From Eledone cirrhosa (Eukaryota), in contig OZ024748.1 of the NCBI GenBank assembly GCA_964016885.1, positions 59,830,001 through 59,894,000 on the forward strand: a stretch of DNA of 64,000 nucleotides, in the 5' to 3' direction. The notes beneath the pieces were generated by a model. The model was not told where the DNA came from. It was given only the letters and a program-made list of their open reading frames with translations, and ran no database searches. Positions 1 to 64,000 of this stretch are shown piece by piece (position 1 is the first letter of the stretch; each line of letters opens with the position of its first letter). Position numbers and translations under genes: made by a program.

Positions 1-165
<165 letters not shown>

Positions 166-177
166 ATATATATATAC

Positions 178-319
<142 letters not shown>

Positions 320-342
320 CTATATATATATGTATATATATA

Positions 343-890
343 TTTATTGACAGCATGTAAAAATCGACCAGATATACAGTCAACCAAACACAATTAGGCG
401 TAAAAATTGAACTTAGAAGAATTGTGTACATACCAAATTACCTCTACCATGGTTTCATTCGTATTTTAAGACATCCGATAACGGAATGTCTAGAGTTTCG
501 GAATCATCAGGAGCGAACTAAAAATTAGACATTTAACTTTCCAAAGTGATCGCGCCAAAAATACATTCAAAAATGGCTAAGAATCGTTACGAGGCAGCGG
601 TCAAGTTAGAAAGGATGTGATTAGTTGCTTACAGCGGGTAGGCTTAATGCTAGAAAGCGCAGCCTAATACCGCCAAATTGTATCTCAACCTAACGGGAGA
701 TTATTACATATAAATGTTTACATACATATATATAAAAAGTCGTAGATATATATGTGTTTTGCAACAGGTCACGTTGTGGCTCAATGAAAAATTAATAAAT
801 TAAACAATCAGAGCTATATATCATAAAATATGTCTTTAGAATCACTAGATATAATATATACCATTTCCTCTCCCAATTAGCATAATTAAT
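343..890 (-). mobile_element. Penelope-like (PLE) 3'-terminal fragment, family A, between (TA)n tracts
   Basis: Non-repetitive island whose minus-strand 3' end abuts (TA)n at 343 and which contains a hammerhead (442-513); right boundary approximate. Confidence 0.55.
442..513 (-). ncRNA. Type I hammerhead ribozyme (family A)
   Basis: Minus strand: CTC-CTGATGA-[TTC...GACATTCCG TTAT CGGATGTC...GAAT]-GAAA-CCATGG-TA-GAG; stem I CTC/GAG, palindromic stem III CCATGG. Confidence 0.75.
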
Positions 891-900
891 ATATATATAT

Positions 901-1060
901 ATTTAGGTTTGTTGGTTCACCACTGGATAGAACTGGTCATTCCATATTTCGAAGACCTGATGATGTCACCGGATTCTTACTGAACCCTGTCATGGAAACG
1001 ATCATAGTAACCTTTTAAGGAATTATACCAGACCAGACCAGCCTCCTGTTATTTTATAAT
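901..1060 (+). mobile_element. PLE fragment family B with degenerate hammerhead (957-1008) and inverted 5' piece
   Basis: CTGATGA tgtcacc...catg GAAA CGATCA TA; homologous to 44394-44506; 901-940 is the reverse complement of 44621-44660. Confidence 0.55.
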
Positions 1061-1104
1061 ATATATATATTGGAAAATGTGTGTGATTCTTGGTAGAGTT
1101 AGGT

Positions 1105-1436
<332 letters not shown>

Positions 1437-1561
1437 TTTTGAATTGAGTTTGAATTATTTTCCCACATCTTACGTTAACTATTTTTCCATTTTGACGCTA
1501 TAGTCACTTATATATTATGGAATACTGTTGGCTTCTTGCTACAATAATTTCTATACTTTTC

Positions 1562-1608
<47 letters not shown>

Positions 1609-1854
1609 CATAAAAGGAAAAAAATTACGATGAATTTTTTTAAATGTTCGGGACCCCGAAACAACTAGCGCAGGGCCTTATTTGTCCTAAACCCGGCAAT
1701 TCTTTACAAACTTGTTATCTAAACACCTGTGATTACTAAGTACCATGATTTTTAGGAAGGTAGAATACAACTGTAATAATGATGATTCTACATTAGAGTT
1801 AATACGTTGGAGATAAGTAGATAGTCACACTAATGTAATATAATGGTGAGGGTA

Positions 1855-1986
1855 ATTATCTTGATGATGATGATGATGATGGTGATTATGACGATCAGGG
1901 GGATGATGATGATGATGATGATGACGATGATGATGACGATGATGATGATGGTGATGATGATGATGATGATGATGAGCATGATAATA

Positions 1987-2017
<31 letters not shown>

Positions 2018-2168
2018 CGAACAATCGGATGCCAATGATGATGATGGTGATGATGATTATGATGGTGATGATGTCGCCGACGATGATGATGATGCAGAAG
2101 ACGCTGATGATGGCGATTATGCTGATTATGATTATGATCACAATCACTATGATGATGATGATGATGAC
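1855..2168 (+). repeat. (ATG)n degenerate trinucleotide tract
   Basis: Direct reading; explains the poly-M/poly-H/poly-I ORFs. Confidence 0.95.
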
Positions 2169-2438
2169 GCCAAAGTTTAGAAGCAATCAACATAAGTATA
2201 ACATTTATGGCTTGTATTATCTCCCATAGGAGGGAACAGCTAAAGTTAAAATTTATTTTCACTTAATTTGAAATTTCTTCATTCCTTCTCTTCTCCATAT
2301 ATTCCATTATTCCACCATTCCATTCCTCCATTCATTCTGTTATACCATTATTCCAACACTGCTGGATGTCTGCGACTCATTTCTAGTTGAGTCGTTAAAA
2401 TAACCAGTATGTTTAATAAATAATCATGATTGTCATTG

Positions 2439-2572
<134 letters not shown>

Positions 2573-2591
2573 CATATGTATATATATATAC

Positions 2592-2666
<75 letters not shown>

Positions 2667-2733
2667 CATGTATGTACATATGTATTCATGCATCTATCTA
2701 TCTATCTATATATATGTATCTATCTTCCTTTTG

Positions 2734-2767
<34 letters not shown>

Positions 2768-2813
2768 GTTATGTAATAAACAATATAAGGCAATTATTCC
2801 ATTCACACATATA

Positions 2814-2859
<46 letters not shown>

Positions 2860-3055
2860 CATATATATGTATATGTACAAAATATACACACATATGGTCA
2901 TCCCTCACTCTGTTTATCTCTCTCTCCCTCTCCATCTCTCTCCCCCTCTCTTTCTCTATCTCTCCCTATATATATTTATGCAAACATACATACAAACAAA
3001 CACATACACACACACATATGTATATGTTGACATACATATATATGTGTGAGTGTGG

Positions 3056-3109
<54 letters not shown>

Positions 3110-3404
3110 GCATTAAGATAGTAGTCACTTGTTGATTGCTTTAATGATAAGAAGTAATGCTTATGATACTTATGCTACCTGAAAGACTCTTTTATTTCAT
3201 CAATTAGTCATTTAATTGACTGTTTCCGAAATGGAATTGAAAGACTGCAATTATGTGCCACTTTCTACGACTACAACAAATTGAATATAGTGAAAATGTG
3301 TCGCCGGAAGTGAAATTACGTCATAAAGTTAACTCTACAAGTAGGAGAAGATTGTCCAGGTCAACAACTAATGTAACAATAAGACCTGTATTTATTGATT
3401 ATTA

Positions 3405-4455
3405 ACATCAATAATGATAACAACGGCAACATTAGTAGAGATAAGCACACCAATGGTTATAACAGTAATAACAAGAGTAACAACAATAACAACAATAACA
3501 ACAGTAATTACAATAACAACAGCAGCCATAACAGATATAACTACAATAACAACAGTAGCCATAACAGATATAACTACAATAACAACAGCAGTAATAACAA
3601 CAATAACAACAGTAGCCATAACAGATATAACAACAGCAGTAATAACAACAATAACAACAGTAGCCATAACAGCTATAACAACAATAACAACAGCAGTGAT
3701 AACAACAATAACAACAGTAGCCATAACAGATATAACAACAATAACAACAGCAGTAATAACAACAATAATTACAATAACAACAGCAGTAATAACAACAATA
3801 ATTACTATAACAACAGCAGTAATAACAACAATAATTACAATAACAACAGCAGTAATAACAACAATAACAACAATAACAATAACAATAGCAGCCATAACAG
3901 ATATAACAACAATAACAACAGCAGTAATAACAACAATAACAACAGCAGTAATAACAACAATAACATCAACAACAGTAATACCAACAATAACAACAGTAGC
4001 CATAACAGATATATCTACAATATCAACAGCAGTAATAACAACAATAACAACAATAACAACAATAACAACAAGAGCCACATAAACAACAACAGCCACAGTA
4101 GCAATAACAACAACAGCAGACATAAGAAGTGCAACAATAAGAACACCAACAACAACAATACAAATAACAACAACAACAATAACAACAATACAAACAACAA
4201 CAACAATAAGAACATTAACAACAATACAAATAACAACAACAACAATACAAATAACAACAACAACACTAACAACAACAATAATAACAATACAAATAACAAC
4301 AACAACATTAACAACAATACAAATAACAACATTAACAACAATACAAATAACAACAATAACAATAATAATGACAACACCAATAACAAGAGAAATAGCAATA
4401 ATTATAACAACTACAACAACAGCAATAATAACAACAGCTTCAGAAAAACAACAAC
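3405..4455 (+). repeat. (AAC/AAT)-rich cryptic trinucleotide tract with about 30-bp higher-order units
   Basis: Repeated ACAACAGTAGCCATAACAGATATA and ACAACAGCAGTAATAACAACAATA units; explains the 414-aa poly-N ORF. Confidence 0.9.
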
Positions 4456-4732
4456 TCCCTGCATGTGTGGTCCCCAAGGCATTCCAAACATGACTCTCCA
4501 GTCTCTCTCCAGTCTTTTTATGGGATTCTTTCAAAGACTAATTTATTTCATGTCTCCCTCTTTATTTAACCCTTTCATTGCCATGTTTCTATTGAAATTA
4601 ATTTGGGAACTTAACAAAGGTTCTTATATAGAAATATGATAGATTGCTTTCACTTCAATTTATTATAATAAATTTATAAATTTCCGGTTGGTTGGTTGGT
4701 TGGTTCCACAAGCAGATGATTGTTTATATATT

Positions 4733-4775
4733 GTCAAAGTTCTTTCGTCACACATTCTGTGACCTCTTCAGTGAC
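4733..4775 (-). ncRNA. Type I hammerhead ribozyme (family C, antisense arm)
   Basis: GTCA-CTGAAGA-G GTCAC AGAATGT GTGAC-GAAA-GAAC-TT-TGAC on the minus strand. Confidence 0.75.
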
Positions 4776-5027
4776 TGGGGATTCTTTTCTTTGTTTTTGT
4801 GCCTCTCCTTTGAATGGAACAGCAATATCACAACTTACAATTAAGGACAAAATAGAACAAACAACCAACCGGTAACATGTAAATAAACAAATAAATAAAC
4901 AAATATAAACACACACACATACACCCGGATGTAACACATGCGCAAACTAAGCACACAACACACACAAAAACAAGATGGCGTAGGACAGAACAAAGGAGAG
5001 GCACAAAAACAAAGAAAAGAATCCCCA

Positions 5028-5070
5028 GTCACTGAAGAGGTCACATAATGAGTGACGAAAGAACTTTGAC
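5028..5070 (+). ncRNA. Type I hammerhead ribozyme (family C)
   Basis: GTCA-CTGAAGA-G GTCAC ATAATGA GTGAC-GAAA-GAAC-TT-TGAC; stem I GTCA/TGAC, stem II GTCAC/GTGAC, minimal stem III. Confidence 0.75.
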
Positions 5071-6768
5071 AATATATAAACAATCATCTGGTTGTGGAAC
5101 CAACCAACCAACCGGAAATTTATAAATTCCTAAATTTATAAATTTATTATAATAAATTGAAGTGAAAGCAACTGGTGCGTGTGTTTCTTATTGGCAACAT
5201 GACCCTCCCAAAGTATAACAATATCGGTTTCAACACACGTTTTCAGATAAAGAATCTTGCTAAACAAATTCAGAAACGAAATATGATAGATTGTTTTGCA
5301 ATAAATCGAAGCAATTTCAACCAAGGAGTTTTTATATCGTAGAACCAGGAACGATTTCAAGCTGTTTATTATGGGCAGGTTTAATACAGTAGAGTTTAAT
5401 TTGAGAGACATTTGGTTGCTACTTCTAGCAAGTCGATCAGCCACAAAGACGCTCCTCTCGCTGGTCGTTTTAAGATATTATTCTATGGATATTATGAAAG
5501 CTAAACAAATATCTTATGGACACAGTGAAGAGCAATATCATAGTAAAATGTGATACAGAGTTTATAGTTTCATCTCCTTCCCCTCTATCTCCCCCTCTCT
5601 ATCTTTCTATCTATTCTCTCACCCCCTTTCTCGTTCTCTCACACTTTCTCTTTCTCTTTCTCTCTCTATCTCATTGTTTCTTTCTTTCTTTCTCTCTCCT
5701 CTTTCAATTTGTCTCTCACCCACTCTCACTCCCTCTCATTCTTTCTTTCTTTCACTCTTTCTCTTTCTCTCTATTGCCTTTCTCCCTTTCTCTCTCACTC
5801 TCTCTCTCTCAGTCTCTCTCTCTTTGTTTTATTTTCACTGAGAGAAAGACAACGTAGACGCAATTATTAATTTGTGTGTCTTATAACCTTTCATAAAATA
5901 AAGAAATAAATGTTCAGAAAACATCTTCAGACAAGACGTGGTACGGTCCAAGAGGGCGCCAGCTGTACTATATTCATTACGAAAGAAAAACAATTCAAAA
6001 TGGCTGCCTCGGTTTAGTGAAAACGCTAAAAATAATAAAGTAAAAACAGTAACAAAACACAAACAAAAACATATTAGTAAAGAAGTTAGCGCTGACAACA
6101 TTTGTTGTCCTTTTAGAACCAATCGTTCAAGTTGTCAGCTTCATGTTCCTTAATTGTATTACGTTAGAAAATAAAAATAAAATACAACTAAAAGAAATTC
6201 TTGACTTTATATAAATACTAAATAAATATTACCGTAGATTATTACAGAGCTAAAAAACAATGGAATGGAGAAAGGAAAAATGGAAGCGACCTACAACCCT
6301 CTCCATTGTCGATCTGAATGATGGAAGAGATGATAATGTTGTTGTGAACTTTTTCCATAGAGAAGAAGTGATTCAGTTAAAATGTGATTGGCAGTATTGA
6401 GTATATGAGGCGAAAGTGTTCAGTCGATATGTCATCAATGAATATATACACAAACAAAGTGAATATGAAAACATGTCAAGCAGACGTCAAGTAAATGGTG
6501 GATAATAACATCAAACCTCCACTTTCACGTTGACAACAGACAACGAAAAATAAACATAAATATATTCGTACGTGTATGCATACGTACAGGTATGTATACC
6601 TGTATGTATACGTGTATGTATACATACGTGTAAATATACAGGGATGTCTCAAAAGTTACTTTATATTTTCGTGTATTTATTGTATTCAAAATAGCTAGTG
6701 GCTTTTAAAGTGCCTTCTATATACATACACACATACACTAAAACACACACACACACGCACACACACAG

Positions 6769-6814
<46 letters not shown>

Positions 6815-7156
6815 GAGCACACAAATATATAGGTACACTCACAACTATATATAGACATTCGCACCCCCATATATATGTATGTATAACAATAATTTCGGAT
6901 AACAGACAAAATATCGATCATATTGCCTGGCAATCGCACGGTCCAACAATAATGTTAAGAATAGTTCCCCATTAGGTTCATAATTAATCTCTACTAAAAT
7001 TGAAAATTATCCGGAGCAGAACTACAATAATATAATAAAACATCAGTTAATATAGCCTAGACAAAATGTACCCAGGACTATGTCAGACATATAGTTATAA
7101 AGACGTAAGAAAGGCGGGAAGGTAAGCAAGGAATTACACGAAGCTCGTAAAAAAAC

Positions 7157-7243
7157 GTTCTGAACTCAGAACGCAAAGGGCCATAACTCAATGCTGTAAA
7201 GATTGGTGTATGACGCTCTGCCGATACTGCCAATCCACCGCCC
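7157..7243 (-). mobile_element. tRNA-derived SINE head fragment
   Basis: TGAACTCAGAACG...CCGATACTGCCAATCCACCGCCC is the reverse complement of the SINE 5' part at 8263. Confidence 0.75.
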
Positions 7244-7563
7244 AACAAGAAACAATGCTAATAGCTAATATTAGCTTAACAGGCATCATTAAGATGTGAA
7301 GGGTCATGGTCAATAGGTGGCATCTTAGTAAAATATACATATTCCTGCCATCAGCCATGCAATCAACACGATCTGTGAACACACTTTTAAATGCCGCTTA
7401 AGAAGATTCAGACAGGAGCAACAGGAATGCTATATATAGCTCCGCGTTAGGACTCCAATTCAGCTCGACTAATTTACATATGTTTGGAGCAGAAATACAA
7501 AATAATAATATTGTCTAAGCAATGTAAACTGATGTAATATTGCTCTCTCTCTCTCTCTCTCTC

Positions 7564-7605
<42 letters not shown>

Positions 7606-7700
7606 TACATACATACACATATGTATATATATATACTTATATATGTAGACTTAGCACTTGTTTATAGGAAAGTGCTATTAAGCTTCATATCATTGTACCT

Positions 7701-7770
7701 TATTTTATCTGAAGAGAACACAATATCTGTCCCAGGATGATGTTGCGTTCGAAAAACGTATAATAAAATA
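7701..7770 (+). ncRNA. Type I hammerhead ribozyme (family Q) in PLE island 7645-7810
   Basis: TATTTTAT-CTGAAGA-GAACACAA...TTGCGTTC-GAAA-AACGTA-TA-ATAAAATA; 8-bp stem I; second copy at 32913-32982. Confidence 0.75.
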
Positions 7771-7835
7771 TATGGAACTCTTATAACCATCTTTTATTTC
7801 ATCTTTATTATACTTATATATGTGTATATATATGG

Positions 7836-7892
<57 letters not shown>

Positions 7893-8262
7893 ATGGCCTC
7901 AGTCGGATGGCTGGAACAGGTAAAAGAATATATATATATATATATAAATATATACATATATATACACATGCACTTACACACACACACACACACTCACATA
8001 TATATATATATGTAAGGTGTATAATGATAATGTTATTACAATGAGTTCCCCCGAACGATTAGTAGTGTAAATAAAATACATAAAGCAATTCTTGGCAAGT
8101 CGGTGAAGTCCATCAAACAGTAGTGCACCTTCTACTCCCTCCACCTCTTACTCTCCTCCTCCTTCTCGTTCCCTTCGCTTAACCTGGCCAGAATTTTCTC
8201 ACCTCGTTATGCTCAAACCAGCTGTAACAGGCCGCTCATACTGACATTAAGGTATTATTCTT

Positions 8263-8451
8263 GGGTGGTGGATTGGCAGTATCGGTAGAGGGTCGGACGC
8301 CATGCTTTGACGCATAGAGTTACGGCCCTTTCCATTCTGAGTTCAAATCCCGCCGAGGTTAACTTTGCCTTTCATCCTTACGGGGTCGATAAAATAAAGT
8401 ACCAGTAATACACTGGGTTATTGCTGGCCTTGTGCTAAAAGTAGAAACAAT
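8263..8451 (+). mobile_element. Full-length tRNA-derived SINE (Deu/Nin-like core) with 11-bp TSD
   Basis: A box TGGCAGTATCGG, B box GAGTTCAAATCC, core GCCTTTCATCCTTACGGGGTCGATAAAATAAAGTACCAG; flanked by AAGGTATTATT (8249-8259, 8453-8463); more than 15 copies in the window. Confidence 0.9.
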
Positions 8452-8988
8452 CAAGGTATTATTGTCAAAGTAAATAACATCAAAATCTCAGATTCGATAT
8501 TATGTGAGATAATTATTTAAGATAAAGCATTTACCACAAAAATCCAATAGTAAATATATAGTAATAGTAATGTCAATGCTAAAGGGTTAAAACATCCAGG
8601 ACGTCGTCTTCAGATAGATATTTGACCAGCCATGGTCCTATCCGACCACTTACACAACCTTACCTTACCTTACGTGACACTTCCTGCTGAGAATAGAATA
8701 TTTTCGATGTTTCACTGTTTTTCTCATTCACAACATGAAACTATCTGGAAGAGGAATATTGAAAAATACTGAACTAAAGCTATTTATTCACAGATGCTAA
8801 TATACTTCTTTCTGTCACGCAATCTTCATGTTATGTTATATGCCGCATGTGGCATTGATTCCCAGGTAAGAATTTTGTTCAACAATTTGCCCGGAGTTAC
8901 GATACATCACCTGTAATGTGAAGTATGTTAATGAAGCATACCCTCTCTCTATTAGTGTTTTTATTTCATACAGAGACTCCCTCCACAT

Positions 8989-9071
<83 letters not shown>

Positions 9072-9074
9072 AAG

Positions 9075-9450
9075 TAACTATGAAGAAATAATAGACAAAT
9101 GATATAGACTGTCTTCCGCGAGAGACAGCCAGATTAGGTTTACCTAGTTATTTATTGACTAGACAAATAATTAACCTCATATATGCATTTTTTCTTCAAA
9201 ATTCTATTTGATACCCAACTCCGTGTAGTTAATTATTTGTCTAGTCAATTTCGCGGAAGATAGTCTATATCATTTGTCTATTATTTCTTCATAGTTATAT
9301 TTCAATCTATCTAATTTATCATTCTTTCTTCTCATGAAGGACTAGCGCTCGAAACGCTAACACCCTCTTCCTGCTATTTCAAGCGTTAATCTGATATATT
9401 CCTTCCACATACTATACCGATTGTGTTGTTATTTCTTCTTATCTTTTACA
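9075..9450 (+). mobile_element. PLE fold-back fragment family D with decayed hammerhead (9331-9360)
   Basis: 9075-9176 inverted against 9228-9297; CTCATGAAGGACTAGCGCTCGAAACG resembles CTGATGA...GAAAC; its 3' end motif recurs at 14757-14807 and 30325-30375. Confidence 0.55.
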
Positions 9451-9467
9451 TATATATATATACACAT

Positions 9468-9555
<88 letters not shown>

Positions 9556-9562
9556 ATATGTA

Positions 9563-9787
9563 TGTAACAGATAAGCAGAAAAAACAACACAATTGGTATA
9601 TTAGTAAAAGGAAAAGAAAATGGTGACAAATTTTTCCCAGTAAAAAATAGTTTAAATAGGAATAAGTATAAATTAGTAATAAGTATTGGTTAGTATTCAG
9701 TTTTAGTTTTAAGCTTTTACCGGTTGCGCATTTCTAATGCTTTTCAAAAATAATTTTGAGATAGAGCGCTCGTGATGTTTGCTCTAA

Positions 9788-9790
<3 letters not shown>
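9563..9790 (-). mobile_element. 3' end copy (family F) of the Neptune-type PLE at 52575-54541
   Basis: Reverse-complement similarity to 54315-54505 (AGAGCAAACATCACG...GAAATGCGCAACCGGTAAAA). Confidence 0.8.
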
Positions 9791-9818
<28 letters not shown>

Positions 9819-10684
9819 GTCTATAAAACATTGTAGAAAGAGTTGAAAACACGTCAGAAACTTTCAATGTCTCCAATATCTTTAACTCAGTTAAAGAACT
9901 TTTAATGAAGACTTTGTTTTCATATTCTTCTCACCAATTATTTAGACAAGCATCACATTTATTTTTTATATTTCTTTCTTATTTTTGTATTGCCTTTGTA
10001 TTATTTTTCTGTTGTATCTATATCATTTTTGTGTTAGGTTTTTATCCTTTTCTTTTACGTATTTATTATTGTTGTGTTGTATATATAATACCTTTGTATT
10101 GTGTTTATCTCACTTTTGTGTTACATGTTTATTATATTGTTATACGTATTTTTTTAGTGTTGTTTTTCGTATAATTTTCCAAAGACAAGTTCTCATGATG
10201 TTCACCTTCATTACTTTCTAACAACATACCATTATGATTCCCGCCGTGGTAAAGAATCTCTATCTGTTTGCGTGACCTTGTCTTATTATTCACTTGATAC
10301 AAACCTATTTTTGACAGTTTTGTCTTAGGTTGTCTGGAGGATATCAGCTCTGTATCTATAGCAATCTTTCCTTATATTCCTCTCCTTTTCTGTTTGTTTG
10401 TAATTTTACTGTCATGAAATATTCGATCATTTTGAATCATTCTGTTGTTGTAACAAACTTTTTACTGATTGTTTAGTGAATTTCTTGTTTAATCACACTT
10501 TGATGCTTTGGTTTCAAACGCTGTGTGTACACGTGTGTGGAGTGTTGAAGGATTTTCATCTACATAAAGCTGTCCCAGGTTCGGTCTCACTGTTTCTCAA
10601 ACCTCCATTTATAAACAGATTTCAAGTGAATCCAAACAAAATTAATTCTGTAAAACTGGTATATGAATATAGATACAAAATATG

Positions 10685-10745
<61 letters not shown>

Positions 10746-10749
<4 letters not shown>

Positions 10750-10922
10750 AAAAAGGTCAGGACCCTGACGTCTGAGCTCCGGCCGTTCCGACAACTAGAT
10801 CCGAACTAAGCCACCAGTATTAGGACGGCGGGAATCTAGCTGAACTTATCAAGGGGTACAGTCCATATATGGACATGCAGTCAAAACAAAACAAAGAAAG
10901 TAGAAATATCAAACAATCCTAA
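10746..10922 (-). mobile_element. PLE fragment family G with U3-A8 hammerhead (10762-10857)
   Basis: Minus strand ACCCC-TTGATAA-GTTCAGCTAGATT...GAA-CGGCCGGAGCTCAGACG-TC-AGGGT; diverged homolog of 29298-29392; sits between (TA)n tracts. Confidence 0.7.
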
Positions 10923-11027
10923 TATATATATATATATATATATACGTTATTCCGGGTTGAATCGGAGGTAACCACAGTAAGTAAGGTACTCAATACATAG
11001 CAGAGTATAAAAGTTTTAATATAGATG

Positions 11028-11078
11028 AGATTCTACAGGACTAGAACTGTTTCATTCATTAGAAATCATCAGGAATCT
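11028..11078 (-). ncRNA. Type I hammerhead ribozyme (family H, antisense arm)
   Basis: AGATTC-CTGATGA-TTTC TAAT GAAT-GAAA-CAG TTCTAGTC CTG-TA-GAATCT on the minus strand. Confidence 0.85.
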
Positions 11079-11323
11079 GGGTATCAAAAAATAAGAGAAA
11101 CTTAATGACAAGGAATGGTATGCCATCCGGAACCTGTTTATAGAATTCTGTCTGCCCTTGTTACTCTAAAAACATAAATAAATAAAAATAAACTATAGCT
11201 TTGTAGAATTAGCTTTTAATGAATTCCCTTTTCTATCAACCAATGACCTGCACCCATCCCACTCCCCACCCTCTCCTACCACTTGTAGAGACCTATAAAT
11301 ACCATTTTTATTTTTTGATACCC

Positions 11324-11374
11324 AGATTCCTGATGAGTTCTAATGAATGAAACAGTTCTAGTCCTGTAGAATCT
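11324..11374 (+). ncRNA. Type I hammerhead ribozyme (family H)
   Basis: AGATTC-CTGATGA-GTTC TAAT GAAT-GAAA-CAG TTCTAGTC CTG-TA-GAATCT; all three stems pair, GUA cleavage triplet. Confidence 0.9.
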
Positions 11375-11388
11375 CATCTATATTAAAA

Positions 11389-11426
<38 letters not shown>

Positions 11427-11494
11427 CAAGGGAAAGCAAATAAAGAAAACATTTTAAAATAAATTTCAAAGAATTCACTGTACTTATTATATGT

Positions 11495-11575
11495 GCCGTT
11501 ACCGCGCTTTCAGATCCCAAACAAATAGATAATCCAAGTGGATTTTCATTGAGAAAGAGATCATCGTCAGAAGGC
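11495..11575 (-). ncRNA. Type I hammerhead ribozyme (family I, slightly decayed) in island 11422-11745
   Basis: GCCTT-CTGACGA-T GATCTC...GGGATC T-GAAA-GCGCGG-TA-ACGGC on the minus strand. Confidence 0.65.
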
Positions 11576-11780
11576 TTTTCTCTCTCGAAGAATAGAAAAT
11601 TCCCGAGTTCAAATTACAAACTGGCGCCATACAAAACTGGCTCAGAACGAGAGTAAATGGATGATGAAACAATTTTGTCTAGTACCGTGTGTAAAGACAG
11701 AAAGCAAGGCAGTCAGGTCAATGTCCTGCTGCTAAAAATACCAAATATATATATATATGAATATATATAAATGAGAGAGG

Positions 11781-11860
<80 letters not shown>

Positions 11861-12649
11861 GAGTGGGTTGTTTAAACAATACAACCCGGAATATAGAATA
11901 GCAAGATATTTCATTGACGACTTGTTGATTAGTCATATCTTGATTGGTTATCAGATTTCTCTAATTGATTCTCTCTCATTGAGTTGATAAACTAAAGGTG
12001 ACAAACTTCTCTCTCCTCCTTCACAGGTAAAACACACTCTATCTGCTTTCTATCACATATACACTGTCTTTCTTTCCCTCTCCAACCCCCCCTCTCTCCC
12101 CCTCCACCTTCGCTCCCCCTCCCCCTCGCTCTCTCTCTCTCTCTCTCTGGAGGTGTCTTCCAGCTTCCCTCGCATACAGTCAGTTACAGTCACACACAGG
12201 TTCTCAAACACACGCACACACGCCCACACAAACACACACGCACACACTCACGCGCACACACACACACTCTCTGCCTCTCTCGAGTTATTTTCCAACTTGC
12301 CTCTCACACATATGAACGCATACACAGACATACATATTGACACAATTTCTCAAATACACTCACAGTTTCTCCAACACACACACACACACGCACACACATG
12401 CGCACACACTTACACACATAGTCTCGTTCTCTCTCTCGAGCTATGTTGCAACTACCATCGCACACATAGTCACACAGTCACACACAGCCACACATATTCA
12501 TACACAGTTCCTCGAATACACACATACACACACTGTTGATATATATATATATATGCTATATCGATCGACTTTCGTCAAATCGGACCGAGGAAACAATGTT
12601 TCCGTTGGTCTTGCCAGTTGCTAATACTATCTATCGGTCGCAACTCCAG

Positions 12650-12768
12650 GTAGAAGGAGCAACGTGAAATAAAGTGTCTTGCTCAAGGACATCACGCATC
12701 GCCTGGCCTGGGAATCGAACTGACAACCTCAAGTTTGTGAATCCAATTCTCTATCCACTCCACGTCTT
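12650..12768 (-). mobile_element. Second tRNA-derived SINE family (fragment)
   Basis: GGAGCAACGTGAAATAAAGTGTCTTGCTCAAGGAC...GGGAATCGAAC is the reverse complement of the B box + core at 39570-39635. Confidence 0.7.
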
Positions 12769-12770
12769 CA

Positions 12771-12838
<68 letters not shown>

Positions 12839-12844
12839 ATATAT

Positions 12845-12938
12845 GGAAAAAATGAAACGAAATTTCATTTCTCACTCTTAGTACGGCTGTTACTTAAATA
12901 TAAGTATGTATACGTACATACATATATGTGTACAGTAG

Positions 12939-13010
<72 letters not shown>

Positions 13011-13395
13011 TATATATATACATACATGCACACATATATATATATATGTACGTGTGGATTCACCGAACATTTATTATAATGCTCGGTTTGTTTGTAAATA
13101 AACATCCCGAATTAAGCCGTACAGTGTTTAGCAACCATCGTTGCCCTTTTGTTCAACACTGACAAAGGAACGATGTATACCGTATATCTTCCTGCCAGAT
13201 GATAGGAACGTCTGAAAATATATACTTTCCTTATGCATATTAACGGCTAATAAGCTTGAAACTAGTACATCGTTCCTTTGTCAGTGTTGAACAAAAGGGC
13301 AACGATGGTTGCTAAACACTGTACGGCTTAATTCGGGATGTTTGTTTACAAACAAACCGAGCATTATAATAAATGTTCGGTGAACCCACACGTAT
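12845..13395. mobile_element. PLE fold-back insertion family J (ribozyme core lost)
   Basis: 13045-13177 inverted against 13266-13395; homologous to 49161-49921. Confidence 0.8.
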
Positions 13396-13498
13396 ATATA
13401 TATATATATATATGTGTGTATGTATGTATATATAGATACATACTACTGTACATCTGTATACATATATGTATGTACGTATACATACGTATATATATATA

Positions 13499-14092
13499 AG
13501 TTGGTGCTACTGGTAACATGTATCCCAGTACAACCTGTCTCATGGTCGGGTCGTTGGCGACTAAACTGGCAACCCCACCAAGGTTTCTTGGTGAGGAGGG
13601 TGACTTTGGACATCCTGCAGGACTAAAAACAAAACCTGTCAAAGGGGAAAGGAGTTCTTAAGAGTCAATGGCCATCCAAAATCACCAGGAGAGATGACCC
13701 CTTAGCCTTTGACAAGGCAGAATTCTAGAAGGAAAACTTTGATATAACACTTGCAACCCTGATGGTATCCAATGATGTTGAGTTGTTCTTCTTTTTGGTA
13801 AATATCATCTTGGTTAAGAGAGTGGGACTGGATTTGTGCAGTGCCTTTGCTCACTATAAAAGCTTCATGGCACAAGCATTGCTTTATATCTGGAGATCTC
13901 TCTGCACTTGTCGTCACATGGTACCATGGGCCCAGCACTATGTGTCAATAATTGTCGCAAGTGTAGTGTTTGTACCAGAGTTTTCAAGTCGCTGGCTGGA
14001 CTAAAAAGTCACACTCGTTCAGCGCATCGGTAGGGGTTCTCCTACATGGATATAAAGTAGTGGCCGTACTCGAAAACGAGTTCGCAGCCCAT
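13499..14092 (+). mobile_element. Non-autonomous RTE-type LINE derivative, about 590 bp (family K)
   Basis: Three near-identical copies; 3' part encodes the C2H2 finger CSVCTRVFKSLAGLKSHTRSAHR* (13962-14033), typical of RTE ORF C-termini. Confidence 0.75.
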
Positions 14093-14185
14093 ACATACAC
14101 ATCCTAATACACCCTTTCTTTATCTCTTCCTCTCCTTATTTCTTATCAGTAATTCCTGAATAAGATCTATAAAATGATAAAAATG

Positions 14186-14234
<49 letters not shown>

Positions 14235-14375
14235 GCAACAACATCAACAATAACAACAACAACATATTTACATCTTGATCGTATTGATAGGTAGAATTTC
14301 CCTGAGCTAACACTGAGTTATCTACGCAGAGAAACACTCATACACACATGAACATTTGTATATATATTTATATGC

Positions 14376-14478
<103 letters not shown>

Positions 14479-14604
14479 AATATATATAGATGTCTATGCT
14501 CAGAGCTTTCATGAATTCAAAATTTTAATAAATTTGAAAAAGATTAATATCTCTATATCCTGTCTATCGCTGACTCTCTCTCTCTCCCTCTCTCTCTCTC
14601 TCTT

Positions 14605-14656
<52 letters not shown>

Positions 14657-14659
14657 CCC

Positions 14660-14755
<96 letters not shown>

Positions 14756-14822
14756 TCCTTCCATATACCTGTACCGATTGTGTTGTTATTTCTGTTTACC
14801 TTTTACATACATATATACATAC

Positions 14823-14928
<106 letters not shown>

Positions 14929-15142
14929 TTATATGTGGATTGTTGGACTGTGTATTGTATTACATTAGTGAATAACAGACGAATCTATTTGAGATATGTT
15001 ACTGTAATAATTAGCAATAAAAATATAACTAAACTCTGCTACAAATCTACTGAACTTCACACAGAACAACTTGACTATCGGCATATTATAGGTCCTAACA
15101 CTAACTCTATCATTATTACTATAAATCATTATTACTACAAAA

Positions 15143-15420
15143 GTTGACTTTGCCTTTCATCTTTACGGGGTCGATAAAATAAAGTACCAGTAATGCACTG
15201 GGTAATTGCTGGCCTTGTGCCTAAAGTAGAAACAATTATTACTACAAAAGGGCGATGAATTGGCAGTATCGGTAGAGGGTCGGACGCCATGCTTTCCAGC
15301 ATAGTTACGTCCCTTTACGGTCTGAGTTCAAATCCCGTCGAGGTTAATTTTGCCTTTCATCCTTACCGGGTCGATAAAATAAAGTACCAGTAATCAACTG
15401 GTTAATTGCTGGCCTTGTAG
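15143..15420 (+). mobile_element. Two tandem tRNA-derived SINE copies (5'-truncated + near full)
   Basis: Same sequence as the 8263 SINE; first copy flanked by ATTATTACTACAAAAG duplication. Confidence 0.85.
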
Positions 15421-15559
15421 CTTTTGCCACAGCCTATCACGCGCACGCGCATTCTTTCCCTCATTTAAATTTTAAATAATTTTCCCCCCATAACGGCATT
15501 CCTGTTTTAACGACATCACAACTTTCTCCGCTTAGCCTGTTCCCCTCCTTTTGGAACTT

Positions 15560-15595
15560 TCCCCCGTTGATGGGCGTGAGCCCGAAATATTGGGA
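15560..15595 (+). ncRNA. Decayed minimal hammerhead in island 15421-15790
   Basis: TCCC-CCGTTGA-T GGGC GTGA GCCC-GAAA-TA-TT-GGGA; stems I and II perfect, two core substitutions. Confidence 0.5.
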
Positions 15596-15786
15596 TTAAA
15601 TCTCCACTACGGTAACCCTTCTACCTTTGTTTTGTTTTCATCTTTGTCTCTCTCAATTTTCACTTTCTCCTATTTCTCCTATCTATCATTCACTTCCTAC
15701 CTCGAGATTTCCCTCTGCATTGTTGTGGCTTTCTAAACTACGTATTTTACACATTTCACAATGCTTCAAGCAAACTTTAACACCCT

Positions 15787-15826
<40 letters not shown>

Positions 15827-15830
<4 letters not shown>

Positions 15831-16034
15831 AACGAGTAGGACCCCGACGGCTGAGCTCAAGCCGTTTCGACGGCTAATTCTGGACTAACATTTTAGTCCA
15901 GAATTGGCCGTCGAAACAGCTTGAGCTCAGCCGTCGGGGTCCTACTCGTTCCTATTACCCACTCTACTACCCTAAGTATTGAGTACTTTGGTGCGTTATG
16001 GTCCACCTGGTTCCTTACCACATTTCCTTCGTTA
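15827..16034 (+). mobile_element. PLE fold-back insertion family G (3' half of hammerhead only)
   Basis: 15827-15888 inverted against 15893-15954; GAAA-CAGCTTGAGCTCAGCCG-TC-GGGGT; flanked by (TA)n. Confidence 0.85.
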
Positions 16035-16093
16035 TATATATATATATATACACACACACAAACACATACATATAAATATATATATATATATAT

Positions 16094-16310
16094 AGTTAAA
16101 AGAATAGAGGTGTAACACACAAGTTATTATATATTGGTAAACGGAATAGAAAATGCTGACAAATTGTTCACAGTTGAAAAATGGTTTAAATTAGGAATAA
16201 AAGAGTATTAGTAATTGTATGGGTTAGTATTCAGTTGTAGTTTGAAGTTTTTAAGTTTTTACCGGTTGCGCATTTCTAAATGCTTTTCAAAAATAATTTT
16301 GAGATAGAGT
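16094..16310 (-). mobile_element. 3' end copy (family F) of the Neptune-type PLE
   Basis: Reverse complement of 54338-54541. Confidence 0.8.
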
Positions 16311-16336
16311 GTCCCGTTACGACGGGCATGTGGTTA

Positions 16337-16401
<65 letters not shown>

Positions 16402-16404
<3 letters not shown>

Positions 16405-16520
16405 TAAAATAACAGATTAAAGTTTAAGCAAAGAATCGCTGCTTTCAATCTTAACGGGATCTTCTGAAACTAAAAAGATCAATCTGTGAACGCAGAAGTA
16501 GATAATTCAAAATACGTTAC
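16402..16520 (-). mobile_element. PLE fragment family L with CAGAAGA-core hammerhead (16421-16471)
   Basis: Matches 41612-41730. Confidence 0.75.
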
Positions 16521-16924
16521 ACACACACTATATATATCTACTATATAAATTGGAACTGGTCGGACGTTGTATATTTAAGTAAGTAGGTGTAGTCGGATAA
16601 ACGTCGAAATGGCTTGGTGGAATGCTGCGAAAATTTACACAGTTTTGTAGAATGACCCGAGAAGGCGTTGGGTCGACTTTTAGGGTACAAGCTTCCATGG
16701 TTACGGAGAAAATCGATGAAACAGGATTTTCCCATTCAAATTGAACTGAGAGTAATCTGTGAACGCAGGAGTAAATATTTCGAGAAACGTTGCAACCGAA
16801 CGAAAACAGGAAGACGATATTTTGGTTCGTTAAGACGATAGACATACACATACATGTGTATGCCCCGATGGACATACACATACATACGCACACAAAAATA
16901 CATACCCCCCCCCCCCACACACAC

Positions 16925-17367
16925 ACAGGAGCGCACGCGTGTATAAACTTTATGCATTTCTACAGTATTTTCACCAAACTTAAGACATTGGTTACTTATG
17001 TACTCCGGATGGTCATGGGTACTTTAATTTTTACAGATATTGATTATACGGCCTCCCGGCAGATAACCACTTCTTTGGAGTCGACTGAACCACTGCAGTG
17101 CAATGCAACAAAACGTCATAACTTCTGTAGTTCGCAACGGATTTTCACAAAACTTGACTCATGGGCTACGTTTGTCCTACAGATGAATCTGAACTCTCAG
17201 AATTGGCACATGTTGAGTAGGGGAGCCCTGGGGGCAGAAACTCCCTTTTGGAAAAAAGCCGATGGTTTTGTAAAAGTATAGTTTTCGAAGCAGCACTGAA
17301 GTATTGACATAAATGGTATACACAACTGCTATTTAATACCCGAGCAACGCCGGGTACCTCTGCTAGT
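16925..17367 (+). mobile_element. Non-autonomous Helitron/Helentron-like element, 3' portion
   Basis: 3' hairpin CCCGAGCAACGCCGGG (17339-17354) followed by CTAG-T (17363-17367); internal ATTTTCACCAAACTT / CGGATTTTCACAAAACTTG motifs. Confidence 0.65.
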
Positions 17368-17381
17368 ATATATATATATAC

Positions 17382-17493
<112 letters not shown>

Positions 17494-17518
17494 GGCACAC
17501 ACACATATATATATATAC

Positions 17519-18435
<917 letters not shown>

Positions 18436-18445
18436 TATATATATT

Positions 18446-18512
<67 letters not shown>

Positions 18513-18522
18513 AATATATATA

Positions 18523-18555
<33 letters not shown>

Positions 18556-18971
18556 AATATCTATATCTATATATACACACAGACATGCATATATATACAT
18601 ACATACATGCACACATATACACAAACAGACATATATGCAAACACACATACGAATAAACACAGATACTCTAAAGCAGCCAAATACAAACTGGCACACACAT
18701 ACACACACATACACACACACGATCACACACTGATACAAACACACATACACAAACATATACTTACACAAACAGAAACAAATACACACGCATACACACACAA
18801 CTACACCTACTCGTACAAACACATAGTCGTACAGAAGCACGCGCGTTCACAAACATACACACCTTTACACAGATAAACACACAGACATAAACACACATAT
18901 ACACCCGCCCCCACAAAACAGGTAATCTACACACACTTTTCTACAAGTATATCTATATATATACACACACA

Positions 18972-19156
18972 GACAGAACTTGTAATCAACATACTCATAC
19001 ACCCAATTATAAACACACACAGACACACAGACACACAGAACTTGTAATCAACACACTCATATACACAATTATGAATACACACACACACACACAGACACAC
19101 AGATCTTGAAATCAACACGCCCATATACACAATTATAAATACACACACACATACAC

Positions 19157-19187
<31 letters not shown>

Positions 19188-19510
19188 CAGAAATTGTAAT
19201 CAACACGCTCATATACACAATTATAAATACACACACATATATACACACACACACATACACACAGACACACAGAACTTGTAATCAACACACTCATATACAC
19301 AGTTATAAATACACACACACACACATACACGGACACACACACCCACACCCACACACACCCACACACACACAGACACACATAACTTGTAATCAACACGCTC
19401 ATATACACAATTATAAATACACACACACACATATACACACACCCATACACACACACACACATACACACAGACACACACAGATACACAGTATTGTAAACTA
19501 CACACTCATA
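18972..19510 (+). repeat. Minisatellite: about 40-bp motif separated by variable (CA)n spacers, about 7 units
   Basis: CAGAACTTGTAATCAACACACTCATATACACAATTATAAATAC repeated. Confidence 0.85.
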
Positions 19511-20012
19511 TACACACATACACTCACACACATATCTCCCCCCCCCCCCCCACACACGCACAGGTTGCTATCTTCTACAGACACTATTACCTGTCTGTTT
19601 TAATACCTGCCTCTCTTAACTATCTTCTCACGTTCATCCCCTCCTCTTCTTCTTCCCCCTCACCATCTTCTTTTCCTAATTATCCTCCCCGCACCCCCTG
19701 TTTCAACCTCCTGCTCCTCCTCCTCTTCCTCCTCTCCGCCTCCTCCTCCTATGAACCTCTTACCTCCTCCACCTCACCCCCTCCCCCTTCCACCATGTTA
19801 CTCCTCTTCCTCCCCTCCCTCCTCCAGCTCCCCATCTTCATCTCCTCTCCCGCTCACCCCCTCCTCTTCCACCCTCTGTCTGTCCTCCCCCTCATGTGTT
19901 TAATGAGGAATCATTAGAAAGACAGTTCCAGAAACACCCCTCCCCCTTTAATCGTTACACAATCTCTCCCACACAGACACTAATCCTCTTTCGCGTGTAC
20001 CCCTCCTCCACC

Positions 20013-22895
20013 CCACACCACACCACACTACACCACACTACACCACACCACACCATACTACACCACACTACACCACACCACACCACACCACACCACACCA
20101 CACCACACCACACCACACCACACCACACCACACCACACCACACCACACTACACTACACTACACCACACTACACTACACCACACTACACCACACCACACCA
20201 CACCACACCACACCACACTACACCACACCACACCACCCCACAACACACCACACCACACCACACCACACCACACCACACCACACCACACCACACCACACCA
20301 CACCACACTACACCACACCACACCACACCACAACACACCACACCACACCACACCACACCACACCACACCACACCACACTACACCACACCACACTACACTA
20401 CACTACACCACACCACACCACACCACACCACACCACACTACACTACACCACACTACACTACACTACACTACACCACACCACACTACACCACAACACACCA
20501 CACCACACCACACCACACCACACCACACCACACCACACCACACCACACTACACCACACCACACCACACCACACCACACCATACTACACCACACCACACCA
20601 CACCACACCACACCACACCACACCACACTACACCACACCACACCACACCACACCACACCACACTACACCACACCACACCACACTACACTACACTACACTA
20701 CACCACACCACACCACACCACACCACACCACACCACTCCACACCACACTACACTACACTACACTACACCACACCACACCACACCATACTACACCACACCA
20801 CACCACACCACACCACACCACACCACACCACACTACACCACACCACACCACACCACACCATACTACACCACACCACACCACACCACACCACACCACACCA
20901 CACCACACTACACCACACCACACTACACTACACTACACCACACCACACCACACTACACCACAACACACCACACCACACCACACCACACCACACTACACCA
21001 CACTACACCACACCACACCACACCACACTACACTACACTACACTACACCACAACACACCACACCACACACACCACACCACACTACACCACACCACACCAC
21101 ACTACACCACACTACACCACACCACACTACACCATACTACACCGCACCACACCACACCACACCACACCACACCACACCACACCACACCACACCACACTAC
21201 ACCACACTACACCACACCACACCACACTACACCACACCACACTACACCATACTACACCACACCACACCACACCACACCACACTACACCACACCACACCAT
21301 ACTACACCACACTACACCAGACCACACCACACCACACTACACCACACTACACCACACCATACTACACCACACTACACCGCACCACACCACACTACACCAC
21401 ACCACACCACACTACACCACAACACACCACACCACACCACACCACACTACACCACACCACACTACACCATACTACACCACACCACACCACACCACACCAC
21501 ACCACACCACACTACACCACACCACACCATACTACACCACACTACACCACACCACACCACACCACACCACACCACACTACACCACACCACACTACACCAT
21601 ACTACACCACACCACACCACACCACACCACACCATACTACACCACACCACACCACACCACACCACACCACACCACACCACACCACACTACACCACACCAC
21701 ACTACACTACACCACACCACACTACACCACACCACACCACACTACACCACACCACACTACACCACACCACACTACACCATACTACACCACACTACACCGC
21801 ACCACACCACACCACACTACACCACACCACACCACACTACACCACACCACACTACACCATACTACACCACACTACACCGCACCACACCACACCACACTAC
21901 ACCACACCACACTACACCATACTACACCACACTACACCACACCACACCACACCACACCACACCACACTACACTACACACACCACACCACACCACACCACC
22001 ACACCACACTGCACCACACCATACTACACCACACTACACTACACCACACCACACCACACCACACTACACCACACTACACCACACCACACCACACCATACC
22101 ATACCACATCACACCACACCACACCACACCATACCACACCACACCACACCACACCATACCATACCACACCACACCACACCACACCACACCGCACCACACC
22201 ACACCACACCACACCACACCACACTGCACCACACCACACCACACTACACTACACCACACCACACCACACTTCACCACACCACACCACACCACACCACACC
22301 ACACCATACTACACCACATCATACCACACCACACCACACTACACCACTTTACACCACACCACACTACACTAGACCACACCACACCACACCACACCACACT
22401 GCACCACACCACACTACACCACACCACACTACACTACACCACACCACACCACACTACACCACACTACACCACACATACCATACCACACCACACCACACCA
22501 CACCACACCACACCACACCACACCACACCACACCATACCACACCACACCACACCACACCACACCATACCACACCACACCACACCACACCACACCACACCA
22601 TACCACACCACACCACACCACACCACACCACACCACACCACACTGCACCACACCACACCACACTACACTACACTACACTACACCACACTACACCACACTA
22701 CACCACACCATACTAGACCACACCATACCACCACACCACACCACACCACACTACACCACACTACACCACACTACACCACACTACACCACACCACACTACA
22801 CACTACACCACACCACACCACACTACACCACACTACACCACACCACACCATACCACACCACACCACACTACACCACACTACACCACACTACACCA
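20013..22895 (+). repeat. (CACCA/CACTA)n pentanucleotide satellite, about 2.9 kb
   Basis: Direct reading; source of the spurious 1029-aa HHTTP ORF. Confidence 0.97.
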
Positions 22896-22985
22896 TCATC
22901 CAATTTCACCCCCGCACAACACAACTTACAGACATATAGATACATAGACGCACACAGACAGACATGTACACAGACACACACATAA

Positions 22986-23040
<55 letters not shown>

Positions 23041-23291
23041 AGATCAACAATACTCAATCAAACACACACACACATAAATACACACAAACATATTTATATA
23101 TATACGATCAAGCACAAATACTCAATCACATACAGACCCACACACACACATATATATGTAAAACACACATGTATCCAAAGTCATACAGACATATTTAAAC
23201 ACAGCTGTATATATGCAGAAACATACAATCGTCAAACCACAAACACACTAATATATACATTGTTTCAAAACACTGTTACACACACATACGC

Positions 23292-23382
<91 letters not shown>

Positions 23383-23384
<2 letters not shown>

Positions 23385-23740
23385 GGAAAATGTATGACCC
23401 CGACGGCAGAACTCAAGCCGTTTCGACGGCTATTTCTGATCCAGAAATAGCCGTCGAAACGGCTTGAGCTCTGCCGTCGGGGGCCATACATTTTCCTATT
23501 ACCCACTATACTACCCTAAGTATTGAGTACTTTGATGTGTTATGGTCCATCTGGTTCCTTACCACAACTCCTTCGTTATATATATATATATATATAGAGG
23601 GAGAGAGAGAGAGAAAGAGATATATAGATACATAGATAGATAGATATATAGTAAAAGAGTCAGGACCTCGACGGGTGAGCTCCGGCCGTTTTGTCAGCTA
23701 AATCTGGTACACCTGGTTCCTTACCACACTTCCTTCGTTA
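23383..23740. mobile_element. PLE family G fold-back (23383-23578) plus a second rearranged fragment (23651-23740)
   Basis: 23383-23438 inverted against 23442-23499; same sequence family as 15827-16034. Confidence 0.85.
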
Positions 23741-23745
23741 CATAC

Positions 23746-23782
<37 letters not shown>

Positions 23783-23844
23783 AAGCTATTTACATACATA
23801 CATCATACATATGTACATAAATACAAATATGAGTACACACATAC

Positions 23845-24407
23845 ATGGTGGCTGCCAACTCGTTTTCGAGTACGGCTACTACTTTATATCCATGTAGGAG
23901 AACCCCTACCGATGCGCTGAACGAGTGGGACTTTTTAGTCCAGCCAGCGACTTGAAAATTCTGGTACAAACACTACACCTGTGACAATTATTGACACATA
24001 ATGCTGGGCCCATGGTACCATGTGACGTCAAGTGCAGAGAGATCTCCAGATATAAAGCAATGCCTATGCCGTGAAGCTTTTATAGTGAGCAAAGGCACTG
24101 CACAAAGCCAATCCCACTCTCTTAACCAAGATGATATTTACCAAAAAGAAAAACAAGTCAACATCATTGGATACCATCAGGGTTGCAGGTGTTATATCAG
24201 AGTTTCCCTTCTCCTAGAATTCTGCCTTGACAAAGGCTAAGGGGACATCTCTCCCGGTGATTTTGGATGGCCATTGACTCTTAAGAGCTCCTTTGTCCTT
24301 TGTCCTCACCAAGAAACCTTGATGGGGTTGCCAGTTTAGTCGCCAAGGACCCGACCATGAGACAGGTTGTACTGAGATACATGTTACCAGTAGCACCAAC
24401 TGGTGAC
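23845..24407 (-). mobile_element. Non-autonomous RTE-type element family K (copy with small internal deletion)
   Basis: Reverse complement of 13499-14092. Confidence 0.8.
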
Positions 24408-24891
24408 ATACATACATACATACATATAAGCATACACACACACATACATACATACAAATATGCATATACACACATACATACACACATACATACACACATA
24501 CATACATGCATACATATATACAACTACACACACACACACACACATATATGGACACACAAAGCGAAATTTTGACAAATAAACGCACACAGTTAAACTCGCA
24601 CATACACACGAACACAACTCAGGCAATACTGTCAACATGTTGGAAACAATTACAATTCTATTACTGTAAGGCTTCCATACATTATTTCTATTTTTACAAT
24701 CACTTGTTGTATGTGAATGGAAACACGATATACTATGGCGTTGACCCGTTGTCATGGAAACTAATGTAAACTGTTCTGGTCACTATGAGGATGAGTAGGT
24801 GTACGGGTGTGTGTATATGTGTGTATAGTGTGTATAGTGTGTATGGTGTATATGTGTGTATAGAAAATGTGTAGGAGTTGTTGCACAAATA

Positions 24892-25150
24892 TCTATATAT
24901 CTAAAACAGGGAATGTCTGTCTGTCTGTCTGACTGACTAAAACTCGAGAACCACCCAACCAATTTTTTTCAAACTTTACACATGTAATCCTTATGTTTCT
25001 GGGAGTGGTTTGAGCAAATAAAATTTCAAATGTTCTATGGCCTGGGACCGCATTAGGCGATTTAGTGATCTCTCTCTATAATTCTTAGTCTTTCTTTTTA
25101 GATAGATACATAGATATAACGTTGCGCCCTTATAATATCTGTTTCTATGT
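24892..25150 (+). mobile_element. Helitron/Helentron-like 5' end
   Basis: A|TCTATATATCTAAAA...(GTCT)n...CCAATTTTTTTCAAACTTTACACA; right boundary approximate. Confidence 0.55.
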
Positions 25151-25628
25151 CTGTCTGTCTGCATTTCGACATTATGACGTTATATATGTGTGTGTATATA
25201 TATATGTATATATAGTGTGTGTGTATATATAGAGTGTGTAACGTTTTTCGAAATATTTATTCTGCGTTCACAGATTGATTTTTTTTAGTTTTGGTGAGGC
25301 AACGTAAAGAGTGGAAAATGAGAAAACAAGTCAGTGATACATGTGAACATAAGATCTAGTGAATCATTGACGAGAAGACGAAAGACGCATCCAAGCCATG
25401 TGAAATGTGAGCGAGAAAAGAATTTCACACGGGTCAGACGGGACGAAGTGAGAGCGGGTGAGTAGCAGAGATTGAGTGAGTGAACGTGTGAGGAAGAGGC
25501 TAGCCGAGAGAGAGTGACTAGCAGAGGCGGTGAATGAAAGTAAGAGGTACACGGAGAGAGAATGGGGAGAGAGAAAGAGGATAGCAGTAAGGGAAGAGAA
25601 AAAGACAGGTCACATATATATATATACA

Positions 25629-25755
25629 TTTGGCAGTATCGGTAGACGGTCGGACGCCATGCTTTGAAGCATAGAGTTACCTCGCTCTATGTTCTGAGTT
25701 CAAATCCCGCCGCGCTTTACTTTGCCATTCATCCTTACGGGGTCGATAAAATAAC
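25629..25755 (+). mobile_element. tRNA-derived SINE (3'-truncated)
   Basis: TTGGCAGTATCGGTAG...GAGTTCAAATCC...GGGGTCGATAAAATAA. Confidence 0.85.
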
Positions 25756-25899
25756 CATGTAATTCAGCGCCGAAACATTGGTTCGGGAAACATTTACAGC
25801 TGACGATGGAAACTCCTTTCTTCCTTTCTCCTCCTGTCCCGTCCTAACCACCATCCTAAACCTTGTTTTTAGTAACCACACAGCTCCTTTCGTTTCATA

Positions 25900-25996
<97 letters not shown>

Positions 25997-26475
25997 GGGT
26001 ACAAACTCTCTCGCTGCTATATGTATATATAGCAAACGTTTTAGGCGATCTTTAGTCACGTGGCCTCTAACCTATTTTAGATGCTTATTCGATGGATCGT
26101 CTGCTATTGTGTAGTTTAATCTGGCGAAATGTGATGTGGAATTTGTTGAGGCTGAAATGAAATCTATTTGTTAGTATCTCGTAAATATTAATGTTGTTGG
26201 ACAAGATGAAAGAAGATGGTAATATAATAGAAATAACACACGTTTCTTTAGTAAAAGATGAAGAACATAGGAGAGCGGTTTAATGGAAGATGCTGGTGGG
26301 GGAGGGATAACAATAGACGTGAATAGCAATGAGGAAGAATGATGTTTCATGAGGATATGGTGGCGATGTAGACGGCTATGAAAAAAGGGAGATAAATAGT
26401 GATAGTGATGCTGTAAATGGCAATGTCGAAGAAGCTATATATAAACATAATGATGTAAATGGCGATGACGTTCTC

Positions 26476-26537
<62 letters not shown>

Positions 26538-26551
26538 TTTTCCACACACAC

Positions 26552-26625
<74 letters not shown>

Positions 26626-26657
26626 GTGTGTATCTATCTATCTATCTATCTATCTAT

Positions 26658-26962
26658 GAAAGGTGGGTGAAAGTGGCGAGAATGGACCGAGTGAATGGGC
26701 CTTCTCTCCATATCAGCCTGTAGGTTGAGGAAAAAGAGGAAGAGAGGAAAGGGGTACAAACTCTTCGTACTCCTGGAGATGAGGGTTGCACATTTTTTTG
26801 GGGGGGTATGTGCTACCAATATGAACTGTCTCCCTCTATTGGGGAAAATCGATTAACTTTTAATTTACAATTGTGAAAACATTTTACACGTTTTTATTGT
26901 ATGTAAACTCTCCCCTTTGTAATTGTTCCCTTCTTTTGTGCCCCTGTGGCTAATAAATAAAC
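26658..26962 (+). mobile_element. Tx1/L1-like LINE 3' end inserted in (CTAT)n
   Basis: Short ORF tail ERWVKVARMDRVNGPSLHISL*, then a U-rich UTR and AATAAA directly before the microsatellite; clade assignment is inference. Confidence 0.45.
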
Positions 26963-26963
26963 A

Positions 26964-27014
<51 letters not shown>

Positions 27015-27016
<2 letters not shown>

Positions 27017-27140
27017 GATGATTTCTACCGAATGAAACAGTTCTAGTCCTGTAGAAGCCATTTCTATATTAAATATTTATATTCTGCTTTGTATTGAGTA
27101 CCTTACTAACTGTGGTTACCCCCGATTGAACCCGGGATAA
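27015..27140 (+). mobile_element. PLE family H 3' end beginning at the hammerhead core
   Basis: CTGATGA-TTTCTACCGAAT-GAAA-CAG TTCTAGTC CTG-TA-GAA; tail matches the reverse complement of 10945-11025. Confidence 0.8.
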
Positions 27141-27265
27141 ACGAAGCTGAGAAATGTATTTCAATGACGTGGCTAACTGATTGATCAATCACGTAACTGA
27201 ATCTTTATGTGATAAGGTTACGTTTCCGAGTCAATCCAAGGGACCAGACTTCAGCTATGAAATAT

Positions 27266-27341
<76 letters not shown>

Positions 27342-27845
27342 CGATAGTGCTGATGTGTTGTAATTGGCGCTGTGGTCTGAGGTAGAAAACAATAAGAATG
27401 TTTCATGAGGTTGTGGTGGAGTTGCAGGCAGCTATGAATAAAAAAGGGAGATAACTATGATAGCGACGGCGTCACCATCGTTGTAGCTTATCCCTATATC
27501 CGTCCAGATCAAGCAACATTATCATCAAAGGACTTTCAGCCATGACAGTCTCACCTTTCCTTTCAGACACAGGCTTGCACGTTCTCTTTCTTTTATGGCG
27601 GTGGCCGTTGTAATATGAGGGCAATTTTGTTGCTATTTTTAGCACATTGAGTAAGTAAGTAAAGGGTACCACATTGATTCATTAGTGTTGATGTTAATAG
27701 GGATAGAGGATCGTTTGTTAGGTAGAGAACACAACCATAAGACATTCGGACAGTACAACGATAAAAATATATAAAAATATAGAGAAATAAACAGATAGGA
27801 TAAATACAATAAAATTAATAATAGTAGTAGTACTACTACTACTGC

Positions 27846-27910
<65 letters not shown>

Positions 27911-28054
27911 AAAGATATCAGTAAAACAAAATGTCTGAAGGAGAAAGCAGCGGAGTAAATCAGTGAATTATTCACTTCAGCCTGGAATTATTGAAAGTTC
28001 AAAAGTAGAAGTGATAAAATGGAATCGTTAGTCTAAGACATCAACTTCTAGAGT

Positions 28055-28342
28055 AAATAGGTAAATAAATAAATAAATAAATGAATAAATAAATAAATAA
28101 ACAAATAAATAAATAAATAAGTAAACACACAAATAAATAAATAAACAAATAAATAAATTAAAAAATAAATAAATTGAAAATATATAAACAAATAAATAAA
28201 TAAACAAACAAATAAATAAGTAAATAAATAAAAACATAAAAATAAATGAAAAAATATATATAAAAATAACTAAATAAATGACAAAATAAATGAAAATAAA
28301 TTAAGAATAAATAACAAATAAACAAATAAATAAATAAACAAA

Positions 28343-28373
<31 letters not shown>

Positions 28374-28600
28374 ACAAACAAATAAATAAGTAAATAAATA
28401 AATAAAAAAAATATATATATAAAAATCTAAGTAAAAAAAATGATAAAATAAAGGAAAATAAATTAAGAATAAATAAATAAACAAATAAATAAGTAAATGA
28501 ATAAAAAAATATATTAAAAAAAAGTATCTAAATGATAAAATAAATGAAAATAAATGAAAAATAAATAAATAAATAAATATTAAACAAATAAACTCAAAAA
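28055..28600 (+). repeat. (AAAT)n degenerate tract
   Basis: Direct reading. Confidence 0.9.
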
Positions 28601-28730
28601 TTAAAAAGGTTACAAAAATATATAAAAAACGATGCTAGATGTTCTCCATGACAACGTCTCCCATAAAATTCGTTGGTGGAAACTAAATACTTTCTATAAG
28701 TAATGTTATTAGTTCTAGTATCACTACTAA

Positions 28731-28834
28731 TAATTGTTTCTACTTTTGGCACAAGGCCAGCATTTATATCAGTGCATTACTGGTACTTTATTTTATCGAC
28801 CCCGTAAGGATGAAAGGCAAAGTTAACCTCGGCG
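28731..28834 (-). mobile_element. 5'-truncated tRNA-derived SINE
   Basis: Reverse complement of the 3' half of the 8263 SINE; TACTAATAAT flanks both sides. Confidence 0.85.
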
Positions 28835-28959
28835 TACTAATAATATAGATTGGTTAGCTGTTAGTAGTGAAGTGTAACAATACCCCGAATAGTAGAGAGT
28901 GCAATATGATGTGCACTTTGAACTATCGATGAGCTTATATTGATATATATGATATATAT

Positions 28960-29001
<42 letters not shown>

Positions 29002-29020
29002 TATACGTATATATATATAT

Positions 29021-29612
29021 ATAGGAAAATGTATGACTCCGACGGCAGAGCTCAATACGTTATATATATGTATATATATATAACGAGGGAAGTGTGGTAA
29101 GGAACCAGATGGACCATAACGGGTAGAAGAGTGGGTCATAGGAAAAAGTGTAACCCCGACGGCAGAGCTCAAGCCGTTATATATATATATATATATATAT
29201 ATGTAACAAAGGAGGTGTGGTAAGGACTCGGATGGACCATAACGCACCAGAGTACTCAATACTTCGGGTAGTAGAGTGGGTAATAGGAAAAAGTGTAACC
29301 CCGACGGCAGAGCTCAAGCCGTTTCGACGGCTATTTCTGGACTATATTAGAATTTTTAGCGTGGCAATAAATAGCCGAACTTTTCAAGGGGTAATTCCTT
29401 ATATGGGAAGATTGTAGTTATCAAAAGGATTGGTGAACATTTCTTGTAAACACAATTAAGTCGATCATGGTGGTAGATATGGGGTGGGGGTGGCTGAACT
29501 TGCCTGTAGAACAATGAGGGAGTGGGTGGAGCCGGTCAAGCGTTGAAAGTGAATTCTATACACCAAATTCTAAGGAGTGTGTATGAAATTATGCTTGGTA
29601 GAAAGCAGGCGA
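29021..29612 (-). mobile_element. PLE family G partial-tandem array (three fragments separated by TA tracts)
   Basis: Fragments 29021-29057, 29082-29178 and 29204-29612 share TAGGAAAA..GT..CCCCGACGGCAGAGCTCAA. Confidence 0.8.
29298..29392 (-). ncRNA. Type I hammerhead ribozyme, U3-A8 core variant (family G)
   Basis: ACCCC-TTGAAAA-GTT CGGCTATTT...AAATAGCCG TC-GAAA-CGGC TTGAGCTCT GCCG-TC-GGGGT; all stems pair, GUC triplet. Confidence 0.8.
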
Positions 29613-29700
29613 GAATATATATATATATATATATATACACGTAGATATATACATACATGCACACAGCACTTACATATATATGCATACACACACACACATA

Positions 29701-29796
<96 letters not shown>

Positions 29797-31733
29797 CATA
29801 CACACACACATATGTACGTATATCTATACATATATATATATACATATATATACCCGCACCTATACATATACAAATATCACATTTTGTATTTTCTTTATAG
29901 CTACATTTTCAATTTTCGTTTGTTCTCGATGTTTTCTCAACGATAAAACAAGCGATATTATATTTACACCTTGCTTCAAACAAATTCCATTTGATGGTGA
30001 AAAGACTTCTCACAGTAAAGTGATTATGTGTAAAGCGAAGCGGAGTGATATCAAGAGTGCAGAGGTGCAACGCCATATTATATCCTTTCTCTAAGAGTAC
30101 ATAACATTAATACAATATGTGTAGACATAAAAATAGAATATAGTATATGGTGTATTACATAGTTACATAGTCTATTTTTTGTTATACATAATGTGTTACG
30201 TTTTGTATGTTACTGATATTGTGAGATCTGTGTGTTGTATGTGTTTATATATATATATATATATATATAAATATATATATAGCTATATAAATAAATAGCT
30301 ATATAAAGCTTTAACCTAATATATCCCTTCCATATACTGTACCGATTGTGTTGTTATTTCTGTTTACCTTTTACACACACACACACACATATATATGTAT
30401 ATATATATATATAACCAAATATTAATATGGTTCATTGATTACTCAATGAATACACTTTTATAATAGATTAAAAGCACTCAACAGTAGAGTTTTCCTGGAG
30501 TTTTTAATGTTATTCAAAATATTAACAAATGAAGATATTCACATAATCAAGATATATTTCGAAGGTACTGTGTTGTTTTTTCACTACGTCCTCGGCAGAT
30601 AAAATATATGATTTGATATATGACTTACCTCTACGGTCTTGATATTTCAATTCCAGTATTGGCAGTGATTTATTTAATCAAATCTCAACATTTATATACC
30701 ACAAATAATAATATGATAAACATAAAGAAGAAAAGGACATGGAGCGCATTAGAGATATAAGAGAGGGTGTAAATAGGAGGAAGGCAAGAAAAAGAAAGAA
30801 AGAAAGAAAGAAAGGAAGAAAGAAAGAAAGAAAGAAAAAAGGAAAAATAAGAAAAATAAAGAAATATATACATAAATATTTAAATGAATAAAAGAAGAAG
30901 AAAGGAGTAATAACGACAAAAGAGAGGGAACAAAATATATGTTAGGATATATAGAAAAACCGTTGTTTTCAAATATTAGGTGAATTGAGGCAACCAATCA
31001 ATTACCATAAAACCATTGAATATCTCTTGTATTTGATTATGGTTAAGCTAATTATACTTATATAGTATATCAAAATTAGTCAATACACATTACTTTTTAT
31101 AGCCGTCACATAATTCCTTTAATTAAAAATTTATATAATTTAATTTAACTCATTATAGATTATAAGTTTAAGTAATATATTATTTAAGTATTTTGTTACA
31201 ACTTTTAAAAAATGTTATCTTTAAAACAAATTAAAACAATTATTCAACATGCATTTAAAATATATATTAAAATACATGCATATCTCACCATCAAGATATA
31301 TAATATATTAAGATCATTTTTTAGCCGAATTATTTATTTAAATAGGATATTTACTTTATAAAATCATTTCCATTCTTTAATTATCATATAATTACACGAT
31401 TAAATTGCTGTTATATTTAATCTCAAAAGTTTTATTCCATTAATTTATATTTACTTCAGTAATTATATATTATTATAGTTTCCTTTTAAAGATATTCTTA
31501 TATTATTAAACTACATAATTCATGTCAAATATAATTTAGTAAGCTATTCAAACAGAATAAAAATATTTACGAAGAATGTAAACAAAAGGAAGATAACTCA
31601 TTCACCATATGTGAACATTTAACTACTCTGAAATCTAGTGATAATTCTAAACCATAAGTCAACAATTGTCAAGTTAAATATTGAACAGAGTGTAATATCT
31701 TCATTTGTTAATATTTTGAATAATATATATATA

Positions 31734-32183
<450 letters not shown>

Positions 32184-32188
32184 GTGTG

Positions 32189-32251
<63 letters not shown>

Positions 32252-32284
32252 GTGTATATATATATATATATGTATATGTATATG

Positions 32285-32317
<33 letters not shown>

Positions 32318-32323
32318 ATATAT

Positions 32324-32410
<87 letters not shown>

Positions 32411-32482
32411 CATAGATATATATATATAGGGTAACAAAGTATCGTTTAAAGTAATGCAGCTTGAGCATTAAGGTCGAGTGAC

Positions 32483-32542
32483 GTAACTTCTGACGATCTG
32501 CAGCTTTTAGACTCACCTGATTAATGAAACAATTGTTAATAC
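32483..32542 (+). ncRNA. Probable hammerhead (family S) in island 32428-32590
   Basis: CTGACGA...GAAA-CAATTG-TT-AA with palindromic stem III; stems I and II weak. Confidence 0.5.
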
Positions 32543-32586
32543 TCTAAATAAACACTTTTGTGCAGCCGACCATGTTATTCCTAATT

Positions 32587-32674
<88 letters not shown>

Positions 32675-32797
32675 ATTTTAGGGGGATCCTAACGCCAAGT
32701 TACCTTTGGTTCACCAAGTTGATTACTCGATGCTTAGTTTCTTGTATGTAATTTGGGGTTGTACTACGCAGAGTCTAATAGTAATATAACAATAAGG

Positions 32798-32879
<82 letters not shown>

Positions 32880-32912
32880 AAGAAATTAAAAGATGGTTAA
32901 AAAAGTTCCATA

Positions 32913-32982
32913 TATTTTATTATGCGCATTTCGAAAACAACATCATCCTGGGACAAAAATTGTGTTCTCATGAGATAAAATA
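32913..32982 (-). ncRNA. Hammerhead family Q, second copy (G5C mutated)
   Basis: TATTTTAT-CTCATGA-GAACACAA...TTGTTTTC-GAAA-TGCGCA-TA-ATAAAATA on the minus strand. Confidence 0.7.
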
Positions 32983-33263
32983 AGGTAACATGATATGAGG
33001 CCTAAAAACACTTGTGAACAAGAAAGTGTCCAGTGGGGATATTAACTTCTTTTAATATTTAGATATGTAGAGAACAAATCTGTTGTTCTATTTAGCTGCT
33101 ATTTTTAGTGGCTAGGTAGACAATACGTCTATGTTTACTTCCGCTTCTACTAAGGGCTGGTTCATGCATAGGTCAAATTTTCGGCCCCATTCGATCCTGT
33201 GCTAGCTGGCAGATGGCAATATGTTTTGCCGTTCCTGGGACTTTTCGTCCTAGGAAAGGAAAA

Positions 33264-33346
33264 TGCTTTCTGATGATCTAAACTTTTCCATTGGAAGTCC
33301 CTAGGGATCTCCAATCTTTTGTGAAGTGAAACCGTCGGTAAAAGCA
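33264..33346 (+). ncRNA. Type I hammerhead ribozyme with long stem II (family P)
   Basis: TGCTTT-CTGATGA-[51 nt incl. TTGGA/TCCAA, GTCCC/GGGAT]-GAAA-CCGTCGG-TA-AAAGCA; perfect 6-bp stem I. Confidence 0.8.
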
Positions 33347-33427
33347 AAAGGAACAGGTAAATATTTAAATTATATTTTTTAATTTATTTAAAAAAATTGT
33401 TTGAATCTTGCTTGCTCCACTTATCTC

Positions 33428-33527
<100 letters not shown>

Positions 33528-34169
33528 AATTGAGAAAAGATCAGAGAAAAATACCTTAAATAAATAAATATAAAAACGAAGAAAAGATGAATGGAAGATA
33601 ATAAAAACATAAAATAAAATCAAACAGGAAAAAGAATGAGAAACAAATAAAAGTAATACAAAAATAAACAAAAAGATGAAATAAAAAAAACAACTATGTT
33701 TTGTTTTGTTTGTTTTATTGTTTTATTATTTCATGACGTCATTATTTGATTAACATATTTATTTTCTGTTCTCATGGTTAAAGAAAATTTATCATAAATA
33801 ACTTAGATTCTTCTTCTTCTTCTTCTTCTTCTTCTTCTTCTTCTTCTTCTTCTTCTTCTTCTTTTTCTTTTTCTTTTTCTCATCATTACTATTAATTATT
33901 TTCTATTAAAAGCTTAAAGGTTAGAAATAATTTGAGTATAGTTGAGCGGATTAAATTGATTAGAAATTATTCGTGAGAGCCATCTGGTGGTAGAGTTGTG
34001 CTTACGAAAGGGGATATAATCCAGAAGCCAATTAGATATGTTGTACAGTCCAGACTGACAGATTTTTAACGATATACAAATACAACTCCGTTAGACAAGA
34101 CAGCTTCTTACAAATATTATTATGACAAGCGAAAAATCTCGGAAAACTTCAGCATTGAGGGCACGCATA

Positions 34170-34976
34170 GGTTGGTGTGTTGACATGTTTGTGTGTTTGG
34201 TGTGTGCGTGTATGACGTGTATGTGTTTGGTGTCTGTGTGTATAGACGTGTTTGGTGTATGTGTGTGTTTGGTGTATGTGTGTTTGTGTGTATAGAAGTG
34301 TGTTTGGTGTGTGTGTGTGTGTGTGTATAGACGTGTGTGTATATGTATGTTTGGTGTGTGCGTGTATGGACATGTGTGTGTATGTGTATGGACGTGTTTG
34401 GTGTATGTGTGTCTGTGTGTTTTCCTGTGTGTGTATTCGTGTTTGTGTGAGTTCGTGTGTGTGTGTGGCCCTTGTGTATGTGTGTATGGACGTGTGTGTG
34501 TATGTGTTTGGTGTGTGTAGGTGTGGGTGTATTTGTGTGTTTTCCTCTGTGTGTATGTGTGTTTGTATGTGTTTGGTGTGTCTGTGTGTGTTTGCCTCTG
34601 TGTGTATGTGTTCGTGTGTGTGTGTTTGTGTGTGTGTGTTTGTGTGTGTGTGTTTGGTGTGTATGTGTTGGTGTGATTTCGTGTGTGTGGGGGCGGGTGT
34701 CAGTATGTCTGTGTGTGCTTTCGTGCTTGTGTGAGTAGGTATGTGTTTGTGTGTGTCTGTGTGCATGTCTTCATGTGTAGGCGTGTGTGTGCTTTCGTGT
34801 TTGTGTGAGTTCGTGTGTGTGTGTGGCCCTTGTGTATGTGTGTATGGACGTGTGTGTGTATGTGTTTGGTGTGTGTGTGTCTGTTTTCCTCTGTGTGTGT
34901 GTGTATGTTTGGTATGTGTGTGTGTCTTTGGTATGTGTGTGTCTGTCTGTGGTTTCCTGTGTGTGTGTGTGTGTGT

Positions 34977-35018
<42 letters not shown>

Positions 35019-35139
35019 TTGTTTTGTGTGTGTGTGTTCACTTGTATTCGTGTGTACGCGTGGATATGCTTTCCTGTGTTTGTATGTGTGTTTGTGTGTG
35101 TGTATGTATGTGAGTGTCTGTGTGTTTGGGTGTGTTTTC

Positions 35140-35172
<33 letters not shown>

Positions 35173-35335
35173 CGTCTCTGTATTTGTGTGTGTGGCCTGT
35201 GTGTGTTTTTGTGTGTGTGAGTGTTACCTTTTGTTTGGGTGAGCGTGTGTGTATGCTCATAATCGTTTGAGTGTGGACGTGTGAATGTGTATGTGTATGT
35301 GTAATCAATGAAGATCATGTGTGTGTGTGTTTATG
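34170..35335 (+). repeat. Degenerate (GT)n cryptic repeat with internal duplication
   Basis: Direct reading; about 80-bp block repeated at 34440 and 34798. Confidence 0.85.
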
Positions 35336-35633
35336 TTGATGTATCGATAATCGATGAACATCATGACTTTGTTTACGTGATTGATCAGACTTTCTGTGTC
35401 TGGTTAGCTTGATTCTGTCACGGAACCCATGCAAGGCACATGGGGTCTATGGTTTCATTTGAAGCCCCGGCTGACCTGGCTTGGCAGGGCACGCATTTCA
35501 TTTTCATTGAATCTCCCTGAGAATTGCGTTAAAGAGGCACAACTCTATTTCCACGTTAAGCTCTTTCGTTGATTAAATAATTGAAACATCGTCGCAACCG
35601 ATGCAGGTCCTTTCCATTTTCTTCCATATCGCA

Positions 35634-35977
35634 TGAGGGCTGGCTGAAGTGTTCATAGGCTGACCAAGATACTCTCATGGAATGACCAAATGAGGTTTTT
35701 TTTTCAACATAATCGCTGGAAAAAAATGATGCAGTTATTAATAAGAAGAGTTGAAATTAATGTATGCAAGATTTCACATCTCTAGCATCATTTCTTCATA
35801 GGGTGAACACGATACTCTCATGGAACGACCAAATGTGGTTTATTTTTCAACATAGTCGCTGGAAAGAAACAATGCAGTTATCAGTAATAAGAAAAGGTGA
35901 AATTAATGCATGCAAGATTTCACCGCTCTAGCATCTCTCCTTCATAGTCAGCTTATGTTAATTTCAGTCTATCCTCG
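35634..35977. mobile_element. Mariner-type MITE with internal tandem duplication of about 145 bp
   Basis: TIRs TGAGGGCTGGCTGAAGTGTTCATAGGCTGAC / GTCAGCTTATGTTAATTTCAGTCTATCCTCG followed by TA; partial copy at 37718-37830. Confidence 0.7.
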
Positions 35978-36304
35978 TAATTGATTTCATTTCATAACAA
36001 TTTTGCTGACTCAAATCAAAATTAAATTAATCCTTGTTGATATGATATTACTTGAACTTTTCCTTCTATCAAAGATTTCTGTTTTAGTTTAAGAACTGAA
36101 GATTAATTAAAACAATTTATAATTAATCGTGGCTTAAAAATAAAACGTTCTGTCAAAGACAGAAATATCCTACTTAAGTTAGAATGAATATTTTATCTCT
36201 GTATTTCTCTCTCTGCTGTTTCTTCCAACTAATAATTAACCATTTTGTATTATTCTATTATGTTTAAACTAAGATCTACTCTGTTTAGTATATTGTTATG
36301 CTTG

Positions 36305-36422
36305 ATAAGGCAGCAAATTGGTAGAGTCGTTAGATCGTCGGATAGAATGTTTTGCGGTTTCCATGTTGGCTCTTTGCTCTCTGAGCTCAAATCCCACCCA
36401 GGTCAATTTACGTTTCATCCGT
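36305..36422 (+). mobile_element. Diverged tRNA-derived SINE head
   Basis: TTGGTAGAGTCGTTAG...CTGAGCTCAAATCCCACC...TTTCATCC. Confidence 0.6.
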
Positions 36423-36534
36423 ACTCTTCATGGGAAGTTTAATTCTTTATAATCTAAGAAAAATTGACCAAGAAATCATGCATAGTATTTCATTTGGTGA
36501 AGCGGCATGCTGCAACAAAAACACGCGTAGCTTG

Positions 36535-36576
<42 letters not shown>

Positions 36577-36580
<4 letters not shown>

Positions 36581-36815
36581 AGGAGTGTAACCAGGAGTTA
36601 CTGTAGGTTCACCCGGGTGAGCACTTGATGTTTAGGTTCACTTTAGTGTCGAGGTGTAGAGCTATACAGAGTGTATTATAGTGAAAAGATAACAAGGACG
36701 ATTGGTTACTCCTTCATTACATTTATTGGTTGGTGACGCGCATGATCAGTAGCGAAACGCGCGTCACCAACCAATAAATGTAATGAAGGAGTAACCAATC
36801 GTCCTTGTTATCTTT

Positions 36816-36823
<8 letters not shown>
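36577..36823. mobile_element. PLE fold-back family M with truncated hammerhead
   Basis: 36677-36741 inverted against 36759-36823; spacer reads ATGA-TCAGTAGC-GAAA-CGCGCG-TC (5' CTG lost at the junction). Confidence 0.7.
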
Positions 36824-36911
<88 letters not shown>

Positions 36912-37037
36912 TACTACTACCTTCTCTTACCACCCAATCTTTCAGGTAGAAGGATGGAAGAAAATTTACTCCAAACATTTGATTTTAATTTTAAACCCTT
37001 AGTTTTTAACTCCTATTAATTCTTTTTAATTTATTAC

Positions 37038-37079
37038 ATTTGATAAGATGGATTTTAATAATACATCGAAACCGGTAAT
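37038..37079 (+). ncRNA. Probable hammerhead, U3-A8 variant (family N) in island 36908-37160
   Basis: AT-TTGATAA-GATG...CATC-GAAA-CCGG-TA-AT; palindromic stem III, stem I only 2 bp. Confidence 0.55.
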
Positions 37080-37152
37080 TCTTCATTTCCGTGCTATTTC
37101 CAACTTCACCTCTTCTCTATATCCACCGTTTTGTATAGAATCCTTACTTCCC

Positions 37153-37243
<91 letters not shown>

Positions 37244-38914
37244 ATACTTGGGGAGGGTCATATTGTTGTAATAATATTGCCAGATATAATAACAGAACAC
37301 ACTCACTTTTGGTTGGTTTTCGCTTCTGTATCTTTTATATATCCATAGTTAATTTATTTGGGTATTTTATCTGAAGCCAGAATAACCTAGCCTTAGAGGA
37401 AAAATATTGCAGCTGAGTCAGCTCCAAGGAGAAAGAAAGGAAATTTTCTGTATTCCATTCCATAAAATTGCTGAAGTATTAAAAGTGAAGAAAAATGTTT
37501 TGTCATTATTCAATATTGACTCCTTACAGATCATGAAAAGGATTGTCGCTTATGCCAACCTGCAGATATATAGTGAACCTATTTATACCTTATATTAAAC
37601 TACAGGTTATACTCTGTATGTATGGCCCCTTAACTCATAAGGGAACGGTACGGCGTGTCTTGGGCATTTTAGACTTGGCGGGGCCCATTCCCTCTCCGGG
37701 TTTTAACGCCATCAATTTACGAGTGCCGACTGAAAAGTTCATAAGCTGACTATGAAGGAGCTGTGAAATCTTGCAATCATTAATTTCAACTATTACTAAT
37801 AACTACATTGATACTTTCCAGCGACTAATATTGTTTCGAAAATAATAAAGAATTTGAAAGTATTTAATGATGTAACTAATTTATCGTCTTTAAACTGATG
37901 TTTGGAGCATAACTTAACAAAAGTTCTTACAAACAATTAAAGATTTATGATGCAAATATTTTGGGATATTTTCGATAATTATAAACATTTTAAAATAAAG
38001 AGCTTACTATCGTAAAACGCGGGCCACTATCAAGTGGTTTGGTATCTTAACAATTAAACAACATGTTGTATTATATGTTAAATAGCAATAATGTTTGATT
38101 AAAACTCGACAATCGATCTTTTTTTGTTTAGAAACCAAAAAAAGAAAAAAAAAATCTTCAATGGTTGGCAGCCTGCAGACATTTAGTCAACTTGCTACCT
38201 GCGTAAACAACAGGATGCATGACAAGAAATCTTCACATTCAACATTAATGCACAATTTTTACAACGGAAGCGTGTGTGGAGCTGTCAATGGTATTGGTAC
38301 GGACATTGACATCTGAAAGACGCTGACTCAGTTTCTACGCAAAATAAATAAATGCAAGGAATGAAATATTTTGTTTTTTGCGTTGACGAAATTTCATTTA
38401 AATTTCATTTAAATTGATTAAAATTCATTTAATTAATAGAAATAACTGTTTGTAAGTAGGTTAATTAATTTTTAATTCTATTTGAAACTCGACGTAGCTA
38501 AATTAAGCAATGTGCAAATGAAATGTTATTTTGAAAAAAAAAAAAAATATAAATAAAAATAAAATAGAATAAAAATAAATAAAATAAAATAAAATAAAAT
38601 AGAATAAAACAATAGAATAAAAATAAAATAAAAATAAGATAAAATAAAACAGAATTAGTGAATAGTGAGGAGATAAATGAAGCAGTCAGTGAGCTAATTA
38701 CAGGAATATTCTAGAGAAAAATTACCCCCTTCTTCTAGCAATACACACAGGCTAAAAAGAGTACATTTCACATATAGATATATTCCATAAGATAAATCAG
38801 TTTTATTTATGAATGAAAAGAGAAGACAAAAATAGGAAAAGAAAAAGAAAGTTAGATGAAATGATGGAAAGCATAACGCACCATCCAGTCTAACAACCAA
38901 AATATAACTGGATT

Positions 38915-39045
38915 GTTAACTGCACGACGCTCTAGCCGCCGGTGTGAGCCTCGCGAGATGGAATGGGTCTTCCAGCACATCTGCCTTACCATCCTTCTCC
39001 ATTCTGTCGGCCGGGGCTGTGGTCCGGCCAACATGTGGGACCCCA
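38915..39045 (+). pseudogene. CRE-clade non-LTR retrotransposon C-terminal fragment
   Basis: SRRCEPREMEWVFQHICLTIL, homologous to 60045-60242. Confidence 0.6.
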
Positions 39046-39525
39046 TTATTTTGTTAATACAGAGAGATGGGGCAGGTGGGAGAGATGGAGGCGATGACAG
39101 TGGGAGTTCACATCGTAATTTTCAATGAAAACTACTTGATGGCTTTTCCTTCCAGCAGGGGAACAACATATGCTGTTACTTACTCATTTATTCTTAATAG
39201 ATTGACTAAATGTGTATGTAGTTAATGTAGTTAAAACCCCTGATACTTAATAAGTTACTTGATTAGTAAGCATCAACACATTGAATCTATCAGGATACAA
39301 ATGGATAACTACATAGTCACACGACTACGCGTATTCACACTAACGTCTATATTTATATATTAAATGTATGATGTGGTATGGTCATGTAACTCCTCAGAAA
39401 ATCGTAGGGGCGCTGTAGTGGTATACGGCATTGCTAGAGCATTTTAAAAAAAACCTTGCGGAGCCCATCTCTTCTCTCCAGGTTTTAATAAAGCAGATGT
39501 CTTCCAGAGAAGAATATATATATAT

Positions 39526-39790
39526 AGGGCCTAGTGGTAAGGGTGTTCGACTTACGATCATAATGTCATGGGTTCGATTCCTGGGTTGCGTGTTGTGTTC
39601 TTGAGCAGCAAAACACTTCATTTCACGTTGCTCCAGTATACTCAGCTTAAAATGAATACCAACAATAGCTGGGAGTTTAATCCTGCGATGGACTGGTGTT
39701 CTGTCCAGGGGAGTCTTGTATTCTCAGTCGCTTCACTCCATGAAACCGGCATGAACACCGGCCAAATGAGCTTTCTGACTTAAGACAGAC
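39526..39790 (+). mobile_element. Second tRNA-derived SINE family, near full length
   Basis: A box GGCCTAGTGG, B box GGTTCGATTCC, core GTGTTCTTGAGCAGCAAAACACTTCATTTCACGTTGCTCCAG. Confidence 0.8.
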
Positions 39791-39799
39791 TTTAGAATT

Positions 39800-39831
<32 letters not shown>

Positions 39832-39877
39832 CGAGAGAGAGAGAGAGAGATTGAGAGAGAGAGAGAGAGAGAGATAG

Positions 39878-39909
<32 letters not shown>

Positions 39910-39934
39910 GTTGTGAGAAAGAGATATAGAGGAA

Positions 39935-40095
39935 GAATCAACTCTAGTACTAGACTGGTACTTTTTTTATCAACCTCGATAGGATGAAAGGTCAAGTTGA
40001 TCTCGGCCATATTTTGGACTGAGAGAGAAGATAACCGAACCGAATGCTACAAATCATTCTATCCAACGTCCTCAACACTCTGCCAATTTGTCGCC
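39935..40095 (-). mobile_element. Diverged tRNA-derived SINE
   Basis: CTGGTACTTTTTTTATCAACCTCGATAGGATGAAAGG...CTGCCAATT. Confidence 0.65.
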
Positions 40096-40452
40096 TACTT
40101 TATATATATAATACAGCTACCAATTATTTTGATTTTAATGCTGTTTTAATTTTGTCGACCAGTAGCCATAAACACTGGTATTATAACACTATTATATCAG
40201 CTTCTACTACAACGCAATATATATTCATTGTTTCGTTGCAGATACATTCTAGACGTGATTTATTACAATTCAAGAAAGTTAATGTAGTCAATATAAAGAG
40301 TGATTAAAAAGATTTCCTAATAAATTTAAGACATTTCAAATATGAACGTACATATGAGTGGCGAATAAACGGTATTTCTTGCGTTTCTCAGTGGTCTGAA
40401 GTAAACTTCCACAGAAGAAGAAGAAGAAGAAGAAGAAGAAGAAGAAGAAGAA

Positions 40453-40665
40453 TGGTTTCTGATTTTAGGTACAAGGTTGGCAATTTTGGGGTAGGAGGGG
40501 AAAGTCGATTAAATCAACCCTAGTGCGTTACTGGTACCTTATTATATTGACCCCGTAAGGGTGAAAGGCAAAGCTAAACTTAGTGGGATTCAAACTTAGA
40601 AGACAAAGAGTCATAACAAACAGCACATTGTCATTTCATCAGACACTCTACCTGTTCTGCCAATC
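40453..40665 (-). mobile_element. Diverged tRNA-derived SINE with (AAG)n tail region
   Basis: CTGGTACC...GACCCCGTAAGGGTGAAAGGCAAAG...CTGCCAATCC. Confidence 0.7.
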
Positions 40666-40714
40666 CTCTTCTCTAATAGGATTTCTATAATAAATGTTGT
40701 GGATGATGATAAAG

Positions 40715-40773
<59 letters not shown>

Positions 40774-40790
40774 CATACATACATACATAC

Positions 40791-41400
40791 ATGGTGGCTG
40801 CCAACTCGTTTTCGAGTACGGCCACTACTTTATATCCATGTAGGAGAACCCCTACCGATGCGCTGAACGAGTGTGACTTTTTAGTCCAGCCAGCGACTTG
40901 AAAACTCTGGTACAAACACTACACTTGTGACAATTATTGACACATAGTGCTTTACCTTTGGTACCATGTGACGACAAGTGCAGAGAGATCTCCAGATACA
41001 AAGCAATGCCTGTGCCATGAAGCTTTTATAGTGAGCAAAGGCACTGCACAAAGCCAGTCCCACTCTCTTAACCAAGATGATATTTACCAAAAAGAAGAAC
41101 AAGTCAACATCATTGGATACCATCAGGGTTGCAGGTGTTATATCAGAGTTTTCCTTCTCCTAGAATTCTGCCTTGACAAAGGCTAAGGGGTCATCTCTCC
41201 CAGTGATTTTGGATGGCCATTGACTCTTAAGAGCTCCTTTGCCCTTTGACAGGTTTTGTTTTTAGTCCTGCAGGATGTCCAAAGTCACCCTCCTCACCAA
41301 GAAACCTTGGTGGGGTTGCCAGTTTAGTCGCCAACGACCCGACCATGAGACAGGTTGTACTGGGATACATGTTACCAATAGCACCAAGTGGTGACCTGAC
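40791..41400 (-). mobile_element. Non-autonomous RTE-type element family K
   Basis: Reverse complement of 13499-14092; flanked by (CATA)n on both sides. Confidence 0.8.
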
Positions 41401-41524
41401 ATACATACATACATATATATATACATACATACACACATATATATATATACATACCACGCCCCAACACATATATATATATATATACATATATACATATATA
41501 TATTTAAGTATATATATATATATA

Positions 41525-42115
<591 letters not shown>

Positions 42116-42279
42116 ACAAGAAGAAAGAAACACATCAACCGTGTAATTGAATAATATATGCTAGAAAACAAACGAATCATAAGCTTACATTTATCAGTAC
42201 ATTTCCCGATATATATACATATATATATACACCAAACATATATAAATCCATATATATATGTATATATACATTTCTATAC

Positions 42280-42340
<61 letters not shown>

Positions 42341-42587
42341 GTATACATAGGCTTATTATTCATTACAATATATAATATTTATCTGCTTCCTCACATAGTT
42401 TTTACCACACCTATACTTTCTTATTTTCTACCATTAGTTTTACAAGAGAATATTTTTACGTATTTCTAAAGCGCTCTCCATCTATATAGAATTATTTCAC
42501 CAGCTGCTATTTCATTATATATCGATTATCTGATTGGCTAGAGGTTCCAAATTCTCAATAGCTATTATATATACATAAATATATGTA

Positions 42588-42665
<78 letters not shown>

Positions 42666-42806
42666 TAGATATGTATATATATGTGTGTGTGTGAGTGTGT
42701 GTGTATGTGTGAGCGTGTATATATATAAATATATATGTATATACATAAATAAATAAATATATATTTATAAATATATAAATAAATAATATAACTATATTTA
42801 CAAATT

Positions 42807-42840
<34 letters not shown>

Positions 42841-43147
42841 CAATTCTCACATATTTATTCATTGCTAGTCCAACACTCACTGATCAGTCTAATGACAATC
42901 ATGAGAGAAACTATGAAAACTTACCATAATGTAACCAGTTCTTTAACTAAACGATTCTGATCTACTTCTATACGAATTAATGATTTTTTCATTTATTTTC
43001 GCTTTTTTTGCTTCTTTCATTTTCACCATACAATCGTGAGGAACAATCTCTGATTTCCGAATTTCAATCGCAAAGAACTTGTTTGATTTGTAATAATGGC
43101 TAGCAACAACGACAGCAACAACAGCGACAAAAGCAAGAACAAGAACA

Positions 43148-44195
43148 TAATTGTTTCTACTTTTTGGCACAAGGCCAGCAATTACCCCAGTGCATTACTG
43201 GTACTTTATTTTATCGACCCCGTAAGGATGAAAGGCAAAGTTAACCTCGGCGGGATTTGAACTCAGACCATAAAGGGCGGTAACTCTTTGCTGCAAAGCA
43301 CAGCGTCTGACCCTCTACCGATACTGCCAATCCACATGGCTAGCAATAACCACAGCAGCAACATCAACAACGACAACAACAATAGTGACAAGAACAAGAA
43401 CAAGAACAACAATAACATCATAAAATTACAATAATAATAATGTTTCTACTTTTGGCACAAGTCCAGCAATTACCCAGTGTATTACTGGTACTTTTTTTAT
43501 TGACCCCGTGAGGATGAAAAGCAAAGTTAACCTCGACGGGATTTGAACTCAGAACGTAAAGGGACGTAACTATGCTAGAAAGCGTGGCGTCCAGCCTTCT
43601 ACCGATACTGCCAATTCAGCGTCCTTAAGGATGAAGGGCAGGATTTGAACTCAGAATGCCAAGGGCCATAACTCTATACTGCAAAGGATGGCGTCCGACC
43701 CTCTACTGATAACAACAGCAGCAACATCAACAACGACAAGAACAAGAACAACAATAACAACATAAAATAACAATAATAATAATGTGTCTACTTTTGGCAC
43801 AAGGCCAGCAATTAACCCAGTACATTACTGCTACTTTATTTTAATCGACCCCGTAAGGATGAAAGGCAAAGTTAACCTCGGCGGGATTTGAACTCAGAAC
43901 GTAAAGAGGCGTAACCCTATGCCGTGAAGCATGGTGCCTAAGTTCTACCGTTACTGCCAATCCACCACCCTAAACTCATAATAATTGTTTCTACTTTAGG
44001 CACAAGGGGTTGTTTCTACTTTTGACACAAGACCAGCAATTACCCCAGTGCATTACTGGTACTTTATTTTATCGACCCGTAAGGATGAAAGGCAAAGTTA
44101 ACCTAGGTGGATTAGATCCCTGAACGTAAAGGGCCATAACTCTATGCTGCAAAAAAGGGTGTCTGGCGCTCTACCGATACTGTCAAAGCACCGTC
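43148..44195 (-). mobile_element. Cluster of about 5 tandem tRNA-derived SINE copies with (AAC)-rich linkers
   Basis: Copies at about 43148-43335, 43437-43625, 43626-43710 (partial), 43778-43970 and 43981-44195. Confidence 0.9.
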
Positions 44196-44231
44196 AGAAA
44201 CAATATTATACATACCCAAGGCGCACGGTGC

Positions 44232-44332
44232 TTTGATTCGGGGACGGCCTGCGATCTAGGTGCTATCGTTGTCGTAGTTGATCCCCGAAGGGCACCGATA
44301 ACACCTAGATCACAGGCCGTCCCTGAATCAAA
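44232..44332. other. GC-rich hairpin with 40-bp stem
   Basis: TTTGATTCGGGGACGGCCTGCGATCTAGGTGCTATCG / CGATAACACCTAGATCACAGGCCGTCCCTGAATCAAA; duplicate at 48056-48156. Confidence 0.8.
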
Positions 44333-44389
44333 TATTTTTCTGTTTGGGTATACCGTAATTCCTTTATTTATTATCTAATTATACAATTT

Positions 44390-44662
44390 GTATCTGATGA
44401 TGTCACCAGGATCTTACGTAACCCAGCCATTGAAATATATATAGTGTTTTTTCAACAATAAAACTTTAAAGGAACATTACCAGTCCGGTCTCCTCTTATT
44501 TTAATCAAACCAATATTTAACTCCGTCCTTGCACCAACCACAGGATTCAACATCAACATTGGACGAGTTGCGTAACGTAGAGTGCTTTTCTTACTAATAC
44601 ATCATGATTAACTATACGGAATGACCAGTTCTATGCATTGGTGAACCACTAAACATAAATAT
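44390..44662 (+). mobile_element. PLE family B 3' region with weak hammerhead (44394-44445)
   Basis: CTGATGA tgtcacc...ccatt GAAA TATATA TA; homology to 901-1060. Confidence 0.5.
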
Positions 44663-44896
44663 GTGTATTGTGTATGCTCCGATTATTCCAGACATCCGTC
44701 TGGAAGAAACAATTGTTAGCAATTAAATGTATTAAACTAAGATTTGATTGTTTTATATTTTATATCTCGGCTCTGTAATACATTTGATAATTTACATTGA
44801 GCCTTTTCTCTTACCGGTAATTGGCTAGTGCTTAGTACTACCCTCCATATCTCCATAAACCATATATAAGTATAAATATTATTATTATTATTACTT

Positions 44897-45008
44897 AGTT
44901 GAATATTATTACTTAGGTGCATAATATCAACTCAACAAAAGATTGTTACAACAGTTTATCAAATACACGTATATACGTGCGTATAATCATACATATACAC
45001 ATACACAC

Positions 45009-45045
<37 letters not shown>

Positions 45046-45150
45046 CGTGTATGTGTGTATATATGATTGTACGCACGTATATACCTATGTTTAATAAACT
45101 GTTGTAACAAACTTTTGTTGAGTTGATATTACGCCCCTCATATTCAACTT
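44897..45150. repeat. MITE-like palindrome centred on a (TA)n tract
   Basis: 44897-45010 is the reverse complement of 45044-45150. Confidence 0.7.
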
Positions 45151-45397
45151 CCATACTAGAAAAATACTTTCTAAACTTATATTGGCAAACCTTCTGAGAT
45201 TGCCACGGTGTTCATAATCACGCATTTATTTTCTCCCAAAAATATTTATATCTATATAAATCAAATATAAAACTCCTTTTCTCCCCAGCGTGGACATTCT
45301 TCCAGTTTCTTTATGACGACATAGATATAAATGAGTAAGGTTATCTGTCAGTCTTCAAAGCGTTAAAAATCATTTTCAAGTGTGCATTGAATGCGCA

Positions 45398-45514
45398 TGT
45401 CCTAGTAGTTATGTTGCTGGTCTGAAGATCGTAAGGAGGTGGTTTTGAGTCATTGAACTGGCTGCGAGTTGTATCCTTGAGCAAGGTACATCTCATCATC
45501 ATCATCAGCATCAC

Positions 45515-45585
<71 letters not shown>

Positions 45586-45700
45586 CCGTTTAACGTCCAC
45601 TGTTCCACGCTGCGTTTTTCATTTTACGTTGCTTTAATCTCCTCAGTTAAAATTGAGTACCATTAAATCCTGCTGGGAATTGACTTTGTGACGAGCGGGT
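45398..45700 (+). mobile_element. Diverged second-family SINE interrupted by an antisense (GAT)n-tailed retroelement 3' end (45493-45612)
   Basis: GTATCCTTGAGCAAGG core split by (CAT)n-CGTTTAACGTCCACTGTTCCACGC; same tail at 59495-59539. Confidence 0.6.
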
Positions 45701-45999
45701 GTCCCATCTTGTACTCTGAGTTGCTTAATGTAACATGAAACAGTGTGAAGCTCTGACCTGATTAACCTCTAAAGCCTCAGAAAGATATTAAATCCAGTTG
45801 AAGTGCGATATATGTCATAAATAATGTATTAATTTTTGGCCGACAATTTAACATTTCCGTATAATAGCAAGAGGTATTGTGTTCCATGTATACCACCAGG
45901 ATATAATGCTGAAGGAAAATATAGCTATATATATTGTGACCAAATATAGTTATATATAAATTTCTTTATAATGTGAGAAAATGTAGTTATATATAAAAG

Positions 46000-46620
46000 T
46001 CCTCTATATCGTGACCACAACGTTCCTACTGGTTATCCTTCAGCCAGTTTAACAGCGTTGCTTGGACCCTGGCAACTTTTAGAAGTATAAATTCTATTGT
46101 AAGCATTCGTTTCAGGTTTTCGATCTTAGGATAACGTCTCTACACAACTTTCTAAAGACATAGTAAAAATAATTGGTGCTGTTTCGTACTAATTATACAA
46201 GAAGGTCAGAAGAAACTCACCCTCACCAGGCAATGTATTAGAACTATAAGATTCAAAACGATGATAAATTGACCAGTAATAACGCTTACAGAGGGTGTGT
46301 GATGTATATATATGACTTGTAATTTCTGATGCAATCATAGAGGAGCCCTCGTGACATATAATGTCTTAGACGTGTTAAATCTGGTGAAGTCCATTCCCTA
46401 TTCAGGTTTGAATACAGCCGATTTCTTCCAGAGTAGGAGAGAATGCAAGAAAAGCATCGAGAAAGAGATATATAGGAAGAATCGATTCCAGTATTGGAAT
46501 GGCATTTTTTTCTTTATCGATCTCAAACTGAGAGAGTACAGAGAGCCTGAAACAATACCACAAGGCATTCCACCGGAATTTCCATTGACTCTGCCAATTC
46601 ACCGCCTACGTGTGAAATAA
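46000..46620 (-). pseudogene. Possible very decayed LINE reverse-transcriptase remnant
   Basis: Minus-strand peptides LAFSPTLEEI and DCIRNYK resemble RTE/CR1 pre-RT motifs; frames broken. Confidence 0.3.
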
Positions 46621-47085
46621 TTTTTACAGTAATTTTCCGAGTGATTGAAACAAACTTCTCCTTTATTGGTTAACATGTTGTTGGAAATGGCTTCTATAGA
46701 ATATAATCCAGGCACTCTCTTCTTATTCAATTCAATTCAACGCAATTTAATTCCATTCGATTTATCACCATTGTAAAAAGACATCCAACAACATGTGCAT
46801 AAGATTTGTTAGTGTTGACAGTTAAACTGACAGAGAAGTCAAGAAGACAAAAGTTGATCAACATGCCACGAACACACCATTTTTCACTGTCGTTATTGGA
46901 TTACACTTCAAATCAATTAGTCGGTCACAAACCTGAATCTTGCTCTGAAAGTAATCTATAACGACAGCCCTATAAGTATCCTGTATAACCTTTCTACAAT
47001 CTCAAACTCTGAATTAAACATTTCAAACATTTATTCTGGTCCAAAGTAATGGGATCTAAGTTATATCTTCTTCACAACAGAACAC

Positions 47086-47175
47086 TGATATCTCCGATCA
47101 TCTGAAAGATCGGATCACCTGACATCTCGGATCAACTGAAACATCGGATCACCTGACATATCAGATCAACTGACA
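47086..47175 (+). repeat. 17-bp minisatellite, about 5 units
   Basis: CTGACATCTCGGATCAA-like units. Confidence 0.75.
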
Positions 47176-47414
47176 ATGTGTATAGTCAACCATATAATGT
47201 TTCAATAACACTGTAACTTGTTTATATATAAAGGATTATCCTTGTAGTTTGATACACGTTGCTGTTGTTGTTGTTGATGATGTGATTGTTATTTTTCTTT
47301 GGTTCTTCTTGTTGTTTTTTCTTGCTGTTTGTTGTTGTTGTTGCTAATGTCGTTTGCTGTTGTTATTGTTGTTGCTATAGTTGTTATTGTTAGTGTTATT
47401 TGCAGTACTATTGT

Positions 47415-47493
47415 TGTTGCTGTTGGTGTTGTCATAGTTATTGGTGCTTTTGTTGTTATTGTTGTTATTATTCTTGTATGTATATATATATAT

Positions 47494-47587
<94 letters not shown>

Positions 47588-47905
47588 GTATATGTATATA
47601 TATATGTATGTATATATGTATGTAGGTATGTACGTATATACGTATGCATTTATGTATATATATATATGTATCTATGAATATATATATATATATGTATGTA
47701 TGTATGTATATATGTATATATATATATATTCATAGATACATATATATATATATATATACATAAATGCATACGTATATACATACATACCTACATACATATA
47801 TATATACAGATACACATACATGTATATATATACATACAAGAATAATAACAACAATAACAACAAAAGCAGCAATAACTATGACAACAGCAATAACAACAAT
47901 AACAG
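47415..47905. repeat. Inverted duplication of low-complexity DNA
   Basis: 47415-47690 is the reverse complement of 47720-47905, including distinctive interruptions GTAGGTATG and GCATTTATG. Confidence 0.8.
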
Positions 47906-48268
47906 GGATGAAAGGCAAAGTTAACCTAGGTGGATTAGATCCCTGAACGTAAAGGGCCATTAACTCTATGCTGCAAAAAAGGGTGTCTGGCGCTCTACCG
48001 ATACTGTCAAAGCACCGCCAGAAACAATATTATACATACCCAAGGCGCACGGTTCTTTGATTCGGGGACGGCCTGCGATCTAGGTGCTATCGTTGTCGTA
48101 GTTGATCCCCGAAGGGCACCGATAACACCTAGATCACAGGCCGTCCCCGAATCAAATATTTTTCTGTTTGGGTATACCGTAATTCCTTTATTTATTATCT
48201 AATTATACAATTTACATCTGATGATGTCACAAAGATCTTACGTAACCCAGCCATTGAAATATATATAG
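47906..48268 (+). repeat. Direct copy of 44083-44444 (SINE part + hairpin + family B hammerhead)
   Basis: Near-identical, including diagnostic SINE mutations (AACCTAGGTGGATTAGATCCCTGAAC). Confidence 0.9.
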
Positions 48269-48442
48269 TATTGAAACAGTGGAAATATCTCAGACAGTTT
48301 GAATATATATTTGTCTAGTGTACGTAAGATGTTAGTAGGAACGTTTATTTCTTGAGTTTGTGAGTTAGGAGGAAAGAAGAGAGGAAAAAACAGTATTCGT
48401 GAAAGTATATATATATACATATACATATATATATATATATAT

Positions 48443-48813
48443 AGTAATGATAATAAATTTAAAGTCTAAAATCCAAAGAGGGCTCGATAAGGATAAATAT
48501 ATATCAAATATATTTATAACCGTAGAGCAAATATTTATTAAAATAACAGATTAAAGTTTAAGCAATGAATCGCCGCTTTCACCCTTAACGGGATTTTCTG
48601 AAACCAAAAAAATCAATCTGTGAACGCAGAAGTAAATATTTCAAAAAAACGTTGCAACCGAAGGAAGACAGGAAGACGATACTTTGGTTCGTGGAAACGT
48701 TTCCTGGCAAAGAACGGATAAAGACAAAGATAATACGTCATAATTTGGAGCGATCAAAACAATTACACGCAAAGGCAAAACCAGCAATTCTTTGCTTAAA
48801 CTTTAATCTGTTA

Positions 48814-48820
<7 letters not shown>
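48443..48820 (-). mobile_element. PLE family L with short inverted arm (48788-48820)
   Basis: Matches 41525-41737 and the reverse complement of 41757-42003. Confidence 0.8.
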
Positions 48821-48849
<29 letters not shown>

Positions 48850-48850
<1 letters not shown>

Positions 48851-49140
48851 GTTATTCTGGGAGAAACTTAAAAATAAGGAGTGGCACCCCATTCTGAACT
48901 TGTTTATAGAATTCTTTCTGCCTTTGTTACTCTAAATATAAATTATAGCTTTAAAGAATTAGCTTTTAATGAATTCCCTTTTCTATCAACCAATGACCTC
49001 TACCCATCCCACTCCCTACCCTCTCCTACCACCTGAAGAGGCCTATAAATACCATATTTATTTTTTGATACCCAGATTCCTGATGATTTCTAAAGAATGA
49101 AACAGTTCTAGTCCTGTAGAATCTCATCTGTATTAAAACT
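48850..49140 (+). mobile_element. PLE family H with intact hammerhead (49074-49124)
   Basis: AGATTC-CTGATGA-TTTCTAAAGAAT-GAAA-CAG TTCTAGTC CTG-TA-GAATCT; forward arm starts at GAGAAACTTA, as at 11095. Confidence 0.85.
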
Positions 49141-49427
49141 ATATATATATATATATTTATTAAACGGAAAAAATGAAACGAAATTTCATTTCCCATTCTT
49201 AGTACGGCTGTTACTTAAATATAAGTATGTATACGTACATACATATATGTATACAGACGTACAGTAGTATGTATATATATATACATACATGCACACATAT
49301 ATATATGTACGTATGGATTCACCAAACATTTATTATAATGCTCGGTGTGTTTGTAAACAAACATCTCGTATTAAGCCGTAGTGTCTAGCAACCACCGTTG
49401 CTCGTTTGTTCAACACTGACAAAGGAA

Positions 49428-49468
49428 CGCTGTACTAGTTTCAAGCTTGTTAGCTATCGTCAGCAACG
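49428..49468 (-). ncRNA. Minimal type I hammerhead ribozyme (family J)
   Basis: CGTTG-CTGACGA-T AGCT AACA AGCT T-GAAA-CTAG-TA-CAGCG; palindromic stem III ACTAGT. Confidence 0.85.
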
Positions 49469-49674
49469 TATACCTTCCTGCCAGATAGTTGAACGTCCGA
49501 AAGTATATACTTTCCTTATGCATATTAACGGCTGAGTAGGAAATGAAATTTCGTTTCATTTTTTCCGTTTATCGTTTTCGGTGCACCCGATATGCAAATT
49601 GGGCTACTCAGCCGTTAATATGCATAAGGAAAGTATATACTTTCGGACGTTCAACTATCTGGCAGAAAGGTATA

Positions 49675-49715
49675 CGTTGCTGACGATTGCTAACAAGCTT
49701 GAAACTAGTACAGCG
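49675..49715 (+). ncRNA. Minimal type I hammerhead ribozyme (family J)
   Basis: CGTTG-CTGACGA-TTGCTAACAAGCTT-GAAA-CTAG-TA-CAGCG. Confidence 0.8.
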
Positions 49716-49922
49716 TTCCTTTGTCAGTGTTGAACAAACGAGCAACGGTGGTGTTAGCCACTACGGCTTAATACGGGATGTTTGTTTACAAACACACCGA
49801 GCATTATAATAAATGTCTGGTGAATCCATACGTACTTATATATATGTGTGCATGTATGTATATATACATACTACTGTACGTCTGTATACATATATGTATG
49901 TACGTATACATACTTATATTTA

Positions 49923-50125
49923 TATTTATTAAAATAACAGATTAAAGTTTAAGCAAAGAATCGCTGCTTTCACCCTTAACGGGATCTTCTGAAACCGACA
50001 AAGTCAATCTGTAAACGCAGAAGTGAATATTTCAAAAAACGTTGCAACCGGAGGAAGACAGGAAGACGATACTTTGATTCGTGGAAACGTTCCCTGGTAA
50101 AGAACGGGAAAAAACGAATATAATT
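49923..50125 (-). mobile_element. PLE family L fragment with CAGAAGA hammerhead (49946-49995)
   Basis: Reverse complement of 41805-42005. Confidence 0.8.
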
Positions 50126-50782
50126 GCTCTACAGTTCTTCTCTCCCTTGTGTATGAGACCAAGTATATATATTTGTGACTTTGGAATGATGAAAACTTTC
50201 TGAATCTTTGTGTATGTATGTTTAAGCAAATGTATTGTTGTGTCATTGTATGCGTATATAAAGCGTTTGCATGTATGTGATTTTGTGTTCTTGTATATTT
50301 GTGTGAGTTTGTGTCTGTGTTTGTTTCTATGGTGAGTGTTGGTGTATTTCTGTTTATGAATGTGTCTATATAAGTGTGTATGTATATATGTATACATATA
50401 TGTATGTATATATATATACATGTATGTATGTATGTATGTATGTATGTATGTATGTATGTATGTATGTATGTATGTATGTATGTATGTACGTATAGAAGGA
50501 TGTATGTATATATGTATGTAAGTGTGTATGTGTGTGTGTGTTATATGTATGTGTGTGTGTATGTATGTATGAATGTATGTATCTGTGTAAGTATATATGT
50601 ATGTGTGTGTGTATGTATGAATGTATGTATGTATGTATGAATGTATGTATCTGAGTAAGTATGTATATATGTATATATTTATATATGTGTGTACGTATGT
50701 ATATATCTACATATGTTGACTTTAAGTTCTTCGCATAATTTAAGCTCTGGTTAATATATGTGTCTCTATGCACACAAACACA

Positions 50783-50885
<103 letters not shown>

Positions 50886-50928
50886 GTATATTTATATATA
50901 TACAGACTATATATATATATATACATAC

Positions 50929-51038
<110 letters not shown>

Positions 51039-51178
51039 ATAAATATATATATGTATACATACAAACACAGATACGTACATACAAACATACAGACACAATC
51101 TTACACACATATATATATATACATATGTTTATGTATGTTTGTCAGTTTGTGTATGTGTCTCTTTCACTCTCTCTCTCT

Positions 51179-51225
<47 letters not shown>

Positions 51226-51694
51226 ATATATATTTGTCTATGTGAGCTCCAAATGACTGAGAGATTAAATGTCAAGAGAGCAAGTTGTGTGGAATATAAA
51301 TCAGTGTAATATAATTATGAGGGTTGATATTTCATGGCAAATGAGATATCAGTGGGGGAAGATATCTCACGTATCACACAGATAGCAACGTCCTGCACAA
51401 GAAAACAGCAAACATGTCCTCAAACTAACTTTGGATATAAATCGTTGCAAGAAACAGCCTTTCCAGAGTAAATTATTTGATTTATCGTCTCAAACATTGA
51501 TATTACAGTGTAATGAACTGTCGTATGGCATCCATATATCCACACGCAAGCATAGACATGCATATGTATACATACAGATATACACACATAGAGTCATATA
51601 TACGCGCATACAAATATACATACACATATATATATTCATATACATATAGACTTTCAAGTATAGATGCATAGTGATTAATATATATGCGTTTATA

Positions 51695-51769
<75 letters not shown>

Positions 51770-52574
51770 TTAGGTTCAAATCTGCATTACCTTACCAAAA
51801 ACAAATGTCTTCTTTTTGTTCTTCTCTCCGCTACTGGTTTGTACAACAAAATTATGTGAAATTTTGTGATATGCGAGGTATATATAAAGGGGTGGTGGAA
51901 CTGCAGGGCGCATGAGGCCCATCGCCCCACCCTACATTAATTATATTTATCTTCTTTTATGTCTACAAAAAACACACGTCTGTATGCGCTACAATGTATG
52001 TACATGTTATGCAGAGGCAGATGGGAAAGATAGGTATAGATATAGAGAGGGAGAGAGTTTGGTGGTAATTGATATAGAGAAGCTTTTGGGAAGGTGTGTT
52101 GTATATTAAGTATGGGGAGGGGGAGGGATTGATGTTTATTGATATAGAGAGGGGTCTTATAAAGAGTTCAGTGTATTAGATATAGAGAGGGGGGAGGGGG
52201 AGTATGTTGTACGGTTGATGTAGAGAGGGTGAGAATTTAGGCTTGATTAATATACAGAGGGGTATTGTGAGAGATAAATGTAGATATTTAATCTATGGAG
52301 AATGAAAGAGTGTATTAGTCTTAGATATAGAGATTGGGAAAAGAGAGGCTGTGTTGTGGTAGATATAGAAAGGGGTAGAGTTTAGTTTTAGTCGATACAG
52401 AGAGGGGGATTAAATGTTTTGTTTGATAGACAGGAGAGGAGGAGAGTTTGGTGACACTCTCGGGTTCTAAATAATAAGAGGGATGGGAATATATATATAT
52501 ATATATATACACACACATACACTCAAATATATATATATATATATACAGACACACACACACATATATATATAGAC

Positions 52575-53221
52575 ACCCTAAAGTAAATCAACCGAAACTA
52601 AAAGCTCTTCCATACATCTCCATACACACAGCGTCCTCAACAATGAGGCATTTGGCACCATCCTGCAGAATATCCCTGTGTTAAAAAAGGACTATAGAAT
52701 GAACCAAATCCTACGAACACACGATATCATAAAGAGCAAAAGACAATCTAAGTCAATGAAAAACATCCTAACACATGCCAAAGTACTGCCAACCACAACA
52801 ACGAAACCCACAGTAAAAAAAATGCGATAGACCCAACTGTGGCATATGCATCAACCTAATAGAGGGTTCGGAATTCTATTTCAAAGAAGGACAACATTTT
52901 ATAGTAAAACACAATTTCACATGCGCATCAGAAAATCCAATATATGTATTAACTTGCTCAGGTTGTCGAGAACAATACATAGGCCAGACCAATCACAGCC
53001 TCCGCCAACGCATGACTGTCCATAGATCCCAAATTAAAATACGGGAATACAGGAAAATACCACTGAGTGCACACATTGATACCTGTGCCGCCCAAAATCA
53101 TCCCAACTTCAGAATCTTTCCCCTCTACAAATTTAAAGATAATGCCACCCACACCCAGCGCACCAGCAAGGAATCTCACTTTATTAACAAATACGGACCC
53201 CGTCTAAACACTTCTCCCTAA
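52575..53221 (+). pseudogene. Penelope-like (Neptune-type) ORF C-terminus: post-RT region, Cys linker, GIY-YIG endonuclease (frameshifted, 5'-truncated)
   Basis: IIKSKRQSKSMKNILTHAK...(frameshift in A-run at about 52820)...KCDRPNCGIC...FTCASENPIYVLTCSGCREQYIGQTNHSLRQRMTVHRSQI...KESHFINKYGPRLN. Confidence 0.9.
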
Positions 53222-53933
53222 GACGAACCCACAACATACACACGACAACATACATACCTACATCAGCATACATCCTACATACATCTCTATCCACATATAA
53301 ACACAACGACATACGTAAACACACATGTTCTATGGTGCAACACAAATATACACAAATTTGCATACCTTTTGATGTCTATAGATATAAACATGCCGACACA
53401 CACACATACATATACGCACACATGCATTGCACACTGATGGGCACATACATATTTGTACACAAGTATTCCAATACGGCAAGGCCTAATGGATTCCCCTTGC
53501 AGTACGTACAATCTGGACACTCACACACACCTTGGTTTTATGCCAATACTATATATCATTTCACACCTTTTATTATTAAGCTTTTTGATGTTCTATTGAG
53601 AGAATCGTTTTTACAGAAAATATCGAATAATGTACACCATTTTTACCAGTATCACAAAAATACTGGTCCACCCACACACATACACACATACACACATACA
53701 CACATACACACATACACACATACACACACACACATATATACACATACATACACACGCATACACTAACATACAAAGAGACATATACACACAGACACACACA
53801 TACACACACACACAGACACACACTTCTCCGTATAAGACAAGAGCTGAAAAATATATTTTAACATGTTAAAATAACCCCCACACACGTACAGACACATTCC
53901 TTCTGACCGATCCCTCTACCACGAATTACTCTA

Positions 53934-53966
<33 letters not shown>

Positions 53967-54541
53967 ACTTGTCTTAATAGGCATCTGAACTGTTGACCTG
54001 TAAACAAACTGCAATTCAAACACACATCCCTACTGACCATTATCACAACAATGTACCTCTTTACTACTACTACTACACACACACACACACACATATTTGT
54101 CTTAAAAGACTTATTTTTCAGTGACTTCTCAATCAGCCGAGACAAACCTACATTTGGCGCAAAATCAATTTTTAACATTCACATGACCTCTACCGACCAA
54201 TCAAAATTGTTTTGACCACAAGAATTTTTGCACCACGAATTGGCGCGAAACTTATTTAAATACATCTGGAGCCACTTTTTTCACATAAAACAGGTAGAAT
54301 TTCCAAAACTGATCAGATTAGAGCAAACATCACGGGCGCTCTATCTCAAAATTATTTTTGAAAAGCATTAGAAATGCGCAACCGGTAAAACTTAAAACCA
54401 AAACTGAATACTAACCAATACTATTACTAATTTTTACTTATTCCTAATTAAACTATTTTTCACTGGGAACAATTTGTCAGCATTTTCTTTTCCTTTTACC
54501 AATATATCATAACTCTTGTGTTACACCTCTATTCTTTTAAA
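52575..54541 (+). mobile_element. 5'-truncated Neptune-type PLE including 3' UTR/pLTR (family F)
   Basis: ORF above followed by a CA-rich UTR; the terminal 230 bp recur at 9563-9790 and 16094-16310; contiguity of the UTR is inferred. Confidence 0.7.
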
Positions 54542-54544
54542 CAA

Positions 54545-54624
<80 letters not shown>

Positions 54625-54939
54625 TAGATATATTATTAATAACAAAGACACCACTAACCCCTGTCGAATTTCTAGAAGCAACGTCGACATTATTTCACCA
54701 AAAATTCTAACAATAATAAATGCTGGTTTCTCCATTTTCCACTATTCACCCTCTTCTCCATTCCTTCCTCTACCATCTTCACCTCCTTCTACTCTATATC
54801 CCCTCTCCCTCTTATCAATTTATGAATGAATTGTGTTAATCGTCACTAGAAAACACTTCATAAAATAATAAGTCAGTGTGAAAATGATAGTATGACAGCA
54901 TCCACAACAATATCCATGGTTACCAACAGTAAAAATCAC

Positions 54940-54974
<35 letters not shown>

Positions 54975-55460
54975 AACAAGAAAAACGAATACAACAAGAA
55001 CAACAAGAAAAACGAAGACAACAACAACAATAAAAACACGAGAAATAAGTATGTAAATATAAGTATAAAAAAACCAAGATGAAAATATTTTTAACTAACA
55101 ATAAGACTAAAACAACAACAACAATAATACAATAAAAGATCACAACTACAACAACAATAACAACGAAAACAAGACGAGCACAAAGACAGCAATAGCAACT
55201 ACAAAAACTAATAGAAACAACAACCGTAACAAAACAAAAACATCAACAACGTGACTAACGATAAATATTAATACAATAACAACAACAACAGTAATTACAA
55301 CAACAGTAAGAACACATCAAAGGATAACAATAACAACTGTAACAACAAGATAACGTAAAAATGTCAATAACAAAAAAAAACAGAATACAAAAACAACAGC
55401 AACAGCAACAACTAAACGACGCCAACAACAACTACAATATTGGAACAAAGATAAAATATA

Positions 55461-55629
55461 ATAATTGTTTCTACTTTAGGCACAAGGCCAGCAATCACCC
55501 AGTGTATTACTGGTACTTTATTTTATCGACCCCGTAAGGATGAAAGGCAAAGTTAACCTTGGCGGGATTTGAACTCAGAAAGGCAAGGGCCGTAACTCTA
55601 TACGTCAAAGCATGGCGTCCGACACTCTA
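55461..55629 (-). mobile_element. tRNA-derived SINE (slightly 5'-truncated)
   Basis: Reverse complement of the 8263 SINE; AATATAATAAT flanks. Confidence 0.9.
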
Positions 55630-55955
55630 ATATAATAATAATATTAGGAATAACAACAATAAGAGAGAAATAACAACTACTATAATAATTAGTAATGATC
55701 ATATAAGATATTCCATAGTAAACAGCAGATAGGAAAAAACACAATAAAATAAAAAATAAATCATTTGTTTTATTAATGGTGGCCGACTTAAATATTATTA
55801 TAAAAGACTAACAAGGAAGGAAAAAATGAATAAAAAATGTCTGAGGGAAAAAAGTATATAAACTAAATAAATGAATAAATATATAGATTAATAAATAAGT
55901 TAAAGATATAATATATATATATATGTATGTATGTATATATAAATATATATATGTA

Positions 55956-55999
<44 letters not shown>

Positions 56000-56011
56000 T
56001 ATATATATATG

Positions 56012-56096
<85 letters not shown>

Positions 56097-56147
56097 TTTT
56101 ATATATATAAATAAATATATATGTATATATATATATATGTATATATG

Positions 56148-56179
<32 letters not shown>

Positions 56180-56217
56180 TATACATATTTGTTATATATA
56201 TATCAATATATATATGT

Positions 56218-56266
<49 letters not shown>

Positions 56267-56327
56267 TATATATATGTATATATACTTACATACATATTTG
56301 GTATATATAAATACGCGCACACACGCA

Positions 56328-56456
<129 letters not shown>

Positions 56457-56769
56457 TTAACAATAACAAAATAAAGATTCAAGTGAAAATAACGAAGTAT
56501 AATGACATTTGTTTTATGAAGTTATAATGGCGGATACTTCAAAAGATAGAGTAGCAATTGATATAGAAGGATTTATTGTGTACGAGATCACGAAAATGGT
56601 GGCTGCCTTCTCCCGTTGAAAATAATCTAATAGTGAAAGTGAAAGTAGAACTGAAGTTGAAGACAGCGAACGTTGAGGATATCATTGAATGCTGATGTTG
56701 AAGGTGTTTTTAATCGTGCTTAGAGAGGCGTTGGCATTTTCAGCCAGCACACGTAAATATGTATGTATG

Positions 56770-56803
<34 letters not shown>

Positions 56804-57170
56804 TGTATGTATGTATGTATGTATGTATGTATGTATGTATGTATGTATGTGTGTATGTATGAATGTGTGTATTATGTATATATGTTTGTGTGTAATTACG
56901 TATGTACGTATGTATGTATATGTGTTATTATGCATACATGCATGTATGTATGTATGTATGTATGTGTATGCATGCTTGGATGTATATATGTGTATGCACA
57001 TATTTATATATATCTATATATATATATATATATATATTAAGACAGGGGGGAAGAAAAAATGGCTTCACTTGTGCTTTCAACAAATTTATTTTCTTCACAA
57101 AATCCAAAAAGAATTTTTCTTAAAAAAAATTATTTTATAAATTAAGTTGTTGGTATATATATATACACAC

Positions 57171-57202
<32 letters not shown>

Positions 57203-57358
57203 GTATATCCACACACACACATATGTATGTATGTATGTGTGTATTATGTATATATGTTTGTGTGTAATTACGTATGCACGTATGTATGTATATGTGTTAT
57301 TATGCATGCATGTATGTATGTGTATGCATGCTTGGATGTATATTTGTGTATGCATGTA

Positions 57359-57417
<59 letters not shown>

Positions 57418-58039
57418 TAATTATATATATATATATATATACATGTATGTGAAACTATCTGTCCGTCTCACTCTCTATACATACCTATACATAGGTACAT
57501 ATAAATACACACACGTTCACTCCACCACTCATATCTAATATATACATGTATACACGCAGTATAATTTAATATATTGGGCATAACGTATCACAATGCCTGT
57601 GATGGTTGATATTTTTATGACGTCATTTCCTGTTGACAAAAATAATCACTGCTGATGTCATATTCCATTATTTCCGTATTGTCTGCAGTTTGAAAAGAAA
57701 TGTTCATTTCAATGGCCAGAAACATGAGACATGAAGTTTATTGAACGACCACAATGCCATATTTGATAATTGTCTAGATAGAAATGGAGGAGAGACGGCT
57801 CTTCTCATGGGCAGGGAGGTGGAAAATTGGCAAAAAAAGCTAGAGCGTAGGAAAAACAAAAATTCTTCCAGACGTAGTATAACTAGAACAAAGATTCCGA
57901 ATATTTAAACTACCAAGGAACGCTTTTATTATATTGAATATTCCCAGCGGGGAGAATAATAATTAAGAAAGCGAAATGTTTGTATTTGGAGAAGAATACA
58001 AACCCAATAGTGTTCGTATGTATGTGTTTTTTAATAGAG

Positions 58040-58600
58040 TACTTGAAAATTTGAAGGTAGCTTATAGAGGCGCAGTACAAAAATTGAGCCGCTTCCGGAA
58101 CCAAGGACTACATGTTAACCAAATATTGAAATGTTGATGTAGCTTACAGTACAGGAAACCAAAGACCAGAGATTATCAGGGTACTTGAAATATTGAATTT
58201 AGTTTATGGAGCCCACAGTGCAAACTTTGCGGAGTCTCAGATAACCAAGAACTACGAGTTAACCGAATCTTGAAATATTGAATTTAGTTTATGGAGCCCA
58301 CAGTACAAACTTTGCGGAGTCTCAGACAACCAAGAACTACGGGTTAACCGAGTCTGAAATATTAAATTTAGTTTATGGAGCCCACAGAACATAATTTGCG
58401 GAGCCTCAGACAACCAAGGACTACAGGTTAACCGAGTATTGAAATGTTGAAATTAATTTATGAAGCCCACATTACAAGATTTCGGAGCCACAGTAAACCC
58501 GACACCAGAGGTTAACCGAGTATTGAAATGTTGAATTTAGTTTATGGAGCCTGCAGTCCAAAGTTTGTGGAGTCTTAGGAAACCAAAGACCACAGGTTCG
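58040..58600 (+). repeat. About 84-bp minisatellite, about 6.5 units
   Basis: GAAATATTGAATTTAGTTTATGGAGCCCACAGTACAAACTTTGCGGAGTCTCAGACAACCAAGAACTACGGGTTAACCGAGTCT units. Confidence 0.9.
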
Positions 58601-58930
58601 TAACTAATAATCTTGGGCTACATTACATTATCAGTTGTACAATATGTAGTTTGGTATCGTTACATGTATATATATATATATACACAATTTAGTACAGCAT
58701 CAACGAAGCCATGGTTGCAGCCAAGCTAACGAATGCAGTTTCGGTGTGCAGCTAAGCACTCGATAGGGTATATAACCCTAAAGTTATACCATTACGTTTA
58801 GACAGCTTTGCAAATTGAAGACAGCGACCGATAGAAGGGCCGCGGTGACCATAGCGACGAAAAAGACTGAACTCAGGAAAAATTTGACTAACCTGGACCA
58901 TCACGTCGACATCATATATAACACACACAC

Positions 58931-58961
<31 letters not shown>

Positions 58962-59186
58962 TTCATACACACATACACACATACACACATACACACGCAC
59001 ACATACACACACACACACAAATCTATATCTATATCTATATAGATGTATAGATATATCTCTTTTTAATTGATTTTGTCTTTCTTATGTCTGTGTGTATAAG
59101 TCTCTAAGCTACTTATGTCAATGACTATTATCTATATTAATATTTGCTTGCAAATATATATATATATATTTATATATATATATACA

Positions 59187-59230
<44 letters not shown>

Positions 59231-59281
59231 CATCTATATATATATATATATATATATATAAATTATGTGGATATATCATCG

Positions 59282-59342
59282 TCTCGACTAGTTTCCCGAC
59301 TATACAGATTTTTGTTTCTATTTATCGACAATATTCAAGAAA
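59282..59342 (-). ncRNA. Decayed hammerhead (family R) in island 59261-59356
   Basis: TTTC-TTGAATA-...-GAAA-CTAG-TC-GAGA on the minus strand; palindromic stem III, core positions 3/8 mismatched. Confidence 0.5.
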
Positions 59343-59355
59343 TGTTTATTTACAC

Positions 59356-59460
<105 letters not shown>

Positions 59461-60044
59461 TATATATATAGATATATATAGATATATATATATATCATCA
59501 TCATCATCCTTTAACGTCCGTTTTCCACGCTAGCATGGGTATATATATATATATATATATATATACGCACACATACAGACTTCAATATGTAGATATATAA
59601 AGATACGTACATACACACGCATACAAGTATATATATAATATGTATACGCGCGCGCGTGTGTGTGTGTGTGTGTGTATACTTTAAATATTGATTCTAGAAC
59701 AATACTTGAAAACGAAAATATAAATCAGAAATATCGATCATTAGAGTTGATTGGTTATCTATGTCTGTACACACTATAGTTTGTACGAATCACTTGAAAT
59801 TTTGAACCTAGTATACAGACACACAGTGTTCTGTGTAGCCCATGTTTTGAAACATGGCAGTATAGAATGCAACCTGTATTTTATTTGGAAGACGTTGATC
59901 TCGTTTGTCCCTAAGGCTGCGTTTCTTCACAAATCTTTTCAGACGCGGAATCCTTTTTGTTCAGAAACTTTTGGGGGAACCCCAAAGTCTAATACTGTTA
60001 TATGGTCGTAATAAATACATACATATATACATATCTACAACATA

Positions 60045-60242
60045 CCCTTGGCAGTGGAGACTTCTGGTGTCCTCGGCTCTGGGGCTACGTCCCTACTCAC
60101 CACCATAGGTGCTGAGCTGGCTAGCCGCATGTGTGAGCATCGCGAGCTTGAATGGCTTTTCTAACACGTCTCCCTTGCCGTCCTCCGAGGAAACGCCTTC
60201 TCCATTCTGTCCACCAGGGTTGTGGGGAGGCCACCAATATGA
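60045..60242 (+). pseudogene. CRE-clade non-LTR retrotransposon RLE C-terminal fragment
   Basis: PLAVETSGVLGSGATSLLTTIGAELASRMCEHRELEWLF*HVSLAVLRGNAFSIL matches the PxAVETxG...LSxAVQRGNAxxIL signature; one in-frame stop. Confidence 0.75.
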
Positions 60243-60734
60243 TTGACTGACTTGTCATTTTATCAGTCAGATTAAGTTGTATCTGTAATCCAAAGAGTTA
60301 GCTTTGTCACACATTGTATATCGCTGAATCTTCCCAATAATTTACGCTAATGACATACATACACAGATACATACATAACTGCTTCTACGTCGGTTACGAC
60401 AACGACTGTTCCAGTTAAATGTGAAATTAACGTACTCTTAACCTAGTTCTCAGATACAGACGTGTCGCAATCTTGACCTTCGAATTACAAGTACAACTCG
60501 TTTTTGCAGATCTAAGTGGTCCCAGGTGAGGGGGAGATTTATGGTGTTATACCCTCCTCAGAATAGATGAAATTAGCTATCATTTCATTCAGAGGTTTCT
60601 GTGAATTACAGATAAATAATCTTGAGTATGACCCCCCCCTATCTCTCTCTCTGTTTCTCTCTCCATATATATACATATATTATATACACATATACATATT
60701 TTATATGTATTATATATATATATATCTGTGTGGG

Positions 60735-60796
<62 letters not shown>

Positions 60797-60797
60797 T

Positions 60798-60888
<91 letters not shown>

Positions 60889-60901
60889 GTATATATGTAT
60901 A

Positions 60902-60963
60902 GAGTCCAGAATTAGCCGTCGAAACGGCTTGAGCTCAGCCGTCGGGGTACTACTCATTCCTAT
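60902..60963 (+). mobile_element. PLE family G mini-fragment (3' half of hammerhead)
   Basis: AGTCCAGAATTAGCCGTC-GAAA-CGGCTTGAGCTCAGCCG-TC-GGGGT. Confidence 0.85.
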
Positions 60964-61059
60964 ATACGTATATATATATATATACATATTTTATATGTAT
61001 TATATATATATATATATGTGTGTGGGGGATGTATGTGTGTATATATATATATATGTATT

Positions 61060-61126
<67 letters not shown>

Positions 61127-61218
61127 GTATATATATATATGTATATATGTATATATATATATTTATATGTAAATATATATATATATATACGTATATATAT
61201 ATATATATATATATATAC

Positions 61219-61280
<62 letters not shown>

Positions 61281-61328
61281 GTATATATATGTATATGTAT
61301 ATATGTATATATATGTATGTATATATAT

Positions 61329-61554
<226 letters not shown>

Positions 61555-61854
61555 ATATATATATATATATATCGAGCAGAGGTATTATTGTTTATCTAAT
61601 TAGCTCTTTGAAATCTTACTCAATACTATTTTACAACATTTATCGATCTTTTTCATTTGGTCCGTGCCGTGGGCAGATTCAACTTTTACTTCGTGTTTTT
61701 GTGTTCATAAACAAACAGGACGTCACACACTCGCACACACACACACATATATATATTATATATCTATATATATATGTATATACCTATATTTATATGTATA
61801 TACATATGAATATATTTATATATAAATATTTGTAGGCATGTATCTCTCTATATG

Positions 61855-61885
<31 letters not shown>

Positions 61886-61974
61886 TTCATAAATTTCTGT
61901 GTGGGTGTGTGTATGTATGTATGTTTGCTTGTGTGAACGTGAGTGTTTGTGTGCCAGTGTGCAAGCGTTTGAGT

Positions 61975-62090
61975 GTGTACGTGAGTATACGTGAGTGTAC
62001 GTGAGTGTACGTGTCTGTACGTGAGTGTACGTGAGTGTACGTGAGTGTACGTGTGTGTACGTGAGTGTACGTGAGTGTACGTGAGTGTAT
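61975..62090 (+). repeat. (GTGAGTGTAC)n decamer repeat
   Basis: Direct reading. Confidence 0.9.
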
Positions 62091-62770
62091 GTGTGCATGT
62101 GTTGTCTGTGTGTCTGTGTACGTGCATGTGTTATAATGATTTGCTGGCTTAAGTGATTATGTTCATTAAGCGAGCCGTTAGAAAAAGCCGGATTTTGCAA
62201 CTCATTAGAAAAGGTTTCGTTTGTTAATCAGGTACCCGGAGCTTCTAATTACTCAAATGAGTATATTTGTTAGGGATAATTAACATCAATGTTATACAAT
62301 AGCCTGGAGTGTTCAATTAACAAAAGAACCAACTAGAATGGTGGGAAGGAAGAATAAATAATTAATAGATGGAAAGAATTAAAGTTGTTTTATTATATGA
62401 TGTAATTAAGGAAAATTCGCACGCGTGAAGGAATTCAAATAGACTTTTCTGTTGTTAGGTAAGATACAAAAATATAAAGATATAAAGACATAAATATGTA
62501 CAAAATGGGGTTTTGCTAAAAGCAAAGCTATATTTCAAAGCATTTGGATATTAGTTACTTGGTTTTGTATCCATATAACTAAGACGTCTTTATCTATATA
62601 TTTATATATCTATCTATCTATCTATATATATATATATATAAATGTATATATATATATCTTTATCTATATAGCTATAAATCTATCTATATAGCTATATATT
62701 TATTTATATATCTATAATATACCTATCTATCTATTTGTCTATCTATCTACCCGTCTACTTATCTTTCTAT

Positions 62771-62976
62771 GTGTGACGAAAGCACTTTGACAATATATAA
62801 ACAACCTTCCGGTTATCGAATCAACCAACCAACCGGAAATTTATTCCAAAATAAAGCGGAAACAAACAGGTGCGTGTGTTTTTATTAGCAACATGACCCT
62901 CCCAAAGTATAACAATACCTGTTTCAACACACGTTTTCAGATAAGAAATCTTGCAAAACTAATTCAAAGACAAAGT
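62771..62976 (+). mobile_element. PLE family C diverged 3' end (begins in hammerhead stem II)
   Basis: GTGAC-GAAA-GCAC-TT-TGAC followed by a tail homologous to 5070-5280. Confidence 0.8.
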
Positions 62977-63009
62977 ACATATACGTATACACACACACAT
63001 ATATATATA

Positions 63010-63419
<410 letters not shown>

Positions 63420-63834
63420 ATGTGCATATACTATCAAAATCAGTAGTAATAGGAGTTTATATCGAGATGTCGAGTTGCTCCAACTGTATCCTCTATCCTC
63501 TCTACGGTTATTTGTTTTATTTGCATCGATGGGTTGATCTCAGATAATACATAAAACAAGGTAAATTATACTTGTGCCGTGTGCAGTAGCCTGCTGTAGG
63601 TATTAAAGTTAGCTTCGCTCGGAGCTCAGACAAAATATACAGACGATAAAGAAAATGTCGCATAAAAAATACCGATAACGAATGAAAACAATATACTGGA
63701 GAATATAACTATATATTGTTACAGTTGACAGCAGAGGATTTCTAGGTGAAGATATTGTGTATGCTCTTGTTCTGTGTGTATGTATGTATGTTTGTTTGTG
63801 TGTATGTATGTATGTTTGTTTGTGTGTATGTATG

Positions 63835-63893
<59 letters not shown>

Positions 63894-64000
63894 TAATATG
63901 TACAGTATATATATACATTAATATGTACAGTATATATCAATATTTATATGTAAATCATAAAGAAAATATGTATATACGTATATACGTACGTATTTGTACG

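What the first reader, a model, noticed from the sequence alone, without database searches (positions are those of the whole stretch)
29298..29392. Family G hammerhead uses a U3-A8 covariant core (TTGANAA)
Seen: perfect stems I (ACCCC/GGGGT) and III (CGGC/GCCG), a long stem II, GAAA and a GUC site, but the core reads TTGAAAA here and TTGATAA in the diverged copy at 10846-10852; both C3 and G8 are changed together while free position 7 varies. Established: C3-G8 form a Watson-Crick tertiary pair in the active hammerhead, and U3-A8 is a rare functional covariant. Inference: an active variant ribozyme that standard CUGANGA searches miss.
Basis: partly seen in the sequence, partly recalled or inferred. 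Interest (0 to 1): 0.75.

Follow-up and report, generated by a model that had tools for sequence, protein, structure and literature searches.

The report
Drifting-core hammerhead in Penelope retrotransposon
This is a hammerhead-shaped RNA motif at the end of a very abundant Penelope-type jumping gene; its U-A core pair is an already published variant, and because the family also multiplied widely with that pair mismatched, the predicted self-cutting is likely weak and helpful rather than essential.

Summary
The motif is real, on the minus strand (29392 to 29298), and folds as a type I hammerhead with a U3-A8 core. It is the end repeat (pLTR) of a Hydra-clade Penelope-like retrotransposon (50,451 exact matches to its 3' half). 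U3-A8 is the family norm, not decay: only 4 of 5,526 copies read C3-G8. A sister family in the same genome has C3-G8 (86 of 100 listed). Inside the family, 3 and 8 do not covary: 1,214 of 5,526 copies are C3-A8, a small lineage is U3-G8, and the youngest subfamilies likely returned to U3-A8. Ten other core bases and stem I are invariant across 11 subfamily consensuses and stem II shows compensatory changes, so the fold is under selection. U3-A8 is already published for Schistosoma Penelope-like elements and other natural hammerheads. The copy at 10846 is broken (GGAA). Cutting is untested; no RNA run was listed. Truncation points cluster 41 bases before the cut site, likely a transcription start. 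The scan reported this family and this reading before on other DNA of this genome.

The parts
29298..29392 (-). Type I hammerhead motif, subfamily C1 copy, core and stems intact
29381..29387 (-). Core strand U3-U4-G5-A6-A7-A8-A9 (U3 = 29387, A8 = 29382)
   Evidence: family counts
29326..29380 (-). Long stem II: G10.1-C11.1, 2x1 internal loop, 9-bp helix, variable distal hairpin
   Evidence: three pairs change on both sides between subfamilies A and C
29339..29345 (-). Initiator-like word in the stem II 3' arm; its A (29343) lies 41 bases before the cut site and is the commonest 5' truncation point in the family; likely transcription start (inferred; initiator consensus recalled)
   Evidence: 10 of 90 at -41, 49 of 90 at -45..-35; conserved letters
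29304..29325 (-). GAAA, stem III and 9-base loop with a self-complementary hexamer (29315-29310); the 19-base arm is nearly palindromic and can pair between two copies
   Evidence: predicted duplex about 14-16 kcal/mol more stable than two hairpins
29302..29303 (-). Predicted cleavage site after GUC
   Evidence: hammerhead numbering applied to the sequence; cutting untested
29393..29614 (-). 5'-truncated piece of the element's 3' UTR, no ORF in the window
   Evidence: BLASTN to ORF-bearing loci L061, L079; tblastn of the ORF against the window empty
29204..29297 (-). Tail after the hammerhead (long end type), followed by (TA)n at 29178-29202; (TA)-rich array on the other side at 29615-29852
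29021..29178 (-). Two further short fragments of the same end repeat, each lacking the 5' half of the hammerhead
10762..10857 (-). Older subfamily A copy, core TTGATAA (10852-10846) but broken: GGAA at 10789-10786, mismatches in stems III and I
15826..16050 (.). Head-to-head remnant of the same family, 3' half of the hammerhead only
23382..23596 (.). Head-to-head remnant of the same family, 3' half of the hammerhead only
60899..60963 (+). Short remnant of the same family, 3' half of the hammerhead only

Best explanation
The motif is a type I hammerhead fold with a U3-A8 core in the end repeat of a Hydra-clade Penelope-like retrotransposon, and it likely cuts the element's RNA after GUC slowly, perhaps only with help from the element's protein or a second copy, as a useful but non-essential step. 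Shown: position in the pLTR of ORF-bearing elements, family-wide U3-A8, constraint on core and stems, amplified lineages with C3-A8 and U3-G8. Inferred: transcription starts inside the stem II arm, 41 bases before the cut site, so a transcript would carry a half motif at its 5' end and the whole motif at its 3' end; reverse transcription starts at two tail sites about 20 and 100 bases after the cut site; the cut would trim or define the unit-length RNA. U3-A8 is likely kept because G8 is predicted to mispair with loop III in this sequence.
For: Element: full-length copies read hammerhead - ORF of 786-819 open codons - about 1.1 kb UTR - hammerhead - tail - (TA)n, two hammerheads about 3.55 kb apart, often with an inverted 5' copy. 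Hydra-clade protein motifs match PMC8557442 section 11. Copy numbers: 50,451, 5,526, controls 0. Constraint across 11 subfamily consensuses: 0 of 10 other core bases, 0 of 10 stem I and 1 of 8 stem III columns vary (the one change gives G-U), against 21 of 32 distal stem II and 105 of 130 upstream UTR columns; three stem II pairs change on both sides. Non-essential: 1,214 of 5,526 copies C3-A8 (24% by depth in DNA contigs of run X1); C3-A8 subfamilies D and E lie below the youngest U3-A8 subfamilies F and G in the UTR tree (support 100) and in the ORF tree. 79 of 90 tail-anchored copies run on past the cut site. In vitro, a Poseidon element's hammerhead needs the protein to cut and its core mutants do not block insertion (PMC11167929). 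Folding: U3-A8 gives the highest predicted hammerhead probability of the four tested 3/8 states in 11 of 11 consensuses and the window copy; C3-G8 gives at most 0.076.
Against: No cleavage or expression data. U3-A8 gave low activity in a pairwise scan of another hammerhead (PMC9901934). Predicted hammerhead probability is only 0.27-0.35 for U3-A8 consensuses and 0.00-0.06 for the mismatched ones (flanks 20/15). No clear pile-up of breakpoints at the cut site (5 of 90 at 0..+1, confounded by microhomology). Copies were collected with anchors on stems I and III, which favours their apparent invariance; the 233 copies came from targeted searches, not a random draw. The ORF tree is midpoint-rooted and one U3-A8 copy (L061) nests among C3-A8 copies, so the order C to D rests on the UTR tree and on divergence from consensus. 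The conserved region may also serve as promoter or protein-binding site.
Confidence: 0.6

Rival explanations
1. Fully active variant ribozyme: U3-A8 replaces C3-G8 without loss and efficient cutting is needed for mobility.
For: Core and stems under constraint; U3-A8 likely restored after the C3-A8 phase, and the youngest subfamily also gains a pair next to G10.1-C11.1 and the highest predicted fold probability, 0.35; natural U3-A8 described with in vitro activity cited (PMC3088659).
Against: 22% of complete copies come from C3-A8 lineages that amplified although predicted to misfold; most copies span the cut site; hammerhead mutants did not block insertion in vitro for Poseidon.
Confidence: 0.15
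2. The C3-A8 core (CUGAGAA) is itself active, through a C-A wobble or by a register shift in which C3 pairs with G7 and the spare A takes the place of the extra base seen after A9 in other Hydra hammerheads; the ribozyme then never lapsed.
For: 98 of the first 100 listed C3-A8 copies have G7; all other core bases stayed invariant through subfamilies D and E; many published Hydra hammerheads carry an extra base after A9 (File S2 of PMC8557442).
Against: C3 and G7 arise on one branch, a single event; D and E consensuses are predicted to prefer another fold; single changes in this region gave low activity in PMC9901934.
Confidence: 0.12
3. The motif no longer cuts and is kept as a promoter or as a structure that the reverse transcriptase recognises.
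For: Likely transcription start inside stem II, with core and stem III bases lying just downstream of it; tolerance of mismatched 3-8 states; no reads ended at the cut site for Poseidon.
Against: U4, G5, A6 and A9 lie upstream of the likely start yet are invariant while position 7 is free, the pattern of catalysis; compensatory stem II changes; likely return to U3-A8.
Confidence: 0.13

Closest known systems
U3-A8 minimal hammerheads of Schistosoma mansoni Cercyon Penelope-like elements (Cervera and De la Pena 2014, PMC4209133; main text parts 1-2 of 4 read)
   Same: Type I hammerhead in the pLTR of a Penelope-like element, U3-A8 core, thousands of mostly single copies, inverted pairs, palindromic helix III region.
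   Different: Those are minimal motifs with no real helix III and a 7-8 bp helix II, about 1,300 hits. Here helix III has 4 pairs plus a 9-base loop, helix II spans 55 bases, there is no extra base after A9, the host is a Hydra-clade element, and lineages with C3-A8 and U3-G8 amplified.
Hydra clade of Penelope-like elements (Craig et al. 2021, PMC8557442; passages, section 11, supplement tables S1/S2 and protein passages read)
   Same: C-terminal GIY-YIG endonuclease, DKT, CxCX5C linker, no CCHH, CxxC and CxH motifs, (TA)n targets, hammerhead near the 3' end.
   Different: All Hydra-clade hammerheads listed in File S2 have ctgaNga cores and loops III of 1-3 bases; this family has U3-A8 and a longer unit (about 3.55 kb against generally under 3 kb). 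RWK reads RWR.
Natural U3-A8 hammerheads (Perreault et al. 2011, PMC3088659; passages read)
   Same: Same covariant 3-8 pair, stated there to occur in several natural examples and to be active in vitro by an earlier study.
   Different: Rare scattered examples there; here a whole high-copy family with a traceable history of the pair.
Poseidon element of Anolis, PAc (Frangieh et al. 2024, PMC11167929; parts 1-2 of 4 read)
   Same: pLTR hammerhead, two reverse-transcription start sites that define a tail, AT-rich targets, uncut RNA as the main template.
   Different: Different clade, C3-G8 core; evidence there is biochemical, here only genomic.

Membership tests
Type I hammerhead ribozyme | Three helices around the core, ends joined in stem I | tested here: met
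Type I hammerhead ribozyme | U4 G5 A6 A9, G12 A13 A14, A15.1-U16.1, H17, G10.1-C11.1 | tested here: met
   invariant in 11 of 11 subfamily consensuses; broken in the copy at 10846
Type I hammerhead ribozyme | Watson-Crick pair between positions 3 and 8 | tested here: met
   U3-A8 in this copy and in 73 of the first 100 listed copies (counted by hand); not met in subfamilies B, D, E
Type I hammerhead ribozyme | Canonical CUGANGA sequence | tested here: not met
   4 of 5,526 copies
Type I hammerhead ribozyme | Match to an Rfam hammerhead model | tested here: not met
   no hammerhead family at E up to 10; the canonical neighbour family is missed too
Type I hammerhead ribozyme | Tertiary contact between stems I and II | not tested
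   no recognisable contact motif was looked for systematically
Type I hammerhead ribozyme | Self-cleavage after H17 | not testable with these tools
   no RNA holder listed; breakpoint test inconclusive
Hydra-clade Penelope-like element | Single ORF, RT followed by C-terminal GIY-YIG endonuclease, pLTRs, tandem and inverted copies | tested here: met
   (in other copies; the window copy has no ORF); Pfam gave no RT hit, domains read from motifs by comparison
Hydra-clade Penelope-like element | DKT, CxCX5C linker, CxxC and CxH, no CCHH | tested here: met
   read by eye in the ORF against section 11
Hydra-clade Penelope-like element | RWK motif | tested here: inconclusive
   reads RWR at the matching place
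Hydra-clade Penelope-like element | Insertion into (TA)n | tested here: met
Hydra-clade Penelope-like element | Placement in an RT tree with published Hydra families | not tested
   published proteins were compared by eye only
Non-LTR retrozyme | Non-coding tandem repeats with a hammerhead in each unit | tested here: not met
   copies are dispersed ends of a coding element; definition from 10.64898/2026.07.22.740005, part 1 of 5

The most novel reading that the evidence does not exclude
One retrotransposon lineage walked its hammerhead through U3-A8, U3-G8 and C3-A8 and back without losing function: the C3-A8 core CUGAGAA, carried by over 1,200 copies, is a naturally active core (C-A wobble or C3-G7 register shift), and the ribozyme works split, with a transcript start inside its own stem II marking a repeated region that ends at the cut site, much like the R region of an LTR element.
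Probability: 0.12. Interest if true: 0.7.

Novelty: new variant of a known kind. Interest (0 to 1): 0.38.

Why it matters
Whether the hammerhead of Penelope-like elements matters for mobility is open (PMC8557442 discussion; PMC11167929). This family offers a natural series in one sequence background - U3-A8, U3-G8, C3-A8 and a sister family with C3-G8 - with copy numbers and relative ages, so rates measured in vitro can be set against amplification in the genome. It also shows that CUGANGA descriptors miss thousands of motifs in a clade said to carry canonical ones. The U3-A8 pair itself is not new.

Tried and rejected
Rfam over the whole window gave only microsatellite-driven miRNA hits among the 150 of 289 rows shown; targeted scans gave no hammerhead. 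Pfam found no RT or endonuclease family in 3 ORF pieces. Naiad host rejected: the endonuclease is C-terminal. Nematis host rejected: linker is CxCX5C, not CX2-5CxxC. Retrozyme rejected. 'Decay from CTGANGA' rejected (the oldest subfamily is U3-A8 in 89 of 100 listed). The best-hit DNA search is biased towards the query and was not used for core counts. Expression: no RNA holder listed. Run X5 of a second organism gave three contigs at depth 2-3, nearly identical to the youngest subfamily; relative or carry-over cannot be told, not used. Cut-site breakpoints: 5 of 90 at 0..+1, inconclusive. One loose TTGAAAA descriptor hit in metagenome locus L412 was judged chance (weak stems). The constrained fold of the 10846 copy failed (its value of 1.000 is an artefact) and the probabilities of that call, which forced an isolated pair, were replaced. 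Three clusters of 1-2 copies (5 of 233) were left out of the consensus analysis. Papers not held: Przybilski and Hammann 2007, Nelson and Uhlenbeck 2008, Martick and Scott 2006, Lunse et al. 2017; their rates for 3-8 mismatches were not seen, and Lunse et al. may list further core variants in Penelope hammerheads. PMC11014351, PMC3884650, PMC6765202, PMC6155905 and PMC2377424 (passages only) added only background. Figures and supplements of PMC4209133 were not seen and may show similar motifs.

Full report
Observation. It folds by minimum energy into the hammerhead junction, although its stability is unremarkable (17 of 200 shuffles as stable). A descriptor open to any Watson-Crick 3-8 pair finds 2 sites in the window against a mean of 0.1 in 30 shuffles. 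The second copy has TTGATAA at 10852-10846 but also GGAA and stem mismatches, so it is a broken copy.

What carries it. The window lies in a 3.0 Gb genome; the host taxon was not determined. The 3' half of the motif has 50,451 exact matches (control 0). [quoted passage not shown] Near-intact elements read hammerhead, ORF of 786-819 open codons, about 1.1 kb UTR, hammerhead, tail, (TA)n, with the two hammerheads about 3.55 kb apart in the sense direction. DKT, CxCX5C, CxxC, CxH, the lack of CCHH and (TA)n targets fit the Hydra clade of Penelope-like elements (PMC8557442 section 11; compared by eye, no tree with published families). The window copy is a 5'-truncated end piece without ORF.

Is U3-A8 the family state? 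With the core left free between flanking anchors there are 5,526 matches. The first 100 listed, counted by hand: 73 U3-A8, 23 C3-A8, 3 U3-G8, 1 G3-A8, 0 C3-G8; position 7 is G 71, T 13, A 12, C 4; U4, A6 and A9 hold in 100 and G5 in 98. Genome-wide, 38 have G8, of which 4 are C3-G8, and 1,214 are C3-A8; about 8 C3-G8 would be expected if 3 and 8 were independent. Contigs of run X1, which may be the sample of the assembly, give C at position 3 in 24% of depth and no change at 8 above 3%. The older subfamily of the 10846 copy is U3-A8 in 89 of 100 listed (189 matches); a small subfamily is U3-G8 in 13 of 18. So U3-A8 is not decay, but 3 and 8 do not covary within the family.

Between families the pair does differ. 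A second hammerhead family in the window (core at 11330, plus strand) has 18,572 matches, C3-G8 in 86 and U3-A8 in 0 of the first 100 listed; two of its loci continue into an ORF about 51% identical to this family's. Of 8 metagenome relatives, 5 carry a C3-G8 hammerhead after the ORF, in two distinct families. All Hydra-clade motifs in File S2 of PMC8557442 have ctgaNga. U3-A8 is therefore likely a derived state of this lineage.

History and constraint. 233 complete copies from targeted searches fell into 14 clusters; 11 clusters (228 copies) were used. Their tree is ladder-like: A (U3-A8), B (U3-G8), C (U3-A8, the window copy), D and E (C3-A8), F and G (U3-A8), with support 100 for D(E(F,G)). 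Divergence from consensus is about 8% in A and 2% in G. A tree of 50 ORF pieces from 90 loci also puts C3-A8 copies below F and G; it is midpoint-rooted and one U3-A8 copy nests among D. Across the 11 consensuses 0 of 10 other core bases, 0 of 10 stem I and 1 of 8 stem III columns vary, against 21 of 32 in distal stem II and 105 of 130 in the upstream UTR; three stem II pairs change on both sides between A and C, with mismatched intermediates in B. The anchors used to collect copies favour invariance of stems I and III, but not of U4, G5, A6 and A9.

Folding. The predicted share of the hammerhead fold is 0.27-0.35 for U3-A8 consensuses and 0.00-0.06 for B, D and E. Among four 3/8 states tested in memory, U3-A8 is highest in all 11 and in the window copy; C3-G8 gives at most 0.076; in the natural G8 subfamily B the core pairs with loop III. 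Loop III holds an invariant self-complementary hexamer, and the 19-base arm is predicted to pair between two copies 14-16 kcal/mol more stably than two hairpins, like the palindromic helix III of dimer-forming Penelope hammerheads (PMC4209133). These are model predictions.

Ends of copies. Copies end about 20 or about 100 bases after the cut site, matching the two reverse-transcription starts that define the tail in Poseidon (PMC11167929). In the first 90 of 34,216 tail-anchored copies, 5' breakpoints fall at -45..-35 in 49, with the mode (10) at -41, none at -61..-95, 8 beyond the whole motif and 5 at 0..+1 (alignment ends, blurred by microhomology). Position -41 is the A of a conserved T(T/C)AGT word that resembles an initiator (consensus recalled; internal promoter with an initiator reported for Penelope, PMC2377424 passages). 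A transcription start there is my preferred reading, which an earlier scan note suggested in general form; a stall of the reverse transcriptase in stem II on a circular or read-through template fits equally. Most templates were uncut or rejoined at the site, as 79 of 90 copies span it.

Mechanism. Shown: location, family state, constraint, mismatched lineages. Inferred: slow cutting after GUC, aided by protein or a second copy, that trims the unit-length RNA but is not required. This agrees with Poseidon, where the hammerhead cuts only with protein and core mutants do not block insertion in vitro. Against activity: in a pairwise scan of another hammerhead only G3-C8 rescued (PMC9901934 passages). 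Kinetic papers on 3-8 exchanges were not held.

Prior art. U3-A8 is described in nature (PMC3088659 passages) and in Schistosoma Penelope-like elements, about 1,300 hits (PMC4209133). I found no paper on a U3-A8 Hydra-clade family or on amplified C3-A8 lineages in searches; one likely relevant paper (Lunse et al. 2017) was not held. The scan itself reported this family with the same drifting-core reading on other DNA of this genome; I had noted that reading before seeing it.

Verdict. Real motif, known core variant, in a new architecture and clade; the most useful part is the natural series of 3-8 states. New variant of a known kind, interest 0.38.

Noticed in passing
window 11325-11373 (+), inverted copy near 11030-11075 (-); further copies near 27015 and 49080 (+): Sister Hydra-type family with a canonical CTGATGA hammerhead, GUA site and a small palindrome in loop III; 18,572 exact matches genome-wide.
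   Followed up: yes
window about 29250-29270 (-); L409-L411 after the hammerhead; sister family tail: A GTATTGAG-containing word downstream of the hammerhead is shared by this family, the sister family and metagenome relatives at 36% protein identity; possibly a protein-binding or priming signal.
   Followed up: no
L256 and other subfamily G loci: Youngest subfamily: copies 98-99% identical over the ORF, several with intact frames; probably recently active.
   Followed up: partly
L256:2620-2900, run X5: A run labelled as a second organism holds three low-depth contigs nearly identical to the youngest subfamily; close relative, transfer or carry-over not resolved.
   Followed up: partly
window 20008-22895: 2.9 kb (CCACA)n array, 579 copies of a 5-base unit.
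   Followed up: no
window 1155-1247, 8263-8451, 15140-15418, 28730-28834, 43147-44193, 55460-55629: Another dispersed repeat with many copies in the window, seen as BLAST hits of flanks of L066 and L079.
   Followed up: no
window 41468-41681, 48406-48602, 63011-63421: A further dispersed repeat family hit by flanks of L061 and L064.
   Followed up: no
L071, L016, L264, L276, L281: More distant Hydra-like ORF remnants (33-45% identity) elsewhere in the genome; their hammerheads were not examined.
   Followed up: no
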